A stretch of 64,000 bases of DNA, taken from the NCBI GenBank assembly GCA_913051185.1, contig CAJXBM010000002.1, forward strand, positions 1,166 to 65,165, written 5' to 3'. This document shows positions 1 to 64,000 of this stretch, one piece after another (position 1 is the first letter of the stretch; each line of letters starts with the position of its first letter). A program made the position numbers and the translations under genes. This DNA is from an uncultured Chloroflexota bacterium. Its GTDB lineage: Bacteria > Chloroflexota > Dehalococcoidia > UBA2979. The notes under the pieces are model-generated. The model did no database searches and was not told the origin of the DNA. It saw nothing but the letters and a program-made list of their open reading frames with translations.

Positions 1-132
1 TATTCTAAATTTTGCCTCCGATAAAATTTTAGACACAGCTGGACCAGCCGTATCGACTCTCTCGCCTATCGAGCCTTTGTCGCTGATTGTCAAAACTGCT
101 GCCGAAAATGTATTCTTCTCTTGACTTGCCAT
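1..132 (-). CDS. MogA/MoaB-family molybdopterin adenylyltransferase, N-terminal fragment (gene runs off window start)
   Basis: Not in the ORF track because it is truncated. The reverse-strand ATG at 132..130 gives MASQEKNTFSAAVLTISDKGSIGERVDTAGPAVSKILSEAKFRI. The VLT.SDKGS.GER.D..GP block is the conserved N-terminus of MogA/MoaB proteins. Confidence 0.6.
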   Translation of the reverse strand, partial: MASQEKNTFSAAVLTISDKGSIGERVDTAGPAVSKILSEAKFRI

Positions 133-235
133 AATAAACAAGTTTAACCCTATCCCGTCCTCATAAGTAAGATGGAATAGCAATACTCACTTGAATAGAG
201 TAGACTGATGTTCCGTAGGGGATTACGGGGCCAAT

Positions 236-1861
236 ATGACTCGTTATGTGTTTGTTACTGGTGGAGTTGTTTCCTCTGTAGGAAAAGGCATCGTGACGGC
301 CTCTCTAGGACGCATATTGAAAGCCCGCGGTTTAAATATCTCAATTTTGAAACTAGACCCTTACATTAACGTAGACCCAGGTACTATGTCGCCATATCAA
401 CACGGCGAAGTGTTCGTAACAGATGATGGCGCAGAAACTGACCTCGATTTAGGTCACTACGAAAGATTTCTTGATATAGATCTTACAGGTTCAAATTCGT
501 CCTCAAGTGGTCAAATATATCAAGAAGTTATAAGACGTGAGCGCAGTGGTGAATACTACGAGGGCAAAACTGTTCAGGCAATCCCACATGTCACTGATGA
601 AATCCAGAGAAGAATTAGAGAAGCCGGAGAGAAACTCGATGCTGACGTCGTTCTAGTTGAAGTCGGTGGGACCGTAGGAGATATTGAAGGCCAAGTGTTT
701 TTGGAAGCCGTTGCGCAAATGCGATATGAATCCGAAAAAGGACAAACACTTTCAATCCATGTGACATTGCTCCCAAGAATTGGTGCGACGGGAGAAATGA
801 AAACCAAGCCAACCCAACACTCTGTGAGAACTCTGCGATCTTTTGGAATACAACCAGATTTGATAGTTACAAGATCAGACGATGATATCCCGATCGATTT
901 ATGTAAGAAGATCGCTCAATTCTGCAATGTGGAAGTTAATGCGGTAGCTCCACTAAAAACAGCACAGTCCATTTATCAGGTCCCCCTAATGCTTGAGAAA
1001 TTAGGAGTGGGTGAACTAACCACTAAAAAACTGGAGCTTACAACCGGAAGTCCTGACCTAAGTAAGTGGAGTGAGTTTAGCGAGCAACTCGTTAACAAAG
1101 GTTCCTCTCATCCTTTACAGATTCATGTTGTGGGAAAATATGTAAACGGCCCAGACGCCTACCTTTCTATTCAGGAAGCGCTCTCCCACGCCGCGGTGAG
1201 CTCCGAGACAAACTTTGAAATCAACTGGGTAGATGCTCAGGCACTTGAAACAAATGAACCCAGAGAAATCCTCAGACATTCGGACGGTATCGTTTTGTGC
1301 CCGGGCTTCGATGAACGAGGTGTCGAGGGGAAGATAAAAGCAGCTCAATTCGCACGTGAATCTAAAATTCCGTATCTTGGAGATTGTTTGGGCATGCAAA
1401 TTTTAGTGATCGAGTTTGCTCGGAATGTAGCTAACATGGTTGATGCACATTCAACGGAAATGAATCAAAATACCCCCTACCCCGTAATCCACATAATGGA
1501 AGACCAAAAAAATATTGAATCAAGAGGTGGAACGATGAGATTGGGAGGGTATGATTGTGATCTCACTGAGGGAACAATCACCCAAAAGGCTTATGGTAAA
1601 TCTCAGGTTCGAGAGAGGCATCGACATCGATATGAGGTGAATAATGATCTACTGCCTCAACTGGAAAAATGTGGCCTCGTAGTAGCGGGTAAATATAAAA
1701 GCAAGAACTTGGTAGAAATTGTCGAGCTCAGCAATCATCCGTTTATGGTAGGAGCCCAATTTCATCCTGAATTCACTAGTAGACCACTTCGCCCAAACCC
1801 ATTATTTCAAGGATTCATAGAAGCGGCAAAAGCGAATTCAAGAAATCAGATTGATAAATAA
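236..1861 (+). CDS. pyrG: CTP synthase
   Basis: 541-aa ORF. N-terminal synthetase motif YVFVTGGVVSSVGKG and DPYINVDPGTMSPYQHGEVFVTDDG. C-terminal glutamine amidotransferase domain with nucleophile motif GDCLGMQ and QFHPEF. Confidence 0.95.
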   Translation: MTRYVFVTGGVVSSVGKGIVTASLGRILKARGLNISILKLDPYINVDPGTMSPYQHGEVFVTDDGAETDLDLGHYERFLDIDLTGSNSSSSGQIYQEVIRRERSGEYYEGKTVQAIPHVTDEIQRRIREAGEKLDADVVLVEVGGTVGDIEGQVFLEAVAQMRYESEKGQTLSIHVTLLPRIGATGEMKTKPTQHSVRTLRSFGIQPDLIVTRSDDDIPIDLCKKIAQFCNVEVNAVAPLKTAQSIYQVPLMLEKLGVGELTTKKLELTTGSPDLSKWSEFSEQLVNKGSSHPLQIHVVGKYVNGPDAYLSIQEALSHAAVSSETNFEINWVDAQALETNEPREILRHSDGIVLCPGFDERGVEGKIKAAQFARESKIPYLGDCLGMQILVIEFARNVANMVDAHSTEMNQNTPYPVIHIMEDQKNIESRGGTMRLGGYDCDLTEGTITQKAYGKSQVRERHRHRYEVNNDLLPQLEKCGLVVAGKYKSKNLVEIVELSNHPFMVGAQFHPEFTSRPLRPNPLFQGFIEAAKANSRNQIDK

Positions 1862-2326
1862 ATGACCACTTGGCGGTTTATTCATATCCTATCTATATTA
1901 TATTTTTGCTCGGGGTGCGGAGCAGCGATAATGCCGGTCTGGAAGGCTTGGAAAGTCAATTCGATTGACGAAAAAGTAGTCCTAGTATTGTCTGCCCAAA
2001 GAGCTTTCACATCCGCTATGCTTCCTGGAATTATTGCCGTTCTGTTTTCAGGATATGCTTGGGCAGCGGCAACTAATTATCCACTCACAACCGGGTGGAT
2101 GATCAGTCTGCAGGCCCTGCTGTTTCTCAATTTATTTCTTTTTATTCCATTGTTTGGAGTGGCATTACGACGAGTAAAATGGGCAGCACTGAGCTCACAG
2201 AAAGAAAGTGCGATAACAAAGGAGCTAGAAGAGGCTTTGGCTGATAATGTTCCTTTAGTATTCGGCACATTAGTAACGCTGACCATTCCGTTAATGACTT
2301 GGATAGCATGCGTTGAATTATTCTAG
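1862..2326 (+). CDS. integral membrane protein (DUF2269-like), function unknown
   Basis: 154-aa ORF starting directly after the pyrG stop (TAAATG). About four hydrophobic helices, for example LPGIIAVLFSGYAWAAA and MISLQALLFLNLFLFIPLFGVAL. No catalytic motif recognised. Confidence 0.55.
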   Translation: MTTWRFIHILSILYFCSGCGAAIMPVWKAWKVNSIDEKVVLVLSAQRAFTSAMLPGIIAVLFSGYAWAAATNYPLTTGWMISLQALLFLNLFLFIPLFGVALRRVKWAALSSQKESAITKELEEALADNVPLVFGTLVTLTIPLMTWIACVELF

Positions 2327-2356
2327 AATGAATTTAATCAAGGAAAGTTTACTTAA

Positions 2357-3007
2357 ATGAAGATTTTTATAGATACTGCAAACCTGGATGAAATAAAAAG
2401 AGCGGCAGCTCTAGGAGTCATTGACGGGGTAACCACGAATCCTTCCCTAGTTGCGAAAGAGGGCGTGGAATATAAAAGCCGTGTACTGGACATATGCAAT
2501 GTAGTTGATGGATCTATCTCGGCAGAGTGCATATCACTTGAACTAGATCAACTTTGTGCGGAAGCCAGACGAGTAGCAGCATGGCACCCAAACGTTACCG
2601 TAAAAATACCGATGAGTGAAGTTGGACTTCAGGCAATGGCAATTTTGTCTGCAGAAGGGATAGCAATCAATTGCACCTTGATTTTCAGTGTGAACCAAGC
2701 ATTATTGGCTGCGAAAGCTGGTGCGACATATGTTTCTCCATTTGTCGGAAGGATAAATGACGGAGGGGCTGACGGGATGCTGTTAATAAAAGAATGTGCC
2801 GAAATATTCTCCACTTACCCAGAAATTAAAACTGAGATTCTCTCAGCCTCGATCAGAAATCCCCGAGACGTGATTGAAGCCGCCTTGGCAGGGAGCCATA
2901 TTGCAACATTGCCACCCGCCGTATTGTTTCAAATGATAAACCATCCACTCACAGACCTAGGAATTACTGCTTTTCTGAAGGACTCACAATCTTACAGTCC
3001 TGTCTAA
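2357..3007 (+). CDS. tal: transaldolase / fructose-6-phosphate aldolase (short type 3B)
   Basis: 216 aa. [14 protein letters not shown]...GVTTNPSL N-terminus and the Schiff-base lysine context VTVKIP are typical of short Tal/FSA enzymes. Confidence 0.9.
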
Positions 3008-3221
3008 GGGTCACAGCCGGACTGCCGACCGCTAAGAATATCTAGAGATTCAATTCCTTCGATAGTTACCTATCTGGGTAACCATCTGATTATCCCTTTG
3101 CAAAATCATGAAATAGATATATAGTAATAGGGATTAGTAAGACATTTAAATGCAATATAACACTCTAATAGGGTATTTAAGCTTGTATTTAAACCTAAAA
3201 CACATATCAATTGGGTAATCT

Positions 3222-3659
3222 ATGTACGGAACCAGTCGACAAAAATTAGACTCCAATGGCAGGGTGTCTATTCCAATAAAGCATCTTCAGTCTTTCAATG
3301 CAGACTCGGCCACAGGTACAGGTCATGGCGTCCTTGTCACCGGAGATGATGGCTGCATAGAGTTGTTTCCTCTCGACGCCTTTAACGAAGAAATTCAGAA
3401 AACATTCTCGATTCAGCAAAATCCCCGGAACACTAACACGCGTGAGCAGCGTAGAAGATTAATTGGTAATGCTTATGGCGTAGATATTGATGAACGCGGC
3501 AGACTTTCGATTCCCAATAAATACCGAGAGTTTGCTGGACTGAAGTCGGGACCTGTAATCCTTTCAGCCTGTGGTGAGTATCTTGAAATTTGGTCGCCCG
3601 AGACATGCCCAAACCTATTACTCGAATTTCTTGCTGAAGAAAGGATTCGCCCAAAATAA
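3222..3659 (+). CDS. mraZ: transcriptional regulator MraZ
   Basis: 145 aa with two SpoVT/AbrB-like halves (LDSNGRVSIP and IDERGRLSIP, the duplicated D..GR..IP motif). First gene of the dcw cluster. Confidence 0.9.
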   Translation: MYGTSRQKLDSNGRVSIPIKHLQSFNADSATGTGHGVLVTGDDGCIELFPLDAFNEEIQKTFSIQQNPRNTNTREQRRRLIGNAYGVDIDERGRLSIPNKYREFAGLKSGPVILSACGEYLEIWSPETCPNLLLEFLAEERIRPK

Positions 3660-3967
3660 TGAATTTGAAAGACAACGGTAGAGAGCGCAGTGTGAGTGAT
3701 CTGTTTACAAACGGACGGAATCAAACTCATATAAAGACGTCGCCCCCTCGACAAAATAAAACAAGAGAATTCCGCTCAGAATATTTAATTCACATTGCGC
3801 TCTCTATCGTTGTCCAGTTAAAAAAAAGAAGTTTAGCAAATTCGGGATGGCTCCGAAAATATTTCATCAAATATAAATCCCCGCCCATATTAGATGAATT
3901 AATCGGAGCTATCTCGAATATTTTTTCTATCGTGGATGAAAGACGAGTGCTTATACGGTCTGCCTAA
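3659..3967 (+). CDS. hypothetical small basic protein (102 aa) between mraZ and rsmH; coding status uncertain
   Basis: Open frame joined to both neighbours by TAATG overlaps (mraZ stop 3657-3659 with ATG 3659; TAA 3965-3967 with rsmH ATG 3967). K/R-rich with no recognisable domain. It contains a 24-bp inverted repeat, so the region could instead be a structured leader. Confidence 0.4.
   Translation: MNLKDNGRERSVSDLFTNGRNQTHIKTSPPRQNKTREFRSEYLIHIALSIVVQLKKRSLANSGWLRKYFIKYKSPPILDELIGAISNIFSIVDERRVLIRSA
3671..3814 (+). repeat. 24-bp inverted repeat / predicted long RNA hairpin (arms 3671-3694 and 3791-3814, 96-nt spacer)
   Basis: Arm1 is GACAACGGTAGAGAGCGCAGTGTG. The reverse complement of arm2 is GACAACGATAGAGAGCGCAATGTG. 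The only two differences are G opposite T on the + strand (G-U wobbles in a sense transcript, C-A mismatches in an antisense one). A possible nested helix is CGGAAT 3716-3721 with ATTCCG 3769-3774. Confidence 0.75.
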
Positions 3968-4959
3968 TGAGAGCTAAATTAGAAGTTCCCTCAAGTAGTC
4001 TGCACCAGTCAGTGTTGGTAAACGAAGTACTCGACCTACTTGTCACCAAATCTGGAGGCAATTACATAGATGGGACTGTTGGAGCCGGAGGCCATACAGC
4101 CGCAATACTAAAGAGAGCCGGACTCGGTTCCCACGTCTTAGGAATTGATCACGATCCTGACGCACTGAATTGGTCAAAAAAAACACTCGCCGATTTTAAA
4201 GATCAGATAACGTTAGTGTCTGGTAAATTTTCTGAAATTACAGCGATATGCAACGAATATAAGCTCAACAATATCAGAGGCATCCTACTCGATCTCGGTC
4301 TGTCATCAATGCAGATTGAACGCTCAAATAGAGGGTTTTCGTTTATGCGAAACGAGATTCTTGATATGAGGATGAATCCAAGCTCAGAACTAACTGCCAA
4401 ACAAATAATTAACGATTGGGAACCGTCAGAAATTGCAAGGATAATCAGTAAGTACGGTGAAGAACGGAATGCAAAAAAAATAACTCGACAAATTATAAAA
4501 AATAGACCAATCAAAACTACTAAAGAATTAGTTCGAATCATAGAAACAGCAGTCGGATCAGTAACCGCAAAACAAAGACAAAAGCATCCAGCGACTAAAA
4601 CCTTCCAAGCCTTGAGAATTACGGTTAATGACGAACTTGCTGAATTAGAAAAAGGTCTGCATACCATCCATGAATTCTTAAGCCGAACGAGTCAAATCTC
4701 CGGGGAAAGTACAAGACTGGCGATTATCTCTTTTCATTCTCTTGAAGATCGACTGGTGAAATCTTTTTTTAGATACGAGTCAGCATCTTGTGTCTGCTCG
4801 AAGCGATTACCTATCTGTACCTGTGAACACAGCCCGACACTAAAAGAACTGACCCGAAAGCCAATTGTCGCATCAGAAGATGAAATAAAGCAGAACCCCC
4901 GAGCACGATCTGCCAGATTGCGTGTAGCTGAGATACTACCGAAAGTAAACCGGTCATAA
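3967..4959 (+). CDS. rsmH: 16S rRNA (cytosine1402-N4)-methyltransferase RsmH
   Basis: 330 aa. HQSVLVNEVL, SAM-binding DGTVGAGGHT, LDLGLSSMQ, and C-terminal NPRARSARLRVAE. Canonical position after mraZ. Confidence 0.93.
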   Translation: MRAKLEVPSSSLHQSVLVNEVLDLLVTKSGGNYIDGTVGAGGHTAAILKRAGLGSHVLGIDHDPDALNWSKKTLADFKDQITLVSGKFSEITAICNEYKLNNIRGILLDLGLSSMQIERSNRGFSFMRNEILDMRMNPSSELTAKQIINDWEPSEIARIISKYGEERNAKKITRQIIKNRPIKTTKELVRIIETAVGSVTAKQRQKHPATKTFQALRITVNDELAELEKGLHTIHEFLSRTSQISGESTRLAIISFHSLEDRLVKSFFRYESASCVCSKRLPICTCEHSPTLKELTRKPIVASEDEIKQNPRARSARLRVAEILPKVNRS

Positions 4960-5462
4960 TGCGAAGTTCGCTTAACTTAAATAACAAGCCAAATCGAGGT
5001 CTAACCCATGAACGCCCTCGACAACGCTTCACAAAGAAACTGCTAAATTATTTTCCTCCACTTTCTCTTCAAAACCGACGATTGTCTCCCGCAATATTCT
5101 TGGCTCTCCTACTAATCTCTGTTGCAGCTGGTTTAGCCATCTTCCAGATTCAGGCGACTGCGCAGATACCGGGACTTGCTATTAAATTAACTGACACTAG
5201 ACATCAATCTGCCGAAGTCACTTTTAAGTCCAGAGTATTGGCAACTGACTTGGCGATAAAACTCGTAAAGGCCAATGAGCAAGCCTATGATCTATCAAAA
5301 AATGTCGAGATAGCATCAAGAAAACTTCAAATCTCTTCCCAAATAATTTTGACCGAAAAATCTTCAAAAGATACATTCCGACAAATATTTCCTCGCCAGT
5401 ATCTACCCCCTGAAGTCATTAAATCAATGGTGCAAATTGATAAATCTGGACTGGTGGAATGA
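4959..5462 (+). CDS. FtsL/DivIC-like bitopic divisome membrane protein (by position and topology only)
   Basis: 167 aa, TAATG-coupled to rsmH and overlapping the ftsI start. Basic N-terminus, a single TM helix (AIFLALLLISVAAGLAIF), then an extracytoplasmic segment. No sequence-level family assignment. Confidence 0.5.
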   Translation: MRSSLNLNNKPNRGLTHERPRQRFTKKLLNYFPPLSLQNRRLSPAIFLALLLISVAAGLAIFQIQATAQIPGLAIKLTDTRHQSAEVTFKSRVLATDLAIKLVKANEQAYDLSKNVEIASRKLQISSQIILTEKSSKDTFRQIFPRQYLPPEVIKSMVQIDKSGLVE

Positions 5463-7300
5463 TGTTTAGATTTAAAGAGAGTCCACTTAATCAACCAAGT
5501 GATCAGATGAAATATTCAGCAGGTCAAATAAACTGGCGGCAAGGTGTCTTAGTTATCTTGTTCGCACTAGGTATCTCGGCAATCATATTTCGCCTCTATG
5601 AGCTGCAAATTGCTCAGCATCAGACGCTGAGCGCTCAAGCAAAGTCAGCTCAATTAGGGTTTATAACAGTGCCTGCAGAGCGAGGAATAATAGTTGACAC
5701 TCATGGTTTTCCTCTCGCGCTCTCAGTTGAATCATGGGATTTATACCTAGATGAAACCCACTGGGAAGAAAATCCAATAGCGGCTAAACACTCTGCTGCC
5801 GAGCTCACCCACTATTTAGGAAAAGATATCCAAGAAGAACACAGCATCCCTAAGGATCAGATTCAGCAATGGCTAATAGACTGGGCGAGTAGCCCGCAAA
5901 CTTCTAACACTCCTGTACTGAAATCCTTAGACCTGGGTCAGAGGAGTTTGATCAAGACAAAATCTCTATTCGGTGTCCGACTATTGCCTCGCTCTCAACG
6001 AATTTACCCAGACGACGCATTAAATTCACAAGTTCTCGGATATGTGAATAATTTCGGAGAAGCGCTATGGGGAGTTGAGCGCGATTATAACAAGTCTTTA
6101 GAAGGCAAATCAGGGTGGACGCTCGAGGAGAAAAACGCTCTAGGGGGAACTCTCGGGTATACGCCAACTATTGGGAAAAAAACCGTCCCCGGAAAAGACA
6201 TCCGATTAACTATTGACTCAGAGATTCAAAGGTTAAGTCAAGAGCACCTTGTTTCTGGATTACGCGACTATCAAGCCCTCTCTGGTCAAATAATAGTTGT
6301 GGATCTAAGTAAAAATCATGAGGGTGCTATTCGATCAATCGCAATCGCTCCGGAACTGAACTATCAGGACATCGACCCCCAGACAGGTCCCACCTTAATC
6401 AGCCAAACTAGTAATTCTGTAATTGCCAATACATATGAACCAGGTTCGATTTTCAAACCCCTCACTGTTGCAATGGCTTTGGATAAAGGAGTAATCAACA
6501 CCGAAACGCTCTATAGAGACACTGGTGTTCTATGCTTCAACTCCCAATGCACAGGCGACTCAAAAATTCAAAATTGGAACGGGCGAACCTATGGAGAGGT
6601 AAACGCGCAAGAAATATTAAGGGAATCCATTAATACCGGAGCTGCTTGGATTGGATCCCAACTCTCTACAGATGACTTTTACAACTACCTAGATTTGTAC
6701 AATATCGGTCACAAGACAGGTATTGATCTTCAGGGAGAGGTGTCCGGAGACCTGACAACTCCAGAAAACAAGTCATGGCAAATGATTTCTCAGGCTACCC
6801 AATCGTACGGACACGGAGTGCGGGTGACTCCAATTCAGGCCATAATGGCACTGACTACTTTCTACACGGAAGGCTGCCTGATCGAGCCATTCATATTGGA
6901 GAGCAATAATCAATTCGAGCCTCTATGCGATAGGGGGCATCGAGTAATTTCAGCATCAACTGCCCAAATAATGCGCCAGCTTATGCGCGGCGTGGTTGAA
7001 GATAAGCCATGGCATCAAGCAAAAGTCAATGGATATTCGGTCGGGGGCAAAACTGGCACAGCAATCCGATATGACACAGTCACAGGAACATATGCCGAGG
7101 ATAAAATGGATGCAACTTTCGTAGGATTTATCCCGGCAGAGAAACCACGGCTCGCAATCCTAATTAGGCTTACTGAGCCGCAGAAAAATGACAGCCTAGC
7201 AGGTGCAACTGCAGCTCCGCTCTTCGCCCAACTCGCAACCGAACTAATGGCTTACCTTGGCGTACCGGCTGAAGAAGCTAATCAAATCACAAGGAAGTAA
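5459..7300 (+). CDS. ftsI: class B penicillin-binding protein / peptidoglycan D,D-transpeptidase FtsI
   Basis: 613 aa with an N-terminal TM anchor. Transpeptidase motifs SxxK (GSIFKP), SxN (SINTG) and KTG (GGKTGTA). Confidence 0.9.
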   Translation: MMFRFKESPLNQPSDQMKYSAGQINWRQGVLVILFALGISAIIFRLYELQIAQHQTLSAQAKSAQLGFITVPAERGIIVDTHGFPLALSVESWDLYLDETHWEENPIAAKHSAAELTHYLGKDIQEEHSIPKDQIQQWLIDWASSPQTSNTPVLKSLDLGQRSLIKTKSLFGVRLLPRSQRIYPDDALNSQVLGYVNNFGEALWGVERDYNKSLEGKSGWTLEEKNALGGTLGYTPTIGKKTVPGKDIRLTIDSEIQRLSQEHLVSGLRDYQALSGQIIVVDLSKNHEGAIRSIAIAPELNYQDIDPQTGPTLISQTSNSVIANTYEPGSIFKPLTVAMALDKGVINTETLYRDTGVLCFNSQCTGDSKIQNWNGRTYGEVNAQEILRESINTGAAWIGSQLSTDDFYNYLDLYNIGHKTGIDLQGEVSGDLTTPENKSWQMISQATQSYGHGVRVTPIQAIMALTTFYTEGCLIEPFILESNNQFEPLCDRGHRVISASTAQIMRQLMRGVVEDKPWHQAKVNGYSVGGKTGTAIRYDTVTGTYAEDKMDATFVGFIPAEKPRLAILIRLTEPQKNDSLAGATAAPLFAQLATELMAYLGVPAEEANQITRK

Positions 7301-7310
7301 ACTATAAAAT

Positions 7311-8732
7311 ATGGACCTTGGAATTAACCAACTTACTGGCAAATTCGTTACTGAATCTCTGGCCTCTGAATTAATTGAATCAAATATCGATGATCGCATA
7401 ATATTCAATCGAGCAGTTATAGATTCAAGAGAAGTTACAGAAGGTGACCTCTTTATTGCACTACCAGGGGAACAAGTAAACGGTCATGATTTTGTGAAAG
7501 ACGCGATCAATAATGGTGCAAAAGCCGCAGTGATCCAGGAAAAAAATCCGACCCTATATGGCCTACCAACTATCCTTGTGAAAGAGTCACTAATTGCCCT
7601 GCAAGAATTAGCTCGGGCGTGGCGAGCGCACTTACAAATCGAAGTCATAGCGATAACGGGTAGTGTAGGAAAAACAACCACAAAGAGACTAACCAGCTGG
7701 ATGCTCGAGCAATACTTCTCAACCTCGTCAAATTCACGAAACTATAACAATGAAATATCGGTTCCACTCTGCTTGCTTGAGATCAAGCCCGAAAGTGAAA
7801 AAGCAGTGATAGAGATGGGGATGTACGAAATAGGTGATATCGAATTTTTATGTCAGATAGCTAAGCCTCAGGTCGGTGTTGTGCTCAACGTGGGGCCCGT
7901 GCACCTTGCACGGGCCGGAAGTCTTGAGAATATACAAAAAGCGAAATCAGAGTTGCCGAAGTCAATTAGTGCCAAAGGTTTTACGATATTGAATCTTGAC
8001 GACTCAAATGTTTGGAAAATGAAAAGTGTGACTAACGGTGGAGTCATAAGTTATTCTGCACTGGGAAACAACAATGCTGATCTATACGCTACTGACATTG
8101 TTGAATTAACTGATGAGAAAATTCAGTTCGCAATTAACCATCACAGTGAAAAAATCTACACGCAACTGAACTCAATAGGACTACACCTCGTTGAAAATGC
8201 ACTTGCAGCTGCAGCAGTGGGAGTTGCTTCTGATTTAAGCCTCGAGGAAGTCTGCACAGCCCTAAGCATGGCGCCTAACGTCGACAGAGTTAAAAAAATT
8301 CCGCTAGAAAACGGAGCCGTTCTCCTCGATGACACATATAACTCCCAACCTAAATCCCTCGCGGCAATATTGCGCGTTATCAAAAAGGCACAAGGCCATC
8401 GAGTGGCGCTTTTAGCTGACATGCTTGAATTAGGTGAAGTTTCTGATTTAGAACATGAGCTAGCTGGCCAGCTTGCTGCCGACTCTCTAGATCACTTAAT
8501 TACTCTCGGTAGTGCCGCTGAGATAATGGCGACCTCGGCGCTAAAAAACGGAATAGAAAAGGTCGACATCGCACATACGAATGATGAAGCGATCGATTTT
8601 CTAGTCAATGCTGCAAAATCGGACAGTACCCTACTGATAAAGGGCTCTCAAGCGTTTGGTTTAAATAATTTCATCCCCAAAATAATATCCAATTGCAAGG
8701 CGCCCACTGAACAAGATGAGTGCCTGAAATGA
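7311..8732 (+). CDS. murF: UDP-N-acetylmuramoyl-tripeptide--D-alanyl-D-alanine ligase
   Basis: 473 aa. Mur ligase P-loop ITGSVGKTTTK (MurF-type TGS.GKT), DSREV..GDLF N-terminal domain, and DDTYNSQP. Confidence 0.88.
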   Translation: MDLGINQLTGKFVTESLASELIESNIDDRIIFNRAVIDSREVTEGDLFIALPGEQVNGHDFVKDAINNGAKAAVIQEKNPTLYGLPTILVKESLIALQELARAWRAHLQIEVIAITGSVGKTTTKRLTSWMLEQYFSTSSNSRNYNNEISVPLCLLEIKPESEKAVIEMGMYEIGDIEFLCQIAKPQVGVVLNVGPVHLARAGSLENIQKAKSELPKSISAKGFTILNLDDSNVWKMKSVTNGGVISYSALGNNNADLYATDIVELTDEKIQFAINHHSEKIYTQLNSIGLHLVENALAAAAVGVASDLSLEEVCTALSMAPNVDRVKKIPLENGAVLLDDTYNSQPKSLAAILRVIKKAQGHRVALLADMLELGEVSDLEHELAGQLAADSLDHLITLGSAAEIMATSALKNGIEKVDIAHTNDEAIDFLVNAAKSDSTLLIKGSQAFGLNNFIPKIISNCKAPTEQDECLK

Positions 8733-9715
8733 CTGGGGTGTTGTTGTCTGGTGGTGCTGCATTCGTGGTCGCACTAATCCTAGGCGGTCCTAGTATTCAT
8801 TTCCTAAACCGATATAAATTCGGAAAAGCTATTTCACAAGACTTGCCTGACCGCCATGCTAGTAAAGCAGGCACACCCACTATGGGTGGCTTATTCATAT
8901 GGCTCACCGTAGTTTTAGTAACCATTTTCACCAATTTATTTGAGTTCGAAGACAGTTTTTTTTCGTTCGAGCGACAATCGATGATGCTGCCACTAGTAGT
9001 AGTCTCTATAACTTTAGCGGTTGGTATTTGGGATGACCTTGGGACGCTAATAAACAAACCTGATTCGGGATTATCGTGGAGATTTAAGTTCTTATTCCTC
9101 AGCATAATTTCTGTAGGAGTAGCGGTATGCATGTTCTTCCTGCTTGAAGCAGAGAGTGTATTTGTTCCTTGGATCGGAAAGTATTCTATGGGTTATTTTT
9201 ATATAGCTATCGCATTTCTGACTGTGTTTAGCACAACTACCGCAGTTTCAATAACTGACGGATTAGATGGCTTATTAGGAGGAACTGCGTTGTTCGCATT
9301 TGGCGCTTACGGAATAATTGCTCACTCACAGGGTCAATTATTCCTGGCTATCTTTTGCTTCACAGTTGCGGGTGCACTACTTGGATTTTTATGGTTCAAT
9401 GCACACCCTGCCCTAGTATTTATGGGTGATGCCGGTGCACTTCCACTTGGTGCAGCACTAGGCACAGTCGCCCTTATGACCGGACACTGGCTTTTGCTAC
9501 CTATAATTGGGATCGTGTTCGTTATTGAGGCGAGCTCCGATGTGATTCAAGTCAGCTACTTCAAGATCACTAGCGGGAAACGGATTTTTCGAAAAACACC
9601 ATTCCATCATCATCTTGAACTCTTGGGCTGGAGTGAGCCTCAGGTGGTTATGAGGCTTTATTTATTTGGAATAGCCGGTGCCCTGGTAGGTATCGCGCTA
9701 GCGCTCACAAGTTAA
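8720..9715 (+). CDS. mraY: phospho-N-acetylmuramoyl-pentapeptide transferase
   Basis: 331 aa polytopic membrane protein. KAGTPTMGG, ITDGLDGL, VFMGDAGALPLG and TPFHHHLEL motifs. Confidence 0.93.
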   Translation: MPEMTGVLLSGGAAFVVALILGGPSIHFLNRYKFGKAISQDLPDRHASKAGTPTMGGLFIWLTVVLVTIFTNLFEFEDSFFSFERQSMMLPLVVVSITLAVGIWDDLGTLINKPDSGLSWRFKFLFLSIISVGVAVCMFFLLEAESVFVPWIGKYSMGYFYIAIAFLTVFSTTTAVSITDGLDGLLGGTALFAFGAYGIIAHSQGQLFLAIFCFTVAGALLGFLWFNAHPALVFMGDAGALPLGAALGTVALMTGHWLLLPIIGIVFVIEASSDVIQVSYFKITSGKRIFRKTPFHHHLELLGWSEPQVVMRLYLFGIAGALVGIALALTS

Positions 9716-9726
9716 AGGATACGTAA

Positions 9727-11139
9727 TTGGATCCATATACATCATCCTCATACAGAGACAAAAAGGTTGCCGTCATCGGATTAGGTATTGAAGGTCTTGA
9801 TCTTGCGGAATTCCTGCTGAAAGAGGGAGCCGTCGTCACTCTTTCAGATAAAAAACCTTTCCACGAAATTGAGCCGTTAATCACGACTCTAGAACGCCAA
9901 TTCCCTACTGCTCAAATTCAGTATGCGAATCCGGAAAGCCTTATACAGGATCTCAATACTTACAAAGGCGTATTTGTCTCCCAAGGAATACCAGAAAATA
10001 ATCCGATTCTAACCAAAGCAAGTGATTTAGATATTCATATTTCCTCTATGCTTGAGCTTTTTATGTCACGATGCCCCGCACCGATCGTAGGTATAACGGG
10101 TTCGTCCGGAAAGACTACTACTACTGCGCTAGTCGCCGCGATACTTGAGGCAGCAAATGAGGACTTTATTGTTGGAGGCAATATAGGGAAGGGATTACTC
10201 ACACAACTAGGTGATATAAAGCACTCGACAAAAGTCATTGTAGAAATGTCGCACACTCAATTACTCAGGGTAACAAGATCTCCTGAAATAGCATGTGTCA
10301 CAAACGTCACCCCAAATCATTTGGATCAATTCAGCTGGAAAGACTATATCGATTTAAAAAGGAATATTATTCGCTGGCAGAGACCTGAGGATAATTTTGT
10401 GGCCCAAATTGATAACCCAATCGTTCGCGAATTCGTGATCGAAGCAACTGGAAAGGTTCTTGAAACTTCCACGCAAACCGATCCAAGTTCAATTACATTC
10501 CCAAAGGTATTTCTGTCATCCAATTTTTTAAAATATGCCAATGATATTACCGAAGAGGTCACGATATGCGACGTAGAAAAACTGAAGATACCCGGATCAC
10601 ACAATGTTCAAAATGTAGCATGTGCAGCGGCGATTAGCATTTTGCTTGAAATTGATATCAGGCATATCTCTTCAGCACTCATGAGTTTTTCTGGAGTAGA
10701 ACATCGACTTGAGAAAATAAACAAGGTAAACAACATTTCCTTTATAAATGACTCAATTGCCACCACACCAGACAGAACACTCGTCGGTCTAAAATCAATT
10801 AATACGCGGACTATTCTGCTGATGGGGGGCAGAGATAAAAAACTTCCCTTTGACAAGTTATTGCCTGAAATTGCCAAGAAATGCAGAGATGTCATCACTT
10901 TTGGAGAGTCAAGTCAACTCTTTAAGGATAGAATTATTCTACCGGGCGTCAAAGTACATGAGCGTAAATCACTTGGTGATGCCTTCGAATTAGCAGTGAA
11001 ACTAGGTACGCCTGGGGACTGCATTCTTTTATCACCTGGAGGAACCTCGTTTGATCAATACCGAACCTTTGAAGAACGAGGTACTGAGTTCAAAAAACTT
11101 GTCGACGCCCTAGAGGATGAGCCAGTTACATGCGCCTAA
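9727..11139 (+). CDS. murD: UDP-N-acetylmuramoylalanine--D-glutamate ligase
   Basis: 470 aa with a TTG start. N-terminal Rossmann motif KVAVIGLGIEG, P-loop ITGSSGKTTTT, and C-terminal LLSPGGTSFDQY. Confidence 0.9.
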   Translation: MDPYTSSSYRDKKVAVIGLGIEGLDLAEFLLKEGAVVTLSDKKPFHEIEPLITTLERQFPTAQIQYANPESLIQDLNTYKGVFVSQGIPENNPILTKASDLDIHISSMLELFMSRCPAPIVGITGSSGKTTTTALVAAILEAANEDFIVGGNIGKGLLTQLGDIKHSTKVIVEMSHTQLLRVTRSPEIACVTNVTPNHLDQFSWKDYIDLKRNIIRWQRPEDNFVAQIDNPIVREFVIEATGKVLETSTQTDPSSITFPKVFLSSNFLKYANDITEEVTICDVEKLKIPGSHNVQNVACAAAISILLEIDIRHISSALMSFSGVEHRLEKINKVNNISFINDSIATTPDRTLVGLKSINTRTILLMGGRDKKLPFDKLLPEIAKKCRDVITFGESSQLFKDRIILPGVKVHERKSLGDAFELAVKLGTPGDCILLSPGGTSFDQYRTFEERGTEFKKLVDALEDEPVTCA

Positions 11140-12335
11140 GTGATAGGTTATTTGGAATTGGCAAAAAATCGATCGCCCGCTCTGAGATCATCATAAGCCA
11201 AAGGGACAGACACTCTCCAGATTATCTACTCTTCTGTATCACCAGTCTTTTAACAATAATCGGCCTAGTTGCAATCACTTCAACGGCAACTCTAGATTCT
11301 AATTTGAACACGCTTTCTGGTTTTGGTCGAAGACATGCGATGATGCTGGCAATTGGATTTGTGTTTCTACTAATTTTTCAAGCGTTGGATTATCGCCAAC
11401 TCGCAAGATGGAGTCCCATTGCGGTAGGCCTGGCACTTTTACTTCTCTCATTACTTTTCGTGCCAAACTTAGGAATTGAAGTCAACGGCGCAAGATCTTG
11501 GTTGAGTCTGCCGTTTCTTCCGGCAATCCAACCCTCGGAATTTGCCAAGCTAGCTTCAATTATTTACTTGGCAGCATGGTTAACAGCGAAAGGAAATACT
11601 ATTCGCAGCATAGAAACAGGAATAATTCCTTTCATGCTCATCGTAGGGATCATACTCGGACTCATCATACCTCAGCCCGACATAGGTACGGCCTTCATTC
11701 TAGCTTCCATAATAGGCTGCATGTTTTTCACCGCGAACACTACGAAAATAATTCATATCTTTCTATTGGCAATATCTGGAACGGTTGTTGCGGGTTTATT
11801 AATCCTCAGTGCACCATATCGATGGCAGCGAATACTAGCCTTTATTTCATCCGATTCTGACCCTCAGGGAATCGGCTATCACACTATACAGCTAGCAAAT
11901 GCATTCGGATCTGGAGGACTAATTGGTCAAGGCCTAGGACTCTCTCGGCAGAAATTTTATTATCTTCCCGCTGCCAAAACTGATGGCATTATCGCGGTGA
12001 TCGGAGAAGAGACTGGTTTCGTTGGTAGCATGATAGTGGTATTGCTACTCTCCGCTTTACTTTGGAGAGGCTGGCTCCTTGTAAAAAACGCGCCTGATAT
12101 GTTTGGTTCACTTGTGGCAACAGGAATCTGTAGCTGGATTGCTATTCAGAGCGGTATCAATATCGCTGGTGCCACCAACCTGATACCGCTGACGGGTGTT
12201 CCACTCCCACTAATATCGTATGGAGGCTCATCGCTGATATCCATACTCGCAGGAATAGGTATTCTAATGTCGATTAGTCGGTACACTGTGCTGCATGAAT
12301 CCAACAATACAAATGAGAAAAGAATTATCGCATAA
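11130..12335 (+). CDS. ftsW: SEDS-family peptidoglycan polymerase FtsW
   Basis: 401 aa with about 10 TM helices. QPSEFAKL, PDIGTA and LPLISYGGSS motifs of the FtsW/RodA family. dcw context. Confidence 0.9.
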   Translation: MRLSDRLFGIGKKSIARSEIIISQRDRHSPDYLLFCITSLLTIIGLVAITSTATLDSNLNTLSGFGRRHAMMLAIGFVFLLIFQALDYRQLARWSPIAVGLALLLLSLLFVPNLGIEVNGARSWLSLPFLPAIQPSEFAKLASIIYLAAWLTAKGNTIRSIETGIIPFMLIVGIILGLIIPQPDIGTAFILASIIGCMFFTANTTKIIHIFLLAISGTVVAGLLILSAPYRWQRILAFISSDSDPQGIGYHTIQLANAFGSGGLIGQGLGLSRQKFYYLPAAKTDGIIAVIGEETGFVGSMIVVLLLSALLWRGWLLVKNAPDMFGSLVATGICSWIAIQSGINIAGATNLIPLTGVPLPLISYGGSSLISILAGIGILMSISRYTVLHESNNTNEKRIIA

Positions 12336-15004
12336 TGGCAACAAAAGACATCAAGTCAAGCATGAAGCCTCCACTATTCGAGCTAAATGAATCTTCCGAA
12401 TTAGCCCATCTCGGCCAGAATAAAAAAAATGAGGACATAGCAAATATTATCCATATTGGATTGGCTGGTGGAGGAACTGGTGGGCATGTCTACCCAGCTC
12501 TTGCCATAAAGGAAAGACTAAGTCGGTTCGATACCGAAGCCGAACTGCGCTTCACATATTTCGGATCTACTGAAGGAAAAGAAGCAAAAATCATAGCTGA
12601 CGAAGATATTAACTTCATCGCAGTCGAATCGGCCGCTGTTAGAACGAAGTCTCCCTATCACTTCATGAAGGGGATATATATGCTGTGGAAAGGAACACAA
12701 TCAGCGCTCCAACATCTCCGCGAAGAATCAATAGATGTGATATTTGCGACCGGAGGTTATGCTTCGGCTCCAATATGTCGAGCTGCCACGAAACTAGGTA
12801 TCCCCATTATTCTTTTTTTACCGGACGTAGTACCAGGTTGGGCTGTCAAATTTATCTCCAAAGATGCAAATCTAATTCTTTGCTCAAATAAAAAATCATT
12901 GGACTACCTTGACTCAACCAAATCAATCGAAACAGGATATCCCGTGCGATCAGTTTTTCAAGAGAAATTTAACGGAGAGCGAAACTTCATAAGAAGTGGC
13001 GCAAGAGAATCACTCGGATTGAGCAATGATCACCCCACCGTTTTGATTGCAGGAGGTTCAATAGGCTCTCGACTCATTAATGACCAAATTCTACGCACTC
13101 TTCCAGAAGTCCTAGATGTTGCAAATGTGATCCATGTCACTGGCGATAGGGACTACGGCCGAGTCATCAAAGAAACAAAATCCCTAGCTGAGACACATGC
13201 TGAGAAATATCTTGTTTTTGATTACAGTGATGAAATGGAAGTGTTAATGGCTGCCGCAGATATAGGAATTTTCAGAGGTGGTGCCTCGGTTGTTGGGGAG
13301 GCATCTATCGCAAGCCTCCCCAGTATCATTATTCCGGGCTCATTTTCAGATCAATCTGCAAACGCAGAAATCCTTAGAACGGCAGGAGCATCGATCGTCT
13401 TGGCCGAAAAGGATCTTGAGAAATTAGGTGAAACCATTGTCCACCTTATTTCGCATCCAAGTGAACTCAGTCGCATGACTGAAAATGTTTCTGCCCTCAG
13501 TCGGCCATACGCTGCAGAACAAATCAGTTCAATCATATTGAAAGCCGCGACACGAAATTCCCCCGAATTACCGGTAAATATTCATCTGATAGGAGCTGGA
13601 GGGATACATCTTTCTGGAATCGGAGAAATACTTTTACAGAATGGACACAAGGTCACCGGCTCAGACCTCGTTGAGAGTGACATAACAAAAAAATTAGCAA
13701 AAAGAGGCGCCAAGATACACATCGGACATTCTGAAAGAAATATTGATCACCCTGATCTAGTCGTCACGACCGCTGCTGCAAAAACTGATAATCCCGAATT
13801 ACAAGCAGCTCGAGAGAAAGGAATCCCAATTGTTTCACGCGCTGAAATGGTCAGTCGCTTAATTTCAGATCGACGCCTACTGGCAGTGGCCGGCTCCCAC
13901 GGCAAAACTACGACTTCTTCATTGGCAGCTCTGATGGCTCAAAAGGCCGGACTGGACCCAATTGCATTGATTGGCGGAAATATCCCTGATCTGAATAACT
14001 CAAATGTATTGAATGGTCGCGGTCAGACGGCAATTGTTGAAGCTGATGAGTATGCGGATGCGTTCCTTTCCTACAAACCTTCAATAGCGGTAATCACAAA
14101 TATCGATCCTGATCACCTAGATTATTTTGGTACCGAACAAATATTCTATGAATCCTTTAAAAAATTCACCTCACAAATAGTGAGAGGTGGTGTTCTTGTT
14201 GTTTGTGCGGACGACGAGGGCGCCATGACTATTACAGAGAATAGTCCACGTGATAACCTGCAAGTCGAAACCTACTCAGTCTATCCAAAAGGGGGAGACT
14301 GGTATGCCGATAAGATCGAATACAGAGAAGATATAACTAGGTTTGATGTGTACTTCAAAACACAAAAACTCGGTTCAGTGTCTATAAAACTCGTCGGCCA
14401 ACACAATATTTCAAATTTCCTGGCTGCTCTGGCTGCCAGCATGCATGCCGGCGTAGATTTTATGACCGCGTCACAGGCGGCTCATACATTCCGAGGAGCC
14501 AGACGGAGGTTTGAATTAGTCGGTGAGATTACATTTCAGCATAATCTCGAAAACATTAAAAAGCTTCCGATATCTGTTATTGATGATTATGCTCATCATC
14601 CAACAGAAATAAGGGCCACCATCCGTGCTGCAAAAAATAGATACCCCGACCGCCGAATTATTGCTTGTTTTCAGCCTCACACTTTTTCTAGGACAAAATA
14701 TCTTTTGAATGAGTTTAGAAATTGCTTTGAGGGAATTGATTCACTGCTACTACTGAAAACATTCGCAGCACGAGAAGATGCCGTAGATGGCCTATCCGCC
14801 AAAGACTTAGTTGATCTTATCGAAAATATTGAAGTTGCATATGTAGATTCAATTGATGACGCAGTGCAGGCTGCCGTCCAAAAAATTAAGCCTGGAGATA
14901 TTTTTATAAGTATCGGTGCAGGTGATGTTACAAAAGTCCCATGGCTATTGCTACCAGAATTGCAAAAAGTAACCTGGGATCGAGCTCTTGGCAACACTAC
15001 ATAG
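12335..15004 (+). CDS. bifunctional MurG (undecaprenyl-PP-MurNAc-pentapeptide GlcNAc transferase) / MurC (UDP-MurNAc--L-alanine ligase) fusion
   Basis: Single 889-codon frame. Residues ~38-405 carry MurG motifs (GLAGGGTGGHVYPALA, IAGGSIGS). From ~aa 413 (nt ~13571) come MurC motifs (IHLIGAGGIHLSGIGEIL, P-loop AGSHGKTTTSS, DDYAHHPTEI). There is no stop or alternative start at the junction. Confidence 0.85.
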   Translation: MATKDIKSSMKPPLFELNESSELAHLGQNKKNEDIANIIHIGLAGGGTGGHVYPALAIKERLSRFDTEAELRFTYFGSTEGKEAKIIADEDINFIAVESAAVRTKSPYHFMKGIYMLWKGTQSALQHLREESIDVIFATGGYASAPICRAATKLGIPIILFLPDVVPGWAVKFISKDANLILCSNKKSLDYLDSTKSIETGYPVRSVFQEKFNGERNFIRSGARESLGLSNDHPTVLIAGGSIGSRLINDQILRTLPEVLDVANVIHVTGDRDYGRVIKETKSLAETHAEKYLVFDYSDEMEVLMAAADIGIFRGGASVVGEASIASLPSIIIPGSFSDQSANAEILRTAGASIVLAEKDLEKLGETIVHLISHPSELSRMTENVSALSRPYAAEQISSIILKAATRNSPELPVNIHLIGAGGIHLSGIGEILLQNGHKVTGSDLVESDITKKLAKRGAKIHIGHSERNIDHPDLVVTTAAAKTDNPELQAAREKGIPIVSRAEMVSRLISDRRLLAVAGSHGKTTTSSLAALMAQKAGLDPIALIGGNIPDLNNSNVLNGRGQTAIVEADEYADAFLSYKPSIAVITNIDPDHLDYFGTEQIFYESFKKFTSQIVRGGVLVVCADDEGAMTITENSPRDNLQVETYSVYPKGGDWYADKIEYREDITRFDVYFKTQKLGSVSIKLVGQHNISNFLAALAASMHAGVDFMTASQAAHTFRGARRRFELVGEITFQHNLENIKKLPISVIDDYAHHPTEIRATIRAAKNRYPDRRIIACFQPHTFSRTKYLLNEFRNCFEGIDSLLLLKTFAAREDAVDGLSAKDLVDLIENIEVAYVDSIDDAVQAAVQKIKPGDIFISIGAGDVTKVPWLLLPELQKVTWDRALGNTT

Positions 15005-15085
15005 CGACACATAACTAGACATTCATAAAGAGCGGAAGTATCCTTATGGAAGAGGGACGCGACGCCTAGTTTATGGGGCGTAATT

Positions 15086-16156
15086 TTGCTACGCGTTGGC
15101 CTAATATTTGGTGGTAATTCTCCGGAACATCGGGTGTCGGTGGCGTCGGCGCTTAGCATCATCAACCAACACAACTCTTCAGATATCTTGCTAGATGTTT
15201 TTGGCGTGAGCGAAGGTGGTGCATGGTTAAGCCCGGAGGAAACACGGTCTAGATTAGAGAAGGTTCAAAAATCAGGTTGGGGTAGTCTCGGCACTGACAC
15301 GGAACCAACAATCTTCCACAACTCCGACGTCATCAACGGGCTCGAAAAGTGTGACGTAATTTTCCCCATAATCCATGGAAATTCCGGTGAAGATGGGACC
15401 TTACAGGGTCTACTTTGGTTCCTTGGAAAGCCCTACGTGGGCTCTGGTGTATCTGCAAGCGCGGCTGGGATGAATAAGGCAACTATGCGAGCACTTTTCG
15501 CGGCGCATGATATTTCGCAGACAAAGTACTTAACCATCGATTATGTGGACAGCTCAGCTGAATTGAAACTTAGAATTAATGAAATCGAATCGACGCTTGC
15601 CTATCCTCTCTTTGTGAAGCCAGCATCTGCAGGATCTTCAATAGGTGTAAGCAAGACACATAATTCTGAAGAACTCCTAGACGGCTTGATAAATGCTCTG
15701 GAATACGATTCGCAACTACTAGTGGAAGAAACATTGACAGGTAGAGAGCTGGAATGTGGAGTAATCGAGCTTAGTAGCCTAAGCGCAACGCCACTCGGCG
15801 AAGTACGAACTACGAACGAATTCTACGATTACTCAAGCAAATATATGGACGAGTCAACCACAATTATTGTTCCCGCCCTAGTCGAAAAAGAAATACAGCA
15901 ACAAATACAAACCATGGCTATGCAAGCATTCCGTGCAGTCGGAGCAAAAGGCTATGCGCGCGTCGACTTTTTTCTGAGCCACGACGACAAAATTAAATGT
16001 ATCGAGATAAACACCCACCCTGGATTTACTTCCAAATCGATGTTCCCAAAACTTTGTTCCGAATTTGGGCTTAATTATTCGGATTTAATTTCCGCTCTGG
16101 TTCAAACGGCCAGCCAAATAACTCCAAGGAGGAATTTTGAATCTATATCTCTCTAA
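15086..16156 (+). CDS. ddl: D-alanine--D-alanine ligase
   Basis: 356 aa with a TTG start. VGLIFGGNSPEHRVSV, HGNSGEDGTLQGLL and an ATP-grasp segment FVKPASAGSSIGV. Confidence 0.92.
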   Translation: MLRVGLIFGGNSPEHRVSVASALSIINQHNSSDILLDVFGVSEGGAWLSPEETRSRLEKVQKSGWGSLGTDTEPTIFHNSDVINGLEKCDVIFPIIHGNSGEDGTLQGLLWFLGKPYVGSGVSASAAGMNKATMRALFAAHDISQTKYLTIDYVDSSAELKLRINEIESTLAYPLFVKPASAGSSIGVSKTHNSEELLDGLINALEYDSQLLVEETLTGRELECGVIELSSLSATPLGEVRTTNEFYDYSSKYMDESTTIIVPALVEKEIQQQIQTMAMQAFRAVGAKGYARVDFFLSHDDKIKCIEINTHPGFTSKSMFPKLCSEFGLNYSDLISALVQTASQITPRRNFESISL

Positions 16157-16955
16157 AAAGTTATTCGTTGATTTACGAGCTTATGCTCGACTCGCCAAAG
16201 TATGGACTCCATCAAGTTCATCTATTACTAAAGGCTTGCTTCTGTTTTTTTTGGTCACGTCGGTACTACTGATAATCCGACCTGAAAATGAGCTAACTAA
16301 AAAAGTTAGTTATACGAAACAAGTAGATATCACCACAAAAAACCAAATCAATCAATTCCTTGGGTCAAGGAATATCATCTTTGACTTTCTTTTTGTGACG
16401 CAATTAAGCCAAGATATTAATCGACTTGAATTCGTACAGCACGCAAAAGTAACAAGAAATGAGTTATTGACGTTCGAGTTAGCCTTAACAGAATTTATAC
16501 CTCATGCCTACTGGCATACAGGAACCGCCCGAATCGCTGTTGATCTCCACGGAAATATACTGACTAATTTCACTCCAAAACAACGACCTGTGATAATCGA
16601 ACTGCAAGAAATATCGATCAACCACCTTCTAGCTTCACCAAATAGAGATGCATTATTAGCACTGAAACTAATCGAAGAAGAGCCCTTAGCTCAAGAATTA
16701 ATAGGTGAAAATGTTACATATGTCTTCACTAAAAGTGAGGGTCTTTCAGCGGAACTTCCGAATGGATCAATTGTTGTTATCGGTGATAGCACGAATATCG
16801 ATGAGAAATTAATTGCCTGGCGCATTTTCAAGACACAGATTGATGCTGCAGACCCCAAAAATCCAATTCATTTAGATCTTCGTTTCAAAAATCGGGCATT
16901 AATAAGTAATAACTTAACCACGTCTCTGACTGCCCAAAAAGTATTAAAGGACTGA
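16137..16955 (+). CDS. ftsQ: cell division protein FtsQ/DivIB-like
   Basis: 272 aa with a TTG start. A single TM helix (LLLFFLVTSVLLII) followed by a POTRA-like region. Sits between ddl and ftsA. The sequence is divergent, so the call rests mainly on position and topology. Confidence 0.65.
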   Translation: MNLYLSKKLFVDLRAYARLAKVWTPSSSSITKGLLLFFLVTSVLLIIRPENELTKKVSYTKQVDITTKNQINQFLGSRNIIFDFLFVTQLSQDINRLEFVQHAKVTRNELLTFELALTEFIPHAYWHTGTARIAVDLHGNILTNFTPKQRPVIIELQEISINHLLASPNRDALLALKLIEEEPLAQELIGENVTYVFTKSEGLSAELPNGSIVVIGDSTNIDEKLIAWRIFKTQIDAADPKNPIHLDLRFKNRALISNNLTTSLTAQKVLKD

Positions 16956-16964
16956 GAGTAAATT

Positions 16965-18221
16965 ATGTCAGGCAAATACTTTGCAATTACGACTCCTGAA
17001 TCGTCAAAAATAGTAACAATTGTTGGTGAGCTAGATGGGACAGGAATCAATATTCTGCATCACGCCATATCGGAAAGCACGTTCTTTAAGGCCGGTAAAA
17101 TACAAGAGGCCATCCCGGACGCTGTGCAAGCTATAAGACATACCCTGCCGGCCTGTGACTCCGATATCATAATCGAGAGCACGCACCTCGGGATAAGTGG
17201 AGCCTTATCAACTCAAGTAAACGCTCAAAACACAATAACAATTCCGCCCCATCGCCAAATAACACTAAAAGACAAACAGACAGTAGACAGCGCCGCGATA
17301 CCTGCATTAGATGCGTCTTTACCGGTCGGCTACGAACTTCTGGATTATGTACCACTGCACTATTACGTAGGCCCTGAGAAAAAGTTAGACCCCTTGGGAC
17401 ACCAAGGAGACAGCTTGACCGTTGCGGCCGTAGGAATAGCTGCCGATAAAAACTCAATGAATGTCATAGAAGAATGTCTTCATCGTGCTTCAGTTGCTAC
17501 GGTGCGCAGCATTCCTTTATCGACTGCAGCTGCTCACGCCACATTAATTAGTGATGAAAAGTATGAAGCGATGGCCGTGATAGATATCGGTCATTGTGTA
17601 ACTAATGTCTCTGTCTGTGTCGATGGAAAAATAATAGCTTCCAAATCTTTTTTGAGTGGTGGTGAATCTGTTACTCAAGATATTCGCGAAGTCTTCAACG
17701 CCAAGGACCCAGAGGAAGTTAAACACTCTTTTGGAAGTTGCGTACCATCGCTCGTGAAAAACGCTGAGTTAATACCGGTCAAAAAAACAAATGGCGAAAT
17801 TCATCTAGAATCTCAGTCTAAATTAGCTGCTGTAATTCAAGCCCGTGTAGAAATCGACATAATTGCCCCGATTCTCAAATATATTGACAAAGAAATTATC
17901 CCCCTAACAAAGTTGAGTGGCGGTATAGTATTAGTTGGGGGAACGGCTAGGTTAAAAAATATTGAAAACCTAACCAAGATGATTGCGGCGGACTTAGGAT
18001 GTCCTCATATTTTGATACAAAATCCCGCCGAAATTACCCCCCCTTACATCAATAATCTTCCTGACGAACTTAAGTCCCCGCGCTTTGCAGCGCCTCTGGG
18101 TGTCCTTTCTATTGCTTCAAGCTGGCTAGAAAATGAACCCGAACAAGTCAGCACAGTAGATGAATCACTCTCATTTGGAACAAGTGTGGCACGTGCGCTA
18201 GCAGGTGTTTTCGGAGCGTAA
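16965..18221 (+). CDS. ftsA: cell division protein FtsA (divergent; degenerate nucleotide-binding motifs)
   Basis: 418 aa with an actin-fold layout. Recognisable blocks are AVIDIGHCVTNVSV (the phosphate-2 position), GGIVLVGGTARLKNI (adenosine motif) and a C-terminal amphipathic tail SVARALAGVFGA. Lies immediately upstream of ftsZ. Confidence 0.8.
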   Translation: MSGKYFAITTPESSKIVTIVGELDGTGINILHHAISESTFFKAGKIQEAIPDAVQAIRHTLPACDSDIIIESTHLGISGALSTQVNAQNTITIPPHRQITLKDKQTVDSAAIPALDASLPVGYELLDYVPLHYYVGPEKKLDPLGHQGDSLTVAAVGIAADKNSMNVIEECLHRASVATVRSIPLSTAAAHATLISDEKYEAMAVIDIGHCVTNVSVCVDGKIIASKSFLSGGESVTQDIREVFNAKDPEEVKHSFGSCVPSLVKNAELIPVKKTNGEIHLESQSKLAAVIQARVEIDIIAPILKYIDKEIIPLTKLSGGIVLVGGTARLKNIENLTKMIAADLGCPHILIQNPAEITPPYINNLPDELKSPRFAAPLGVLSIASSWLENEPEQVSTVDESLSFGTSVARALAGVFGA

Positions 18222-19965
18222 TTATTATGAAATGCGAGTTAAACAGAAGGGAACGATTTTACTGATGACTGAACTCAACCACCTAAATGACAGATCGAAT
18301 TCTGGAAAAGTCGGCTCTGAAATTCGTATGAGTCGAAATTATTTAGAGGATGTCAGAACTATGAGGGCCGTTAAAGCCGCCCGCAATCAGATCCAAGATG
18401 GACTGGGTACACGTGGTTCAATTGTCTCCAATAATGCCAAAGATTCTCACTACACGCCAAGACCTATTCGTGATTTTCCGGAGCGGGAAGATCCTATAAA
18501 TACTAGAGAAAAAATAATTAATCAAAATTTGAACCACGATTCTCAAGCACATGAAACAAATATCTCAAAGTTAGACATTGGAAGTTCATCCTCCCAAAAC
18601 ACTCATGAAAATCTGACTTCAGCAACTAGTTTGAGTCGCTCGAATAAAACCAGACGAGATATCCCTGATTTTGACAATATGGTCGAAATCACAGTGATCG
18701 GTGTTGGTGGTGGTGGGTCAAATTCAGTAGGTCGAATGGATCCCGTTCCAGGAGTAACATACATAATTGCTAACACTGACAGTCGTGCGCTTGCAGCACT
18801 CGATGTTGATCAAGAGATTCATTTGGGGAGAACACTGACGAGAGGAAAGGGCGCTGGAGGTAGGGCCGAACGAGGAAAAGCTGCTGCGGAAGAAGCACGT
18901 GATTCAATTGGTCAAGCATTAGACGGATCTGAAATTGTCTTTATTACAGCATGCTTAGGCGGTGGTACTGGATCGGGTGCTGGGCCAGTAATCGCCGAAA
19001 TAGCCAATAATCTTAAAATCGGTGAAGATCATGTTCTGACGGTTGCCATTGTCACGATGCCTTTCAGCTGGGAAGGCACTAGAAAAAGAGCGATTGCGGA
19101 AGATTCGCTAGAAAACTTCCGAAGCAATGTCGACGCAGTAATAGTGATAGAAAATGATTTACTTCCAACGGCATTCCCGGCTGAAGAGGACGGCCAGCCA
19201 AACCTTGGGATCGAAGATGAATTCAGGTTAACTGACAAGATTTTATCTGATGCCATCCAAGGTTTGAGCGAAATCATAACGGTCAACGGCGTTTGGAATT
19301 TGGATATTGCCGACTTTAGATCCACTATGGAAAACGCGGGAGATGCGGTAATCGCTATAGGAAGTGCTTCAGGAGATAACCGAGCTGTTGGTGCCGCACA
19401 AAGAGCTTTAGCCAATCCCCTGATAAATACAGATATTACTAATGCGAAACGACTTTTAATTAACGTTGTGGGGCCCGCAAGCAATAATCAGCACTCAGAC
19501 AAATTAGTATTACCACTCACTCGAGATGAGATTCGAAAAATCAAAGAAGTCGTAGGTGAACGAGCTCATCCAACTGAATGTGATGTCTTCACTGGAGTAA
19601 TGCTACGTGATGATCTCGAAGATGAAATTCACGTAACGATTGTGGCTGCTGATTTCGAAAACTTTGAAGCCACAAGTATTGATATGGCTCTGGATCAGGG
19701 AACACGCAATCTAGAAAAATATGATTTAACGTCCATTCCTAAGCTAGAAGAACTAAGAAAATCCTTAGCAACGCCAATTATTTCGAGTCCTGAAATTATT
19801 GATTCGAGAGAAGAGATAACGCCACCCCCCAAAGCTATTGAGACCTCGGATGATGCAAACCCGAGGGAATCTCAAGCTGAAAAAACCGCACAAGATACAA
19901 CTCAAATCACAAATTTTGCCAGCAATGACGTTCCTTATTACAACAAAGATATTCCTGAACGCTAA
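18205..19965 (+). CDS. ftsZ: cell division GTPase FtsZ with N-terminal extension (start codon uncertain: 18205 GTG, 18265, 18328, 18361 or 18679 ATG)
   Basis: The core begins at MVEITVIGVGGGGSNSV (nt 18679). Tubulin signature GGGTGSGAGPVIAEIA and T7-region NLDIADF. The frame stays open for 158 codons upstream of the core. A ~100-aa C-terminal linker ends in KDIPER. Confidence 0.9.
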   Translation: MFSERNYYEMRVKQKGTILLMTELNHLNDRSNSGKVGSEIRMSRNYLEDVRTMRAVKAARNQIQDGLGTRGSIVSNNAKDSHYTPRPIRDFPEREDPINTREKIINQNLNHDSQAHETNISKLDIGSSSSQNTHENLTSATSLSRSNKTRRDIPDFDNMVEITVIGVGGGGSNSVGRMDPVPGVTYIIANTDSRALAALDVDQEIHLGRTLTRGKGAGGRAERGKAAAEEARDSIGQALDGSEIVFITACLGGGTGSGAGPVIAEIANNLKIGEDHVLTVAIVTMPFSWEGTRKRAIAEDSLENFRSNVDAVIVIENDLLPTAFPAEEDGQPNLGIEDEFRLTDKILSDAIQGLSEIITVNGVWNLDIADFRSTMENAGDAVIAIGSASGDNRAVGAAQRALANPLINTDITNAKRLLINVVGPASNNQHSDKLVLPLTRDEIRKIKEVVGERAHPTECDVFTGVMLRDDLEDEIHVTIVAADFENFEATSIDMALDQGTRNLEKYDLTSIPKLEELRKSLATPIISSPEIIDSREEITPPPKAIETSDDANPRESQAEKTAQDTTQITNFASNDVPYYNKDIPER

Positions 19966-20106
19966 ATAACTCGCGTACGTTCTTTTGTGTAAAGAGAAAC
20001 ACTCACAGACAATACGGTCTTTGTGCAAAACTCTGTGATTGTGGATTCCTTTTTTCCTCCTTGGTCTTGTATTTTAAAAGTACGACAATGACCTTCGGAG
20101 CCAAGC

Positions 20107-20592
20107 ATGAATTGCCCAAACTGCAAATCGAAACAAAATAAATTAGTCGATATAATCATTGACTCGACTTCAATAATTAGGGAAAAAACCTGTATCCAGT
20201 GCCACTTTGAATTCAATACTATCGAAGAAATTGTGACTGACGCATTCCTTGTGCATAAAAAAGATGGATCACGTGAGCAATTTGATCGAGAAAAATTGAT
20301 AAATAGCCTATTGCATTCCACACATAAGAAAGGCACCACACAACAAGCAATCAAAGATTTAGTCGTCGAGGTAGAAAGTCAAATAGTGAGTTCTGGCAAT
20401 GAGATCGAAAGCCGCATGCTTGCGGAAATAGTAATGCTCAAACTCAAAAATCTCGACACGCTGGGATACATCAGATATGCGGCCGCCTATAAAACCTTTG
20501 TATCAGTAAGTGAATTTGTCGATGAAATACATGAAGTAGTTGAAACAAGTCCTCAAATACCGGACGAGCAATTACTGCTTTTGATTGATTAG
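20107..20592 (+). CDS. nrdR: transcriptional repressor NrdR
   Basis: 161 aa. N-terminal Zn ribbon (CPNC...CIQCH), then an ATP-cone (VHKKDGSREQFDREKL). Confidence 0.88.
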   Translation: MNCPNCKSKQNKLVDIIIDSTSIIREKTCIQCHFEFNTIEEIVTDAFLVHKKDGSREQFDREKLINSLLHSTHKKGTTQQAIKDLVVEVESQIVSSGNEIESRMLAEIVMLKLKNLDTLGYIRYAAAYKTFVSVSEFVDEIHEVVETSPQIPDEQLLLLID

Positions 20593-20620
20593 ATCGAAGT
20601 GGATACTAGCTCAAGTGCGA

Positions 20621-20896
20621 TTAGAATTTCTTGTAAAAACTTTCCAGCTCTTCCTCTTGATCTGGATACTCAACCGACGTCTTCTTAATCAAATACCAAA
20701 TCCCAAGTGCAAATATGCCTATTGGTATTAGACAATAAATAGAGCCACTTAACAACAAAACAAAAAAAGTAGCTAACAAAATTAAAGAACCCAGAATACC
20801 CGCCAACGGTGGGAGCAATACCTCAAACACAACGCGAATTATTAAGAATACTTCGCTCCAAGATCCTTGCTTCGGTGGTTCTTTCTCTTGAAACAT
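20621..20896 (-). CDS. small hypothetical membrane protein
   Basis: 91 aa with two to three hydrophobic helices (LPPLAGILGSLILLATFFVLLL, LIPIGIFALGIWYLI) and an acidic C-terminus. No family recognised. Confidence 0.5.
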   Translation of the reverse strand: MFQEKEPPKQGSWSEVFLIIRVVFEVLLPPLAGILGSLILLATFFVLLLSGSIYCLIPIGIFALGIWYLIKKTSVEYPDQEEELESFYKKF

Positions 20897-20984
20897 ATTA
20901 CCCCCGTTATCAAAACTACTAACTATCTTAATGTTAACCTTAAGCCGACAATAAATATATGATGATCGATTTAGGAATCACCCT

Positions 20985-21701
20985 ATGCAACTGACTATTC
21001 GTAATCGCATCGAAACAGTCCAAACTAAAATCGCACAAATATGCAATCGTACAGGAAGAGATCCAAGTGAAATCACGTTTATTGGAGTCACCAAGGGACA
21101 TGGAATAGAGCAGGTTAATGAAGCGCTGGAGAGTGGTATCACTGATTTAGGAGAGAATAAGAGTCAAGAATTACTACTCAAACAGCAACAGCTCGCGCAT
21201 CAACAAACTGAGCCAAGCTGGCATTTTCTGGGACATTTACAAAGTAATAAAGTAAAAAAGACAGTAAATAAAATTGATACCCTCCACTCGTTAGACTCTA
21301 CTTCACTCATTACGGCAATCAACAAACATAGGCTAGACGCTAAAATAAAAGAACAAATCAATCCTGACTCACCGCCTCTTAAGTGTTTTATAGAGGTAAA
21401 TATTGCTAACGAGCCTCAAAAATCAGGGATTCACAAAAATCAGCTTGAACTCCTTCTATCACACGCAGACAGTTCCAATGAAATTCTAGTTGAAGGTTTG
21501 ATGACAATAGCCCCATACTATGAAGAAATTGAGCGAACTAGGCCTGTATTTCAGGAGCTACGAGAGCTAGCTGACAGCTTTGGCTTAAAAAAACTATCTA
21601 TGGGAATGAGTCGTGATTTTGAAATCGCCATTGAAGAGGGAACCACGGCTATTAGATTAGGAACTACGATTTTTGGAGAGAGGGCAAATAGAGCACCCTA
21701 A
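20985..21701 (+). CDS. yggS: YggS-family pyridoxal-phosphate homeostasis protein
   Basis: 238 aa. PLP-lysine context FIGVTKGH, plus WHFLGHLQSNKVK, LSMGMS.DFE.AI and IRLGTTIFG. Confidence 0.9.
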   Translation: MQLTIRNRIETVQTKIAQICNRTGRDPSEITFIGVTKGHGIEQVNEALESGITDLGENKSQELLLKQQQLAHQQTEPSWHFLGHLQSNKVKKTVNKIDTLHSLDSTSLITAINKHRLDAKIKEQINPDSPPLKCFIEVNIANEPQKSGIHKNQLELLLSHADSSNEILVEGLMTIAPYYEEIERTRPVFQELRELADSFGLKKLSMGMSRDFEIAIEEGTTAIRLGTTIFGERANRAP

Positions 21702-21737
21702 GCCATTAAACGAGGAAAACAAGACAAGGAAAATATA

Positions 21738-22547
21738 ATGAATGTATTACTGATTGGTGGAGGCTTCATGGGCGAAGCGCTTCTCACAGGTATTTTAAAT
21801 TCAGAACACTCAACTGATTTAGATATCATGGTCGCTGAGATTGATGAAAAACGTCAAGACTTTTTACGCGCCACTTATCCGATCATGGTCACCTCATCAG
21901 CACATAATGCTTTAGAAAAGACCTCACCAGATGTAATTATTCTCAGCATCAAACCACAACAATTTTCCGAGACAGTTCAGCCCCTTAGTGGACTCCTTGA
22001 TCCTAATACTCTCGTGATATCAGTGGCTGCAGGAATTCCACTAACAACTGTCACCGAAAAAACCGGACAGCCCTTGAGCGCAAGAATCATGCCAAATCTT
22101 CCAGCTGCCGCCTTGGAAGGAGCAGCCGCAATCTATTTTGCGCCTCAATTTACCAGCGCTCAGAAGAACACAGTCATTAATCTTATAAAAACCTCCTGCC
22201 CCACCCTAATAGAGGTCGATTCAGATGATGAGGTAGACCTTTGCACAGCAATCAACGGATCAGGTCCCGCTTATATTTTTCAAATAATTGAGGCAATGAT
22301 CGATGCCGCAACCCTGCGAGGGCTAGATGAGACAGATGCCAGGGCATTAGTACTACAAACTGTTCTAGGTGCCGCAAAGTATGCGCAAGATTCAGATAGT
22401 AGTATTCAAGACCTTCGCACAGCCGTTACGTCGCCCGGTGGAACAACTGCAGCTGGACTAGCTATCTTAGACGGTGCAGATGTTAATATTACCTTTGATA
22501 GTGCTATAGCAGCGGCATATGCCCGAGCAATTGAATTACGGGCATAG
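21738..22547 (+). CDS. proC: pyrroline-5-carboxylate reductase
   Basis: 269 aa. N-terminal NADP fold LLIGGGFMGEAL, then IKPQ, and C-terminal VTSPGGTTAAGL. Confidence 0.9.
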   Translation: MNVLLIGGGFMGEALLTGILNSEHSTDLDIMVAEIDEKRQDFLRATYPIMVTSSAHNALEKTSPDVIILSIKPQQFSETVQPLSGLLDPNTLVISVAAGIPLTTVTEKTGQPLSARIMPNLPAAALEGAAAIYFAPQFTSAQKNTVINLIKTSCPTLIEVDSDDEVDLCTAINGSGPAYIFQIIEAMIDAATLRGLDETDARALVLQTVLGAAKYAQDSDSSIQDLRTAVTSPGGTTAAGLAILDGADVNITFDSAIAAAYARAIELRA

Positions 22548-22561
22548 AACGGAAAACACCT

Positions 22562-22828
22562 TTGGATCCTTTAATTCTTTATACAGCACAAATCGTCTCA
22601 TTAATCTTGCGGCTTTTAGCTTTTTGCATTCTTGGTCGATCATTAATCTCTTGGTTTCCGAATCTACGCGATAGTGAAGTTGCTCGTGCACTCGACAATA
22701 TAACTGATCCGATTTTACAGCCCCTTCGCCGTATTATTCCGCCTATTGGGGGAACGTTTGATGTGACTCCAATGCTTGCAATGATTGCTATTTTCTTAAT
22801 CTCCGATTTCATCCGCTCTGCAGCTTGA
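22562..22828 (+). CDS. yggT: YggT-family membrane protein
   Basis: 88 aa with a TTG start. Two TM helices and the conserved ITDPILQPLRRIIPPIGG.DVTPM block. Confidence 0.85.
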   Translation: MDPLILYTAQIVSLILRLLAFCILGRSLISWFPNLRDSEVARALDNITDPILQPLRRIIPPIGGTFDVTPMLAMIAIFLISDFIRSAA

Positions 22829-22864
22829 GATAGTCATCCAGCTACTCCTCCAAGATACACTTAG

Positions 22865-22893
22865 TTGACAGTCGAACATTTGTTCTATATTGT
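22865..22893 (+). promoter_or_regulatory. recA promoter with overlapping LexA (Cheo/SOS) box
   Basis: TTGACA at 22865-22870. CGAACATTTGTTCT at 22873-22886 has the GAAC-N4-GTTC core of Gram-positive-type LexA boxes. -10 candidates are TATATT at 22886-22891 and TATTGT at 22888-22893. It lies ~55 nt upstream of the recA ATG. Confidence 0.7.
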
Positions 22894-22944
22894 ATTATTT
22901 AACTAATCGGTGGGGGCCGCTAAAAGAACAGGATTCACGCAATC

Positions 22945-24099
22945 ATGCCATCAAAAAAAGAAGCCCATACATCTGACGAAAAAACATTCGGGTCGACCCG
23001 CGAAAAAAACTTAAGCATCGCAATTGACGAAATCGTCAAAGAGCACGGAAAAGGCTCAATAATGCGACTCGGTGATGCAGAAGCGGCGCTCAATATCACT
23101 TCAATACCCACAGGTGCATTATCACTAGATATTGCGCTTGGTGTCGGAGGGATTCCACGTGGACGAATCACGGAAATATTCGGCCCTGAATCTGCTGGAA
23201 AATCGACACTGGCGCAACACATAATTGCCGAATGCCAACGAGCTGGCGGCGCAGCTGCCTATATCGACGTCGAACATGCCCTTGACCCAGAGTATGCCGC
23301 TGCCTGTGGTATCGATATTGAAGATCTGCTTATATCTCAACCTGATACCGGTGAACAGGCGTTAGAAATATGTGAAGCACTTATTCGCTCATCTGCCTTA
23401 GATATCGTAGTAATTGACTCTGTGGCTGCTCTAGTGCCACGAGCAGAAATCGAAGGTGACATGGGTGACAGCCTACCAGGACTTCAAGCCAGATTAATGT
23501 CTCAGGCCATGCGAAAACTCACTGCTGCCGTCTCAAGAACTAATACCTCATTAGTATTTATTAATCAGCTGCGAGAGAAAATTGGCGTCATGTTTGGCAG
23601 CCCTGAAACTACCCCAGGTGGGCGTTCACTCAAATTTTACTCCTCAGTGCGAATAGATATCCGACGAATTGAGTCAATTAAAGATGGACAGACTTTTATA
23701 GGAAATCGAGTCCGCTGCAAGGTCGTAAAAAATAAAGTAGCTCCTCCGTTTAGACAGGCTGAGTTCGAAATCATGTTTACCCATAATCTCCATGGAATAA
23801 ATCGTTGGAGTGATGTACTCGACCTAGCTGTTGAGCACAACGTAGTGAAAAAAGCGGGCGCCTTCTTCTCATATGGAGATCTTCGCTTAGGTCAAGGCAA
23901 ACGTAACGCGTCAACCTTTCTACAAGAAAACAATGACCTCTTCGAAGAAATAGATAATCAAGTTCGAGAAATTACTGGGATAACTCAGTCCGCTGAACAC
24001 CTAGACAACATCGATCTAGCAAATGACTTAAGTTCAGAACTAGACTCGAACAATCTTCTGACCGAAGAAGCTCCTGCACTACTCAATTCAACTGACTAA
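22945..24099 (+). CDS. recA: recombinase RecA
   Basis: 384 aa. [12 protein letters not shown], Walker [12 protein letters not shown], Walker [11 protein letters not shown], and an acidic C-terminal tail. Confidence 0.96.
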
Positions 24100-24100
24100 A

Positions 24101-24781
24101 GTGCCAACACTACAAGAGCTTCAGCTCATAGATTCAGTTGTCATCAAAGGATTAAAGGCCCGTGCTCAGGATCGGGTTAAGATTGATTACACGCGAGAAA
24201 CCACTGAATCTGAAACCCATAGTGAGCTCTTTCCCATTGATATTGTGGCCCAATATGGCCTGTTCAAGGGATCCAACCACACAGCAAGTCAATGGAACAC
24301 AGCAATAACAGCTGCACTGTACCAAGAATCTGTAAATAGAGCTTATCGACTTATCTCTCAAAAACAACGGACAGAAAAAGAGCTGCGATCCTTAATCAAA
24401 AACACGAAAAAATATAAATTCACTGACCACATGATCGATACTGCAGTTACACGTATCCTTCTGCTGGGATACCTAGACGAAGTGTCTACTGCTAAAGCTC
24501 ATGTCACTAGGACCAATTCACGACTAAAGTCCTCACGCAAACTGAAATATGAACTACATATGCGGGGCATTTCTACAACCACAGCAGATGATGTTCTCGA
24601 CTCACATTCCGAAATCAATGCAGCATCAGAACTTGCGCAAAAAAAAGCACGACGCTTAAAGAAATATGATTCCCCAGTCGCTAAAGTTCGGCTCTACCGA
24701 TATCTAGTTCAGCAGGGATTTCCTTACTCTCTATCACGCCAACTCGCCGATCAGCATTTTTCCACAGCCCCCGACTACTAA
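24101..24781 (+). CDS. recX: RecA regulator RecX (by position and helical-repeat character)
   Basis: 226 aa with a GTG start 1 nt after the recA stop. Basic helical-repeat protein (LRYLVQQGF-type C-terminal repeat). The conserved recA-recX arrangement supports the call. Confidence 0.7.
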   Translation: MPTLQELQLIDSVVIKGLKARAQDRVKIDYTRETTESETHSELFPIDIVAQYGLFKGSNHTASQWNTAITAALYQESVNRAYRLISQKQRTEKELRSLIKNTKKYKFTDHMIDTAVTRILLLGYLDEVSTAKAHVTRTNSRLKSSRKLKYELHMRGISTTTADDVLDSHSEINAASELAQKKARRLKKYDSPVAKVRLYRYLVQQGFPYSLSRQLADQHFSTAPDY

Positions 24782-24928
24782 AATTGTCGCAGAGTAGGTC
24801 TGTGACGTGTTACCCTATTCGAAATATATAGATAATTACAGGACCCGACGCGACGCCTGACGATTAGGAAATCTACCTAGCGAACTGAGTTCAGTGCGGC
24901 GCGCGGTCATATCGTTCGGAGAATAATC

Positions 24929-26458
24929 ATGGACCTTCTCATCATTCTAGCGGCCGTAGTGGCCGGCGTACTTGTCGGGGCGATCATAATAAACCTTTAC
25001 AACAACAATTCTTCAACAGGGCTAATTAGCAAGGCGACAAGCGAGTCACAGCAATTACTAAACACCGCTATCAAAGAGTCAAGTGACATCATCGCCAACG
25101 CAGAAAATAAATCTGTCAGCCGGCGAAAAGAAATCGATGACGAAATTCGAGATCGGCGTCGTGAAATCGGCCGAATTGAACGCAGAATCGATCAGCGAGA
25201 AGAATCTATAGATCGAAGAAGTGAAAATATTGAAAAAATTGAAGATGATCTTCGAATTCAAGTCACCGAGATCGAGGCGCAAGAAGCGGAAATCAGCGAA
25301 CAAACACTAGTTATGCAACAAAAACTCGAACAAATTGCGGGGCTTACGTCTGATGCAGCCAAGGAAGAGCTACTAAATCAACTCGATGCTGAACTCCGAG
25401 ATGAGTCGGCCCGTCGCGTAGCGGCAATGGAGGACTCAGCAAAAGCTGAGGCTGATGTGAGAGCGAGAAAAATCCTGGCCACCGTTATGCAAAGAATTAG
25501 CTCGGAAGTAACTGCTGAAATGACGGTAAGTATCGTCGCAATCCCATCAGATGAAGTCAAAGGTAGAATAATTGGACGCGAAGGTCGTAACATTAGAGCT
25601 TTTGAAGCTGCCACGGGATGTGACCTTATTATTGATGACACTCCGGGAGTTGTTACGGTGTCAGCATTTGAGCCTACACGGCGAGAGATAGCTCGAACCG
25701 CGCTCGATTATTTAATACAAGACGGTCGGATTCAACCGTCGCGAATTGAGGATGCGGTAGACCGTGCACGCCGAGAAATCGATAAAAGGATCGTAAAAGC
25801 AGGGGAAGAAGCAGTAGTCGATGCTGAAGTGACTGGCTTGCATAACGAAATTATAAAAACCTTAGGTCGACTTCAATTTCGCTACTCGTATGGACAGAAC
25901 CAGCTTAGGCATTGCATAGAAACATCCTGGCTTGCTGCGGCGCTGGCTCATGAGCTTGGCGCTGATGTTGAAGTGGCCCGAGTTGGTGGCCTACTACACG
26001 ACCTGGGTAAGGCTGTAGACCGAGAAATCGAAGGTACTCATGCTTTGCTTGGCGCTGAAATAGGTCGTCGGTATGGCCTTCCACAGGCCATAACACACAC
26101 AATTGAAGCCCACCATGAGGAAGTCAAGCCAGAAACCTTGGAAGCCTTAATCGTGATCTGCGCCGACTCCATGTCTGGAAGCCGGCCGGGAGCACGTAGG
26201 GAACAGGTCGAAGAATATGTAAAGCGATTAGAAGCTCTAGAAACAATTGCAAATTCTTTTGATGGTGTGGAACAAGCATTTGCCATTCAAGCTGGACGCG
26301 AAATTCGAATCATGGTAAAGCCCGATCAAGTAGATGATTTGGGATCCACGAGACTGGCACGAGAAGTGTCAAAGGAAATTGAGCAATCAATGCAGTATCC
26401 AGGCCAGATCAAGGTGACCGTGGTACGTGAGACTCGATCATCTGAGATCGCGCACTAG
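24929..26458 (+). CDS. rny: ribonuclease Y
   Basis: 509 aa. N-terminal TM helix, a charged coiled region, a KH domain (GRIIGREGRNIRAFE), and an HD domain (LLHDLGKA...HHEE). Confidence 0.95.
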   Translation: MDLLIILAAVVAGVLVGAIIINLYNNNSSTGLISKATSESQQLLNTAIKESSDIIANAENKSVSRRKEIDDEIRDRRREIGRIERRIDQREESIDRRSENIEKIEDDLRIQVTEIEAQEAEISEQTLVMQQKLEQIAGLTSDAAKEELLNQLDAELRDESARRVAAMEDSAKAEADVRARKILATVMQRISSEVTAEMTVSIVAIPSDEVKGRIIGREGRNIRAFEAATGCDLIIDDTPGVVTVSAFEPTRREIARTALDYLIQDGRIQPSRIEDAVDRARREIDKRIVKAGEEAVVDAEVTGLHNEIIKTLGRLQFRYSYGQNQLRHCIETSWLAAALAHELGADVEVARVGGLLHDLGKAVDREIEGTHALLGAEIGRRYGLPQAITHTIEAHHEEVKPETLEALIVICADSMSGSRPGARREQVEEYVKRLEALETIANSFDGVEQAFAIQAGREIRIMVKPDQVDDLGSTRLAREVSKEIEQSMQYPGQIKVTVVRETRSSEIAH

Positions 26459-26512
26459 ATTTCCCAAGAAATATCACCTAGCGCTAGATTTAATTAACTT
26501 ATAAGACAAGTC

Positions 26513-27052
26513 ATGAAATCAAATGCACCAAATAAGAACACGCGCCGAAGACAGACTGCATGTCTCTCGTGTGGAGATTTTGCAACTCTTGGCTGTGGAA
26601 AATGCGGTGATCCTTTCTGTGGGAAATGTATTTTTCACACTCCTGGCGGTATACGGTGTCAAAGCTGTGCACAGTTGAGAAAACCAATTCAATATCAGAT
26701 TTCAGGACCCCGACTCATAATCACAATCTCCACACTGCTTTCAGCGAGCCTAATTCTCGGGGTGCTATCTATAATCCCTACCGCCCTGATTGCTCAAATT
26801 CCGCTGCTAAACATAGTTGGACATGCACTCATCGGGTACTTACTGGCACTTGTGCTATCCAAATTACTGGAAGTGATAAGTGGCAATAAATTAGGTAGGC
26901 CACTACAGATCACAGGGCTGATCTCAGGTCTATTCGTAGTAACAGGTCGGACCATAATTATTCTCACCTTAACCGGTGGTGTTATATTAGGTTTATCCGA
27001 ACTACTTATGACGGGTGTCATATGTATAATCACGTGGCGACGATTTGAATAA
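26513..27052 (+). CDS. Zn-ribbon (B-box-like, 8 Cys) membrane protein, function unknown
   Basis: 179 aa. The N-terminus CLSCGDFATLGCGKCGDPFCGKCIFHTPGGIRCQSC is followed by about four hydrophobic helices. Confidence 0.6.
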   Translation: MKSNAPNKNTRRRQTACLSCGDFATLGCGKCGDPFCGKCIFHTPGGIRCQSCAQLRKPIQYQISGPRLIITISTLLSASLILGVLSIIPTALIAQIPLLNIVGHALIGYLLALVLSKLLEVISGNKLGRPLQITGLISGLFVVTGRTIIILTLTGGVILGLSELLMTGVICIITWRRFE

Positions 27053-27303
27053 TTATTAGCAAACTAGATACGGTCAATTACGAATAACGCAAGTAGAAGC
27101 ACAAAGGACACAACACCTACACCAAGCACTCGCTTGAGTTCGTCCTTCATAAGTTTTGAATCTCTTTTGTTGCGCTCACTGCTAGGCAAAACTCTACTCC
27201 GTCATCGAATATTCACTAAGTACATGTATAAGGGTAAGCGCCCTCACTTAAAGGGGCTAGCGCCAGCCCGCCATTTAAATTAATCTAGTACTTCAGGCAC
27301 TAA

Positions 27304-27379
27304 GGCCCCGTAGTGTAGCGGTTAACACGTCGCCCTGTCACGGCGAAGATCGGCGGTTCGAATCCGCTCGGGGTCGCCA
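27304..27379 (+). tRNA. tRNA-Asp (anticodon GTC), CCA encoded
   Basis: Cloverleaf folded by hand. Acceptor GGCCCCG/CGGGGTC with G2-U71. D stem GTGT/ACAC. Anticodon stem TCGCC/GGCGA with loop CTGTCAC. T arm GGCGG-TTCGAAT-CCGCT. Discriminator G followed by CCA. Confidence 0.95.
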
Positions 27380-27387
27380 TATAAAGC

Positions 27388-29001
27388 TCAATCAATCAGC
27401 ACACCTGGATTCAAAATACCCTTCGGATCAACTGCATTTTTTGCTGCTCGAATCATGTCGCCGAATAGATCGGGCCGCTGCTGGTCGTACCACTTCCTAT
27501 GCATTCGACCAACCGCATGATGGTGCGTAATCGTGCCACCAGCCTTAATTATTGCGTCTGATGCCGCTTCCTTAAATGCGATCGATTGAGCTACTGGGTC
27601 ATCACCTGGGAACGCACCCGCGAAAGTATAGTACGGTGCCGGTCCATCAACATAAACATGAGTAAATCGACAATTTAACGTACCACCACCACAAATCTCA
27701 ACGAGGGCTTTGTTCATCTCTGCTCGCACAAATTTATCAAAGTCAGGCCATTTATCCCAAGTAATTGCGGTTTCTACCGTACCTCCAAGAAATCCAAGAC
27801 CCGCCTCTAGTCCGCCACCTTTTGGTATAAACGCATCCCGCCATGCCCCTACCGCACCACCGCGCCCGGTGGGCTCACCATTGCCATCATCAATAAGTAT
27901 GTCTTGATTATCAATAAATCCACCAACTGATCGGGCAATTTCAATAGCCAATGTCATCGAATCACGCTGCGAAATAGTCGCATGTTCAAAGCCAATAATT
28001 AGCAAAGTTTGCGACCCATCCAGCCCAGCAGAGTCTTTCCCTAGCTCGGCATCCAAAAGTCGTAAATTTGCTGGCCAAAGTTTAGCTTGAACTATCTCGC
28101 GAGTGGCCTCATAACCGTCGCGCCAAGACGAAAACAACACCCCCGCGGTAGCTCTATATTTGGGTCTGTCTTGTATCTTCATCCACGCTTCAGTGACCAA
28201 TCCAAGGATTCCTTCGCTACCAAGAATCAATCGCTCAGGTTGCGGTCCAGCACCATCACCTGGAAGTCTTCTGGTCTCTATCCAGCCCTTGGGACTTAGC
28301 ATTTTTACGTTCTCTACAAAATCGTCAATATGTGTATTATTGGTAGCGTAGTGACCGCCAGCACGCGTTACGATCCAACCACCAAGAGTCGATCCAGCAA
28401 AAGATTGAGGAAAATGACGCAGCGTGTATCCATGCGGCCGAAGTTGATCTTCCAGATGAGGTCCGTAGACACCTGCCTGTATCAAAGCTGATCGAGATAC
28501 TGGATCCACCTCAAGTACTTGATCAAATTGATCCATGTCAATTGTAACCACAGGACGGTCATTGTCGGTTGGTGGTGTGATTCCATCCACCACGGAAGAG
28601 CCACCTCCATAGGGGATAGCTATATAGTTCTGCTCATCACACCATTCAAGAATTCCCTCAAGCTCAGAGTTTGTCCTAGGATGGGCAACTATATCTGGTG
28701 GATTAGGGACACCTGTATACACAAAACTCTGCCGCCCCCCACAATTTGCATGCAAGGCTCGCTCATAATTATCTTGAAAGCAAAATTCTGCAAGCACATC
28801 AGGCGGGCTGATTTTTGGACTGGGCAGAACAAGTTCATCGGCCGTTGGAATTTTTGGAGCGTCAATCACTCGGCCGAGTCTCTTGGAAATATCTGAAGCA
28901 CGCTCTTGACGTTGCTCAAGGGTGGGCTGATCCGACTCTAATCCAAAAAGCCACAAACTTCGACGCGGTTTCTCTTTGAATCCAGGACGAACTTCCATCA
29001 A
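27388..29001 (-). CDS. FAD-linked oxidase, alkyl-dihydroxyacetonephosphate synthase (AGPS)-like
   Basis: 537 aa. FAD_binding_4-type AIPYGGGSSVVDG. The C-terminal block ITHHHAVGRMHRKWYDQ...VDPKGILNPGVL resembles the AGPS HHHGVGK..K.W...DP..I.NP motif. Confidence 0.75.
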   Translation of the reverse strand: MMEVRPGFKEKPRRSLWLFGLESDQPTLEQRQERASDISKRLGRVIDAPKIPTADELVLPSPKISPPDVLAEFCFQDNYERALHANCGGRQSFVYTGVPNPPDIVAHPRTNSELEGILEWCDEQNYIAIPYGGGSSVVDGITPPTDNDRPVVTIDMDQFDQVLEVDPVSRSALIQAGVYGPHLEDQLRPHGYTLRHFPQSFAGSTLGGWIVTRAGGHYATNNTHIDDFVENVKMLSPKGWIETRRLPGDGAGPQPERLILGSEGILGLVTEAWMKIQDRPKYRATAGVLFSSWRDGYEATREIVQAKLWPANLRLLDAELGKDSAGLDGSQTLLIIGFEHATISQRDSMTLAIEIARSVGGFIDNQDILIDDGNGEPTGRGGAVGAWRDAFIPKGGGLEAGLGFLGGTVETAITWDKWPDFDKFVRAEMNKALVEICGGGTLNCRFTHVYVDGPAPYYTFAGAFPGDDPVAQSIAFKEAASDAIIKAGGTITHHHAVGRMHRKWYDQQRPDLFGDMIRAAKNAVDPKGILNPGVLID

Positions 29002-29088
29002 TATCTCGCAATCTAATTCTAATTACTCATTTAAAATCCCATTCAGATTCATACTACTGAATTGACAGAGATCGTTAGATAGACTCCA

Positions 29089-29682
29089 CTATAACTGTTC
29101 TGAAACTAAGAAGTTACGGGTTGTTAGCTGCAGTAGATGAATTTCTCTTCCATCAGATAAGAGCTCTCCAATTTGAAAATTCAAGATCGCCAGTGCAACC
29201 TCTGAAAGGGAGTAAGAAGCATCTCGACTCAACTCTGAAATAGCGCCCAATCGAACATTTCTCTGTACTTTTCTAGGTTCGATCTTATCTGCCACAAACA
29301 TCGCCCAAGCTGACTTAGAGAATGTAGGGTGCCCATATGTGTGATAGCGGACAGCCTGTAGAACATCTTTTGAGTCTATGTCAAAAGACTCCTTCAAAAT
29401 TCTTGCCCCGATAGGGCCGTGCAATAAAACTGGATATCGTCGCTCCAAATCAGACACCAGCATACCCATCTCCTTGGCACAGTTTAGCCATTCTTCGTCA
29501 CTAAAATGCCTGCAGATATCATGGGCAAATCCCATTAAGACTGCCATCTCAGGAGCATCGCCACGCATTGACATCAGGTCGCCAGCGAGCTCTGCAACTC
29601 GCTCAGAATGCTCATATACCCCCGTAGGCACGGTTGACCCTAGGCGTTCTGTAAACGCGCTTACCATCCCTGACATAGTCAT
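29089..29682 (-). CDS. HD-domain phosphohydrolase (YqeK-like)
   Basis: 197 aa. EHSERVAELAGDL...FAHDICRH (the H...HD metal site) and a later HTYGH. Confidence 0.65.
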   Translation of the reverse strand: MTMSGMVSAFTERLGSTVPTGVYEHSERVAELAGDLMSMRGDAPEMAVLMGFAHDICRHFSDEEWLNCAKEMGMLVSDLERRYPVLLHGPIGARILKESFDIDSKDVLQAVRYHTYGHPTFSKSAWAMFVADKIEPRKVQRNVRLGAISELSRDASYSLSEVALAILNFQIGELLSDGREIHLLQLTTRNFLVSEQL

Positions 29683-29705
29683 TCTAAGACTTTGATCAAG
29701 TGAGC

Positions 29706-30692
29706 TTAGTCTTTACTCTGCTCACGCTCAGTTCGCTCCCGAGCTCTCCGAGCGAGTGGACTCTCATCACGGTCAAGCCTCCCCTTCACTCTTGATTTTG
29801 ACTGACTGTCATATTGTTTTCGCTTTTTCTGATAACTGGAATTCATATCCTTGGTGCCACGTTCAGCGTCTTCCATAGACGCAGCCATTTTCGTTAGTCG
29901 AGCGACACGATCCTCAGTTTTGGGATGAGTAGAAAACATACTTCGTGTATTCATACCTAAAAACGGATTCATTATAAACAGATGAGCTGTAGTTTCCGGG
30001 ACTTTCATAGGTATTCGTTGGGCTCCCATTTCGATCTTCTGTAATGCTGACGCTAAAGCCAGTGGGTCACTGACGAACTCAGCGCCATCAGCATCTGCTT
30101 CATACTCACGCGATCGCGAAATAGCCATCTGTATCATGCCGGCCAATAGAGGAGCCAGTAACAGTGCAATAATATTGCCTCCATTATTCCTGCTACTTCC
30201 TCCAAACCAAAACCCTATAAATCCAATCCAACTGATTGCAGATGCAACCGACGCGGCTATCGTTGATATCAGAATGTCTCGATTAGATACATGTGCCATC
30301 TCATGGCCAATCACTGCTCGAAGTTCTCTTTCAGTGAGTAATTCACGAATACCGTCAGTGACTGCCACCGCAGCATGCTCAGGATTTCTTCCGGTAGCAA
30401 ATGCATTAGGTTGAGGGGAATTCATTAGATAAACACGTGGTTTTGGCATCCCTGCTAATTCAGCAATCTCACTAATCATCTTATGTAATTTTGGCTCTTC
30501 TTCAAGACTTACCTCGTGAGCGCGGGACGCCTTCAGGACTAAGTCAGCCGATTTCCAATAGGATCCTATGTTCAAAGCCAGAGCGAGAATCAGGAAAAGC
30601 AGCGAGCCTTGTATACCGCCTACAGCACCACCTATCACCACCAACAATCCTGAAATTGTTGCCAAAAGAATAGCTGTTTTAAAATTATTCAT
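29706..30692 (-). CDS. htpX: M48 zinc metalloprotease HtpX (ORF extends to 30758; ATG 30692 preferred)
   Basis: HEMAHV zinc motif, four TM segments, STHPKTEDR. GGAG lies 13 nt upstream of ATG 30692. There is a ~60-aa basic C-terminal tail. Confidence 0.88.
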   Translation of the reverse strand: MNNFKTAILLATISGLLVVIGGAVGGIQGSLLFLILALALNIGSYWKSADLVLKASRAHEVSLEEEPKLHKMISEIAELAGMPKPRVYLMNSPQPNAFATGRNPEHAAVAVTDGIRELLTERELRAVIGHEMAHVSNRDILISTIAASVASAISWIGFIGFWFGGSSRNNGGNIIALLLAPLLAGMIQMAISRSREYEADADGAEFVSDPLALASALQKIEMGAQRIPMKVPETTAHLFIMNPFLGMNTRSMFSTHPKTEDRVARLTKMAASMEDAERGTKDMNSSYQKKRKQYDSQSKSRVKGRLDRDESPLARRARERTEREQSKD

Positions 30693-30783
30693 AAAATTGT
30701 GAATCTCCACTACATATCTATCATAACGCGCAATCAAACACGGAAACACACTAGTCAAATTGAAAACTCAACGAATAGGATAC

Positions 30784-30813
30784 AAAAAAAGATGAGGCCT
30801 ATGGCCTCATCTT
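30784..30813 (-). terminator. Rho-independent terminator downstream of the acyl-CoA dehydrogenase gene
   Basis: On the - strand: AAGATGAGGCC-ATA-GGCCTCATCTT (11-bp perfect stem, 3-nt loop) running into a T-run (CTTTTTTTGTA). There is no T-run in the + orientation. Confidence 0.85.
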
Positions 30814-30852
30814 CCTAAACTCTAAAACGCAATCAGTAAAAGAGAATTGAAA

Positions 30853-31968
30853 TTACAAACCTAACTGTTGGGCTACCAACTCGCGATGGTAATCAGCATC
30901 ACCAAAGGCCAGCTCAGCGCGTTTCTGACGCCTGAAATATAGCTGTACCTTATAATCCTTAGTAAACCCAATTCCACCGTGTATCTGTTGACCATGAGCA
31001 ACAACTCGACGAGTTGCCTCAGAACACCACGCCTTAGCCATATTGACAGCCATCGTGGTTTCATCATCTGACTGATCTGTTGCTATAGACCATGCCGCCT
31101 TGTACATGATGAATCGAGATCCATCAACATCGGTGACCATGTCCGCACACTTATGCTGAATAGCCTGGAACGAACCAATCGGCCGTCCAAACTGAACTCG
31201 CTCCTTCGCATAATCAACTGCTATCTCAAAATCCATCTGAGATAGACCAACAAGATATGCACACTCAGCCACCGTATATTTCTGAATAACTGGCTTCAAA
31301 AGATCCCAGCCTGCACCATCGGCACCAAGCAACTGTCCAGACGCATTGTTAAGTACAACTTCGCACTGTTTGTCGCGAGCAATCGTTTGTAACGGAGTAA
31401 CGCTAACGCCGTCCTGATCTGTCGCAACGATCGATAAACACACGCCTGAGCTACTTCTGGCAGCTACCACAAGATAATCGGCCACATGCGCATCAGATAC
31501 GAAAAGTTTAGTGCCATTTAGCGTCACGTCGTTACCTGAGACCGTTGCCTCACACTCAATACCTGATTCGTCAAATCTAGCAGATGGCTCAGTAAGAGCT
31601 AGAGAAAAAATCAAGTCTCCCGAAGCTATTCCTGGTAGGAATTCGCTCTTTTGTGCGTCAGATCCTGCTTCCATAATCGAAACAGCTCCACCAAGCACGC
31701 TAGACATAAATGGACCTGGAACTAGAGCTCGACCGAATTCTTCAAGCAGCACGCACATATCTAAAAAATCAAACCCTACGCCGCCGTGCTCTTCAGGAAT
31801 GAGTAATCCTTGCCAACCTTGTTCGGCCATTTGGCCCCAAAGCTCAGGAGAATAACCCCGTTCGTCCTCTTCCATGTCACGAACATGCTGTTCCGGACAT
31901 TCATTTTCCAAAAATTCACGTGCAGCGTTCTTTAAAAGTTCTTGCTGTTCACTTAGCCCTAGGTCCAT
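30853..31968 (-). CDS. acyl-CoA dehydrogenase family protein (possible non-catalytic partner subunit)
   Basis: 371 aa from ATG 31968, with GGGGA upstream. ACAD fold: LIPEEHGGVGF, QIHGGIGFTKDY. Hand alignment puts F where MCAD has its catalytic Glu in YEGT (LAFGD). Confidence 0.85.
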   Translation of the reverse strand: MDLGLSEQQELLKNAAREFLENECPEQHVRDMEEDERGYSPELWGQMAEQGWQGLLIPEEHGGVGFDFLDMCVLLEEFGRALVPGPFMSSVLGGAVSIMEAGSDAQKSEFLPGIASGDLIFSLALTEPSARFDESGIECEATVSGNDVTLNGTKLFVSDAHVADYLVVAARSSSGVCLSIVATDQDGVSVTPLQTIARDKQCEVVLNNASGQLLGADGAGWDLLKPVIQKYTVAECAYLVGLSQMDFEIAVDYAKERVQFGRPIGSFQAIQHKCADMVTDVDGSRFIMYKAAWSIATDQSDDETTMAVNMAKAWCSEATRRVVAHGQQIHGGIGFTKDYKVQLYFRRQKRAELAFGDADYHRELVAQQLGL

Positions 31969-32182
31969 TTCATCCCCAATCTTTAACAATGACTGAAACT
32001 AATGTTCCAACCAATATAGTTTTAGTTCACCCTCAAATAGCGACAAGCCATATTTAGGAACCACGAGATGGTATCAGGAATTAGCTTAGGCTGCACGACC
32101 GCACGAGGTGCCATCTGCTCTACTAATATTCCCTCACATCCAAGATTTAAGTCCTAAATAAAAACGTCATACTAAGGTCTTC

Positions 32183-33403
32183 CTAACCTCGTGGAAGCCC
32201 CAAACCTCGTGTTGCTATTACATTTCTCTGTATCTCATTCGATCCACTGAAAATCGTGTGAGGAACAGATCCTACATAATCTCTAACGTGGGCCGCATTC
32301 ATTGGTGAATATGCGCTGTCGTCCGCCCAAAGATTCCCGTACAGTCCCCACGCTTTAGTTGAGGTACGCGCTATTCGTTGATGGAGCTCAGAACTATACA
32401 TCTTATTAACCGAGGCCTCATAATTAGGCACCATGCCACTATCTTGTATAGAGACGATTCGAAACGCGAAATTGAACAACACTTCTGTTTCGACCGCACG
32501 ATCAGCTAGTTCCTTACGGACAACACTAAAATCTTGTCGAGTGAATTGCTCTCCCCCACTTGATGTCAAAAAATCTCGTAGATCTTTTTGTCCACGGCGA
32601 TACGAGATTGCATCTGAAATACCCGATCGTTCAAAGTCCAACAAGGTCATGCCAACATACCAACCGCGATCTTCTTCACCTATACGGTTAGTTACTGGGA
32701 CCTTCACGTCCTCAAAAAACGTCTCATTAAAGGGGTGATTCCAACCCATATCAATAATGGGGCGGACAGTTACACCCGGGCTATTGATGTCCAACATTAA
32801 GAATGAAATCCCTCGATGCTTCGGGGCATCTGGGTTAGTTCTCACCAACGTGAATAACCAGTCAGCAAAATGTGCACCAGAGGTCCAAATTTTCTGTCCA
32901 TTGATCACATATTCGTCACCATCACGCAATGCCCTAGTCTGTAATGATGCAAGATCGGATCCAGCGCCCGGTTCCGAATAACCTTGTGCCCATGCAACTT
33001 CACCATTCAGAATACGAGGAAGATGTTCTGCCTTCTGTTCGTCAGAGCCGTGCACGATAAGTGTAGGGCCAAGCATAGACACTCCCATACCACCGACCGA
33101 CGGCGCGTCGGCCTCAGCCATCTCTTGATTGAAAATGAACTGCTCCATAACAGTCAAACCAGCTCCGCCATATTCCTTTGGCCAAGCAGGAGCAACCCAG
33201 CCTTTTTCAGAAAGAGCCCCAGCCCACTTCTCGGCCGCACCTCTCGCAATCGCATCCTCTGACTTACGGTCAGCCTGCCATGCTCCTGAAAGTTCCTCAC
33301 CCTCACCAGAATCTCCCTGATAACGGTCAGGTAGACGTGTCGTTATAAAATTCCGAACGTCATCTCGAAACGTCGACTGAACAGTATTGTCGCTCCAGTC
33401 CAT
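32183..33403 (-). CDS. acyl-CoA dehydrogenase family protein
   Basis: 406 aa from ATG 33403, with GAGGGGAG upstream. WPKEYGGAG, YSEPGAGSDL, and C-terminal IFSGSNEIQRNVIA. LLDFERSG carries a Glu at the IVD/LCAD-type catalytic position. Confidence 0.88.
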   Translation of the reverse strand: MDWSDNTVQSTFRDDVRNFITTRLPDRYQGDSGEGEELSGAWQADRKSEDAIARGAAEKWAGALSEKGWVAPAWPKEYGGAGLTVMEQFIFNQEMAEADAPSVGGMGVSMLGPTLIVHGSDEQKAEHLPRILNGEVAWAQGYSEPGAGSDLASLQTRALRDGDEYVINGQKIWTSGAHFADWLFTLVRTNPDAPKHRGISFLMLDINSPGVTVRPIIDMGWNHPFNETFFEDVKVPVTNRIGEEDRGWYVGMTLLDFERSGISDAISYRRGQKDLRDFLTSSGGEQFTRQDFSVVRKELADRAVETEVLFNFAFRIVSIQDSGMVPNYEASVNKMYSSELHQRIARTSTKAWGLYGNLWADDSAYSPMNAAHVRDYVGSVPHTIFSGSNEIQRNVIATRGLGLPRG

Positions 33404-33463
33404 ACAAAACTCCCCTCTTAACCAATATTTCTCCACACAAGAAGTGAAGATCTACAGTGTACT

Positions 33464-34357
33464 TTATCGGCCGTGCATTGAGTACGCTGCCCGAGCCAAA
33501 TCAGTCAAAACTTGTTGTGCCATTGGAAAGCTCGACCAAGAATTATCTTCACGTCTCGTTAGAATGACCAATATAAAGGGTCCGCGCTCGCCATAAACCA
33601 CTCCGGCATCGTTGGCATACTCTAGTATCAATCCTGTCTTGTGAGCAACTTCCACGTCAGACGGGAGGCCTGCTCTCATGTAATCTTCTATCCGCTGAGT
33701 TAAAAGAAGTTGAAGCATACTCGAACTAGCATCTGATGAAATAAGATCTGACTTATAAATCCTCTCCAGGATCAATGCTTGATCCCGAGCCGTAGTCTGA
33801 AAATAACGTGGACCCGCGACTGTGCCTTGTAGACCCACTTCACGAGCCATTTGATTCACGTTCTCTATTCCAAGATACTCGTGTAATGCCTCAGCCTCAG
33901 GATTTGAAGACCAACTAATAGAACTTCTAATTGCTTCCCCTAATGTAACTATCGTGGGAAAAGCATATCTGTGCTCCTTTGGCGTAAATTCACCATGCCA
34001 TGGCATGACAACAATCTCGTCCATAAATGAGTTATAGCCCAATTCGACTCGGTTATGGAGCTCAATCATTAAAAGCAACTTATAAAGGGACGCAGATGCC
34101 ACAGATTCATCTGCTCGAAGTTCACATCGCGTCCCCTCAACTAAATCAATATAAACATAAGACACCCGCACCTGTGGATTTTGCAAGGCGGCTTCAAAGA
34201 TGGGGTTACATCGTTCGTCTGCTTTTGGTCTTCCAAGCAGCTCAGCATACGTGATTGTACTGAAAATAAAAAAACCTGAGGTCGCTAAAAGTAAACTGAC
34301 CAGAACCAAGCCATATGCGCTGACTTTTTGAATACGCTTTTTAAGTATTGCTGTCAT
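33464..34357 (-). CDS. membrane-anchored class A beta-lactamase-like serine hydrolase
   Basis: 297 aa with an N-terminal signal/anchor helix (LVLVSLLLATSGFFIF). Motifs SxxK (SLYK), SxN (SSN) and KTG (HKTGL) occur in the expected order. Confidence 0.75.
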   Translation of the reverse strand: MTAILKKRIQKVSAYGLVLVSLLLATSGFFIFSTITYAELLGRPKADERCNPIFEAALQNPQVRVSYVYIDLVEGTRCELRADESVASASLYKLLLMIELHNRVELGYNSFMDEIVVMPWHGEFTPKEHRYAFPTIVTLGEAIRSSISWSSNPEAEALHEYLGIENVNQMAREVGLQGTVAGPRYFQTTARDQALILERIYKSDLISSDASSSMLQLLLTQRIEDYMRAGLPSDVEVAHKTGLILEYANDAGVVYGERGPFILVILTRREDNSWSSFPMAQQVLTDLARAAYSMHGR

Positions 34358-35198
34358 CCAAAACTATTCCCCTGGAAAGATCGAGGCTGTCGACGGATCC
34401 CAAATCAATCCCTAACTCAGACTCCAAAGTTTTAGTGTCAATGACGTTACCTTTTTCCAGTTCTTTAGCGAGCTTACCGAGTTCCTCTTCTTTTCTCTCT
34501 TGCATTTCACGAGACAGCTCAAGATCATCTTCCAACATCGACTGAAGAGCTTCCTCAGGTGCATCTGAACCGCCAGGTGTTCGAGCGACGAACGATTCAT
34601 GTAAAGTCGAATAGTTATGCCCTCCAAGAAAATGCAAGGGTGTCGTTTCTGATTTTGGTAAAAATGACTTCCCATCATATATTGCAGTATGTGCTTGTGC
34701 AGACAAAATTAGACCGACAAAGAACAAATGATCTCCAGTCTCAATGCGCTCCACAATTTCACACTCAATCCAGGCACAGCAGTCCGAGATTAACGGCGCT
34801 GCGACACGTCGCCCCGAAAATGTTTCAAGTTGTGTCGCCTCAAACTTATTAACATCCTCTCCTGAAAGCGAGCCTAAGTAACCAACATGATTAGCCAACT
34901 CTTTAGGCGGGATGTTAATGACAAACTCACCAGCATGTGAAAGCATGTCCGTCGAATATCGTGACTGTTCTAGAGCCACACCCACGAGTGGTGGACTTGA
35001 TGATAATGGTGTGTGCCAAGATATTGGAATAACGTTCGATTGTCCACGCCAAGTAGAAGTAACCAAAGCTACGACACCACCAGACAACAATCGATTTGCC
35101 AAAATAGTGTCAATGGCTTGTAGATCATCGCTAGGGGCACTAGACAAGGGAGACCCAAAAGTAGATTCACTCATCAATACATTATTGCATGCTATCAA
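34341..35198 (-). CDS. flavin reductase-like (split-barrel FMN-binding) protein with acidic C-terminal extension
   Basis: 285 aa. VALVTSTWRGQSNVIPISWHTPLSSSPPLVGVAL is typical of the Flavin_Reduct domain. The last ~85 aa are Glu/Asp/Leu-rich. The 3' end overlaps the next gene by 17 nt. Confidence 0.75.
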   Translation of the reverse strand: MIACNNVLMSESTFGSPLSSAPSDDLQAIDTILANRLLSGGVVALVTSTWRGQSNVIPISWHTPLSSSPPLVGVALEQSRYSTDMLSHAGEFVINIPPKELANHVGYLGSLSGEDVNKFEATQLETFSGRRVAAPLISDCCAWIECEIVERIETGDHLFFVGLILSAQAHTAIYDGKSFLPKSETTPLHFLGGHNYSTLHESFVARTPGGSDAPEEALQSMLEDDLELSREMQERKEEELGKLAKELEKGNVIDTKTLESELGIDLGSVDSLDLSRGIVLDDSNT

Positions 35199-35243
35199 TC
35201 ACCACGTGTAAATATCACCATGGACAAGAGCTACCATTAATCT

Positions 35244-35903
35244 ATGTGCCAATCAGAGAATCCTCCGAAATCCAGTGAAGTCATGCCTATTTCTCACCTT
35301 CTAGAAAGTATCGGATTTTCGGATGCGAGTCTGCAATTGGCAGCGAGGCCGGTAATAGAAGCCGCCGGTTATACCAATCCAAGAAAAATTAATATATCTA
35401 CCGATAAAGCCAAGCTCGTAGAAGCCTATATCAAGAACAATTTCAGTCTAGTGTGCTCGCCGGCATGTGCTGCGGCTCTAGGTAAAAAACGGGTGCGAAC
35501 ACAACTGCAAGTCGAGATTAAAAAATGTGAGTTCTGTAATGGCAGTAAGCAAAACAAATTACTCGCAAAAATGGCGAAAGACCTATTCGACCAAAACTTA
35601 GTCGAAATACTCGTGGTAGGTGGGTCGCCTCAATCGGCCAATACATTGAACCGAGTTCTCAAGAATTGCAATATCAATATGAAAGTAATCGAGGGCACCA
35701 AAAGAACTAATTTAAAAACTGCCAAACTTCTCTGTAGAACAGCTGACGTCGTAGTAATTTGGGGTGCAACCCAGCTGGATCATACCGTCTCACAGGTATT
35801 CAGCGCCGCTACAGAGCCGACTAAAAAAGTTCCAGTCGCACGACCCGGACTTAAAGCACTGACCGAGGCCATGAACATTCACCTGGACAACCTTCGCAAA
35901 TAA
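35244..35903 (+). CDS. hypothetical protein, Cys4 cluster plus DUF2325-like C-terminal domain
   Basis: 219 aa. CSPAC...CEFC, then ILVVGGSPQSANTLNRVL...ADVVVIWGATQLDHT, which resembles the DUF2325 pattern (VGG...ADlVv...isH). Confidence 0.5.
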   Translation: MCQSENPPKSSEVMPISHLLESIGFSDASLQLAARPVIEAAGYTNPRKINISTDKAKLVEAYIKNNFSLVCSPACAAALGKKRVRTQLQVEIKKCEFCNGSKQNKLLAKMAKDLFDQNLVEILVVGGSPQSANTLNRVLKNCNINMKVIEGTKRTNLKTAKLLCRTADVVVIWGATQLDHTVSQVFSAATEPTKKVPVARPGLKALTEAMNIHLDNLRK

Positions 35904-35917
35904 TTTTTAGCTCTTTG

Positions 35918-36658
35918 TCAATTAGCGGAACGTCCAATGCGCCTGATCTCCCCAATCTCTCGGTCACTTAAGTCACGCATTTTTCCAGACTTTAGACGAC
36001 CTAACTTAACGGGTCCCATAGACACTCGATGAAGGCGAACTAGCTCGGCCCCAAACCTAGCAAGCATTCTACGAACTATTCGATTTCGTCCCTCATGCAC
36101 AACAATGCGAAATAAATGCAAACCGGAATTCTTAGAAACACCTATATTCTCGGCGACAACTGCCCTCGCAAATCCATCTTCGAGATCTATACCCTCCATC
36201 AGCTGTCGACATTCGACAGATTTTATCGGATTAAGCAAACTGGCTATGTATTCCTTCTGGATGCCAAACTTTGGATGAGATAAATATTGTAGGAGCTTAC
36301 CATCAGTAGAAAGAATCAATAGACCAGATGTATCTCGATCCAGTCGTCCTGCATAACTCAAATTCGATGGATACGTTTCAAGTAAATCAAATATCGTCCG
36401 TCGGTGCCGCTCATCCTGACGACTCACGATGACACCACGCGGCTTATTTATGACCACCGTCAGATCTAGTGGTCTCAGATGCGAGCTGAGCAACTTTCCA
36501 TCAAAGAATATCTCGCAGTTGTTAGGATCTGCCTTATCACCCAATATGGCAGGTTTCCCATCAATTACGATTCGCCCATCCTTGATCAATTTTTCCGCCG
36601 ATCGTCGGGATCCTAGACCTGCTGAACTTAAAATCTTCTGAATTCGTATGGCTGTCAT
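35918..36658 (-). CDS. rluB: RsuA/RluB-family pseudouridine synthase
   Basis: 246 aa. N-terminal S4 domain (RIQKILSSAGLGSRRSAEKLIKDGRI) and catalytic motif GRLDRDTSGLLIL. Confidence 0.85.
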   Translation of the reverse strand: MTAIRIQKILSSAGLGSRRSAEKLIKDGRIVIDGKPAILGDKADPNNCEIFFDGKLLSSHLRPLDLTVVINKPRGVIVSRQDERHRRTIFDLLETYPSNLSYAGRLDRDTSGLLILSTDGKLLQYLSHPKFGIQKEYIASLLNPIKSVECRQLMEGIDLEDGFARAVVAENIGVSKNSGLHLFRIVVHEGRNRIVRRMLARFGAELVRLHRVSMGPVKLGRLKSGKMRDLSDREIGEIRRIGRSAN

Positions 36659-36697
36659 TTTTCAGTTTCTATCTAATGTTTATGCTCTCGACATGAA

Positions 36698-37504
36698 TTA
36701 CTTCAGCTGAAAGGAATCGCCAGCGCTCCGAAACCGAAGTGTATCTTCTGTCACGTCTATCGGAATCGATTTACCTGAATCAAGCTGATTAGACTTAAGT
36801 TGAATTATCCCACGCGCAAACTGCTGAAGTGTTGCTACAAGGAAAGGTGCCTCATAACTCACCCCAATTTCCCTAATTAAATCAAAAAGGACACTAATGT
36901 CCTTAGATTCATTAAAGCTTCGCCAAGCCACATCTATTGGCTCATCCCCTCGTATTGAATATTTACAGAAAGTGGCAACAGGGCCCTCATCAACCTCAGG
37001 AATCACTACGTGTGCCATGACACCACTGTGAGTTTCCCCATCCGCTATTAGGGTTTGAATAACTTTTTGCCAGGTACCAGTGGGACCATCTGGTAACGCC
37101 GGATGTAGGTTTAGCAGGACATGCGAATTGACGAAATTTGGAGAGAAAATAAGCATATAACCAGCTAAAACACCGATGTCAGTTTCGTAAGGACGAACCA
37201 GATTGGCCACCTCATCGTCGTACTTTTGTCGCCAAGGCGGTAGCGCATCAGTGTCGTGCGCTCGAGCGACGCCCAAATTCTTTCGAAATTGCACAGATGA
37301 AAAGTTAATTACAGGAGTACCACGCTGCAAAAGCTCTTCAACAAAGTCGTCAGTCGACTCAGATTCTCCTACCGCCCTGTTGATGAATACAAACTTGATT
37401 TCTGCATCAAGAAATCCGGAGTCAATTGCCGACTTCACTGCGGTGAACATTTTCCTGGACCCGATACCTCGCGCCGTCGTATACCAGCCAATACTCAATG
37501 TCAT
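36698..37504 (-). CDS. formyltransferase-domain protein (PurN-like)
   Basis: 268 aa. LLNLHPALPDGP (the N..H catalytic pair of the PurN/Fmt fold) and a downstream DEGPV Asp. It is longer than classical PurN. Confidence 0.65.
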   Translation of the reverse strand: MTLSIGWYTTARGIGSRKMFTAVKSAIDSGFLDAEIKFVFINRAVGESESTDDFVEELLQRGTPVINFSSVQFRKNLGVARAHDTDALPPWRQKYDDEVANLVRPYETDIGVLAGYMLIFSPNFVNSHVLLNLHPALPDGPTGTWQKVIQTLIADGETHSGVMAHVVIPEVDEGPVATFCKYSIRGDEPIDVAWRSFNESKDISVLFDLIREIGVSYEAPFLVATLQQFARGIIQLKSNQLDSGKSIPIDVTEDTLRFRSAGDSFQLK

Positions 37505-37511
37505 AAATCAG

Positions 37512-37730
37512 CTAGGAACCTTCCTGAATCAATTCATCAATTTGATGTTCCGCTTGAAGCAGTAGCTCCTTACATTGAGCTGCCATACTGACTCCACTCT
37601 CGTAAAGTTGGAGCGATTCAGATAAAGACAATCCACCCTCCTCCAATTGATCAACAATCTGCTGTAATTTTTCATATAAATCCTCGAAAGTAACTTCTTC
37701 AGTTGGGTCACTCGACATTCGAACCTCCAT
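37512..37730 (-). CDS. xseB: exodeoxyribonuclease VII small subunit
   Basis: 72 aa. FEDLYEKLQQIVDQLEEGGLSLSESLQLYESG is the XseB signature. Overlaps the xseA 3' end. Confidence 0.9.
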   Translation of the reverse strand: MEVRMSSDPTEEVTFEDLYEKLQQIVDQLEEGGLSLSESLQLYESGVSMAAQCKELLLQAEHQIDELIQEGS

Positions 37731-38922
37731 CTTTCCCTATACGCGCTTGTACCGAACCGTCATGCCAATGAATTAGAACATCGTCCGTGTCGATAACATC
37801 CTTATAACTGCGAACGGCCATGTCTCCTTTCGATATCAATGCGTATCCTCTACCTAATGTTCCACTCGGAGAAAGCGACTCCAGCCTACCTTCACTATGA
37901 AAAATTAACCGCGATTGCACTGCCAACTGTAATCTTATTGTGTGTGACATCCGACTTGTAATTGCCTCCACACCCGCCTCAAGTAATTCAATTCCTGGTC
38001 TCTTCAGGTAGATACGGCTCGCGAGATGAGATACTCGGTCCAATAGCGATGAAATTACAATTTTTATCGAACTATTCTGTCGAAGCACAAGAGACTGAAT
38101 CTGTTGCAATACCTCGACACGATCTGGAACCGCCATTTCTGCTGCCGCTGAAGGTGTTGGAGCGCGTTGATCTGCAACCAAGTCAGCTAAAGTAAAGTCT
38201 GTCTCATGTCCAATCGCAGATATCACCGGAACAGGACATGAATATATTGACCTCACGACTACATCCTCATTAAAAGCCCATAGGTCTTCTACTGACCCAC
38301 CACCTCTAGCAAGTATTACCAGATCAATCAGATCTCCGGAATAATTTGATACATTCTTTATCGCTGAACTGATATTTTGAGCCGCATCCAACCCTTGAAC
38401 GATCGTAGGTTCAACAATAAGGTTTGTGAGAGGCCATCGCCGTGACACAATATTACGGATATCTTCAATCACCGCTCCCGTCGGACTTGTTACAACCGCT
38501 ATGCCTTTAGGAAATTTCGGTAGAACACGCTTGCGAGCAGGGTCAAATAGTCCCTCTGCCGCCAAGCTTTCTCGGCGCCGCTCAAATTCAGCCCAAAGTG
38601 GCCCTTTATCCCCGCTTTCTAAATGAGAGATAACAAATTGCAAGTCACCACGAGCCTTATAAAGAGTAAAGCTCCCATAAATCAGCACATGTGAATTATC
38701 AATGATTTTGTCTCGAACAGCGAAATTATCATTCTTAAAAAATACGCATCGGATTGAGGAGTCCGAGTCTTTAATAGTTAAATAAATATGCCCAGATCGT
38801 GCTTTAGTTAAAGTGCTGATCTCACCCTCAAGCCAAATATTTGAAAATTGTGTGTCCGCTTCAATACTTTTTTTAAGTTTCTCGGTAATATCCGAGACCG
38901 AATATACGTCGATCTCAACCAT
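37708..38922 (-). CDS. xseA: exodeoxyribonuclease VII large subunit
   Basis: 404 aa. N-terminal OB fold (VWLEGEIS-type: IWLEGEISTL...SGHIYLTIKD) and GRGGGS-type ARGGGSVEDLWAFN. Confidence 0.92.
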   Translation of the reverse strand: MVEIDVYSVSDITEKLKKSIEADTQFSNIWLEGEISTLTKARSGHIYLTIKDSDSSIRCVFFKNDNFAVRDKIIDNSHVLIYGSFTLYKARGDLQFVISHLESGDKGPLWAEFERRRESLAAEGLFDPARKRVLPKFPKGIAVVTSPTGAVIEDIRNIVSRRWPLTNLIVEPTIVQGLDAAQNISSAIKNVSNYSGDLIDLVILARGGGSVEDLWAFNEDVVVRSIYSCPVPVISAIGHETDFTLADLVADQRAPTPSAAAEMAVPDRVEVLQQIQSLVLRQNSSIKIVISSLLDRVSHLASRIYLKRPGIELLEAGVEAITSRMSHTIRLQLAVQSRLIFHSEGRLESLSPSGTLGRGYALISKGDMAVRSYKDVIDTDDVLIHWHDGSVQARIGKDGGSNVE

Positions 38923-38991
38923 TTATGTACCTCACTTTAGTAAGTAAATAGCTGAAAATAATCCGCCCCATACTCAAGAGGAGACCAAAGC

Positions 38992-39552
38992 CTACACCTT
39001 TGCACGTTCCAGATATCTGCCATCATCCGTGGATATTTTTATATAGTCGCCTGTACTAACAAATAAGGGCACTTGTGTGATCAAACCTGTCTCTAACGTA
39101 GCAGGCTTGGTTGCTCCTTGAGCTGTATCACCTTTCACCCCCGGATCTGATTCAGTAACTTGAAGAACGACAGCCGAAGACAATTCAACACCAAGCGCTT
39201 CTTCGCCGTACAAGACGACCTGTACTTCGTCCCCTTCTTTGAGATATTTTATGTCATCCCCGAGTATGACCGCCGGTACCTCTATTTGATCGTAGGTTTC
39301 CGAATTCATAAATGTGTAGTTAGTGCCATCATCGTACAAATACTGCATCTTCCGCGTTTCCACGCGCGCAGTTGCTAAGCGATCACCTGCATTAAAGGTT
39401 CGCTCTATGATGTGCCCTCCTCTTAGATCTCTAAGTTTGACCCGATATACAGCTGATTTCTTCGTTTTGACGTGATTGACTTCCTCCATTTTGTAAAGAG
39501 TGCCATCTACTTCAACGGTTGAACCGCGCTTGAATTGAGAGGTTGTAATCAT
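38992..39552 (-). CDS. efp: elongation factor P
   Basis: 186 aa. ITTSQFKRGSTVEVDGTLYKMEEVNHVKTKKSA, ATLETGLITQVPLFV. Confidence 0.95.
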   Translation of the reverse strand: MITTSQFKRGSTVEVDGTLYKMEEVNHVKTKKSAVYRVKLRDLRGGHIIERTFNAGDRLATARVETRKMQYLYDDGTNYTFMNSETYDQIEVPAVILGDDIKYLKEGDEVQVVLYGEEALGVELSSAVVLQVTESDPGVKGDTAQGATKPATLETGLITQVPLFVSTGDYIKISTDDGRYLERAKV

Positions 39553-39606
39553 TATGAGCTCCCTGCTTGACTCCTATTAAGTTTAACTCAGTTCGTAACT
39601 AGAACA

Positions 39607-40758
39607 TTATGCGGGGAATTTTTTTGAAGCACTTGTTAGTGAGCGTAACTTCCCGTTCTCAATAACGCACTGATCTTCTATTCGAACGCCACCCCATCCG
39701 GGAATATAAATACCCGGTTCGACCGTGACTACATTCCCTTCAACAAGTCTCACATTTCCTAACGGGGATAATCGAGGCCCCTCATGCACATCAAGACCTA
39801 CCCCATGACCAAGTCCGTGCCCAAAAAAGTCTCCATACCCTGCTTGGCTAATGACAGTTCGCGCAATTTCGTGGGCCTCAGACCCCAACATTCCGGGCTC
39901 AATTCGTTCTATTGCCGTTTCCTGCGCCATTCGCACCACATCATATACCCGTAAAAACTCATCACTGGGCTGTTGGTTTGATTCACCTTCGAACCATATT
40001 GTGCGAGTTAAGTCGGAGCAGTAACCATCCAGTACAACGCCCATATCAATCACTACACCGCTTCCTGAAATTAATTCGGAATCAGACGCTCGCCAGTGCG
40101 GCAATGCAGCATGCTCTCCCGATGCCACAATCGAAGGAAATGAAAGATCACTTGCTCCATGTGTGATCGCGTATTCTTGAATTGACCAAGCAATATCTTT
40201 CTCCGTAAGTCCAGACCGAATATCCTGAGTTGCCTTTTTAAACGCTTGATCTCCAAGTTCTACTGCCCGCGACAAAGCTCTCACTTCCTCGTCATCTTTG
40301 ACCATCCGTAACTCTTCAATCAGGCCAGAAACTGACCGCAATTTAGGAAAAGCTGCGTTACCCGATTGTTCCAGAGAGGATCGCCAGTTATTAATTTGAT
40401 CGACTGTTACGTGATCTGACTCAAACCCTAGTTGAGCGTTAGTGAAAGACATCAAAAATTCTACTGACAGGCTCGATACAGCCCCGAATGCTTCAACTAG
40501 CTCAAAATCTGGGCATTCAACCTTGACCTGCTCCCAGTATCGAGAATCTGTCACAAAATATTTAGTATCCTTGGTTATTACAGCAACACCTGAAGTTCCT
40601 GTGAAACCCGAAATCCATTTACGATTTGAAGGAGATTCAATGATGAGCCCGTCAAGCCCTCGCTGTTCAAACAGATTTCGAACTTTGTCGATCCGTGCTG
40701 CGAAATCTACGCTAATTACCACTTTTCTTAGCCCATAAAAATTCAAGAGCCGCAACAT
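39607..40758 (-). CDS. M24B Xaa-Pro aminopeptidase/dipeptidase (likely true start GTG 40722)
   Basis: Creatinase-like N domain plus pita-bread metal ligands (DMG...D.TRT, HGLGHGVGLDVHE, TVEPGIY, RIED). Sits between aroQ and efp as in Firmicutes. The annotated ATG would overlap aroQ by 47 nt. Confidence 0.88.
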   Translation of the reverse strand: MLRLLNFYGLRKVVISVDFAARIDKVRNLFEQRGLDGLIIESPSNRKWISGFTGTSGVAVITKDTKYFVTDSRYWEQVKVECPDFELVEAFGAVSSLSVEFLMSFTNAQLGFESDHVTVDQINNWRSSLEQSGNAAFPKLRSVSGLIEELRMVKDDEEVRALSRAVELGDQAFKKATQDIRSGLTEKDIAWSIQEYAITHGASDLSFPSIVASGEHAALPHWRASDSELISGSGVVIDMGVVLDGYCSDLTRTIWFEGESNQQPSDEFLRVYDVVRMAQETAIERIEPGMLGSEAHEIARTVISQAGYGDFFGHGLGHGVGLDVHEGPRLSPLGNVRLVEGNVVTVEPGIYIPGWGGVRIEDQCVIENGKLRSLTSASKKFPA

Positions 40759-41146
40759 ATCCGACTATGCCAAGCCCTGAAATTAATGCTGTAGCAACTC
40801 TAGACGAATACGTGCTGCTTCGGAATTCCTCACGCGCGTGGATGTTGGTAACATGCACCTCAACAACAGTGATTCCAACACCAGCAATGGCATCTGCAAG
40901 CGCAACCGAAGTATGTCCGTACCCACCCGGATTCAAAATCAGTCCATCGAATTCAGACGTTGCCTGTATGTAGTCAATTAACGCGCCTTCATGATTGCTC
41001 TGAAAAAATTCAACTTCGATACCGAGCTCACCCGCTCTGGTGGATACTCTCTGTTCCATATCTGCAAGAGTATCTGAACCATATAGCTCAGGTTCGCGAG
41101 TTCCTAACAAATTCAGATTCGGTCCATTTATGACTGCTAGTTTCAT
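40712..41146 (-). CDS. aroQ: type II 3-dehydroquinate dehydratase
   Basis: 144 aa. INGPNLNLLGTREPELYG, QSNHEGALID, NPGGYGHTSVAL. Confidence 0.95.
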   Translation of the reverse strand: MKLAVINGPNLNLLGTREPELYGSDTLADMEQRVSTRAGELGIEVEFFQSNHEGALIDYIQATSEFDGLILNPGGYGHTSVALADAIAGVGITVVEVHVTNIHAREEFRSSTYSSRVATALISGLGIVGYVAALEFLWAKKSGN

Positions 41147-41214
41147 ATGCCTACCCTCGCAGCTTCAGTTTAATATTCAGTAATCCTAGCGTGAAACAGT
41201 TCTCAATACATAAA

Positions 41215-42159
41215 TTATGAGGGCTGACTTTTTTTTGTCTCTCGGGCATTTTTCAGGGCCGCTTGGATTTCGTCACTGTCTGAGGAACCAGATAAGGCTG
41301 TGTATATCTGAGTAGTGTCCGGTGATGAGTGACCCAAAAGGTGCTGAACCACTCGTATGTCAGCACCACGCTCAACCAAATGAGTTGCAAAAGAATGTCT
41401 TAATAAATGTGGATGTACATTTGTCTTAATCCCCACCTGAATTCCAGCGTCACTAACTAATCGTTGCACTGATCGCTGAGAAAGTCTTTGACCAAACCGA
41501 TTTAGAAAACACGCCGTCTGCATACCCTTAACCAATAGTGGACGAGCCTCTTCAAAATATCGAGTAAGTGCTGCCCAAGCTGGTTCACCGAACAAACATA
41601 TTCTCTCCTTATTTCCTTTACCGGTAACACTTACTTGCATCAAATTCATATCAATATCACGTAGATCTATTGACGTAATTTCGGAGACTCGAATCCCTGT
41701 GGCATAAAGCAGTTCTAATAATGCCCTATTTCTAATAGAACTGGCATCATTGCCTACAATACTTACTAGCAGTTTATCCACATCATTCTGTTGGAGTACT
41801 CGTGGTAAGCGCCTCACAGCCTTTGGGGTTCTAAGTCTAAGGATCGAATCTCCTTTTGGAGCCGACAGTACGTAGCCAGTTGAGTCAAGCCATATATAAA
41901 AACCTCTTACGGTAATTGCGATTCGTCTGATAGAGCCTTCTGTTACACCTTGATCCTTTAATTTTCTTAAGTAACCTCTCGTATCAGTTCTCCCGACTGC
42001 CGAGAATGACCAATCTCTGCGATCTATGTATTTTAAAAATTTACTGATGTCGTTACGATAATTTCGAACCGTATACTGAGATCTCGCTAAAACCATGCTC
42101 ACATAGTGCAGGTACTGATCTAATTCTTCCTCGCCGGAAATTTTATGATTAGTCGACAT
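41215..42159 (-). CDS. XerC/XerD-family tyrosine recombinase
   Basis: 314 aa. N-terminal SAM-like domain. Catalytic ATGIRVSE (R), HPHLLRHSFATHL (H.LRH) and LLGHSSPDTTQIYT (the Tyr nucleophile). Confidence 0.88.
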   Translation of the reverse strand: MSTNHKISGEEELDQYLHYVSMVLARSQYTVRNYRNDISKFLKYIDRRDWSFSAVGRTDTRGYLRKLKDQGVTEGSIRRIAITVRGFYIWLDSTGYVLSAPKGDSILRLRTPKAVRRLPRVLQQNDVDKLLVSIVGNDASSIRNRALLELLYATGIRVSEITSIDLRDIDMNLMQVSVTGKGNKERICLFGEPAWAALTRYFEEARPLLVKGMQTACFLNRFGQRLSQRSVQRLVSDAGIQVGIKTNVHPHLLRHSFATHLVERGADIRVVQHLLGHSSPDTTQIYTALSGSSDSDEIQAALKNARETKKSQPS

Positions 42160-42173
42160 ACATATTTTTTTGA

Positions 42174-42803
42174 CTAGTAGTCTATTCCCGGTTGTGCCTT
42201 CACGCCCGATTGGTACGCATGCTTAATTTCGTTCATTTCAGTAACTGTATCGGCGATTTGAATAATTTCATCACTCGCATCTCGACCCGTCAAAATTATA
42301 TCGACGTCCTTCGGTCGATTCTCAATCACCTCAATGACGCTATCCACTGAAAGCCAGCCATAATTTATCGGATAGGTGACTTCGTCTAACACCACCAAAT
42401 CGTATTCACCAGATTGGATGATAGCCGCTGCCTTTGACCAGGCTGCTTTGGCCAAATCCTTGTCATGTTCAAGATCCTCAGATAGCCATGTAAACCCGTC
42501 TCCCAACGCTTCCATCGGAATACCCATTCGCGTTGCTGCCAATGTTTCCCCATACTTCGAGTCTTTCTTCTTGATAAATTGCAGCCACAACACGTTCCAG
42601 CCACGGCCCCAAGCACGCATACTCACGCCAAGCGCTGCCGTGGTCTTGCCTTTGCCGTCACCAGTCATAACGAGAACTAATGGATGATTCTTGGGAAACA
42701 AGCCGGACCACTTGCCACGAGGCTGTTCGACCGGCCCTTCTCTGAGTACATCCGGATCATTAAGTGCAGACTTACGTTGATTATCATTAACAGACTTAGA
42801 CAT
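42174..42803 (-). CDS. cobO: cob(I)yrinic acid a,c-diamide / corrinoid adenosyltransferase (CobA/CobO type)
   Basis: GDGKGKTTAALG P-loop, LQFIK, VVLDEVTY, and C-terminal KHAYQSGVKAQPGIDY. ATG 42803 is preceded by AGAGG. The ORF extends to 42836. Confidence 0.88.
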   Translation of the reverse strand: MSKSVNDNQRKSALNDPDVLREGPVEQPRGKWSGLFPKNHPLVLVMTGDGKGKTTAALGVSMRAWGRGWNVLWLQFIKKKDSKYGETLAATRMGIPMEALGDGFTWLSEDLEHDKDLAKAAWSKAAAIIQSGEYDLVVLDEVTYPINYGWLSVDSVIEVIENRPKDVDIILTGRDASDEIIQIADTVTEMNEIKHAYQSGVKAQPGIDY

Positions 42804-42842
42804 ACCTCTATGATAACTCAGACAGGCTATTCTCAAACTTAA

Positions 42843-43859
42843 TTAGAGAAAGACCAATTTAGACTGATCAAGCACAACATCCACATTTTTTCCGATTGAA
42901 AAATCGATAGACATTGCCTCGTGGGCGGATATGCTCGAAGGAATCTCAATCCCGTCCAGCTTCACGATCGCGACGACACCACCAACTGCAGACTCGTATC
43001 TAATTATCTGACCTCGCCCTTGAGGTTCCGGTTTCAGAGAAATTGCCGACGATGGAAAAGAAATTGTTTCATATGAGCTATTCAACGAGCCTGCAATCTT
43101 TAAAGATTGACGAGCCTCATCATTTCTCAGAACTGTATGGCCGATTAATTTAGCAACATCCACAGATTTTGGGCTGTGAAAGACATCTCTCATTGGTCCA
43201 GTCTGGTGTATCAAGCCATCAATTAGAACAACTACTTTGTCAGCTAAAACCACTGCTTCACTTATATCGTGCGTTACCACTATCGAAGAAAGCTCGCCGC
43301 CAGTAATTAAATCATGTAAATCTCTTGAGATACTCTGCTTATCAACGGGATCAATCGCAGTAAAAGGCTCATCAAGCATCAATATCGACGGCTCTAATGC
43401 AAATGCTCGAGCGAGGCTAACACGCTGACGCTCACCACCTGACAATTCATGTGGTTTTTTCTCAGCTACGCGATCCACTCCGAGTCGCTCTAACCACGTG
43501 TAGGCACCCTTGCTGATCAGCTTCTTTTCAAAGCCCCTAAGATCCATAGCAATTTTTAAGTTATCTACGACGCTCCTGTCGAGGAGTACAGGGTCTTGAA
43601 ATGAGATAGCAGATAATCGTCTGAAATCTCGACGGTTCGATCTCGATATTCTACTCCCAAAGTAACAAATTTCTCCTTGGGTCGAAGGAATCAAGAGACC
43701 AGCTGCTAGCAAAAAACTTGACTTTCCTGAACCATTAGCTCCAATAACCGCAACATTCTCACCTCGCCCTAGATTAAAAGAGTCAAAAGATAGTACTCGC
43801 TGCCGCCCACGATGGACTACAATTTCAGACATTGAAAGTGCATACTCACCAGAAGACAT
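42843..43859 (-). CDS. tupC: ABC transporter ATP-binding protein (tungstate/molybdate-type, C-terminal TOBE-like extension)
   Basis: 338 aa. Walker A GANGSGKSS, signature LSGGERQR, Walker B LMLDEP, plus ~100 extra C-terminal residues. Confidence 0.7.
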   Translation of the reverse strand: MSSGEYALSMSEIVVHRGRQRVLSFDSFNLGRGENVAVIGANGSGKSSFLLAAGLLIPSTQGEICYFGSRISRSNRRDFRRLSAISFQDPVLLDRSVVDNLKIAMDLRGFEKKLISKGAYTWLERLGVDRVAEKKPHELSGGERQRVSLARAFALEPSILMLDEPFTAIDPVDKQSISRDLHDLITGGELSSIVVTHDISEAVVLADKVVVLIDGLIHQTGPMRDVFHSPKSVDVAKLIGHTVLRNDEARQSLKIAGSLNSSYETISFPSSAISLKPEPQGRGQIIRYESAVGGVVAIVKLDGIEIPSSISAHEAMSIDFSIGKNVDVVLDQSKLVFL

Positions 43860-44560
43860 CAGATACGCTTTCTAGCGAGATTTTGGACGCTCGTAAGAAT
43901 AACTGCCACCACAAACACCATCGCCAATAGCACTATGCCATAAGCAAGAGCTCGTCCAAACTCTCCTTTACTTACTAGCAGCACAGTCGCGGTGGTTAGA
44001 ACTCGAGTATCTCCGGCCAAGTTACCGCCGACCATCATCGCGGCACCAACCTCTGAAATTACGGCTCCGAAACCAGCCATCATTGCCACCATTAATCCAA
44101 GTCGCGCCTCATATGCCAATAAAAACAAAGTTTCCTTTCGTCCTGCACCCAGCGAACGAATCTGTAAAAACAGTGACTCGGGCAGAGACATAAATGAGCC
44201 AGCCGTTATTGCCGCAACCAATGGTATAGCAATCACACACTGACTTATAATCATCGCTATCGGCGTATAAATTAAGTTTAATCCCCCAAAAGGCCCTGAA
44301 CGCCACAACAAAATAGCTACCAACAATCCAGCGATAACCGGTGGCATCCCCATCCCAGTGTTGGCGAACGTAACCAAAGCAGCTCTCCCGCGAAATGGTA
44401 AAACCGCGAGACAGAATCCAGCCGAGGCGCCGAATGCAAACGATACTATTGTCGAAGAACCACAGATTATTAAAGTCCTCAAGGTGATAGACCATATTTC
44501 CGAATCACCTTGACTGAGGAGAAGGAACGTCTCCCAAATTGCGTCAAGAATCAAGTCCAC
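43859..44560 (-). CDS. tupB: ABC transporter permease (tungstate/molybdate-type)
   Basis: 233 aa with about 5-6 TM helices and an EAA-like loop (SLGAGRKETLFLLAYEARLG). ATGA-coupled to the ATPase gene. Confidence 0.7.
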   Translation of the reverse strand: MDLILDAIWETFLLLSQGDSEIWSITLRTLIICGSSTIVSFAFGASAGFCLAVLPFRGRAALVTFANTGMGMPPVIAGLLVAILLWRSGPFGGLNLIYTPIAMIISQCVIAIPLVAAITAGSFMSLPESLFLQIRSLGAGRKETLFLLAYEARLGLMVAMMAGFGAVISEVGAAMMVGGNLAGDTRVLTTATVLLVSKGEFGRALAYGIVLLAMVFVVAVILTSVQNLARKRI

Positions 44561-44586
44561 AAATCACCACTCCAGTCCGACAATAC

Positions 44587-45435
44587 TTAGTTAATTCCAT
44601 AGAACAGTGACTCACCGTACTGGTCTCTACCAAACATTTCAATCATATTCTGAGTCTCAATGCTGAGCATGAAATCGCGGAATGCTCTCGCACCTTTATG
44701 ATTTATATTCTCAGTCGCTAAATTCAACAATATGACACTGTACACATTCAGAAGTTCATCCTCTTGGTCAATTAAAACCACTTGGTCAGAATCTATACTA
44801 GTGGCAAGCCATGTGCCCTTGTCAGTCAACGTATATGCCTGAGTCTGACGAGCAACCGTAAGTGTAGCGCTCATCCCTTGCCCAGTAGCCGTGTACCAAT
44901 CTTGTCCGCTGGGCGTAGAATCAAAGCCTGCAATCTTCCAAAGATCCATCTCTTTCTTATGCGTTCCTGAATCATCACCTCTGCTAACAAACACAGAACC
45001 AACGGTCGCAATCGCCTTCAATCCCTCATCGACGCTCAAGCCTTTGATTTTGGCTGGATCTGCCGCTGGTCCAACAATAACAAACCAATTCTTCATTACC
45101 TCTGTCCGGCTTGCCCCGAATCCATTGTTAATGAAGTTAATCTCTGCAGATGGGGAATGCACAAGAAGTATGTCTCCATCACCTCGTTCACCCATCCTTA
45201 AAGCTGCACCGGTACCAACAGCAACAACTTTCACCATGTAGTCGGTTTCCTCTTCAAACCGGTACACTAAAGCATCGATTAGCCCCGTGTTCTCAGTACT
45301 AGTAGTTGTTACTAGCAGCATCGACCTCGAATCGTCTGAACAACTCGTTAGCCACACCAGCGAGAGAAAAATGAACGCATACAAAATTTTATCTATGCAA
45401 CCTCTCTTCCGCAGAAACACAAAAACAAAACTCAT
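44587..45435 (-). CDS. tupA: tungstate/oxyanion ABC substrate-binding lipoprotein (TupA-like)
   Basis: 282 aa. Lipobox LTSC. The VTTTSTENTGLIDAL motif is characteristic of TupA-type binding proteins. Also SRGDDSGTH. Confidence 0.7.
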   Translation of the reverse strand: MSFVFVFLRKRGCIDKILYAFIFLSLVWLTSCSDDSRSMLLVTTTSTENTGLIDALVYRFEEETDYMVKVVAVGTGAALRMGERGDGDILLVHSPSAEINFINNGFGASRTEVMKNWFVIVGPAADPAKIKGLSVDEGLKAIATVGSVFVSRGDDSGTHKKEMDLWKIAGFDSTPSGQDWYTATGQGMSATLTVARQTQAYTLTDKGTWLATSIDSDQVVLIDQEDELLNVYSVILLNLATENINHKGARAFRDFMLSIETQNMIEMFGRDQYGESLFYGIN

Positions 45436-45454
45436 CTGGAAAATTCTCTCTTGA

Positions 45455-45850
45455 TTGACTAAACTCGCACTAACAGAAGTTTACAAAGGAACAGCACTGA
45501 TGAGTAGCGATAATTTTTCTAACGGTACCAAAACTCCAGTGATTCGAGCCAAAGTTTGGGTGGAGTTGGACAACCGGCTGATTATGAGTGATTACCTAGC
45601 TACGTTATTAAAAAACATAGATAGAACCCGATCGTTAAAGAGTGCCGCTTCTGCGATGAAACTTCCCTATCGAACAGCGCTCAAAAAAATAAATGAAATT
45701 GAATCGGCCGTAGAATCTCCTTTGGTCACATCGATATCAGGTGGTTCTAAGGGAGGGAGCTCAAAATTAACGCCCTACGCTAGGGAGCTTTTAAAGAAAT
45801 TTGACGCGGTTCAACAACACATCGCCGACCTTGAGGGTCAAAAGCTTTAG
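45455..45850 (+). CDS. ModE N-terminal-domain-like (winged HTH) regulator; ATG 45500 is the more likely start
   Basis: SLKSAASAMKLPYRTALKKINEIE...PLV.S.SGGSKGGSSKLTPYARELL matches the ModE/LysR-type HTH N-domain pattern. There is no Mop/TOBE domain. Divergent from tupA. Confidence 0.7.
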   Translation: MTKLALTEVYKGTALMSSDNFSNGTKTPVIRAKVWVELDNRLIMSDYLATLLKNIDRTRSLKSAASAMKLPYRTALKKINEIESAVESPLVTSISGGSKGGSSKLTPYARELLKKFDAVQQHIADLEGQKL

Positions 45851-45866
45851 TGCATTCTGCAAAGTA

Positions 45867-46418
45867 TTATGTGTGTGTTATTGGTTCGCCATCTAAACAT
45901 TTGGGACACTCACTACTTTCCCATGAGGGAATCTCAATTGTCAGTGCGGCAAAGAAAGGAAGCCCCAGATCGATTTTTCCACCAGTTCTATCGGCTATCG
46001 AAACAACTGCTACCGGATTTGCACCCGCATTTCTTACGGCCGCGATGGTATCAACCAACGAGCCTCCAGTGGTGACGATGTCATCTACCACCAGTACGGC
46101 CTCACCGGGAGAAAAACTGAATCCACGCTGAAATGAACGGCCACCATCGGGATCCTTTTCACAAAATAGCCCTCTGACTCCTATTTGTCTGGCAACTTCA
46201 TAGGCTAATAACACTCCGCCCGTAGTCGGCCCAGCCACACTTTTCGGAGCGAAATCTCGGCCGAAATCTGCCATCAATTTGCAAATTTTTTCCGTATACT
46301 CCGGCCATTGAAGGAGATTAAATTTCTCAAGATATCGATCACTGTGCCGACCAGACGTTAACGAAAAATGACCATCCAACATCGCTCCTGACGCCTTGAA
46401 AATATCAAGTGGCTCCAT
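45867..46418 (-). CDS. pyrE: orotate phosphoribosyltransferase
   Basis: 183 aa from ATG 46418, with AGGAGGA upstream. GHFSLTSGRHSDRYLEKF and PRPP motif VLVVDDIVTTGGS. Confidence 0.92.
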   Translation of the reverse strand: MEPLDIFKASGAMLDGHFSLTSGRHSDRYLEKFNLLQWPEYTEKICKLMADFGRDFAPKSVAGPTTGGVLLAYEVARQIGVRGLFCEKDPDGGRSFQRGFSFSPGEAVLVVDDIVTTGGSLVDTIAAVRNAGANPVAVVSIADRTGGKIDLGLPFFAALTIEIPSWESSECPKCLDGEPITHT

Positions 46419-46465
46419 ATTCACACATCCTCCTATATCACAATCAACCAGAACAAATTCCAAAA

Positions 46466-47182
46466 TTAATCAAGGCTATGACTGGTCCTATTCACAGAAT
46501 TTAGTGGCCAGTATCTCAGATCAACGCGACCGACCAACATTGTTTCAGATACAGGTCCGAAAATTCTAGAATCCATTGAATTGGACCGGTTATCCCCTAG
46601 AACAAACACAAAACCATCAGGAATAACTACCGGACCCCAACTACCGGACCCTGATCGCACAACTTGAGAATCGGTCAGAATACGGCCGTCCAAATATATC
46701 ACTCCATCAATCATCATGATGCTTTGACCGCCAGTCGCTACAACTCGCTTGATAAGGTCATATCCCGTTTTACCGCCTCTGGGAAATACGACAACTTCAC
46801 CCACCTGTGGTTTTCCAAAAGAATGCTCGAATTCTGCAAACTGTGGGAGCCACGAAGTATTGATCGATTTGTATGCCAGGCGATTTACAACCAAAAATTG
46901 GCCAGACTCGAAATTCGGCTGCATAGAATCACCCATGACTACATAATTTTGCACGACCGATCGAATACAAATGAACATTATCAGAGCCAGAATTACAAGT
47001 TCAATCGCTTCAATCGACGCTCTGAGAACAACCTTCTGTCGTCTTTGTCGAGTGGTAGGCCGAGGTGTATGTGGATGCAGTCCAGGATGAGGAATTCCAT
47101 AATGCGGCAGCGAATAAATTTCCGAGGGCATCGTCTTGTTTTTCTGCTCGGCTAGTAAGAAAGAACTGTGATCCTTATTCAT
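46466..47182 (-). CDS. lepB: signal peptidase I
   Basis: 238 aa. TM anchor, catalytic Ser box GDSMQP, Lys box (IKRVVATGG), and GDNRSNSMDSR. Confidence 0.92.
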   Translation of the reverse strand: MNKDHSSFLLAEQKNKTMPSEIYSLPHYGIPHPGLHPHTPRPTTRQRRQKVVLRASIEAIELVILALIMFICIRSVVQNYVVMGDSMQPNFESGQFLVVNRLAYKSINTSWLPQFAEFEHSFGKPQVGEVVVFPRGGKTGYDLIKRVVATGGQSIMMIDGVIYLDGRILTDSQVVRSGSGSWGPVVIPDGFVFVLGDNRSNSMDSRIFGPVSETMLVGRVDLRYWPLNSVNRTSHSLD

Positions 47183-47198
47183 TTAATAATTTAGCCTC

Positions 47199-47927
47199 TT
47201 ACAAATTCTTGCGACGGCGCAGCTTCACAAATGCTATCAAACCCTTGATTATTCTATAGACCTCAACTGGATTAATTTTTTTTCGAGGCTGAGCAGCAAG
47301 GTCTGATAATTTTTTGACGAACGAATCATGAATTACAAAGCCGTGACCCGGTGCAGCTACGTCAGTGGCAGAACCAGCTAGAACACTCAGTGATTTGATA
47401 TAGAGTTCGTCATCCGCATTTAAAAACTTCAGTGGTCGTGAAAGAGTGCTTGTATGGCTAATAATCGCATCCCCCGTGAATGTAACTCCAGACTTGTCAC
47501 AAATATATGCAAGTGATCCCAATGTATGGCCAGGTAAAGACAATGCTCGCAGACCTTCAGTTAACCAAGTGACTAAACCCATTTTTCCTGGCACGACTGT
47601 CGTCACTCGACTCCCTCCGATCCAAGGCACGTTATCATCATCAAAAACACAGTCCCCCTCACCCACAGCAATCCTTGCCTGGGGAAAATATTGATGCAGA
47701 TCGCTTAGTCCGCCAATGTGATCACGATGTTTATGCGTAAGCAATATGTATGTGACATCACCTAGCCCATTCGCAATCTGAATCTCGGAGATTTCTGAAA
47801 TGATTTCTTTCGATATTCTGAAGCCGGAATCAACGATAGCTAATTCACGATTGTCAATTTCAACCGCATACACATTGCAGCCGCGAGCAGAGCGCAGCTG
47901 CCAAACACTCGAAGCTATCGGTCTCAT
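47199..47927 (-). CDS. MBL-fold metallo-hydrolase
   Basis: 242 aa. THKHRDHIGG (HxHxDH), with downstream His and Asp ligands (PGHTLGS, APGHG). Confidence 0.85.
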   Translation of the reverse strand: MRPIASSVWQLRSARGCNVYAVEIDNRELAIVDSGFRISKEIISEISEIQIANGLGDVTYILLTHKHRDHIGGLSDLHQYFPQARIAVGEGDCVFDDDNVPWIGGSRVTTVVPGKMGLVTWLTEGLRALSLPGHTLGSLAYICDKSGVTFTGDAIISHTSTLSRPLKFLNADDELYIKSLSVLAGSATDVAAPGHGFVIHDSFVKKLSDLAAQPRKKINPVEVYRIIKGLIAFVKLRRRKNL

Positions 47928-49237
47928 CAGGACGGCATATCCAGGTCCAGGTCCATTACTTTCTGAATTAGCGGTACCAACTCGCTTAATTCAACTTTGA
48001 CATTACCTATATTGCCTTCAGATTCTCGAAGATACTTTACCGTAACCTTACCCTCCGCAGCCTCAGAGTCCCCAGCTAATATTGCGATGCCTGCATCGCT
48101 TGAGTTTGCTGCCCTCATCAACGCTTTCACAGATCTACCTGATTCGCCCGATCGTACAGACACGCCTAATTTTCTTATGTCATTCGTAATCCCAAGCAAC
48201 ATTTCGTGGCCTAGTTCACTGACTGGAATAATGAAAATATCCGGTTTTGGAATGGACTCCTCGACCAAGTTTTGCTCAACCATATTGAGAATTATTCTCT
48301 CTATTCCAGTCGCAAATCCAACTCCTGGCGTAGGGTCCCCTCCCAGTTGCTCCAAGAGGCCATCATATCTGCCTCCCCCACCTATTGTGGACTGCCCACC
48401 ACCACTTTCGGGCTCGAATTCCCAAACCGTATGAGTGTAATAATCTAATCCTCTCACAATGGAATTATCAATCACGTATTCAATTCCCAAGGAATCAAGA
48501 TCTCTTAAAACAGAGGAAAAATGCTTTGTTTCGTCGTCATCTAAATAATCTAATATTTTTGGTGCATCCGCGATAATCGCCTGATCTGTCTCCAACTTGC
48601 TGTCCAAAATACGCAATGGATTAGTAACAAGCCGAGCTTGCGATTCAGGCGAGAGTTTTTCACGATATTCTTGCAGATAATCACTAAATGCCGTGATAAA
48701 TCTTCCACGCGTCGCCCCTGTTCCGATAGAGTTTATAGAGAGTCGCAGGCCCTTTAGGCCCAAAGCTTGATACAGGTTACTCTGTAGATTAATCACCTCT
48801 GAATCTAATGATGGACTTTTCGAACCTATAGCTTCCACTCCGAATTGGGTAAGCTGCCGGTACCTACCTGCTTGAGGTCGATCGTATCTAAAAAAAGATC
48901 CAAAGTAACAAAGTCGTACTGGTTGTGCCTGAGATTTCATTCCATGCTCGATATAGGCACGCCCTACACCAGCTGTATTTTCTGGGCGTAAGGCTAGAGG
49001 CTCTCCTCCACGGTCTTCAAAGACATACATCTCCTTCTGCAACAAGTCTGACTCTTCACCGACAGTCCGTGAAAATACACCAATATCCTCTACTATTGGC
49101 GTTGTGATTTCATGATAATCAAAAGTTCTAGCCACCTCAAAACAGGCGTCACGTATCTTTTTCATGACATGTGAATCTTTTGGCAAGATATCTCGCATAC
49201 CGCGAGGAGCCTGCAATCTCTTTTTATCTGACACCAT
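47927..49237 (-). CDS. hisS: histidine--tRNA ligase (ORF extends to 49294; ATG 49237 preferred)
   Basis: PRGMRDILP, the class II motifs (FRYDRPQAGRYRQLTQFGVE, GGGRYDGL), and a C-terminal anticodon-binding domain. Confidence 0.94.
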   Translation of the reverse strand: MVSDKKRLQAPRGMRDILPKDSHVMKKIRDACFEVARTFDYHEITTPIVEDIGVFSRTVGEESDLLQKEMYVFEDRGGEPLALRPENTAGVGRAYIEHGMKSQAQPVRLCYFGSFFRYDRPQAGRYRQLTQFGVEAIGSKSPSLDSEVINLQSNLYQALGLKGLRLSINSIGTGATRGRFITAFSDYLQEYREKLSPESQARLVTNPLRILDSKLETDQAIIADAPKILDYLDDDETKHFSSVLRDLDSLGIEYVIDNSIVRGLDYYTHTVWEFEPESGGGQSTIGGGGRYDGLLEQLGGDPTPGVGFATGIERIILNMVEQNLVEESIPKPDIFIIPVSELGHEMLLGITNDIRKLGVSVRSGESGRSVKALMRAANSSDAGIAILAGDSEAAEGKVTVKYLRESEGNIGNVKVELSELVPLIQKVMDLDLDMPS

Positions 49238-49370
49238 GATTAACCTGTCCATAAACTGCTCTATACACCTAAATCCTAACTTGTTCGTCAGCAAGGCTCA
49301 TCTGTAATTGAATTTCTTGCCTTAAACACTCACTATTTAGATATACTTTAGTTTTGAAAGAGATGATTGA

Positions 49371-51626
49371 ATGACCACATCCAGCCAATGGACAAAACGA
49401 GTAGTCGATGACGATCTACAGATTTTTCGCTCTCAATCCGAACCTGACCCCACGGAAGGCATACAGGTTCTACTAAGAGAGGCCTCCACGTATTTAGCTG
49501 CGGACAAAATTAAATTACTCCAGGACACCTTCGTATTTGCCGCCGAGGCCCACAAAGGCCAAATGCGTCTTACCGGTGACAAATATATAACTCACCCTAT
49601 AGCGGTCGCGAGAGTGCTAGCAAATTTGAAAATGGATTTATCTACCTTACAGGCTGCGCTGTTACATGATGTTGTCGAAGATTGTGATGTTCCCCTCGAA
49701 CTCATTGAGGAGCGATTCAGCCAAGATGTCCGAATGCTTGTGGATGGAGCTACAAAAGTAAATGAGATTCAGAATCGGATTACAAATCCCATGCTGAATG
49801 AAGAAGGCAAAATCCATCTCGAATGGGAAACCGTTAGAAAGTTATTAACCGCAACAGCGGAAGACATCCGAGTAGTGATACTGAAATTAGCTGATCGCCT
49901 ACACAATATGGAGACTGTGCACGTTCTTCCGGAGCCACGACGTCTGGCCATGTCACTGGAAACTCGCGATATTTATGCCCCGCTGGCAGAGCGTCTAGGA
50001 ATGTGGCGGATTCGATGGAGACTAGAAGATTTAGCATTTCGCTGGCTCAATCCGAAAGAGTATTCAGAAATTGCCATGATTTTAGATACGCGGCGAAGTG
50101 AGAGAGAAGCCTCGTTGGACCGCCTTACTGACGAAGTGGCTCATATTCTCGAAAATCACGAAATCAAATCTGAAGTGTCGGGTAGAGTGAAAAACCTATT
50201 CTCAATTTACGAAAAAAGAAACAGATACGAGGCAAGCGGGAAGCATTTTGATGACATCAACGATCTCTTGGCAATTCGAATTGTCGTTGAAAATATCGCT
50301 GATTGTTATCGTGTGTTAGGCGTAATACATGGCAATTGGCAGCCGGTGCCAGGTACATTTGATGACTACATAGCGTCTCCCCGCCGATCTGGTTACCAAA
50401 GCCTTCACACCTCAGTAGCGGAACCGGATACGAGTCCATTTGAAATTCAAATTCGAACTACCGAGATGAATGAGGCTGCAGAGTTTGGAGTTGCGGCACA
50501 TGCGGGATACAAGGGCTTAACTGACCCTAAACATGATTCCGACTGGTCGTGGATAAGAAGATTATTGACCTTCCAGCAGGAACATCCGTCTGACGACTAC
50601 TTCGAAGCATTGAAAACTGACTTTCTTTCAGATCAGGTATATGTCTCGACACCCAAGGGCGAACTTTTTGAGCTACCGGCAGGGGCCACCCCACTCGACT
50701 TTGCTTACCGAATTCACACAGATTTAGGTCATTCGTGCTCTGGAGCGCGCGTAAATGGTCATATAGTTCCTTTGACGTCAGATCTAAAAAATGGCGATCG
50801 CATAGAAATTCTGAGAAATAGGCAAGGCAAAGGCCCCTCACGTGACTGGCTGGACTCGACCAAGCATTTTATCACCACATCCCATGCCAAGCAGAAGGTC
50901 AGACAGTGGTTCCGTCAGCAAAGCAAGGCCGAAAATAGCGAATATGGAAGCAGTATCATGGACCGCGCTAAGCGAAGACTTGGACTAGACGCAAAAGACA
51001 TCACGGTCGATTTTCATAAAGCATTGGGCTATGTGTCTCAAGACGATATGTTCGCAGCTCTCGGCGCCGGCACGCTTTCACAAGACCGATTAAATAGCCG
51101 ACTAGCAAATCTAATTAACTCAAAACTCAGAAAAGTATCCGGGAGCACCATCCCAATCGCCGAATTCCAGTCCAGTGCTAAGTCCATTGATGCGGGCATA
51201 CGTGTGCTGGGTGCAAGTGGAATAGCTGTAAACGTTGCAAAATGCTGTTCCCCACTCCCGGGAGACATAATTGTCGGCTACATAACACATTCCAGAGGTG
51301 TAACAGTGCACAGAACTAAATGTCGCAATCTTGCATCTCGTGCAGATTCTGCTCGACTAGTTGACTGTGATTGGGCAAACTCCGAGCAGATGTATGCTGC
51401 TCGAATCGTGGCTGAGGCATGGGACAGGCCAGGATTGATCAGTGATCTCACGACAGTGTTAGCTCTTGCAAGTATTAATCTGGGCGAGATTAGTAGCGGT
51501 AAACATCAAGACAGAAAAGTTTTTATCTCGCTAACTCTTGAGACCATAGGGGGAGAAGAATTTACAGCAATCCTATCAAGGCTAGAACAGGTGCGAGGAA
51601 TCATAACCATTCAACGCAAAGACTAA
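49371..51626 (+). CDS. rel: bifunctional (p)ppGpp synthetase/hydrolase, RelA/SpoT family
   Basis: 751 aa. HD hydrolase domain (HPIAVARVL...LLHDVVEDC), synthetase domain (RVKNLFSIYEK, GYQSLHT, EIQIRT), TGS (VYVSTPKGELFELPAGATPLDFAY) and a C-terminal ACT-like domain. Confidence 0.95.
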   Translation: MTTSSQWTKRVVDDDLQIFRSQSEPDPTEGIQVLLREASTYLAADKIKLLQDTFVFAAEAHKGQMRLTGDKYITHPIAVARVLANLKMDLSTLQAALLHDVVEDCDVPLELIEERFSQDVRMLVDGATKVNEIQNRITNPMLNEEGKIHLEWETVRKLLTATAEDIRVVILKLADRLHNMETVHVLPEPRRLAMSLETRDIYAPLAERLGMWRIRWRLEDLAFRWLNPKEYSEIAMILDTRRSEREASLDRLTDEVAHILENHEIKSEVSGRVKNLFSIYEKRNRYEASGKHFDDINDLLAIRIVVENIADCYRVLGVIHGNWQPVPGTFDDYIASPRRSGYQSLHTSVAEPDTSPFEIQIRTTEMNEAAEFGVAAHAGYKGLTDPKHDSDWSWIRRLLTFQQEHPSDDYFEALKTDFLSDQVYVSTPKGELFELPAGATPLDFAYRIHTDLGHSCSGARVNGHIVPLTSDLKNGDRIEILRNRQGKGPSRDWLDSTKHFITTSHAKQKVRQWFRQQSKAENSEYGSSIMDRAKRRLGLDAKDITVDFHKALGYVSQDDMFAALGAGTLSQDRLNSRLANLINSKLRKVSGSTIPIAEFQSSAKSIDAGIRVLGASGIAVNVAKCCSPLPGDIIVGYITHSRGVTVHRTKCRNLASRADSARLVDCDWANSEQMYAARIVAEAWDRPGLISDLTTVLALASINLGEISSGKHQDRKVFISLTLETIGGEEFTAILSRLEQVRGIITIQRKD

Positions 51627-52354
51627 TTAATCCAGCGCGTAATTGATTCCGGTCGGCCATCAGACTCTGGTTTTCGAATTTTTAGATACAAATGAGACAA
51701 CCCAAACATCAAAAAAATCAATATACTCGTGGCACCTGCAAGTCGAACCGTCGCCCAATACCAAAAATCTCTGGGATACATCTGCAAAAGCCGATCGGTC
51801 GACTCGTTTAATATCCAGAGATCATTCGTGAACATCAACTCATGAAATTTGTAGAAAGCCGAATCAAAACCGGTGAATATTAGACCAGCTAAAATTGCAA
51901 ATAGCCCTATACCTGTCAAACTCGCGGCTCGCACATCCGCAGCAATTTTTAGCAGCGGATCATCACGAAATCTGATAAATGAAATAGCCAAACTGCTAAG
52001 GATGAATATGAATAGAGCATCATGAATCTTCCAAAATAGTTGCATCAGATTTCGTACATCAATCATATGATTGACTTCTCTATCATTGAATATACTCATC
52101 GATATACCCTCATTAGTAACAACGCTAATCCAGAGTGGGGCATCAGAAAAACCTAATAAATAATTGCGTATTTCCTGATTCACTGCGGTTAGTTGTTCAA
52201 GAGACACACCGGTCACAAGTTCGGCCTGCCCTTGGAGCAAAGCATGTTCATAAGTTGACTCACTCAGTACTAAAAAACGGGTTACTGACAGCAGGCAAAA
52301 TAGAGGCACAGCCAGAATAAACACCAATAACAAAATTTTATTAAATGCTTCCAC
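51623..52354 (-). CDS. integral membrane protein (TIGR01906/DUF1461-like)
   Basis: 243 aa with an N-terminal TM, a soluble loop, then three or more TM helices. FHELMFTNDLW is reminiscent of the DUF1461 family. Function unknown. Confidence 0.5.
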   Translation of the reverse strand: MEAFNKILLLVFILAVPLFCLLSVTRFLVLSESTYEHALLQGQAELVTGVSLEQLTAVNQEIRNYLLGFSDAPLWISVVTNEGISMSIFNDREVNHMIDVRNLMQLFWKIHDALFIFILSSLAISFIRFRDDPLLKIAADVRAASLTGIGLFAILAGLIFTGFDSAFYKFHELMFTNDLWILNESTDRLLQMYPRDFWYWATVRLAGATSILIFLMFGLSHLYLKIRKPESDGRPESITRWIN

Positions 52355-52390
52355 AGTATTAGTTTACATAATCATGAGATACTTGCAGTC

Positions 52391-53419
52391 ATGACTGATA
52401 CCCAAATATCTGTAGATCAACTCTGTCAAGCGCTCGATATCCAGCCAGTACAACTCCAGATATTTAATCCTGCCCATCCAGATTTTCAGGCTCAGCGTGA
52501 ACTGCTTATTCTAAGCAGTGAATTTGACGATGCTAGAGAGATTATTGAAAGGCGTTATCATCCTACTGCTGCGGCAAAGGTTGTTTTACCGAATTCTGAA
52601 ATACTTGCCTGCACTCGCGACTCTTTACCCTCTTTGGCACTAGCTTGGTTTTTATTACCCTTAAAACCTGAAGAAGATACATATTCTCTGGATGGCTTCC
52701 GCAGAGTAATTGAGTTTCTTTTTTCGCCAGACGGATGCCCATGGGATAACAAGCAAACTGCAAATACATTAAAAAAATATCTGCTAGAAGAAACTTATGA
52801 ATTAGTAGATGCCATTGAAAAGAATGACCGTGACTCAACGCTCGAGGAGATAGGTGATGTTCTTGCACATATGTTCATGCAGACGTCTGTTGCAGAGAAA
52901 AATCAGCAGTTTAGTCTTGAAGATGTGGTCAATTATGCAAATCAAAAATATGTGCGGCGTCATCCACACGTATTTTTAGATAACACATTAAGCCGCACCG
53001 AAGAATCATTAAAAAACTCTTGGGAAGAAATCAAGGCCGCTGAAAGGAAAGAAAAAGAGTTTACGCGGACAGTTTCCGAAGGTGCCCTCCAGTCCATACC
53101 TGACGCTATGCCTGCGCTAAGTCGTGCGCAACTAACCATTCGCAGATCTCGCAAAGCGGGAGCCTTAATCCCGGAAGTAGAAAAGTCCATCCAGCACAGT
53201 GAAACAATCTCAACTCTTCTACTCAAATCTGTGATTTTAGCTGAGGAATCTAATCTTGATGCTGAGGAATTACTCAGACAAATCGTCTCGAACTACGCAG
53301 CAGAATTCCAGCGAATCGAGATCGACACAGACCGAAATATCGCAAATGCACCGGATACAACGAGAGTCCTGCCATGGCTGAAAGTTATGACAGCTGCAGA
53401 TGAAAATGTGCAAGATTAG
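52391..53419 (+). CDS. mazG: MazG nucleoside-triphosphate pyrophosphohydrolase with ~110-aa N-terminal extra region
   Basis: GCPWDNKQT...LLEETYELVDAIE...EEIGDVLAHM (the EExxE/D motif), followed by a second, degenerate MazG-like half. Confidence 0.85.
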   Translation: MTDTQISVDQLCQALDIQPVQLQIFNPAHPDFQAQRELLILSSEFDDAREIIERRYHPTAAAKVVLPNSEILACTRDSLPSLALAWFLLPLKPEEDTYSLDGFRRVIEFLFSPDGCPWDNKQTANTLKKYLLEETYELVDAIEKNDRDSTLEEIGDVLAHMFMQTSVAEKNQQFSLEDVVNYANQKYVRRHPHVFLDNTLSRTEESLKNSWEEIKAAERKEKEFTRTVSEGALQSIPDAMPALSRAQLTIRRSRKAGALIPEVEKSIQHSETISTLLLKSVILAEESNLDAEELLRQIVSNYAAEFQRIEIDTDRNIANAPDTTRVLPWLKVMTAADENVQD

Positions 53420-53462
53420 CGATAATCCGATAAACTCTTCAGACTAATCAAAAGGAGAATTT

Positions 53463-54077
53463 ATGAGCGCAGCCTCTACTTTAACAAGAAATGAACATAC
53501 ACCTGAAAATTCAGTTGTTACTACTGAGCGATTCAGTCAAGGATTCAGCTCATTCCAAGAGTGGATGGATGCAATTGAATTGAATAAAGAAAAATTTCAA
53601 ATGCACTACGACGAATGGACACACAGCCCAGAAGATATAAATGTCCTGAAGGCATACGTAGAATCACATGGGATTAAAGCCTTATGCATCGGAGAAGATT
53701 GGTGCCCCGACGTTTGGAGAGGGCTTCCGGTGATGGCACGCATCTCAGAATTAACCGGTATGGAAGTCCGACTATTCATTCGTGATGATAATTCAGACAT
53801 CATGGAGGAATTCTTGAAAGATGGAGAATTTGAGTCAATCCCCGTTGTGGTGCTCTATGACAGTGATCACAATTATTTGGGACACTGGATTGAACGTGCG
53901 GATCAGGCAAATGCTGAAATGCAGCCACTTCTTAGTATGTTGCATGGAAAAGAACGAGGGTCCGATGAGTGGCAAGAGGCCAGAAACAACTATCTAAACA
54001 AAACCGTTGAACTCGCACAAGGTTGGCGAGATGCTCAACTAAGCGAATTGAACGCGATATTAGATGAGGTATTGTAG
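53463..54077 (+). CDS. thioredoxin-fold protein (single-Cys WCPD motif)
   Basis: 204 aa. IGEDWCPDVW sits where thioredoxin-like proteins carry WC..C, and the second Cys is replaced by Val. AAAGGAG RBS upstream. Confidence 0.5.
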   Translation: MSAASTLTRNEHTPENSVVTTERFSQGFSSFQEWMDAIELNKEKFQMHYDEWTHSPEDINVLKAYVESHGIKALCIGEDWCPDVWRGLPVMARISELTGMEVRLFIRDDNSDIMEEFLKDGEFESIPVVVLYDSDHNYLGHWIERADQANAEMQPLLSMLHGKERGSDEWQEARNNYLNKTVELAQGWRDAQLSELNAILDEVL

Positions 54078-54107
54078 AAAATAAATTCAATTCCTGATTA
54101 AAGGTTA

Positions 54108-54578
54108 CTAACTCGTCACATTAGTGCCGCAGGTTGCGCATGCATTCCAAGAGAAGTCCAGAAACGAATCACATAGGGGATTTAGACACTTCTTTTTAAG
54201 CTCTGTCTGACAGAATGGACAAAATCGCCAGTCACTATTTATTAGTCGATTACAGTCTGGACAAGAAATATCAAAGTTCAGATCGGCCAAAATAGCCTCC
54301 CGAGTAAGACTAGATTCGTACTCGTCTAGCAGACTGCGGCTAGGCCTCAAAACGAAGTAAATAGGAAGCCCGAGAAAAGGACAAATAATCGACCAAATTA
54401 TGGCAGAGATACGGGCCAGTAAATCTCTTGTTCGTGACGAAATATCTCTGTATACCCAGACGATAACGGCGAGCCAGAGTAGCAGACCATATGCCGCAAA
54501 CAGCATTCCCACAATCTGGAGAGTCGACGCAAGATTAGTAGTACTTGCTATTTGCAAAAATGGAAAATAAGCACCCAT
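54108..54578 (-). CDS. PLDc_N-like membrane domain plus double zinc-ribbon protein
   Basis: 156 aa. WVYRDISSR...W...CPFLGLPIYFVLRP matches the PLD-nuclease-N-type small membrane domain. The C-terminus is CPDC...CPFC...C...C..C. Confidence 0.6.
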   Translation of the reverse strand: MGAYFPFLQIASTTNLASTLQIVGMLFAAYGLLLWLAVIVWVYRDISSRTRDLLARISAIIWSIICPFLGLPIYFVLRPSRSLLDEYESSLTREAILADLNFDISCPDCNRLINSDWRFCPFCQTELKKKCLNPLCDSFLDFSWNACATCGTNVTS

Positions 54579-54717
54579 AAGATAACCTTCTTCAACCGAG
54601 TTATGATTTATCCTTGTGATACGTAACTCTAGCTACACCAAACAAGACTACCAAATAGTATCGCGTTCAACTGATACTAGTTAGCTGAAGTCTGGTTTAC
54701 AAGTAAGGCTCTGCCAT

Positions 54718-56988
54718 ATGAACCCGACAGAAAATATGAATAACAGGCGATATCACGCACTTAATCAATCTCAGAAAGAGGCAGTATCCCATCGGCATGG
54801 TCCGGCATTAATCATCGCAGGTCCTGGAAGCGGTAAGACGCGAGTCATCACCGAACGTATAGCGAACCTCATTCAAGAAGACAATGTCCGACCATGGAAC
54901 ATCCTCGCTATCACTTTCACTAACAAGGCTGCCAAAGAAATGCAAAATCGGGTAAATGAAATACTTGGAGATGAGTCAAGGGGTTTGGCTATAGGAACCT
55001 TCCACTCGATGTGTGCCCGTATATTACGACAATCTGGAGAACCACTTGGAATAGCCTCCGACTTCGTCATTTATGACACCGATGATACAGAATCCTTAGT
55101 TAAATCCATCATGAAGGAATTAAACACCTCAGATCGCTTTAAACCTCGGCAGATTCGCAATCGTATTTCAACCCTAAAAACAATGGAACGTACCCAAGGC
55201 TCCCGTTTGGGACACCAAGGTGAGAGCTATCTTGATGACCTGTCTATAAACGTCAAAAATATTTATGATGCTCGATTACGGCGAGCGAATGCTGTTGATT
55301 TTGACGACTTACTCAATCTTACCCATACTTTGCTGACTGAATTTGGGGACTCAGCTTCCCTCATTTTAAATCGTTTCGAACACGTACTTGTTGATGAATT
55401 TCAAGATACTAACCTCGTGCAATATGAAATTGCACGAGCTCTAGCGCAAAAATCACGAAATCTTGTGGTAGTTGGAGATGATGACCAATCAATTTATTCG
55501 TGGAGAGCAGCTGATATTGAAAATTTTCATCGTTTGATCACAGATTTTCCTGAAGCTAAAACCATTAACCTTGATCAAAATTATCGATCTACAGGTCATA
55601 TTCTAGAAGCTGCTCAAGTGATAATTAACAAAAACTCCGGACGAACTGAAAAAAATCTATGGACAGATAATTCCCAAGGAGTACCTGTTCAACTTTTAAC
55701 TAGCAGTACTGCGGATGAAGAAGCATGGTTCGTAGCTAATGAAATCAGAAAACACCAAGATTCTTCTAATATGCAGGAAAATGGATTTGGTGTCCTTTAT
55801 AGAACGAATGCACAAAGCCGAGCTATTGAAGATGCGCTCATTTCGAACGGAATACCTTATCGCCTTGTCGGTGGAACACGTTTCTATGATCGTAAAGAAA
55901 TAAAAGATATAGTGGCGTATTTACGACTCATCCAAAATGAGCACGATATTATCGCTTTCCAACGGGTCGTAAATACACCTGCCCGAGGCATAGGGAACAA
56001 GACGCTTAGTACAATTTTACAAACTGCGATAGATACCGGTACATCCCCAGTTGCAATTGCCGTCAAACTCGTCAGTGAAGACACTATTGCAGGAATACCA
56101 AATATAACTAGCAGAGCCAAAAAAGCAATTCAGCTTTTCACCTCAGTCTATGAACATTTGGCTTCACTAAGGGATACGAAAAATGTACCCCAACTGATTG
56201 ACGCCGTTGTAACCGAAACTGGATTTAGAGCGTACCTCAACACTTTAGATAAAGATCAGCCGGATCGATCTGATAGTCGATGGGAAAACATCGAGGAATT
56301 TAGAAATGTTGCTGCTCAATACAATGAGCTCGAGGAGGAGACCTCACTCCATCTCTTTTTAGAGCAAGTGGCTTTGGTGTCTGACGTAGATCAACCTGAA
56401 AGTAACGAGACTGTAAATGTTACTCTGACCACGCTGCACTCTGCCAAAGGGTTGGAGTTCTCTGTAGTATTTTTGATAGGGATGGAAGAGGGCTTGCTAC
56501 CCCATCAAAGGTCCTTCGACGATGAGCAAATGATGGAAGAAGAAAGACGTCTTTGCTACGTGGGCATTACACGGGCTCGAGAGCAACTTTATCTTACGCA
56601 AAGCCTAACTCGATATTTGTACGGGCGCAGTACCAGCGGCTCAACCTCTCGCTATCTGAAAGATCTACAAAATGCAGGCCTTGAAACAGCGCAAACTGCG
56701 TCCGCGCAATCCGTCACAAATTCACGCTCATACAATTCCGCTTATCCTCGAAAGAAATACAATCTCGGAAGCGGCCTTCGAGAGTCTGAACTAGACACTG
56801 AAAAATCGCGTCATAGTGACATCGAACCTTTTAAAGCAGGCGACAAGGTTCGACACGGAAGATTTGGAATAGGGACCGTCATTAACATTAAACAAGATGG
56901 AGCTGACTGGGAAATTCAAGTTGCTTTTGAGTCGCAAGGCGTCCGAAAACTGTATCAGTCCTTCGCGCAATTAAGTCTACAAAATTAG
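54718..56988 (+). CDS. pcrA: ATP-dependent DNA helicase PcrA/UvrD (SF1A)
   Basis: 756 aa. Motif I AGPGSGKT, Ia TFTNKAA, II VDEFQDTN, III VGDDDQSIYSWRAA, V TLHSAKGLEF, VI RRLCYVGITRA. The C-terminal Tudor-like tail contains GDKVRH.RFG.G. Confidence 0.93.
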   Translation: MNPTENMNNRRYHALNQSQKEAVSHRHGPALIIAGPGSGKTRVITERIANLIQEDNVRPWNILAITFTNKAAKEMQNRVNEILGDESRGLAIGTFHSMCARILRQSGEPLGIASDFVIYDTDDTESLVKSIMKELNTSDRFKPRQIRNRISTLKTMERTQGSRLGHQGESYLDDLSINVKNIYDARLRRANAVDFDDLLNLTHTLLTEFGDSASLILNRFEHVLVDEFQDTNLVQYEIARALAQKSRNLVVVGDDDQSIYSWRAADIENFHRLITDFPEAKTINLDQNYRSTGHILEAAQVIINKNSGRTEKNLWTDNSQGVPVQLLTSSTADEEAWFVANEIRKHQDSSNMQENGFGVLYRTNAQSRAIEDALISNGIPYRLVGGTRFYDRKEIKDIVAYLRLIQNEHDIIAFQRVVNTPARGIGNKTLSTILQTAIDTGTSPVAIAVKLVSEDTIAGIPNITSRAKKAIQLFTSVYEHLASLRDTKNVPQLIDAVVTETGFRAYLNTLDKDQPDRSDSRWENIEEFRNVAAQYNELEEETSLHLFLEQVALVSDVDQPESNETVNVTLTTLHSAKGLEFSVVFLIGMEEGLLPHQRSFDDEQMMEEERRLCYVGITRAREQLYLTQSLTRYLYGRSTSGSTSRYLKDLQNAGLETAQTASAQSVTNSRSYNSAYPRKKYNLGSGLRESELDTEKSRHSDIEPFKAGDKVRHGRFGIGTVINIKQDGADWEIQVAFESQGVRKLYQSFAQLSLQN

Positions 56989-57010
56989 GTGGTGCATCGG
57001 GACAATAAAT

Positions 57011-57868
57011 CTATAAAAAAAGTTCCTTTTGCTTATCTAAATCAACCTTCTGGGCTATCAATTCTTTGATTCGGCGAGCTTTATCAGAGTGAGAAAATGG
57101 AGACTTGCCGAAAGTGCCCTCCAAATTCTTGGCCGTGGTTGCTGTGGGATTCGGAGATAAAATCACAGTAGTATCCCGACTTGCAGATGCTCTATCCAGT
57201 AAATACGGACTTGGTTCATGTCCACCCGTCAAAATCAAACATTGTGCTCCTGACAATAATGCTGCTAGGCCGAGGTCAACCTTCTCAGCTCTCACAACTA
57301 CCGCCTTGCGGTCAAATCTACCGAAATAATCATCTGCCGGGTCATGAGAAATCGCCCCGATCACGACGTGTTCACAAATTTCTCTCTCACCTACAACTGA
57401 TCTCGTCAAAACGGCCGAGTCAGTAGCGCTTATTAAATCACCCACAGTTGGTGCTGCCAATAACCTATCCTCACCGAGAGAAAAGTTTTCGTCCACAAAA
57501 TTACGATTTCGAATCGTTAGCGATGCATCAGCTCTGCCGTTAGATTCTGAACCTTGCACGTATATAATTTTTGAGTCTGGTAAGTTATCAAGTAACTCAC
57601 TTTCATCTTTAGAAGAAACCTCAATCACACAAACATCACCTGCACTGTCGGCTAATTCAACCGTGGAACTTGGCATACCTGTACCCGTATCTATTCCATC
57701 AAGGAGCAGTTCAGAAAAATTCTGCGCATCAACGGATGCACGGTCATCGCTACCAAATCTCCTAAGACTCACTGAAAGTTGATTATCAACTGCAAGTTGT
57801 GCAATCCCGACAGCAACGGTGCTAGCACCCGCGCCGATAACGTCTCCTACCACGACAATATTAGTCAT
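57011..57868 (-). CDS. stand-alone Pta-N-terminal-like protein (nucleotide-binding-like domain plus DRTGG domain)
   Basis: 285 aa. N-terminal IVVVGDVIGAGASTVAVGIAQ, then CLILTGGHEPSPYLLD, which resembles the DRTGG motif region. No PTA_PTB catalytic domain follows. Confidence 0.5.
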   Translation of the reverse strand: MTNIVVVGDVIGAGASTVAVGIAQLAVDNQLSVSLRRFGSDDRASVDAQNFSELLLDGIDTGTGMPSSTVELADSAGDVCVIEVSSKDESELLDNLPDSKIIYVQGSESNGRADASLTIRNRNFVDENFSLGEDRLLAAPTVGDLISATDSAVLTRSVVGEREICEHVVIGAISHDPADDYFGRFDRKAVVVRAEKVDLGLAALLSGAQCLILTGGHEPSPYLLDRASASRDTTVILSPNPTATTAKNLEGTFGKSPFSHSDKARRIKELIAQKVDLDKQKELFL

Positions 57869-57994
57869 TCTTACTCCATTGGCATCAAGGTCTTAAACAA
57901 AGGCTTACGGGGCAATTCTACAGGGTATTAACTTGTAATCCTAGTCTATTCTCGCTACACCATGAAATAGTGACTCGTATGACAAATACTTCAA

Positions 57995-59206
57995 TTAAAC
58001 ACTTAATTGCTGACCACGTGATCTGATCGCAAACAGTAGGCCCCCAAACAAAAGTGCGCCTGCACAGATTGCGAAAATCATAACAATCGGGAGTCTTTGC
58101 GATAAGAAACCTGCACCAATCGAACCCAGAAGTAAACCAGACATAAAGACCATCTCAAGAAAACTCATAGTCTTGGCCATACCTATTTCTCGCCCAACTA
58201 CTACTAGGGCAGCGCGTTGGGCAGCACTCCACAAAGAGTGCCCAAATCCGCCCACAAACACAAACGAGATGAAAATTGTCCAAAAATCCGCCAAAATAGC
58301 CAATCCGAAAATCCCAATAGACTGAATTAAAATTCCCAAGATGATCAAATGTCGACGGTTATACCTGTCAGCTATGCGTCCAAAAATCGGTTGCAATAAA
58401 CCTGCAACAAGCTCTTGACCCGTCAAAATCATCCCGATAGCAGTAGCAGTCAGCAACAAGTTGGTATCTAAATAAAGTGCCAAAAAAGTTAACGTCGCCC
58501 CAAAAGCAATAGCATGACCCAGCGTGACAAGCGTTAGACCTTGAAGGAGCGGTATCCTAACCACGTCTCGCCAGCGCGATATATTCAGTGATATTTCCTC
58601 GCCAGTCGAACTAACTGATTTGGTCGACGTAATCTTTGGTAGTCCGATAGCTACTAGGAGGAAAACAAGAAACATTACTGTCCCCATACTCAAAAATACG
58701 GCTGAAAATCCGAAATAATCTCGGATAACACCTGACGCCAGAGGTCCTATACCAAATCCAATTAGATCAGCGACACCGAGGATACTCATATATTTACCCT
58801 CCTCGCGTGGCGGGCTGAGATCTCCCACCGATGCAGCTGACAATGCAAACCAAAATGATGTCCCCAACCCTGAGATAACTCGAAATAGGATAATCAGCAA
58901 AATTGTGCCGCTGAAATACCATCCAGTTGCTGATATTACGGAAATACCAATTCCAAATAAAATAAAAGATTTTCGTCCATATCGATCACCTAAATTTCCT
59001 ACAAAGGGCAAAACCAAAATAGATGAAAAGGCAGCTGCAGAAAAACTCAAAGCAAGTAAAAGTCCCTCCGCACCCATAGATTGCACATAGATCGGCAGAA
59101 CCGGACCTACCATAGAGACTCCGAAAGAGCCCATAAATACGGTCAGTAACAAGACTAGAAACGCTTGCCGCCTAGTAACAGAGTCGATAACTAATCCCTC
59201 TTCCAC
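57995..59206 (-). CDS. MFS transporter
   Basis: 403 aa with 12 predicted TM helices. MFS loop 2-3 motif GNLGDRYGRK and loop 8-9 GRIADRYNRR. Confidence 0.88.
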   Translation of the reverse strand: MEEGLVIDSVTRRQAFLVLLLTVFMGSFGVSMVGPVLPIYVQSMGAEGLLLALSFSAAAFSSILVLPFVGNLGDRYGRKSFILFGIGISVISATGWYFSGTILLIILFRVISGLGTSFWFALSAASVGDLSPPREEGKYMSILGVADLIGFGIGPLASGVIRDYFGFSAVFLSMGTVMFLVFLLVAIGLPKITSTKSVSSTGEEISLNISRWRDVVRIPLLQGLTLVTLGHAIAFGATLTFLALYLDTNLLLTATAIGMILTGQELVAGLLQPIFGRIADRYNRRHLIILGILIQSIGIFGLAILADFWTIFISFVFVGGFGHSLWSAAQRAALVVVGREIGMAKTMSFLEMVFMSGLLLGSIGAGFLSQRLPIVMIFAICAGALLFGGLLFAIRSRGQQLSV

Positions 59207-59314
59207 GAAATAAGTTGATTAACTTATCAGTATTTACACTTTCTTGATAAATAATGACCTAACCTACCAAAGCAGCAACATGCCGCAAGTGCAACAAAAG
59301 AGGGTCGATAAGTT

Positions 59315-60418
59315 ATGAAAATTACAAATATCAAAATAGATTTGTTTAATTGGACGTCTGAAGCCTGGAAAACAGGGGTTGGAACGAGTTTCGGTAATAC
59401 CCAGCAATTAGGGGTAGTGACAGTCGAAACCGACGCAGGTATATCTGGCAACGCATTCCTCGGTTCGTCACGAATAGGTGCCGACCATTTCGCTCCTGGG
59501 CTAATAGAGTTTATCAAGCCACTTCTTATCGGAAAAAACCCGCAGGATATTGGGACAATATGGTGGGATATGTGGAAACAGAACAGATCTGTTTCCACAT
59601 ATGTAATCGGTGCAGTAGACGTCTGTCTGTGGGATATAAATGGCAAAATTGCAGGACTGCCAATACATCGTTTACTTGGGACTTGTAAGCAATCTGTGCC
59701 CGCATACTCCAGCACCGCTTTTCATGAGACGAAAGAAGAGTATGCCGAGGAAGCACTGCACTTTAAAGAATTGGGTTGGCGGGCGCACAAAATTCACCCG
59801 CATGGAGATCCGAAATATGATATCGAAATCTCTGAGGCTGTTAGAAATGCGGTTGGCGACGAAATGGAATTAATGCTCGATTCAATGTGGGCCTACCGAT
59901 ATGAGGAAGCTATGCGGGTAGGACGAGCTATTGAGGACTTGAATTTTTACTGGTATGAAGATCCGCTAGTTGAGGAAGATATCTACAACTATGTAAAGCT
60001 TCATCAAAAATTAGATATCCCGATCATGTCAACTGAATATGCACCGGGGCGTCTCTACGGTATGACCTCTTGGATCACCCAATATGCCACGGATATATTA
60101 CGGGGGGATGTAGCTGTGACAGGCGGCATCACACCGCTAATTCGCCTTGCACATCTAGCCGAAGGATTTAATATGCAGTGTGAAATTCATCATGGGGGTA
60201 ACTCATTGAATAACGTTGCTAACCTTCACGTCACCATGGCGGTGCCGAACTGTGAATTTTATGAGGTGTTCCCCTGCACTGGTGCAAATCAGTATGGTCT
60301 GGTTCAAGATATTGAAGTCGATTCTGATGGCCTAGTTCAGGCACCTACCCAACCAGGTTTAGGTTTTGAGATTGACTGGAATCTCATTCAACACGAGAAA
60401 ACAGTAACAATAGAGTAA
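59315..60418 (+). CDS. enolase-superfamily enzyme (mandelate racemase / acid-sugar dehydratase-like)
   Basis: 367 aa. Capping domain, then barrel metal ligands in order (LMLDSMWAY, WYEDPL, MSTEYA), and a His-Asp dyad region (RGDVAVTGGIT, CEIHHGGN). Confidence 0.8.
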   Translation: MKITNIKIDLFNWTSEAWKTGVGTSFGNTQQLGVVTVETDAGISGNAFLGSSRIGADHFAPGLIEFIKPLLIGKNPQDIGTIWWDMWKQNRSVSTYVIGAVDVCLWDINGKIAGLPIHRLLGTCKQSVPAYSSTAFHETKEEYAEEALHFKELGWRAHKIHPHGDPKYDIEISEAVRNAVGDEMELMLDSMWAYRYEEAMRVGRAIEDLNFYWYEDPLVEEDIYNYVKLHQKLDIPIMSTEYAPGRLYGMTSWITQYATDILRGDVAVTGGITPLIRLAHLAEGFNMQCEIHHGGNSLNNVANLHVTMAVPNCEFYEVFPCTGANQYGLVQDIEVDSDGLVQAPTQPGLGFEIDWNLIQHEKTVTIE

Positions 60419-60433
60419 ATTGCCGCTAAAAAA

Positions 60434-60871
60434 TTAACTCGCAGACTCACGAACAAATAATGGCAAAGTTATCTCAGGATTAACTTGAAATAATTCCAAC
60501 CTCACCCTCATTCCAATGTCCGCCTGTTCGGGTTGAATGTCAATAATATTGCTTGTGATGCGAGGACCTTCATCCAGTTCGATTAATACCGTAAGAAAGG
60601 GGGTATAGTCCACAAGACTGGGATGTATCGGCTGATGCGTGACTACGTATGAATACAAAAAACCGCCGCCTTCTGCTTCTTTCCATTTGAAATCAAATCC
60701 GCCACACCCTGAGCACATAACCATGGGCGGATAATTAGTCTGCGCACAAACACTACAGACCTGCAAAAGCAGCTTGCCTTGCTTCAAACCTTCCCAGAAC
60801 CCAGCTGAATTTTCATCTGGATCAGGAAGTGTCAAGTTTGTCGGTCTCACCCAAGGAGAATCAGACATCAT
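60434..60871 (-). CDS. DUF35 Zn-ribbon/OB-fold protein (thiolase partner)
   Basis: 145 aa. C..C....C..C rubredoxin-like knuckle (CSVCAQTNYPPMVMCSGCG), then an OB fold. ATGA-coupled to the upstream thiolase-like gene. Confidence 0.8.
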   Translation of the reverse strand: MMSDSPWVRPTNLTLPDPDENSAGFWEGLKQGKLLLQVCSVCAQTNYPPMVMCSGCGGFDFKWKEAEGGGFLYSYVVTHQPIHPSLVDYTPFLTVLIELDEGPRITSNIIDIQPEQADIGMRVRLELFQVNPEITLPLFVRESAS

Positions 60872-61995
60872 TCACCTCTCTCTAAAATTACAGCACCCGT
60901 CCCGATGCCTGTATCTACGAAAGAATATTGAGCATCTTTAACTTGTGAAGTAGACTCACCACGAGCCTGACGCACGCTCTCTATTAATTGATTCATCCCT
61001 TGCATATATGCCTCCGATAAATGTCCGCCTGACGTGTTGACTGGTAAGGATCCATTCTGCCAACTGATTCCTCCCGAGGATACAAATTCTCCGCCCTCAC
61101 CCCGTGCAACGAATCCGTAGTCCTCAAGCGCAAACACAACAAAGGGTGCAAAATGATCGTATATTTGAGCCACGTTAATCTCTGATGGTTTGAGCCTCGC
61201 TTGTTTCCAAAGTCTGGGTGAGAGTGCTACCGCAGCAGTATCAGTGAATCCGCGATCAGAATGCCCCCCTTGTGCCGCCGCTCGAATCATTGCTGAAGGA
61301 CCTGTACGTGCCTTCGCTCGCTCAGTGCTAATTAAAACAAGCGCGCCGCCGCCATCTGTTTCGAGACAACAGTCGTACAAATGAAAGGGATCTACTATAA
61401 GCCTTGAATTCTGATGATCATCTAACGTAAGAGGAGTGTCGAAAAAAGTGGCTCGTGGATTTCGATTAGCATGACCTCGTTCAGTAACAGCCACCATCCC
61501 AAATTGAGCACTGGTCACGCCTGTTTCAAACATCCTTCGACGAGTCGTCATAGCCAGCCCATGTTGTGGCGTTAGTAAACCAAATGGTTCGCTAAATGCT
61601 GCCGATCCTCTGCCAGATCGTCCTGTGACATCTCCACGCCCGTATCTGCGTCCGGACCGACCGTTCACGCCTCTATAGATAACCACCACATTGGCTAATC
61701 CAGCATGTATCGCGGCTGCTCCATTGGCGACTAGTGCGGCACCAACGTTACCGGCCTGATTTATTTCACCAAACCAAGCTAAATCTTCAATCCCCATGTT
61801 TGCCGCAACAGTTGCCTCTGGAGAAGTATCAACCGACCACCGAAGTAGCCCATCTACCTCTTTCCGGTCAATCCCGGCGTCCTGAAGAGCATTATTAATT
61901 GCTTCCAGAGATAACTGTAACTCGCTACGACCAGAATTTTTTGAATAATCAGTTTCACCAACACCAGCTATCGTGACTGCATTCATAAATGTCAT
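60868..61995 (-). CDS. SCP2-type thiolase-like protein (lipid-transfer-protein family)
   Basis: 375 aa. Thiolase-fold blocks (AGNVGAALVANGAAAIHAGLANVVV, NTSGGHLSEAY, GIGTGAVIL). It lacks the classical N-terminal Cys context of degradative thiolases. Confidence 0.78.
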   Translation of the reverse strand: MTFMNAVTIAGVGETDYSKNSGRSELQLSLEAINNALQDAGIDRKEVDGLLRWSVDTSPEATVAANMGIEDLAWFGEINQAGNVGAALVANGAAAIHAGLANVVVIYRGVNGRSGRRYGRGDVTGRSGRGSAAFSEPFGLLTPQHGLAMTTRRRMFETGVTSAQFGMVAVTERGHANRNPRATFFDTPLTLDDHQNSRLIVDPFHLYDCCLETDGGGALVLISTERAKARTGPSAMIRAAAQGGHSDRGFTDTAAVALSPRLWKQARLKPSEINVAQIYDHFAPFVVFALEDYGFVARGEGGEFVSSGGISWQNGSLPVNTSGGHLSEAYMQGMNQLIESVRQARGESTSQVKDAQYSFVDTGIGTGAVILERGE

Positions 61996-62059
61996 TTATC
62001 TTCCCAATCTTCAAAGTGCAAAACCTTGACTTAAAACCATGCCGTCAGTAGCGAACCAG

Positions 62060-63280
62060 TTAAATAATGTCGTTTTCGCGCATATTTGAAATTTCATCCC
62101 AGGTATAATCCAGTTCAAGCAGAAGCTCTTCTGTACTAAAGCCTAACTCAGGCCCTGCTCCTTGTATTTGACAAGGAGTCTCGCTCATGCGAATCGGAGG
62201 ACCAGGAACAGTCATCTGTCCCAAATTACTGCTGGATATCTCCTGTAAATATCCGTTAGCCCACATTTGCTCATCAGTTGCCAACTCTTTGTAACCCATC
62301 ACTACCGAATTCGGCACATCGGCATCAGTGAGTGCCCTAACCCAATAATCGGAACTTTTAGAGATGAAGCTCTGCGATAATTCTGTAACTAAGTCATCTT
62401 TATTATCAGCTCGACCAAATGGATCGGCAAAGCGATCATCAACAGCAAGATCGATTCTTTCTATAGCCGTACAAAGTCTCGTCCAAAATCTCTGAGTGTT
62501 TGCGGCAATCGCGACGTACTTATCATCTGAACAGAGATAGTGAGTATATGTGGCTGCCCGTCTCTCCTCGAAGCCCACTTGTTTTCCAGTTCGTAAATAT
62601 CGTGTTATCTGCATAGACTGAAGGGCTGTCATGGCTCCTATGAGTGAGACATCAACGTGCTGTCCTACGTCAAATGTATGTTTTGCAACTAACGCCGAAC
62701 TCACGCCAAATGCTAGAAGCATTGCACCTATTTGATCTGCAAATCCACCTATAAGTGCGTGAGGTGTTTCGTTTGGACCACCTCCTTGTTCAACCATCAC
62801 CCCGCTGAAAGCTTGACCAACGTGGTCGTATCCCGGAAGATCTCCGCGAGGACCATTTCGCCCCCAAGATGAGCCAGACGCCAAAATAATATTGGGAACT
62901 ATTTTCTTTAAATCCTCATAACCCAATCCCCATTTCTCCATCGTGCCTGGACGGAAATTTTCGACAACCACGTCACAACTGGGAAGGAGTCTTCTGATAA
63001 CCTCGCGCGCATCATCTGTTCGTAGATCAAGCGTCATGCTTTTTTTGCCGCGATTATGGGCTTCGAAGTAGGCGGAAAAGCCATCAGTGCCCAATCCGGT
63101 CGCGCGACCAGGCTCTCCGCCAGGTTGCTCAATCTTAATAACCTCAGCACCCATATCTGACAGCAGAACCGTCGCAAATGGGCCTTGCTGATATCGAGTC
63201 AGGTCTAGGATGCGAACACCCGTTAGCGCCGATCGCTCCACTCCATCGCTTTTGTCGCTCACCACAGTGTTATTTGACAT
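62060..63280 (-). CDS. family III CoA-transferase (CaiB/BaiF/Frc family)
   Basis: 406 aa from ATG 63280, with GGGAGA upstream. LTGVRILDLTRYQQGPFATVLLSDMGAEVIKIE, VVVENFRPGTMEKWGL. Confidence 0.88.
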   Translation of the reverse strand: MSNNTVVSDKSDGVERSALTGVRILDLTRYQQGPFATVLLSDMGAEVIKIEQPGGEPGRATGLGTDGFSAYFEAHNRGKKSMTLDLRTDDAREVIRRLLPSCDVVVENFRPGTMEKWGLGYEDLKKIVPNIILASGSSWGRNGPRGDLPGYDHVGQAFSGVMVEQGGGPNETPHALIGGFADQIGAMLLAFGVSSALVAKHTFDVGQHVDVSLIGAMTALQSMQITRYLRTGKQVGFEERRAATYTHYLCSDDKYVAIAANTQRFWTRLCTAIERIDLAVDDRFADPFGRADNKDDLVTELSQSFISKSSDYWVRALTDADVPNSVVMGYKELATDEQMWANGYLQEISSSNLGQMTVPGPPIRMSETPCQIQGAGPELGFSTEELLLELDYTWDEISNMRENDII

Positions 63281-63375
63281 ACTGTCTCCCAAGAAAGATA
63301 TTAACCACACAATAGAACCTAAACTAGAGGCTCACTTCTACAAAATATCAAAAAAACATAATCGGGGAGTATTTC

Positions 63376-64000
63376 ATGTCAATTAATCCTGAGTCGAATA
63401 GTGTCGCCCTCGTTACGGGCGCCGGGTCAGGTGTAGGTCGAGCGACCGGACTTGCATTACTCAACGCTGGATATCAGGTCATTCTTAGCGGGAGACACAA
63501 AAATTCCCTAGAAGAAACTAGAAATATGTCTGGAGCGAATTCCAATCTGGCATCTGTAATTGAGGCGGATATCTCAAAGAAAGAGTCAGTCGACAACTTA
63601 TTTGATGTAATTGAGAAGAAGTATGGTCGACTAGATGTCCTCTTCAACAACGCGGGGATTAGTGCACCAAATGCCTCTATTGAGAACTTAGACTTTGTCG
63701 AGTGGAAAAAAGTTGTTGACACCAATCTATCTGGGACATTTTTATGCACTCAGGCAGCTTTCAAATTAATGAAAATGCAGAAACCTCAAGGGGGCAGAAT
63801 TATAAATAATGGGTCCATATCAGCTGATAGGCCACGGCCAAATTCCGCTCCCTACACGTCAACAAAGCACGCCATTACAGGACTTACCAAATCCACATCA
63901 CTCGATGGAAGGAAATACAATATTGCATGCGGACAAATTGACATAGGGAACGCCGCGACGGAAATGACTGAGCGAATGCAATCCGGAATTGTGCAAGCTG
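63376..64000 (+). CDS. short-chain dehydrogenase/reductase (SDR), 3' end beyond window
   Basis: Not in the ORF track because it is truncated. ATG 63376 gives [25 protein letters not shown] (TGxxxGxG), NNAG, and the catalytic YTSTKHA (YxxxK). Confidence 0.85.

Follow-up and report, generated by a model that had tools for sequence, protein, structure and literature searches.

The spacer between mraZ and rsmH in a Chloroflexota dcw operon is established by sequence comparison as a functional structured RNA, which would be formed on the sense strand, in the operon transcript, and consists of two long hairpins with invariant C-rich apical loops. The element is specific to one isolated marine Dehalococcoidia-like clade. 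Overall, the reading that we prefer, at about even chances, is that of a new clade-specific structured RNA that acts on the dcw operon mRNA and is embedded in a translated linker, by a mechanism that we infer.

Locus and secondary structure

The window, i.e., the whole 64-kb stretch of DNA that was analysed, carries mraZ (3222–3659) and rsmH (3967–4959; also mraW, the 16S rRNA C1402 N4-methyltransferase gene) on the + strand. The two ORFs match Pfam MraZ (8.9e-20) and Methyltransf_5/MraW (8.2e-108), and the position between mraZ and rsmH that an earlier note on this DNA had given is thus correct. In NCBI sources the proteins of the contig carry Dehalococcoidia or Chloroflexota names. A promoter scan finds a promoter-like site (TTGCAA, 16 nt, TATAGT; 3098–3125, + strand) upstream of mraZ, which would drive sense transcription across the spacer. 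Both hexamers sit in invariant islands, and the rest of that intergenic region is poorly conserved.

The spacer measures 307 nt and is covered over its whole length by an open frame of 102 codons (3659–3967, + strand), with TAATG overlaps at both ends. The mraZ stop codon TAA (3657–3659) shares one base with the ATG of the frame, and TAATG junctions are also present at rsmH/ftsL and ftsW/murG-murC. No Shine-Dalgarno-like sequence is found ahead of the rsmH ATG. In the alignment of spacer variants, the block that covers the end of the frame and the start of rsmH (CTTATACGGTCTGCCTAATGAGAGCT; 3949–3975, + strand) is nearly invariant.

The earlier note had described hairpin 1 as a long sense-strand inverted repeat with two G-U pairs. 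A repeat search now gives arms of 25 nt (3671–3695/3790–3814), 92% complementary and 94 nt apart. Of the 25 positions 23 are Watson-Crick pairs, and the other two, G3678/T3807 and G3690/T3795, are G·U on the + strand. In RNAfold the outer helix is extended to 27 bp (5′ arm 3671–3697, beginning 12 nt past the ATG of the frame, and 3′ arm 3788–3814, both on the + strand); it is continuous, and reaches 29 bp in variant L096. The segment 3668–3817 folds at −59.0 kcal/mol vs −26.3 ± 3.5 kcal/mol for 200 dinucleotide shuffles (z = −9.3). A chance origin had been judged very unlikely, and the counts agree: the arm sequence has only two sites in the window at ≤3 mismatches with matches in 0 of 100 shuffles, and the 64 kb hold no longer inverted repeat with its arms within 400 nt, the next separated-arm pair being 19 nt long and 84% complementary.

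The interior of hairpin 1 (3713–3777, + strand) is branched, with helices 3713–3721/3769–3777 and 3726–3728/3765–3767 and a small hairpin, 3739–3742/3749–3752, whose loop is CCCCCU (3743–3748). A nested helix at 3716–3721/3769–3774, proposed before, is present in both the minimum-free-energy fold and the consensus fold. An 18-nt block of the interior, 3733–3750, is invariant in 18/18 variants.

A variable A-rich linker (3815–3839, + strand, delimited from the variant alignment) leads to hairpin 2 (3840–3919, + strand). It has an outer helix of 17 bp (3840–3856/3903–3919), an inner helix (3860–3874/3887–3901) and an apical loop of 12 nt, AAAUCCCCGCCC (3875–3886), with a fold energy of −35.6 kcal/mol. 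One base past the hairpin there is a U-run (3921–3926, + strand), which has 6 U here, 7–9 in most variants and 4 in one. Hairpin and U-run together present a stem of ~30 bp that is AU-rich at its base and bears a 12-nt loop; a terminator consensus scan does not call hairpin 2, and canonical hairpin-plus-U terminators are not enriched in the window (17 vs 17.7 in shuffles). The hairpin of the earlier note is real and makes up half of a strongly conserved folded RNA of roughly 250 bases; the description of the spacer in that note was incomplete, having overlooked both the second hairpin and the complete ORF.

Conservation and covariation

Marine metagenome contigs from this Dehalococcoidia-like clade supplied 18 distinct spacer versions, which were aligned. 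The identical spacer is found in 6 independently assembled contigs (NCBI, ENA, JGI, Tara) and variants are found in >40 further contigs; the assembly artefact that the earlier note had allowed for is therefore rejected. In one variant, L103 (a contig of 792 nt), the arms do not match and two strain types seem to have been joined in a chimera; it was kept in the counts.

The spacer is the best-conserved DNA at the locus, above mraZ and rsmH. Its mean pairwise identity is 0.881, with 0.970 for hairpin 2, vs 0.843 for mraZ, 0.808 for rsmH and 0.722 for ftsL; the true intergenic region upstream of mraZ reaches only 0.659 and needs 11 gap columns. The synonymous-site difference, taken over the same genome pairs, is 0.09–0.24 in the spacer frame vs 0.25–0.76 in the neighbour genes.

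Hairpins 1 and 2 each fold independently in three divergent variants (z −5.6 to −10.5). Covariation statistics were taken on 16 distinct variants, in an alignment that spans only 83–100% identity. Canonical pairs fill 98.5% of the pair cells of these 16 variants on the sense strand vs 36–46% in slid-register controls. Six pairs are changed on both sides, a number equalled by 4 of 500 shuffles; double-change cells (16 observed, 4.9 expected) and the covariation score (0.092 vs 0.072) are reached by none of 500. The count of further pair types is no better than that of shuffles (25 vs 25.2). Compensatory changes in hairpin 1 lie at alignment columns 28/159, 30/157 and 40/147, and the three double changes of its outer helix are G-C/U-A, U-A/C-G and A-U/G-C; in hairpin 2 a compensatory change from C-G to U-A is seen at 3853/3906 in variant L113. 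Three of the four outer-helix double changes, i.e., all three of hairpin 1, fall on one branch, that of four window-type variants. Thus the helix is maintained with covariation in orthologous spacers, at shallow divergence and with several of the changes on one branch. The stems tolerate compensated change, and the loops and their neighbouring bases are invariant in the 18 variants. It may be noted here that a simple barrier, terminator or processing stem leaves the invariant apical loops and the many unpaired interior bases unexplained.

The pairing is strand-specific. The whole spacer folds with z = −8.6 on the + strand vs −5.1 on the − strand. When the structure is mirrored onto the antisense strand, 89.0% of cells are paired overall and 87% in both outer helices; the antisense figure is only 89.0% because the one-sided changes are G·U on the sense strand. 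A function at the DNA level should be considered, since both hairpins are inverted repeats, the second of them AT-rich and with a stretch like TATAAA; the palindromes could then form a cruciform, serve a dimeric regulator as its operator or belong to an internal promoter. However the strand asymmetry of the pairing, the fact that changes keep complementarity and not sequence, and the lack of any promoter-like site called within the spacer by the promoter scan make this reading highly improbable.

A solitary MITE-like element, or another selfish insertion, had also been put forward. The 25-nt repeats look terminal and the insertion is limited to one clade. However a second copy was found neither in the 64-kb window by pattern search nor in the fetched flanks of any locus by nhmmer, and the flanks (TTTGAAA before GACAAC, and CAGTTAA after GTTGTC) differ and show no target-site duplication, in agreement on both points with the earlier note. 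The position of the element is shared by lineages in which the synonymous sites of the flanking genes are saturated, and the element evolves more slowly than those sites; it is conserved above neighbouring coding sequence, and its arms change compensatorily, unlike dead transposon ends. The MITE reading is therefore rejected, and since the same sequence recurs in dozens of independent assemblies we regard a mobile or artefactual origin as extremely improbable. Matches of viral contigs to two invariant 18-mers (one match each) were dismissed as chance, the flanks being unrelated.

Outside the clade the arrangement differs. In the nearest outgroup, a Chloroflexota MAG, mraZ and rsmH are 8 nt apart, and in 15 other bacteria from a scan of the genome collection with RsmH, all relatives at ≤47% identity, the spacers are no longer than ~100 nt. 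A MraZ protein search yields only 4 close homologues. RsmH identity falls from 78% directly to ≤50% outside the clade; thus there are no intermediate relatives by which the insertion could be dated.

A frame kept open without protein constraint

Selection keeps the spacer frame free of stop codons, and the encoded amino acids are without detectable constraint. Sixteen variants have a frame of 102 codons and the other two one of 105, and stops occur in none. T(A/G)ATG overlaps are retained at both ends in all variants without a deletion; two variants have lost 1 nt, and there the frame runs on for 11 nt into rsmH. An open frame of such composition would arise by chance with a probability of ~0.0009. 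At least 108 substitution events have occurred; ~5% of the possible changes there make a stop, so that ~5 stops are expected and 0 are seen. The other five frames each carry 2–3 fixed and 4–9 polymorphic stop positions, and the spacer frame has none.

The pattern of substitution is not gene-like. Differences by codon position are ~11, 10 and 14 in the spacer frame vs 17, 5 and 62 in a gene-like comparison of mraZ and 59, 33 and 154 in rsmH; variable columns number 32, 27 and 33. The dN/dS ratio is ~0.5 in the spacer frame and in both off-frames, and the neighbouring genes have an omega of 0.02–0.26. The codon-usage score of 0.134 does not differ from what stop-free random sequence gives (0.061 ± 0.075, P = 0.16) and is below the 5th percentile of real genes, and GC1/2/3 is 0.41/0.38/0.37 vs 0.55/0.41/0.38 in genes. 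An ordinary protein-coding reading of the ORF was rejected on the flat codon-position substitutions and the random-like codon usage.

A further possibility is that ORF 3659–3967 encodes a true small protein (102 aa, basic) and that the RNA structure is a second constraint laid over the gene. None of the 18 variants interrupts the frame, its length and its start and stop overlaps are conserved, stop avoidance has statistical support, and the amino-acid divergence (dN 0.13) is not above that of RsmH. However no third-position excess is seen even among the unpaired variable columns (22, 16 and 26 by codon position), dN/dS does not differ from the off-frames, and neither codon usage nor positional GC resembles that of genes. 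Where the RNA is free to vary, replacements are radical, e.g., NLK/TPT/TCT, G/C and I/A. The ORF has no Pfam match and no homologue outside the clade, and its AlphaFold2 model is of low confidence (pLDDT 52, pTM 0.21). Such a gene is improbable.

Comparison with known RNA elements

A search of the whole window with Rfam 15 (4227 models) at the gathering score returned tRNA only. In a cmscan of 3000–4200 at E ≤ 10 with permissive filters, only sub-threshold hairpins resembling miRNA precursors appeared, and RF01746 was not among them; the spacer thus matches no described family. The earlier note had suggested a novel cis-regulatory or structured RNA, and this suggestion gains support from the sense-specific pairing, the compensatory substitutions, the conservation above that of the flanking genes and the absence of an Rfam match.

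The closest known counterpart in position is the mraW RNA motif (RF01746), a candidate cis-regulatory structured RNA of the dcw operon that lies between mraZ and mraW/rsmH, directly upstream of the latter (Weinberg et al. 2010, PMC2864571); its region is transcribed in Corynebacterium (PMC3890552). Like the motif, the present element lies in the 5′ region of rsmH, where it ends at the rsmH start codon. However the motif is known only from Actinomycetales and the present element is from Dehalococcoidia/Chloroflexota, where it is much larger, with two long hairpins, lies inside an open frame and is not matched by the covariance model of the motif at E ≤ 10. Twelve loci, from actinobacteria, Chloroflexota and others, were scanned with the model as well and gave no match at the gathering score.

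Intercistronic hairpins cut by RNase III, such as those of phage T7 early mRNA, rRNA operon stems and the rpsO-pnp leader, are duplexes of >20 bp between cistrons of one transcript. Hairpin 1, likewise intercistronic and unbroken over >20 bp, resembles them, and its 25–29 bp would fit the need of the enzyme for a substrate of about two helical turns; a candidate RNase III-type cleavage site is compatible with the structure. However invariant apical loops, a second conserved hairpin and a position in a maintained frame, all present here, are not usual in RNase III processing hairpins.

Trp-type leader peptides and other translation-coupled attenuators offer a different likeness, i.e., that translation rather than its product matters, and that a hairpin with a U-run can be suppressed by the position of the ribosome. 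The present frame, however, has 102 codons and is intercistronic, unlike a short 5′ leader; in the spacer no alternative anti-terminator pairing was found and no regulatory codon run is evident. A candidate anti-terminator pairing of 6 bp (GCUCUC/GAGAGC) between the 3′ arm of hairpin 1 and the rsmH start region was dropped because the site at the rsmH start does not covary with the arm. A riboswitch was considered unlikely, because the closing helix of 25–29 bp at ~−50 kcal/mol leaves no room for ligand switching. The arm ends (CAAC and GTTG) recall an integron attC site, but the R″/R′ consensus RYYYAAC/GTTRRRY is unmet and the site is orthologous and housekeeping. A retron was dismissed, as no reverse transcriptase is encoded nearby.

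Alternatively the element may act in trans, as a stable small RNA cut from the operon transcript or terminated within it. Hairpin 1 would protect the 5′ side, hairpin 2 with the U-run would be the 3′ end, and the C-rich loops (CCCCCU and UCCCCGCCC) would be seeds for G-rich sites such as ribosome-binding sites. The invariance of the loops, next to stems that vary with compensation, favors this, and bacterial small RNAs usually end 3′ in a hairpin and a U-run. Stable structured RNAs are known from the E. coli dcw operon, where they are carved from mraZ, ftsL, ftsI and murE; a 173-nt decRNA derived from ftsI carries a stem-loop at either end, and synonymous change in it is suppressed (Dar and Sorek 2018, PMC6156199). 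However the E. coli decRNAs lie in genes with clear protein selection, whereas the frame that hosts the present element is without protein-level constraint, and there is no sequence similarity to them. A trans-acting RNA also leaves the stop-free frame unexplained, and no G-rich partner complementary to the C-rich loops was found above chance in the 64-kb window, which is a small part of the genome. We consider a trans-acting small RNA unlikely.

Possible role in the operon transcript

Beyond the conserved sense-strand structure in an open frame, we infer the mechanistic steps of the preferred reading, a structured RNA acting in cis within a translated linker. Ribosomes that end mraZ may start anew at the overlapping ATG, read through the element and initiate once more at rsmH; passage from mraZ through the element into rsmH is suggested because rsmH is without its own ribosome-binding site. 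A stop within the element would strand these ribosomes, uncouple translation and expose the essential cell-wall and division genes downstream to polarity. The hairpins may in this way set, in cis, how much expression passes from mraZ to rsmH-ftsL-ftsI-mur. Hairpin 1, 12 nt past the restart codon, would be a duplex of 25–29 bp that needs unwinding and, if untranslated, a candidate site for a double-strand RNase. Hairpin 2 with the U-run would be a candidate terminator or 3′-end-forming structure that translating ribosomes suppress, and the invariant loops may be recognized by some factor. A translating ribosome would melt the conserved structure; thus the fold and the open frame must be needed at separate times or on separate molecules.

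A binding site for a protein is another possibility. For example, RsmH could repress its own synthesis by recognizing loop 2, which resembles its target in 16S rRNA. Loop 2 (UCCCCGCCCAU) shares CCGCCC, and 8/11 bases, with the universal 16S segment ACACCGCCCGU, which we take to be the 1392–1406 primer region that contains C1402, the target of RsmH. The loops are invariant and the element lies directly upstream of rsmH. However we estimate that a 6-nt match between C-rich sequences occurs by chance in ~5–10% of cases, loop 1 matches only at CGCCC, and RsmH is known to act on 30S subunits rather than on naked RNA. A protein-binding regulatory RNA of this kind is quite improbable.

A more speculative extension is a gate that makes expression of the genes for cell wall and division depend on the state of the translation apparatus, either through ribosomes that have to plough through the double hairpin if the operon is to stay transcribed and translated, or through RsmH reading loop 2 (CCCCGCCCAU) as a 16S mimic (CACCGCCCGU, C1402) and feeding back on its own mRNA. 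We hold such a gate to be decidedly unlikely. In either form, if true, it would be regulatory logic not described before at the head of the dcw operon, and a rare case of a frame preserved purely for ribosome transit.

In E. coli, work suggests that MraZ and RsmH antagonise each other, and to our knowledge the balance between MraZ and RsmH with the downstream division genes is poorly understood in bacteria. After the actinobacterial mraW motif, the present element is a second, independently evolved structured RNA at the mraZ-rsmH junction, which suggests a recurrent control point. The host lineage, uncultured marine Chloroflexota, is abundant, and we know of almost no regulatory RNAs described from it. 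The spacer also shows clearly how two constraints can be superimposed in nature: an RNA fold, and a reading frame that stays open with no selection on the protein. Such a frame is a trap for gene callers, and the spacer ORF is annotated by them in every contig, as a hypothetical protein.

Stem loops in the mraZ-rsmH spacer

The genes mraZ (3222-3659, + strand; Pfam MraZ, 8.9e-20) and rsmH (3967-4959, + strand; Methyltransf_5, 8.2e-108) are separated by a spacer of 307 nt. Downstream of rsmH are ftsL, PBP/ftsI, murF, mraY, murD, ftsW, a fused murG-murC, ddl, an ftsQ-like gene, ftsA and ftsZ. An earlier note, made from the sequence alone, had described a strand-specific inverted repeat of 24 bp in the spacer. 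A repeat search finds arms of 25 nt at 3671-3695 and 3790-3814, complementary at 23 of 25 positions; at a range of up to 400 nt, no other inverted repeat in the 64 kb is as long. The repeat is single in the window, as had been noted, and none of 100 shuffled sequences yielded any match. The two non-Watson-Crick positions, G3678/T3807 and G3690/T3795, are G-U pairs in the sense transcript and C-A mismatches in the antisense, in agreement with the strand specificity proposed. Folded as RNA, 3668-3817 forms an outer helix of 27 bp around a branched interior, a fold that includes the nested helix 3716-3721/3769-3774 suggested before, at -59 kcal/mol vs -26.3 ± 3.5 kcal/mol for shuffled sequences (z = -9.3). 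A C-rich loop in this hairpin (CCCCCU, 3743-3748) is invariant, as are unpaired interior bases. The original finding is real, and more substantial than first described.

Two further features were absent from the earlier note. One is a second long hairpin downstream of the first, with an outer helix at 3840-3856/3903-3919, an inner helix at 3860-3874/3887-3901 and an apical loop of 12 nt, AAAUCCCCGCCC (3875-3886), within which the C-rich stretch UCCCCGCCC is invariant. It folds at -35.6 kcal/mol (z = -6.5), and a U-run (3921-3926) begins one base past it. Over its full length the spacer has a folding energy of -101.6 kcal/mol on the sense strand (z = -8.6), vs z = -5.1 for the antisense strand. 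The other feature is an open frame of 102 codons (3659-3967), which fills the spacer exactly.

Distribution and relation to known RNAs

The translated 102-aa frame has eight homologues, 67-89% identical over the full alignment and all from marine metagenomes. NCBI, ENA, JGI and Tara all have marine metagenome contigs that encode an identical MraZ protein; cluster members are named “Dehalococcoidia bacterium” and “Chloroflexota bacterium” at NCBI. The contigs of the frame homologues, with those reached via MraZ and RsmH, provide 18 distinct spacer versions, 83-100% identical, in more than 50 contigs. The identity of RsmH homologues jumps from 78% to 50% or less with no values between, i.e., the clade is isolated. 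The mraZ-rsmH distance is 8 nt in the nearest outgroup Chloroflexota MAG, and the spacers of fifteen diverse bacteria are about 100 nt or less. Thus, judging by these comparisons, the 307-nt element is an innovation of this isolated marine clade.

No Rfam 15 family matches the spacer, in keeping with the novel RNA that the earlier note had considered. In position and presumed role the mraW motif (RF01746) comes nearest; it is actinobacterial (PMC2864571), and its region is transcribed in Corynebacterium (PMC3890552). Membership was rejected because its model has no match at this spacer and the host taxon is different. A long double hairpin combined with a frame that stays open for transit only is, as far as found, not described in the literature. 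The element is a new structured RNA confined to this clade; it occupies a known regulatory hot-spot and, unusually, is overlaid by an open frame. Its function is inferred.

Conservation of the structure at the RNA level

The RNAalifold consensus contains both hairpins. Pairs were counted on an alignment of 16 spacer variants and compared with 500 shuffles. Canonical pairs occupy 98.5% of cells. As a caveat for these counts, a 792-nt metagenome contig (L103, 179-504) has a hairpin 1 5′ arm from one strain type and a 3′ arm from another, with three mismatches; it probably arose by chimeric assembly or recent recombination. When partners are displaced by 1-3 columns, pairing falls to 36-46% of cells. 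Six pairs have changed on both sides (equalled in 4 of 500 shuffles) and double-change cells number 16 vs 4.9 expected (0 of 500), in an alignment of shallow divergence, with three of the double changes on a single branch. The covariation score is 0.092 vs 0.072 in shuffles (0 of 500), and a measure of further pair types shows no excess over shuffles in this alignment. In the hairpin 1 outer helix three pairs differ in concert between the window-type variants and all others (G-C/U-A, U-A/C-G, A-U/G-C), and in hairpin 2 C3853-G3906 becomes U-A in the variant L113. All one-sided changes are transitions that yield a G-U pair in the sense RNA; mirrored onto the antisense strand, the structure has only 89.0% of cells paired, with 87% in both outer helices. 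Palindromes acting at the DNA level are considered very improbable, and a MITE or an artefact slightly more so.

The spacer is also the most conserved part of the locus at the nucleotide level: mean pairwise identity is 0.970 in hairpin 2 and 0.881 over the whole spacer, followed by tal (0.847), mraZ (0.843), rsmH (0.808), ftsL (0.722) and the true intergenic region upstream of mraZ (0.659, with 11 gap columns). The pairing evidence, together with these conservation data, makes it highly probable that a sense-strand RNA structure is selected in the spacer.

An open frame without amino acid constraint

A stop-free run of 101 codons has a probability of about 0.0009 given the base composition. 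The variants record at least 108 substitution events, and of the changes possible at the columns concerned, about 5% would introduce a stop into this frame; about 5 in-frame stops are expected and none is observed (Poisson P about 0.007). The other five reading frames each have 2-3 fixed and 4-9 polymorphic stop positions, vs none here. By these counts the open state is no accident.

Set against three divergent relatives (L087, L094 and L096), the window shows differences at codon positions 1, 2 and 3 of 17, 5 and 62 in mraZ, 59, 33 and 154 in rsmH, and 11, 10 and 14 in the 102-codon frame. Synonymous-site difference is 0.55-0.76 in the flanking genes and about 0.2 in the frame; dN/dS is 0.02-0.26 and about 0.5, respectively, the latter like that of the two remaining frames of this DNA. 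Across the full set of variants, variable columns in the frame are distributed 32, 27, 33 by codon position, and 22, 16, 26 in unpaired regions. GC is flat across codon positions, and the codon-usage score (0.134) is indistinguishable from that of composition-matched random sequence without stops (0.061 ± 0.075) and lies below the 5th percentile (0.185) of real genes in the window. AlphaFold2, with a nine-sequence alignment, gives pLDDT 52 and pTM 0.21, and no Pfam domain is found in the 102-aa frame or its eight homologues. Constraint on the spacer, as read from these patterns, acts on nucleotides, not amino acids; a genuine small protein with overlapping RNA constraint is improbable.

The frame has TAATG at both ends, its ATG overlapping the mraZ stop and its stop overlapping the rsmH ATG. 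The same junction occurs at rsmH/ftsL and ftsW/murG-murC, giving one-base overlaps at four dcw junctions (3659, 3967, 4959, 12335); other junctions overlap by 4-20 nt. The recurrence suggests a chain-like translational coupling along the operon. The 3′ overlap is kept in L124 despite a stop-codon change (TAATG to TGATG). In L096 and L113 the single base that separates hairpin 2 from the U-run is deleted, and the shifted frame continues 11 nt into rsmH. No Shine-Dalgarno-like sequence is found at rsmH, and several unlinked genes in the window have one.

Possible roles

The conserved sense-strand double hairpin, the open frame lacking protein-level constraint and the stop/start overlaps on both sides can be combined in a composite cis mechanism, to which we give about an even chance. 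Ribosomes ending mraZ would restart at the overlapping ATG and pass through the element, to restart again at rsmH. A stop on the way would break the translational coupling and leave the essential genes downstream open to polarity, and so would be purged. The hairpins would set, in cis, the level of expression passing from mraZ to the remaining operon, in the manner of an intercistronic structured element or attenuator. Hairpin 1 starts 12 nt past the ATG of the frame, which would place it roughly at the mRNA-channel entrance, and while untranslated it is long enough to be a candidate RNase III substrate. With lagging ribosomes, hairpin 2 and the U-run could terminate transcripts or set a 3′ end.

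The weakest point of this mechanism is that the invariant C-rich loops and the invariant unpaired bases within hairpin 1 are unaccounted for; they imply that some partner recognises them. A protein-binding element, e.g., RsmH recognising the hairpin 2 loop, is a slim prospect, less probable even than a small protein; the loop has CCGCCC in common with the 16S rRNA target region of RsmH. The main rival, in which the operon transcript would release a stable small RNA, is favoured by the same invariant loops and bases and is possible, at well below the standing of the cis mechanism. It has a precedent in E. coli, which releases stable structured fragments of mraZ, ftsL, ftsI and murE transcripts (PMC6156199). 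These dcw “decRNAs” are, like the element, structured RNA inside translated sequence in which synonymous change is suppressed.

Other features of the window

The intergenic region upstream of mraZ (3098-3216) is only 66% identical, yet has invariant islands: the pair TTGCAA/TATAGT (3098-3125), which resembles a promoter, and three T(A/T)GGG(A/T) boxes spaced about 41 nt, AATAGGGAT (3126-3134), ATAGGGT (3169-3175) and ATTGGGTA (3209-3216). E. coli MraZ binds TGGGN repeats, and by analogy the boxes are candidate MraZ operators.

The murG-murC fusion is a single ORF of 889 aa (12335-15004) in which MurG, with the N and C domains of Glyco_transf_28, is joined to MurC-like Mur ligase domains. As listed, the FtsZ ORF (18205-19965, 586 aa, GTG start) has its tubulin domain only from residue 161, and thus either carries a long N-terminal extension or truly starts further downstream. 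ORFs at the expected ftsQ (16137-16955, 272 aa) and ftsL (4959-5462, 167 aa) positions have no Pfam match; no other gene of the locus evolves as fast as ftsL, which has 55% amino acid identity between clade members. The second-best separated inverted repeat of the window (48221-48311; 19 nt, 84% complementary, 53 nt apart) is within a minus-strand ORF (47927-49294). GC skew is strongly negative (-0.1 to -0.19) in 26000-50000, where genes switch to the minus strand, and the switch lies just after tRNA-Asp (27304-27379).
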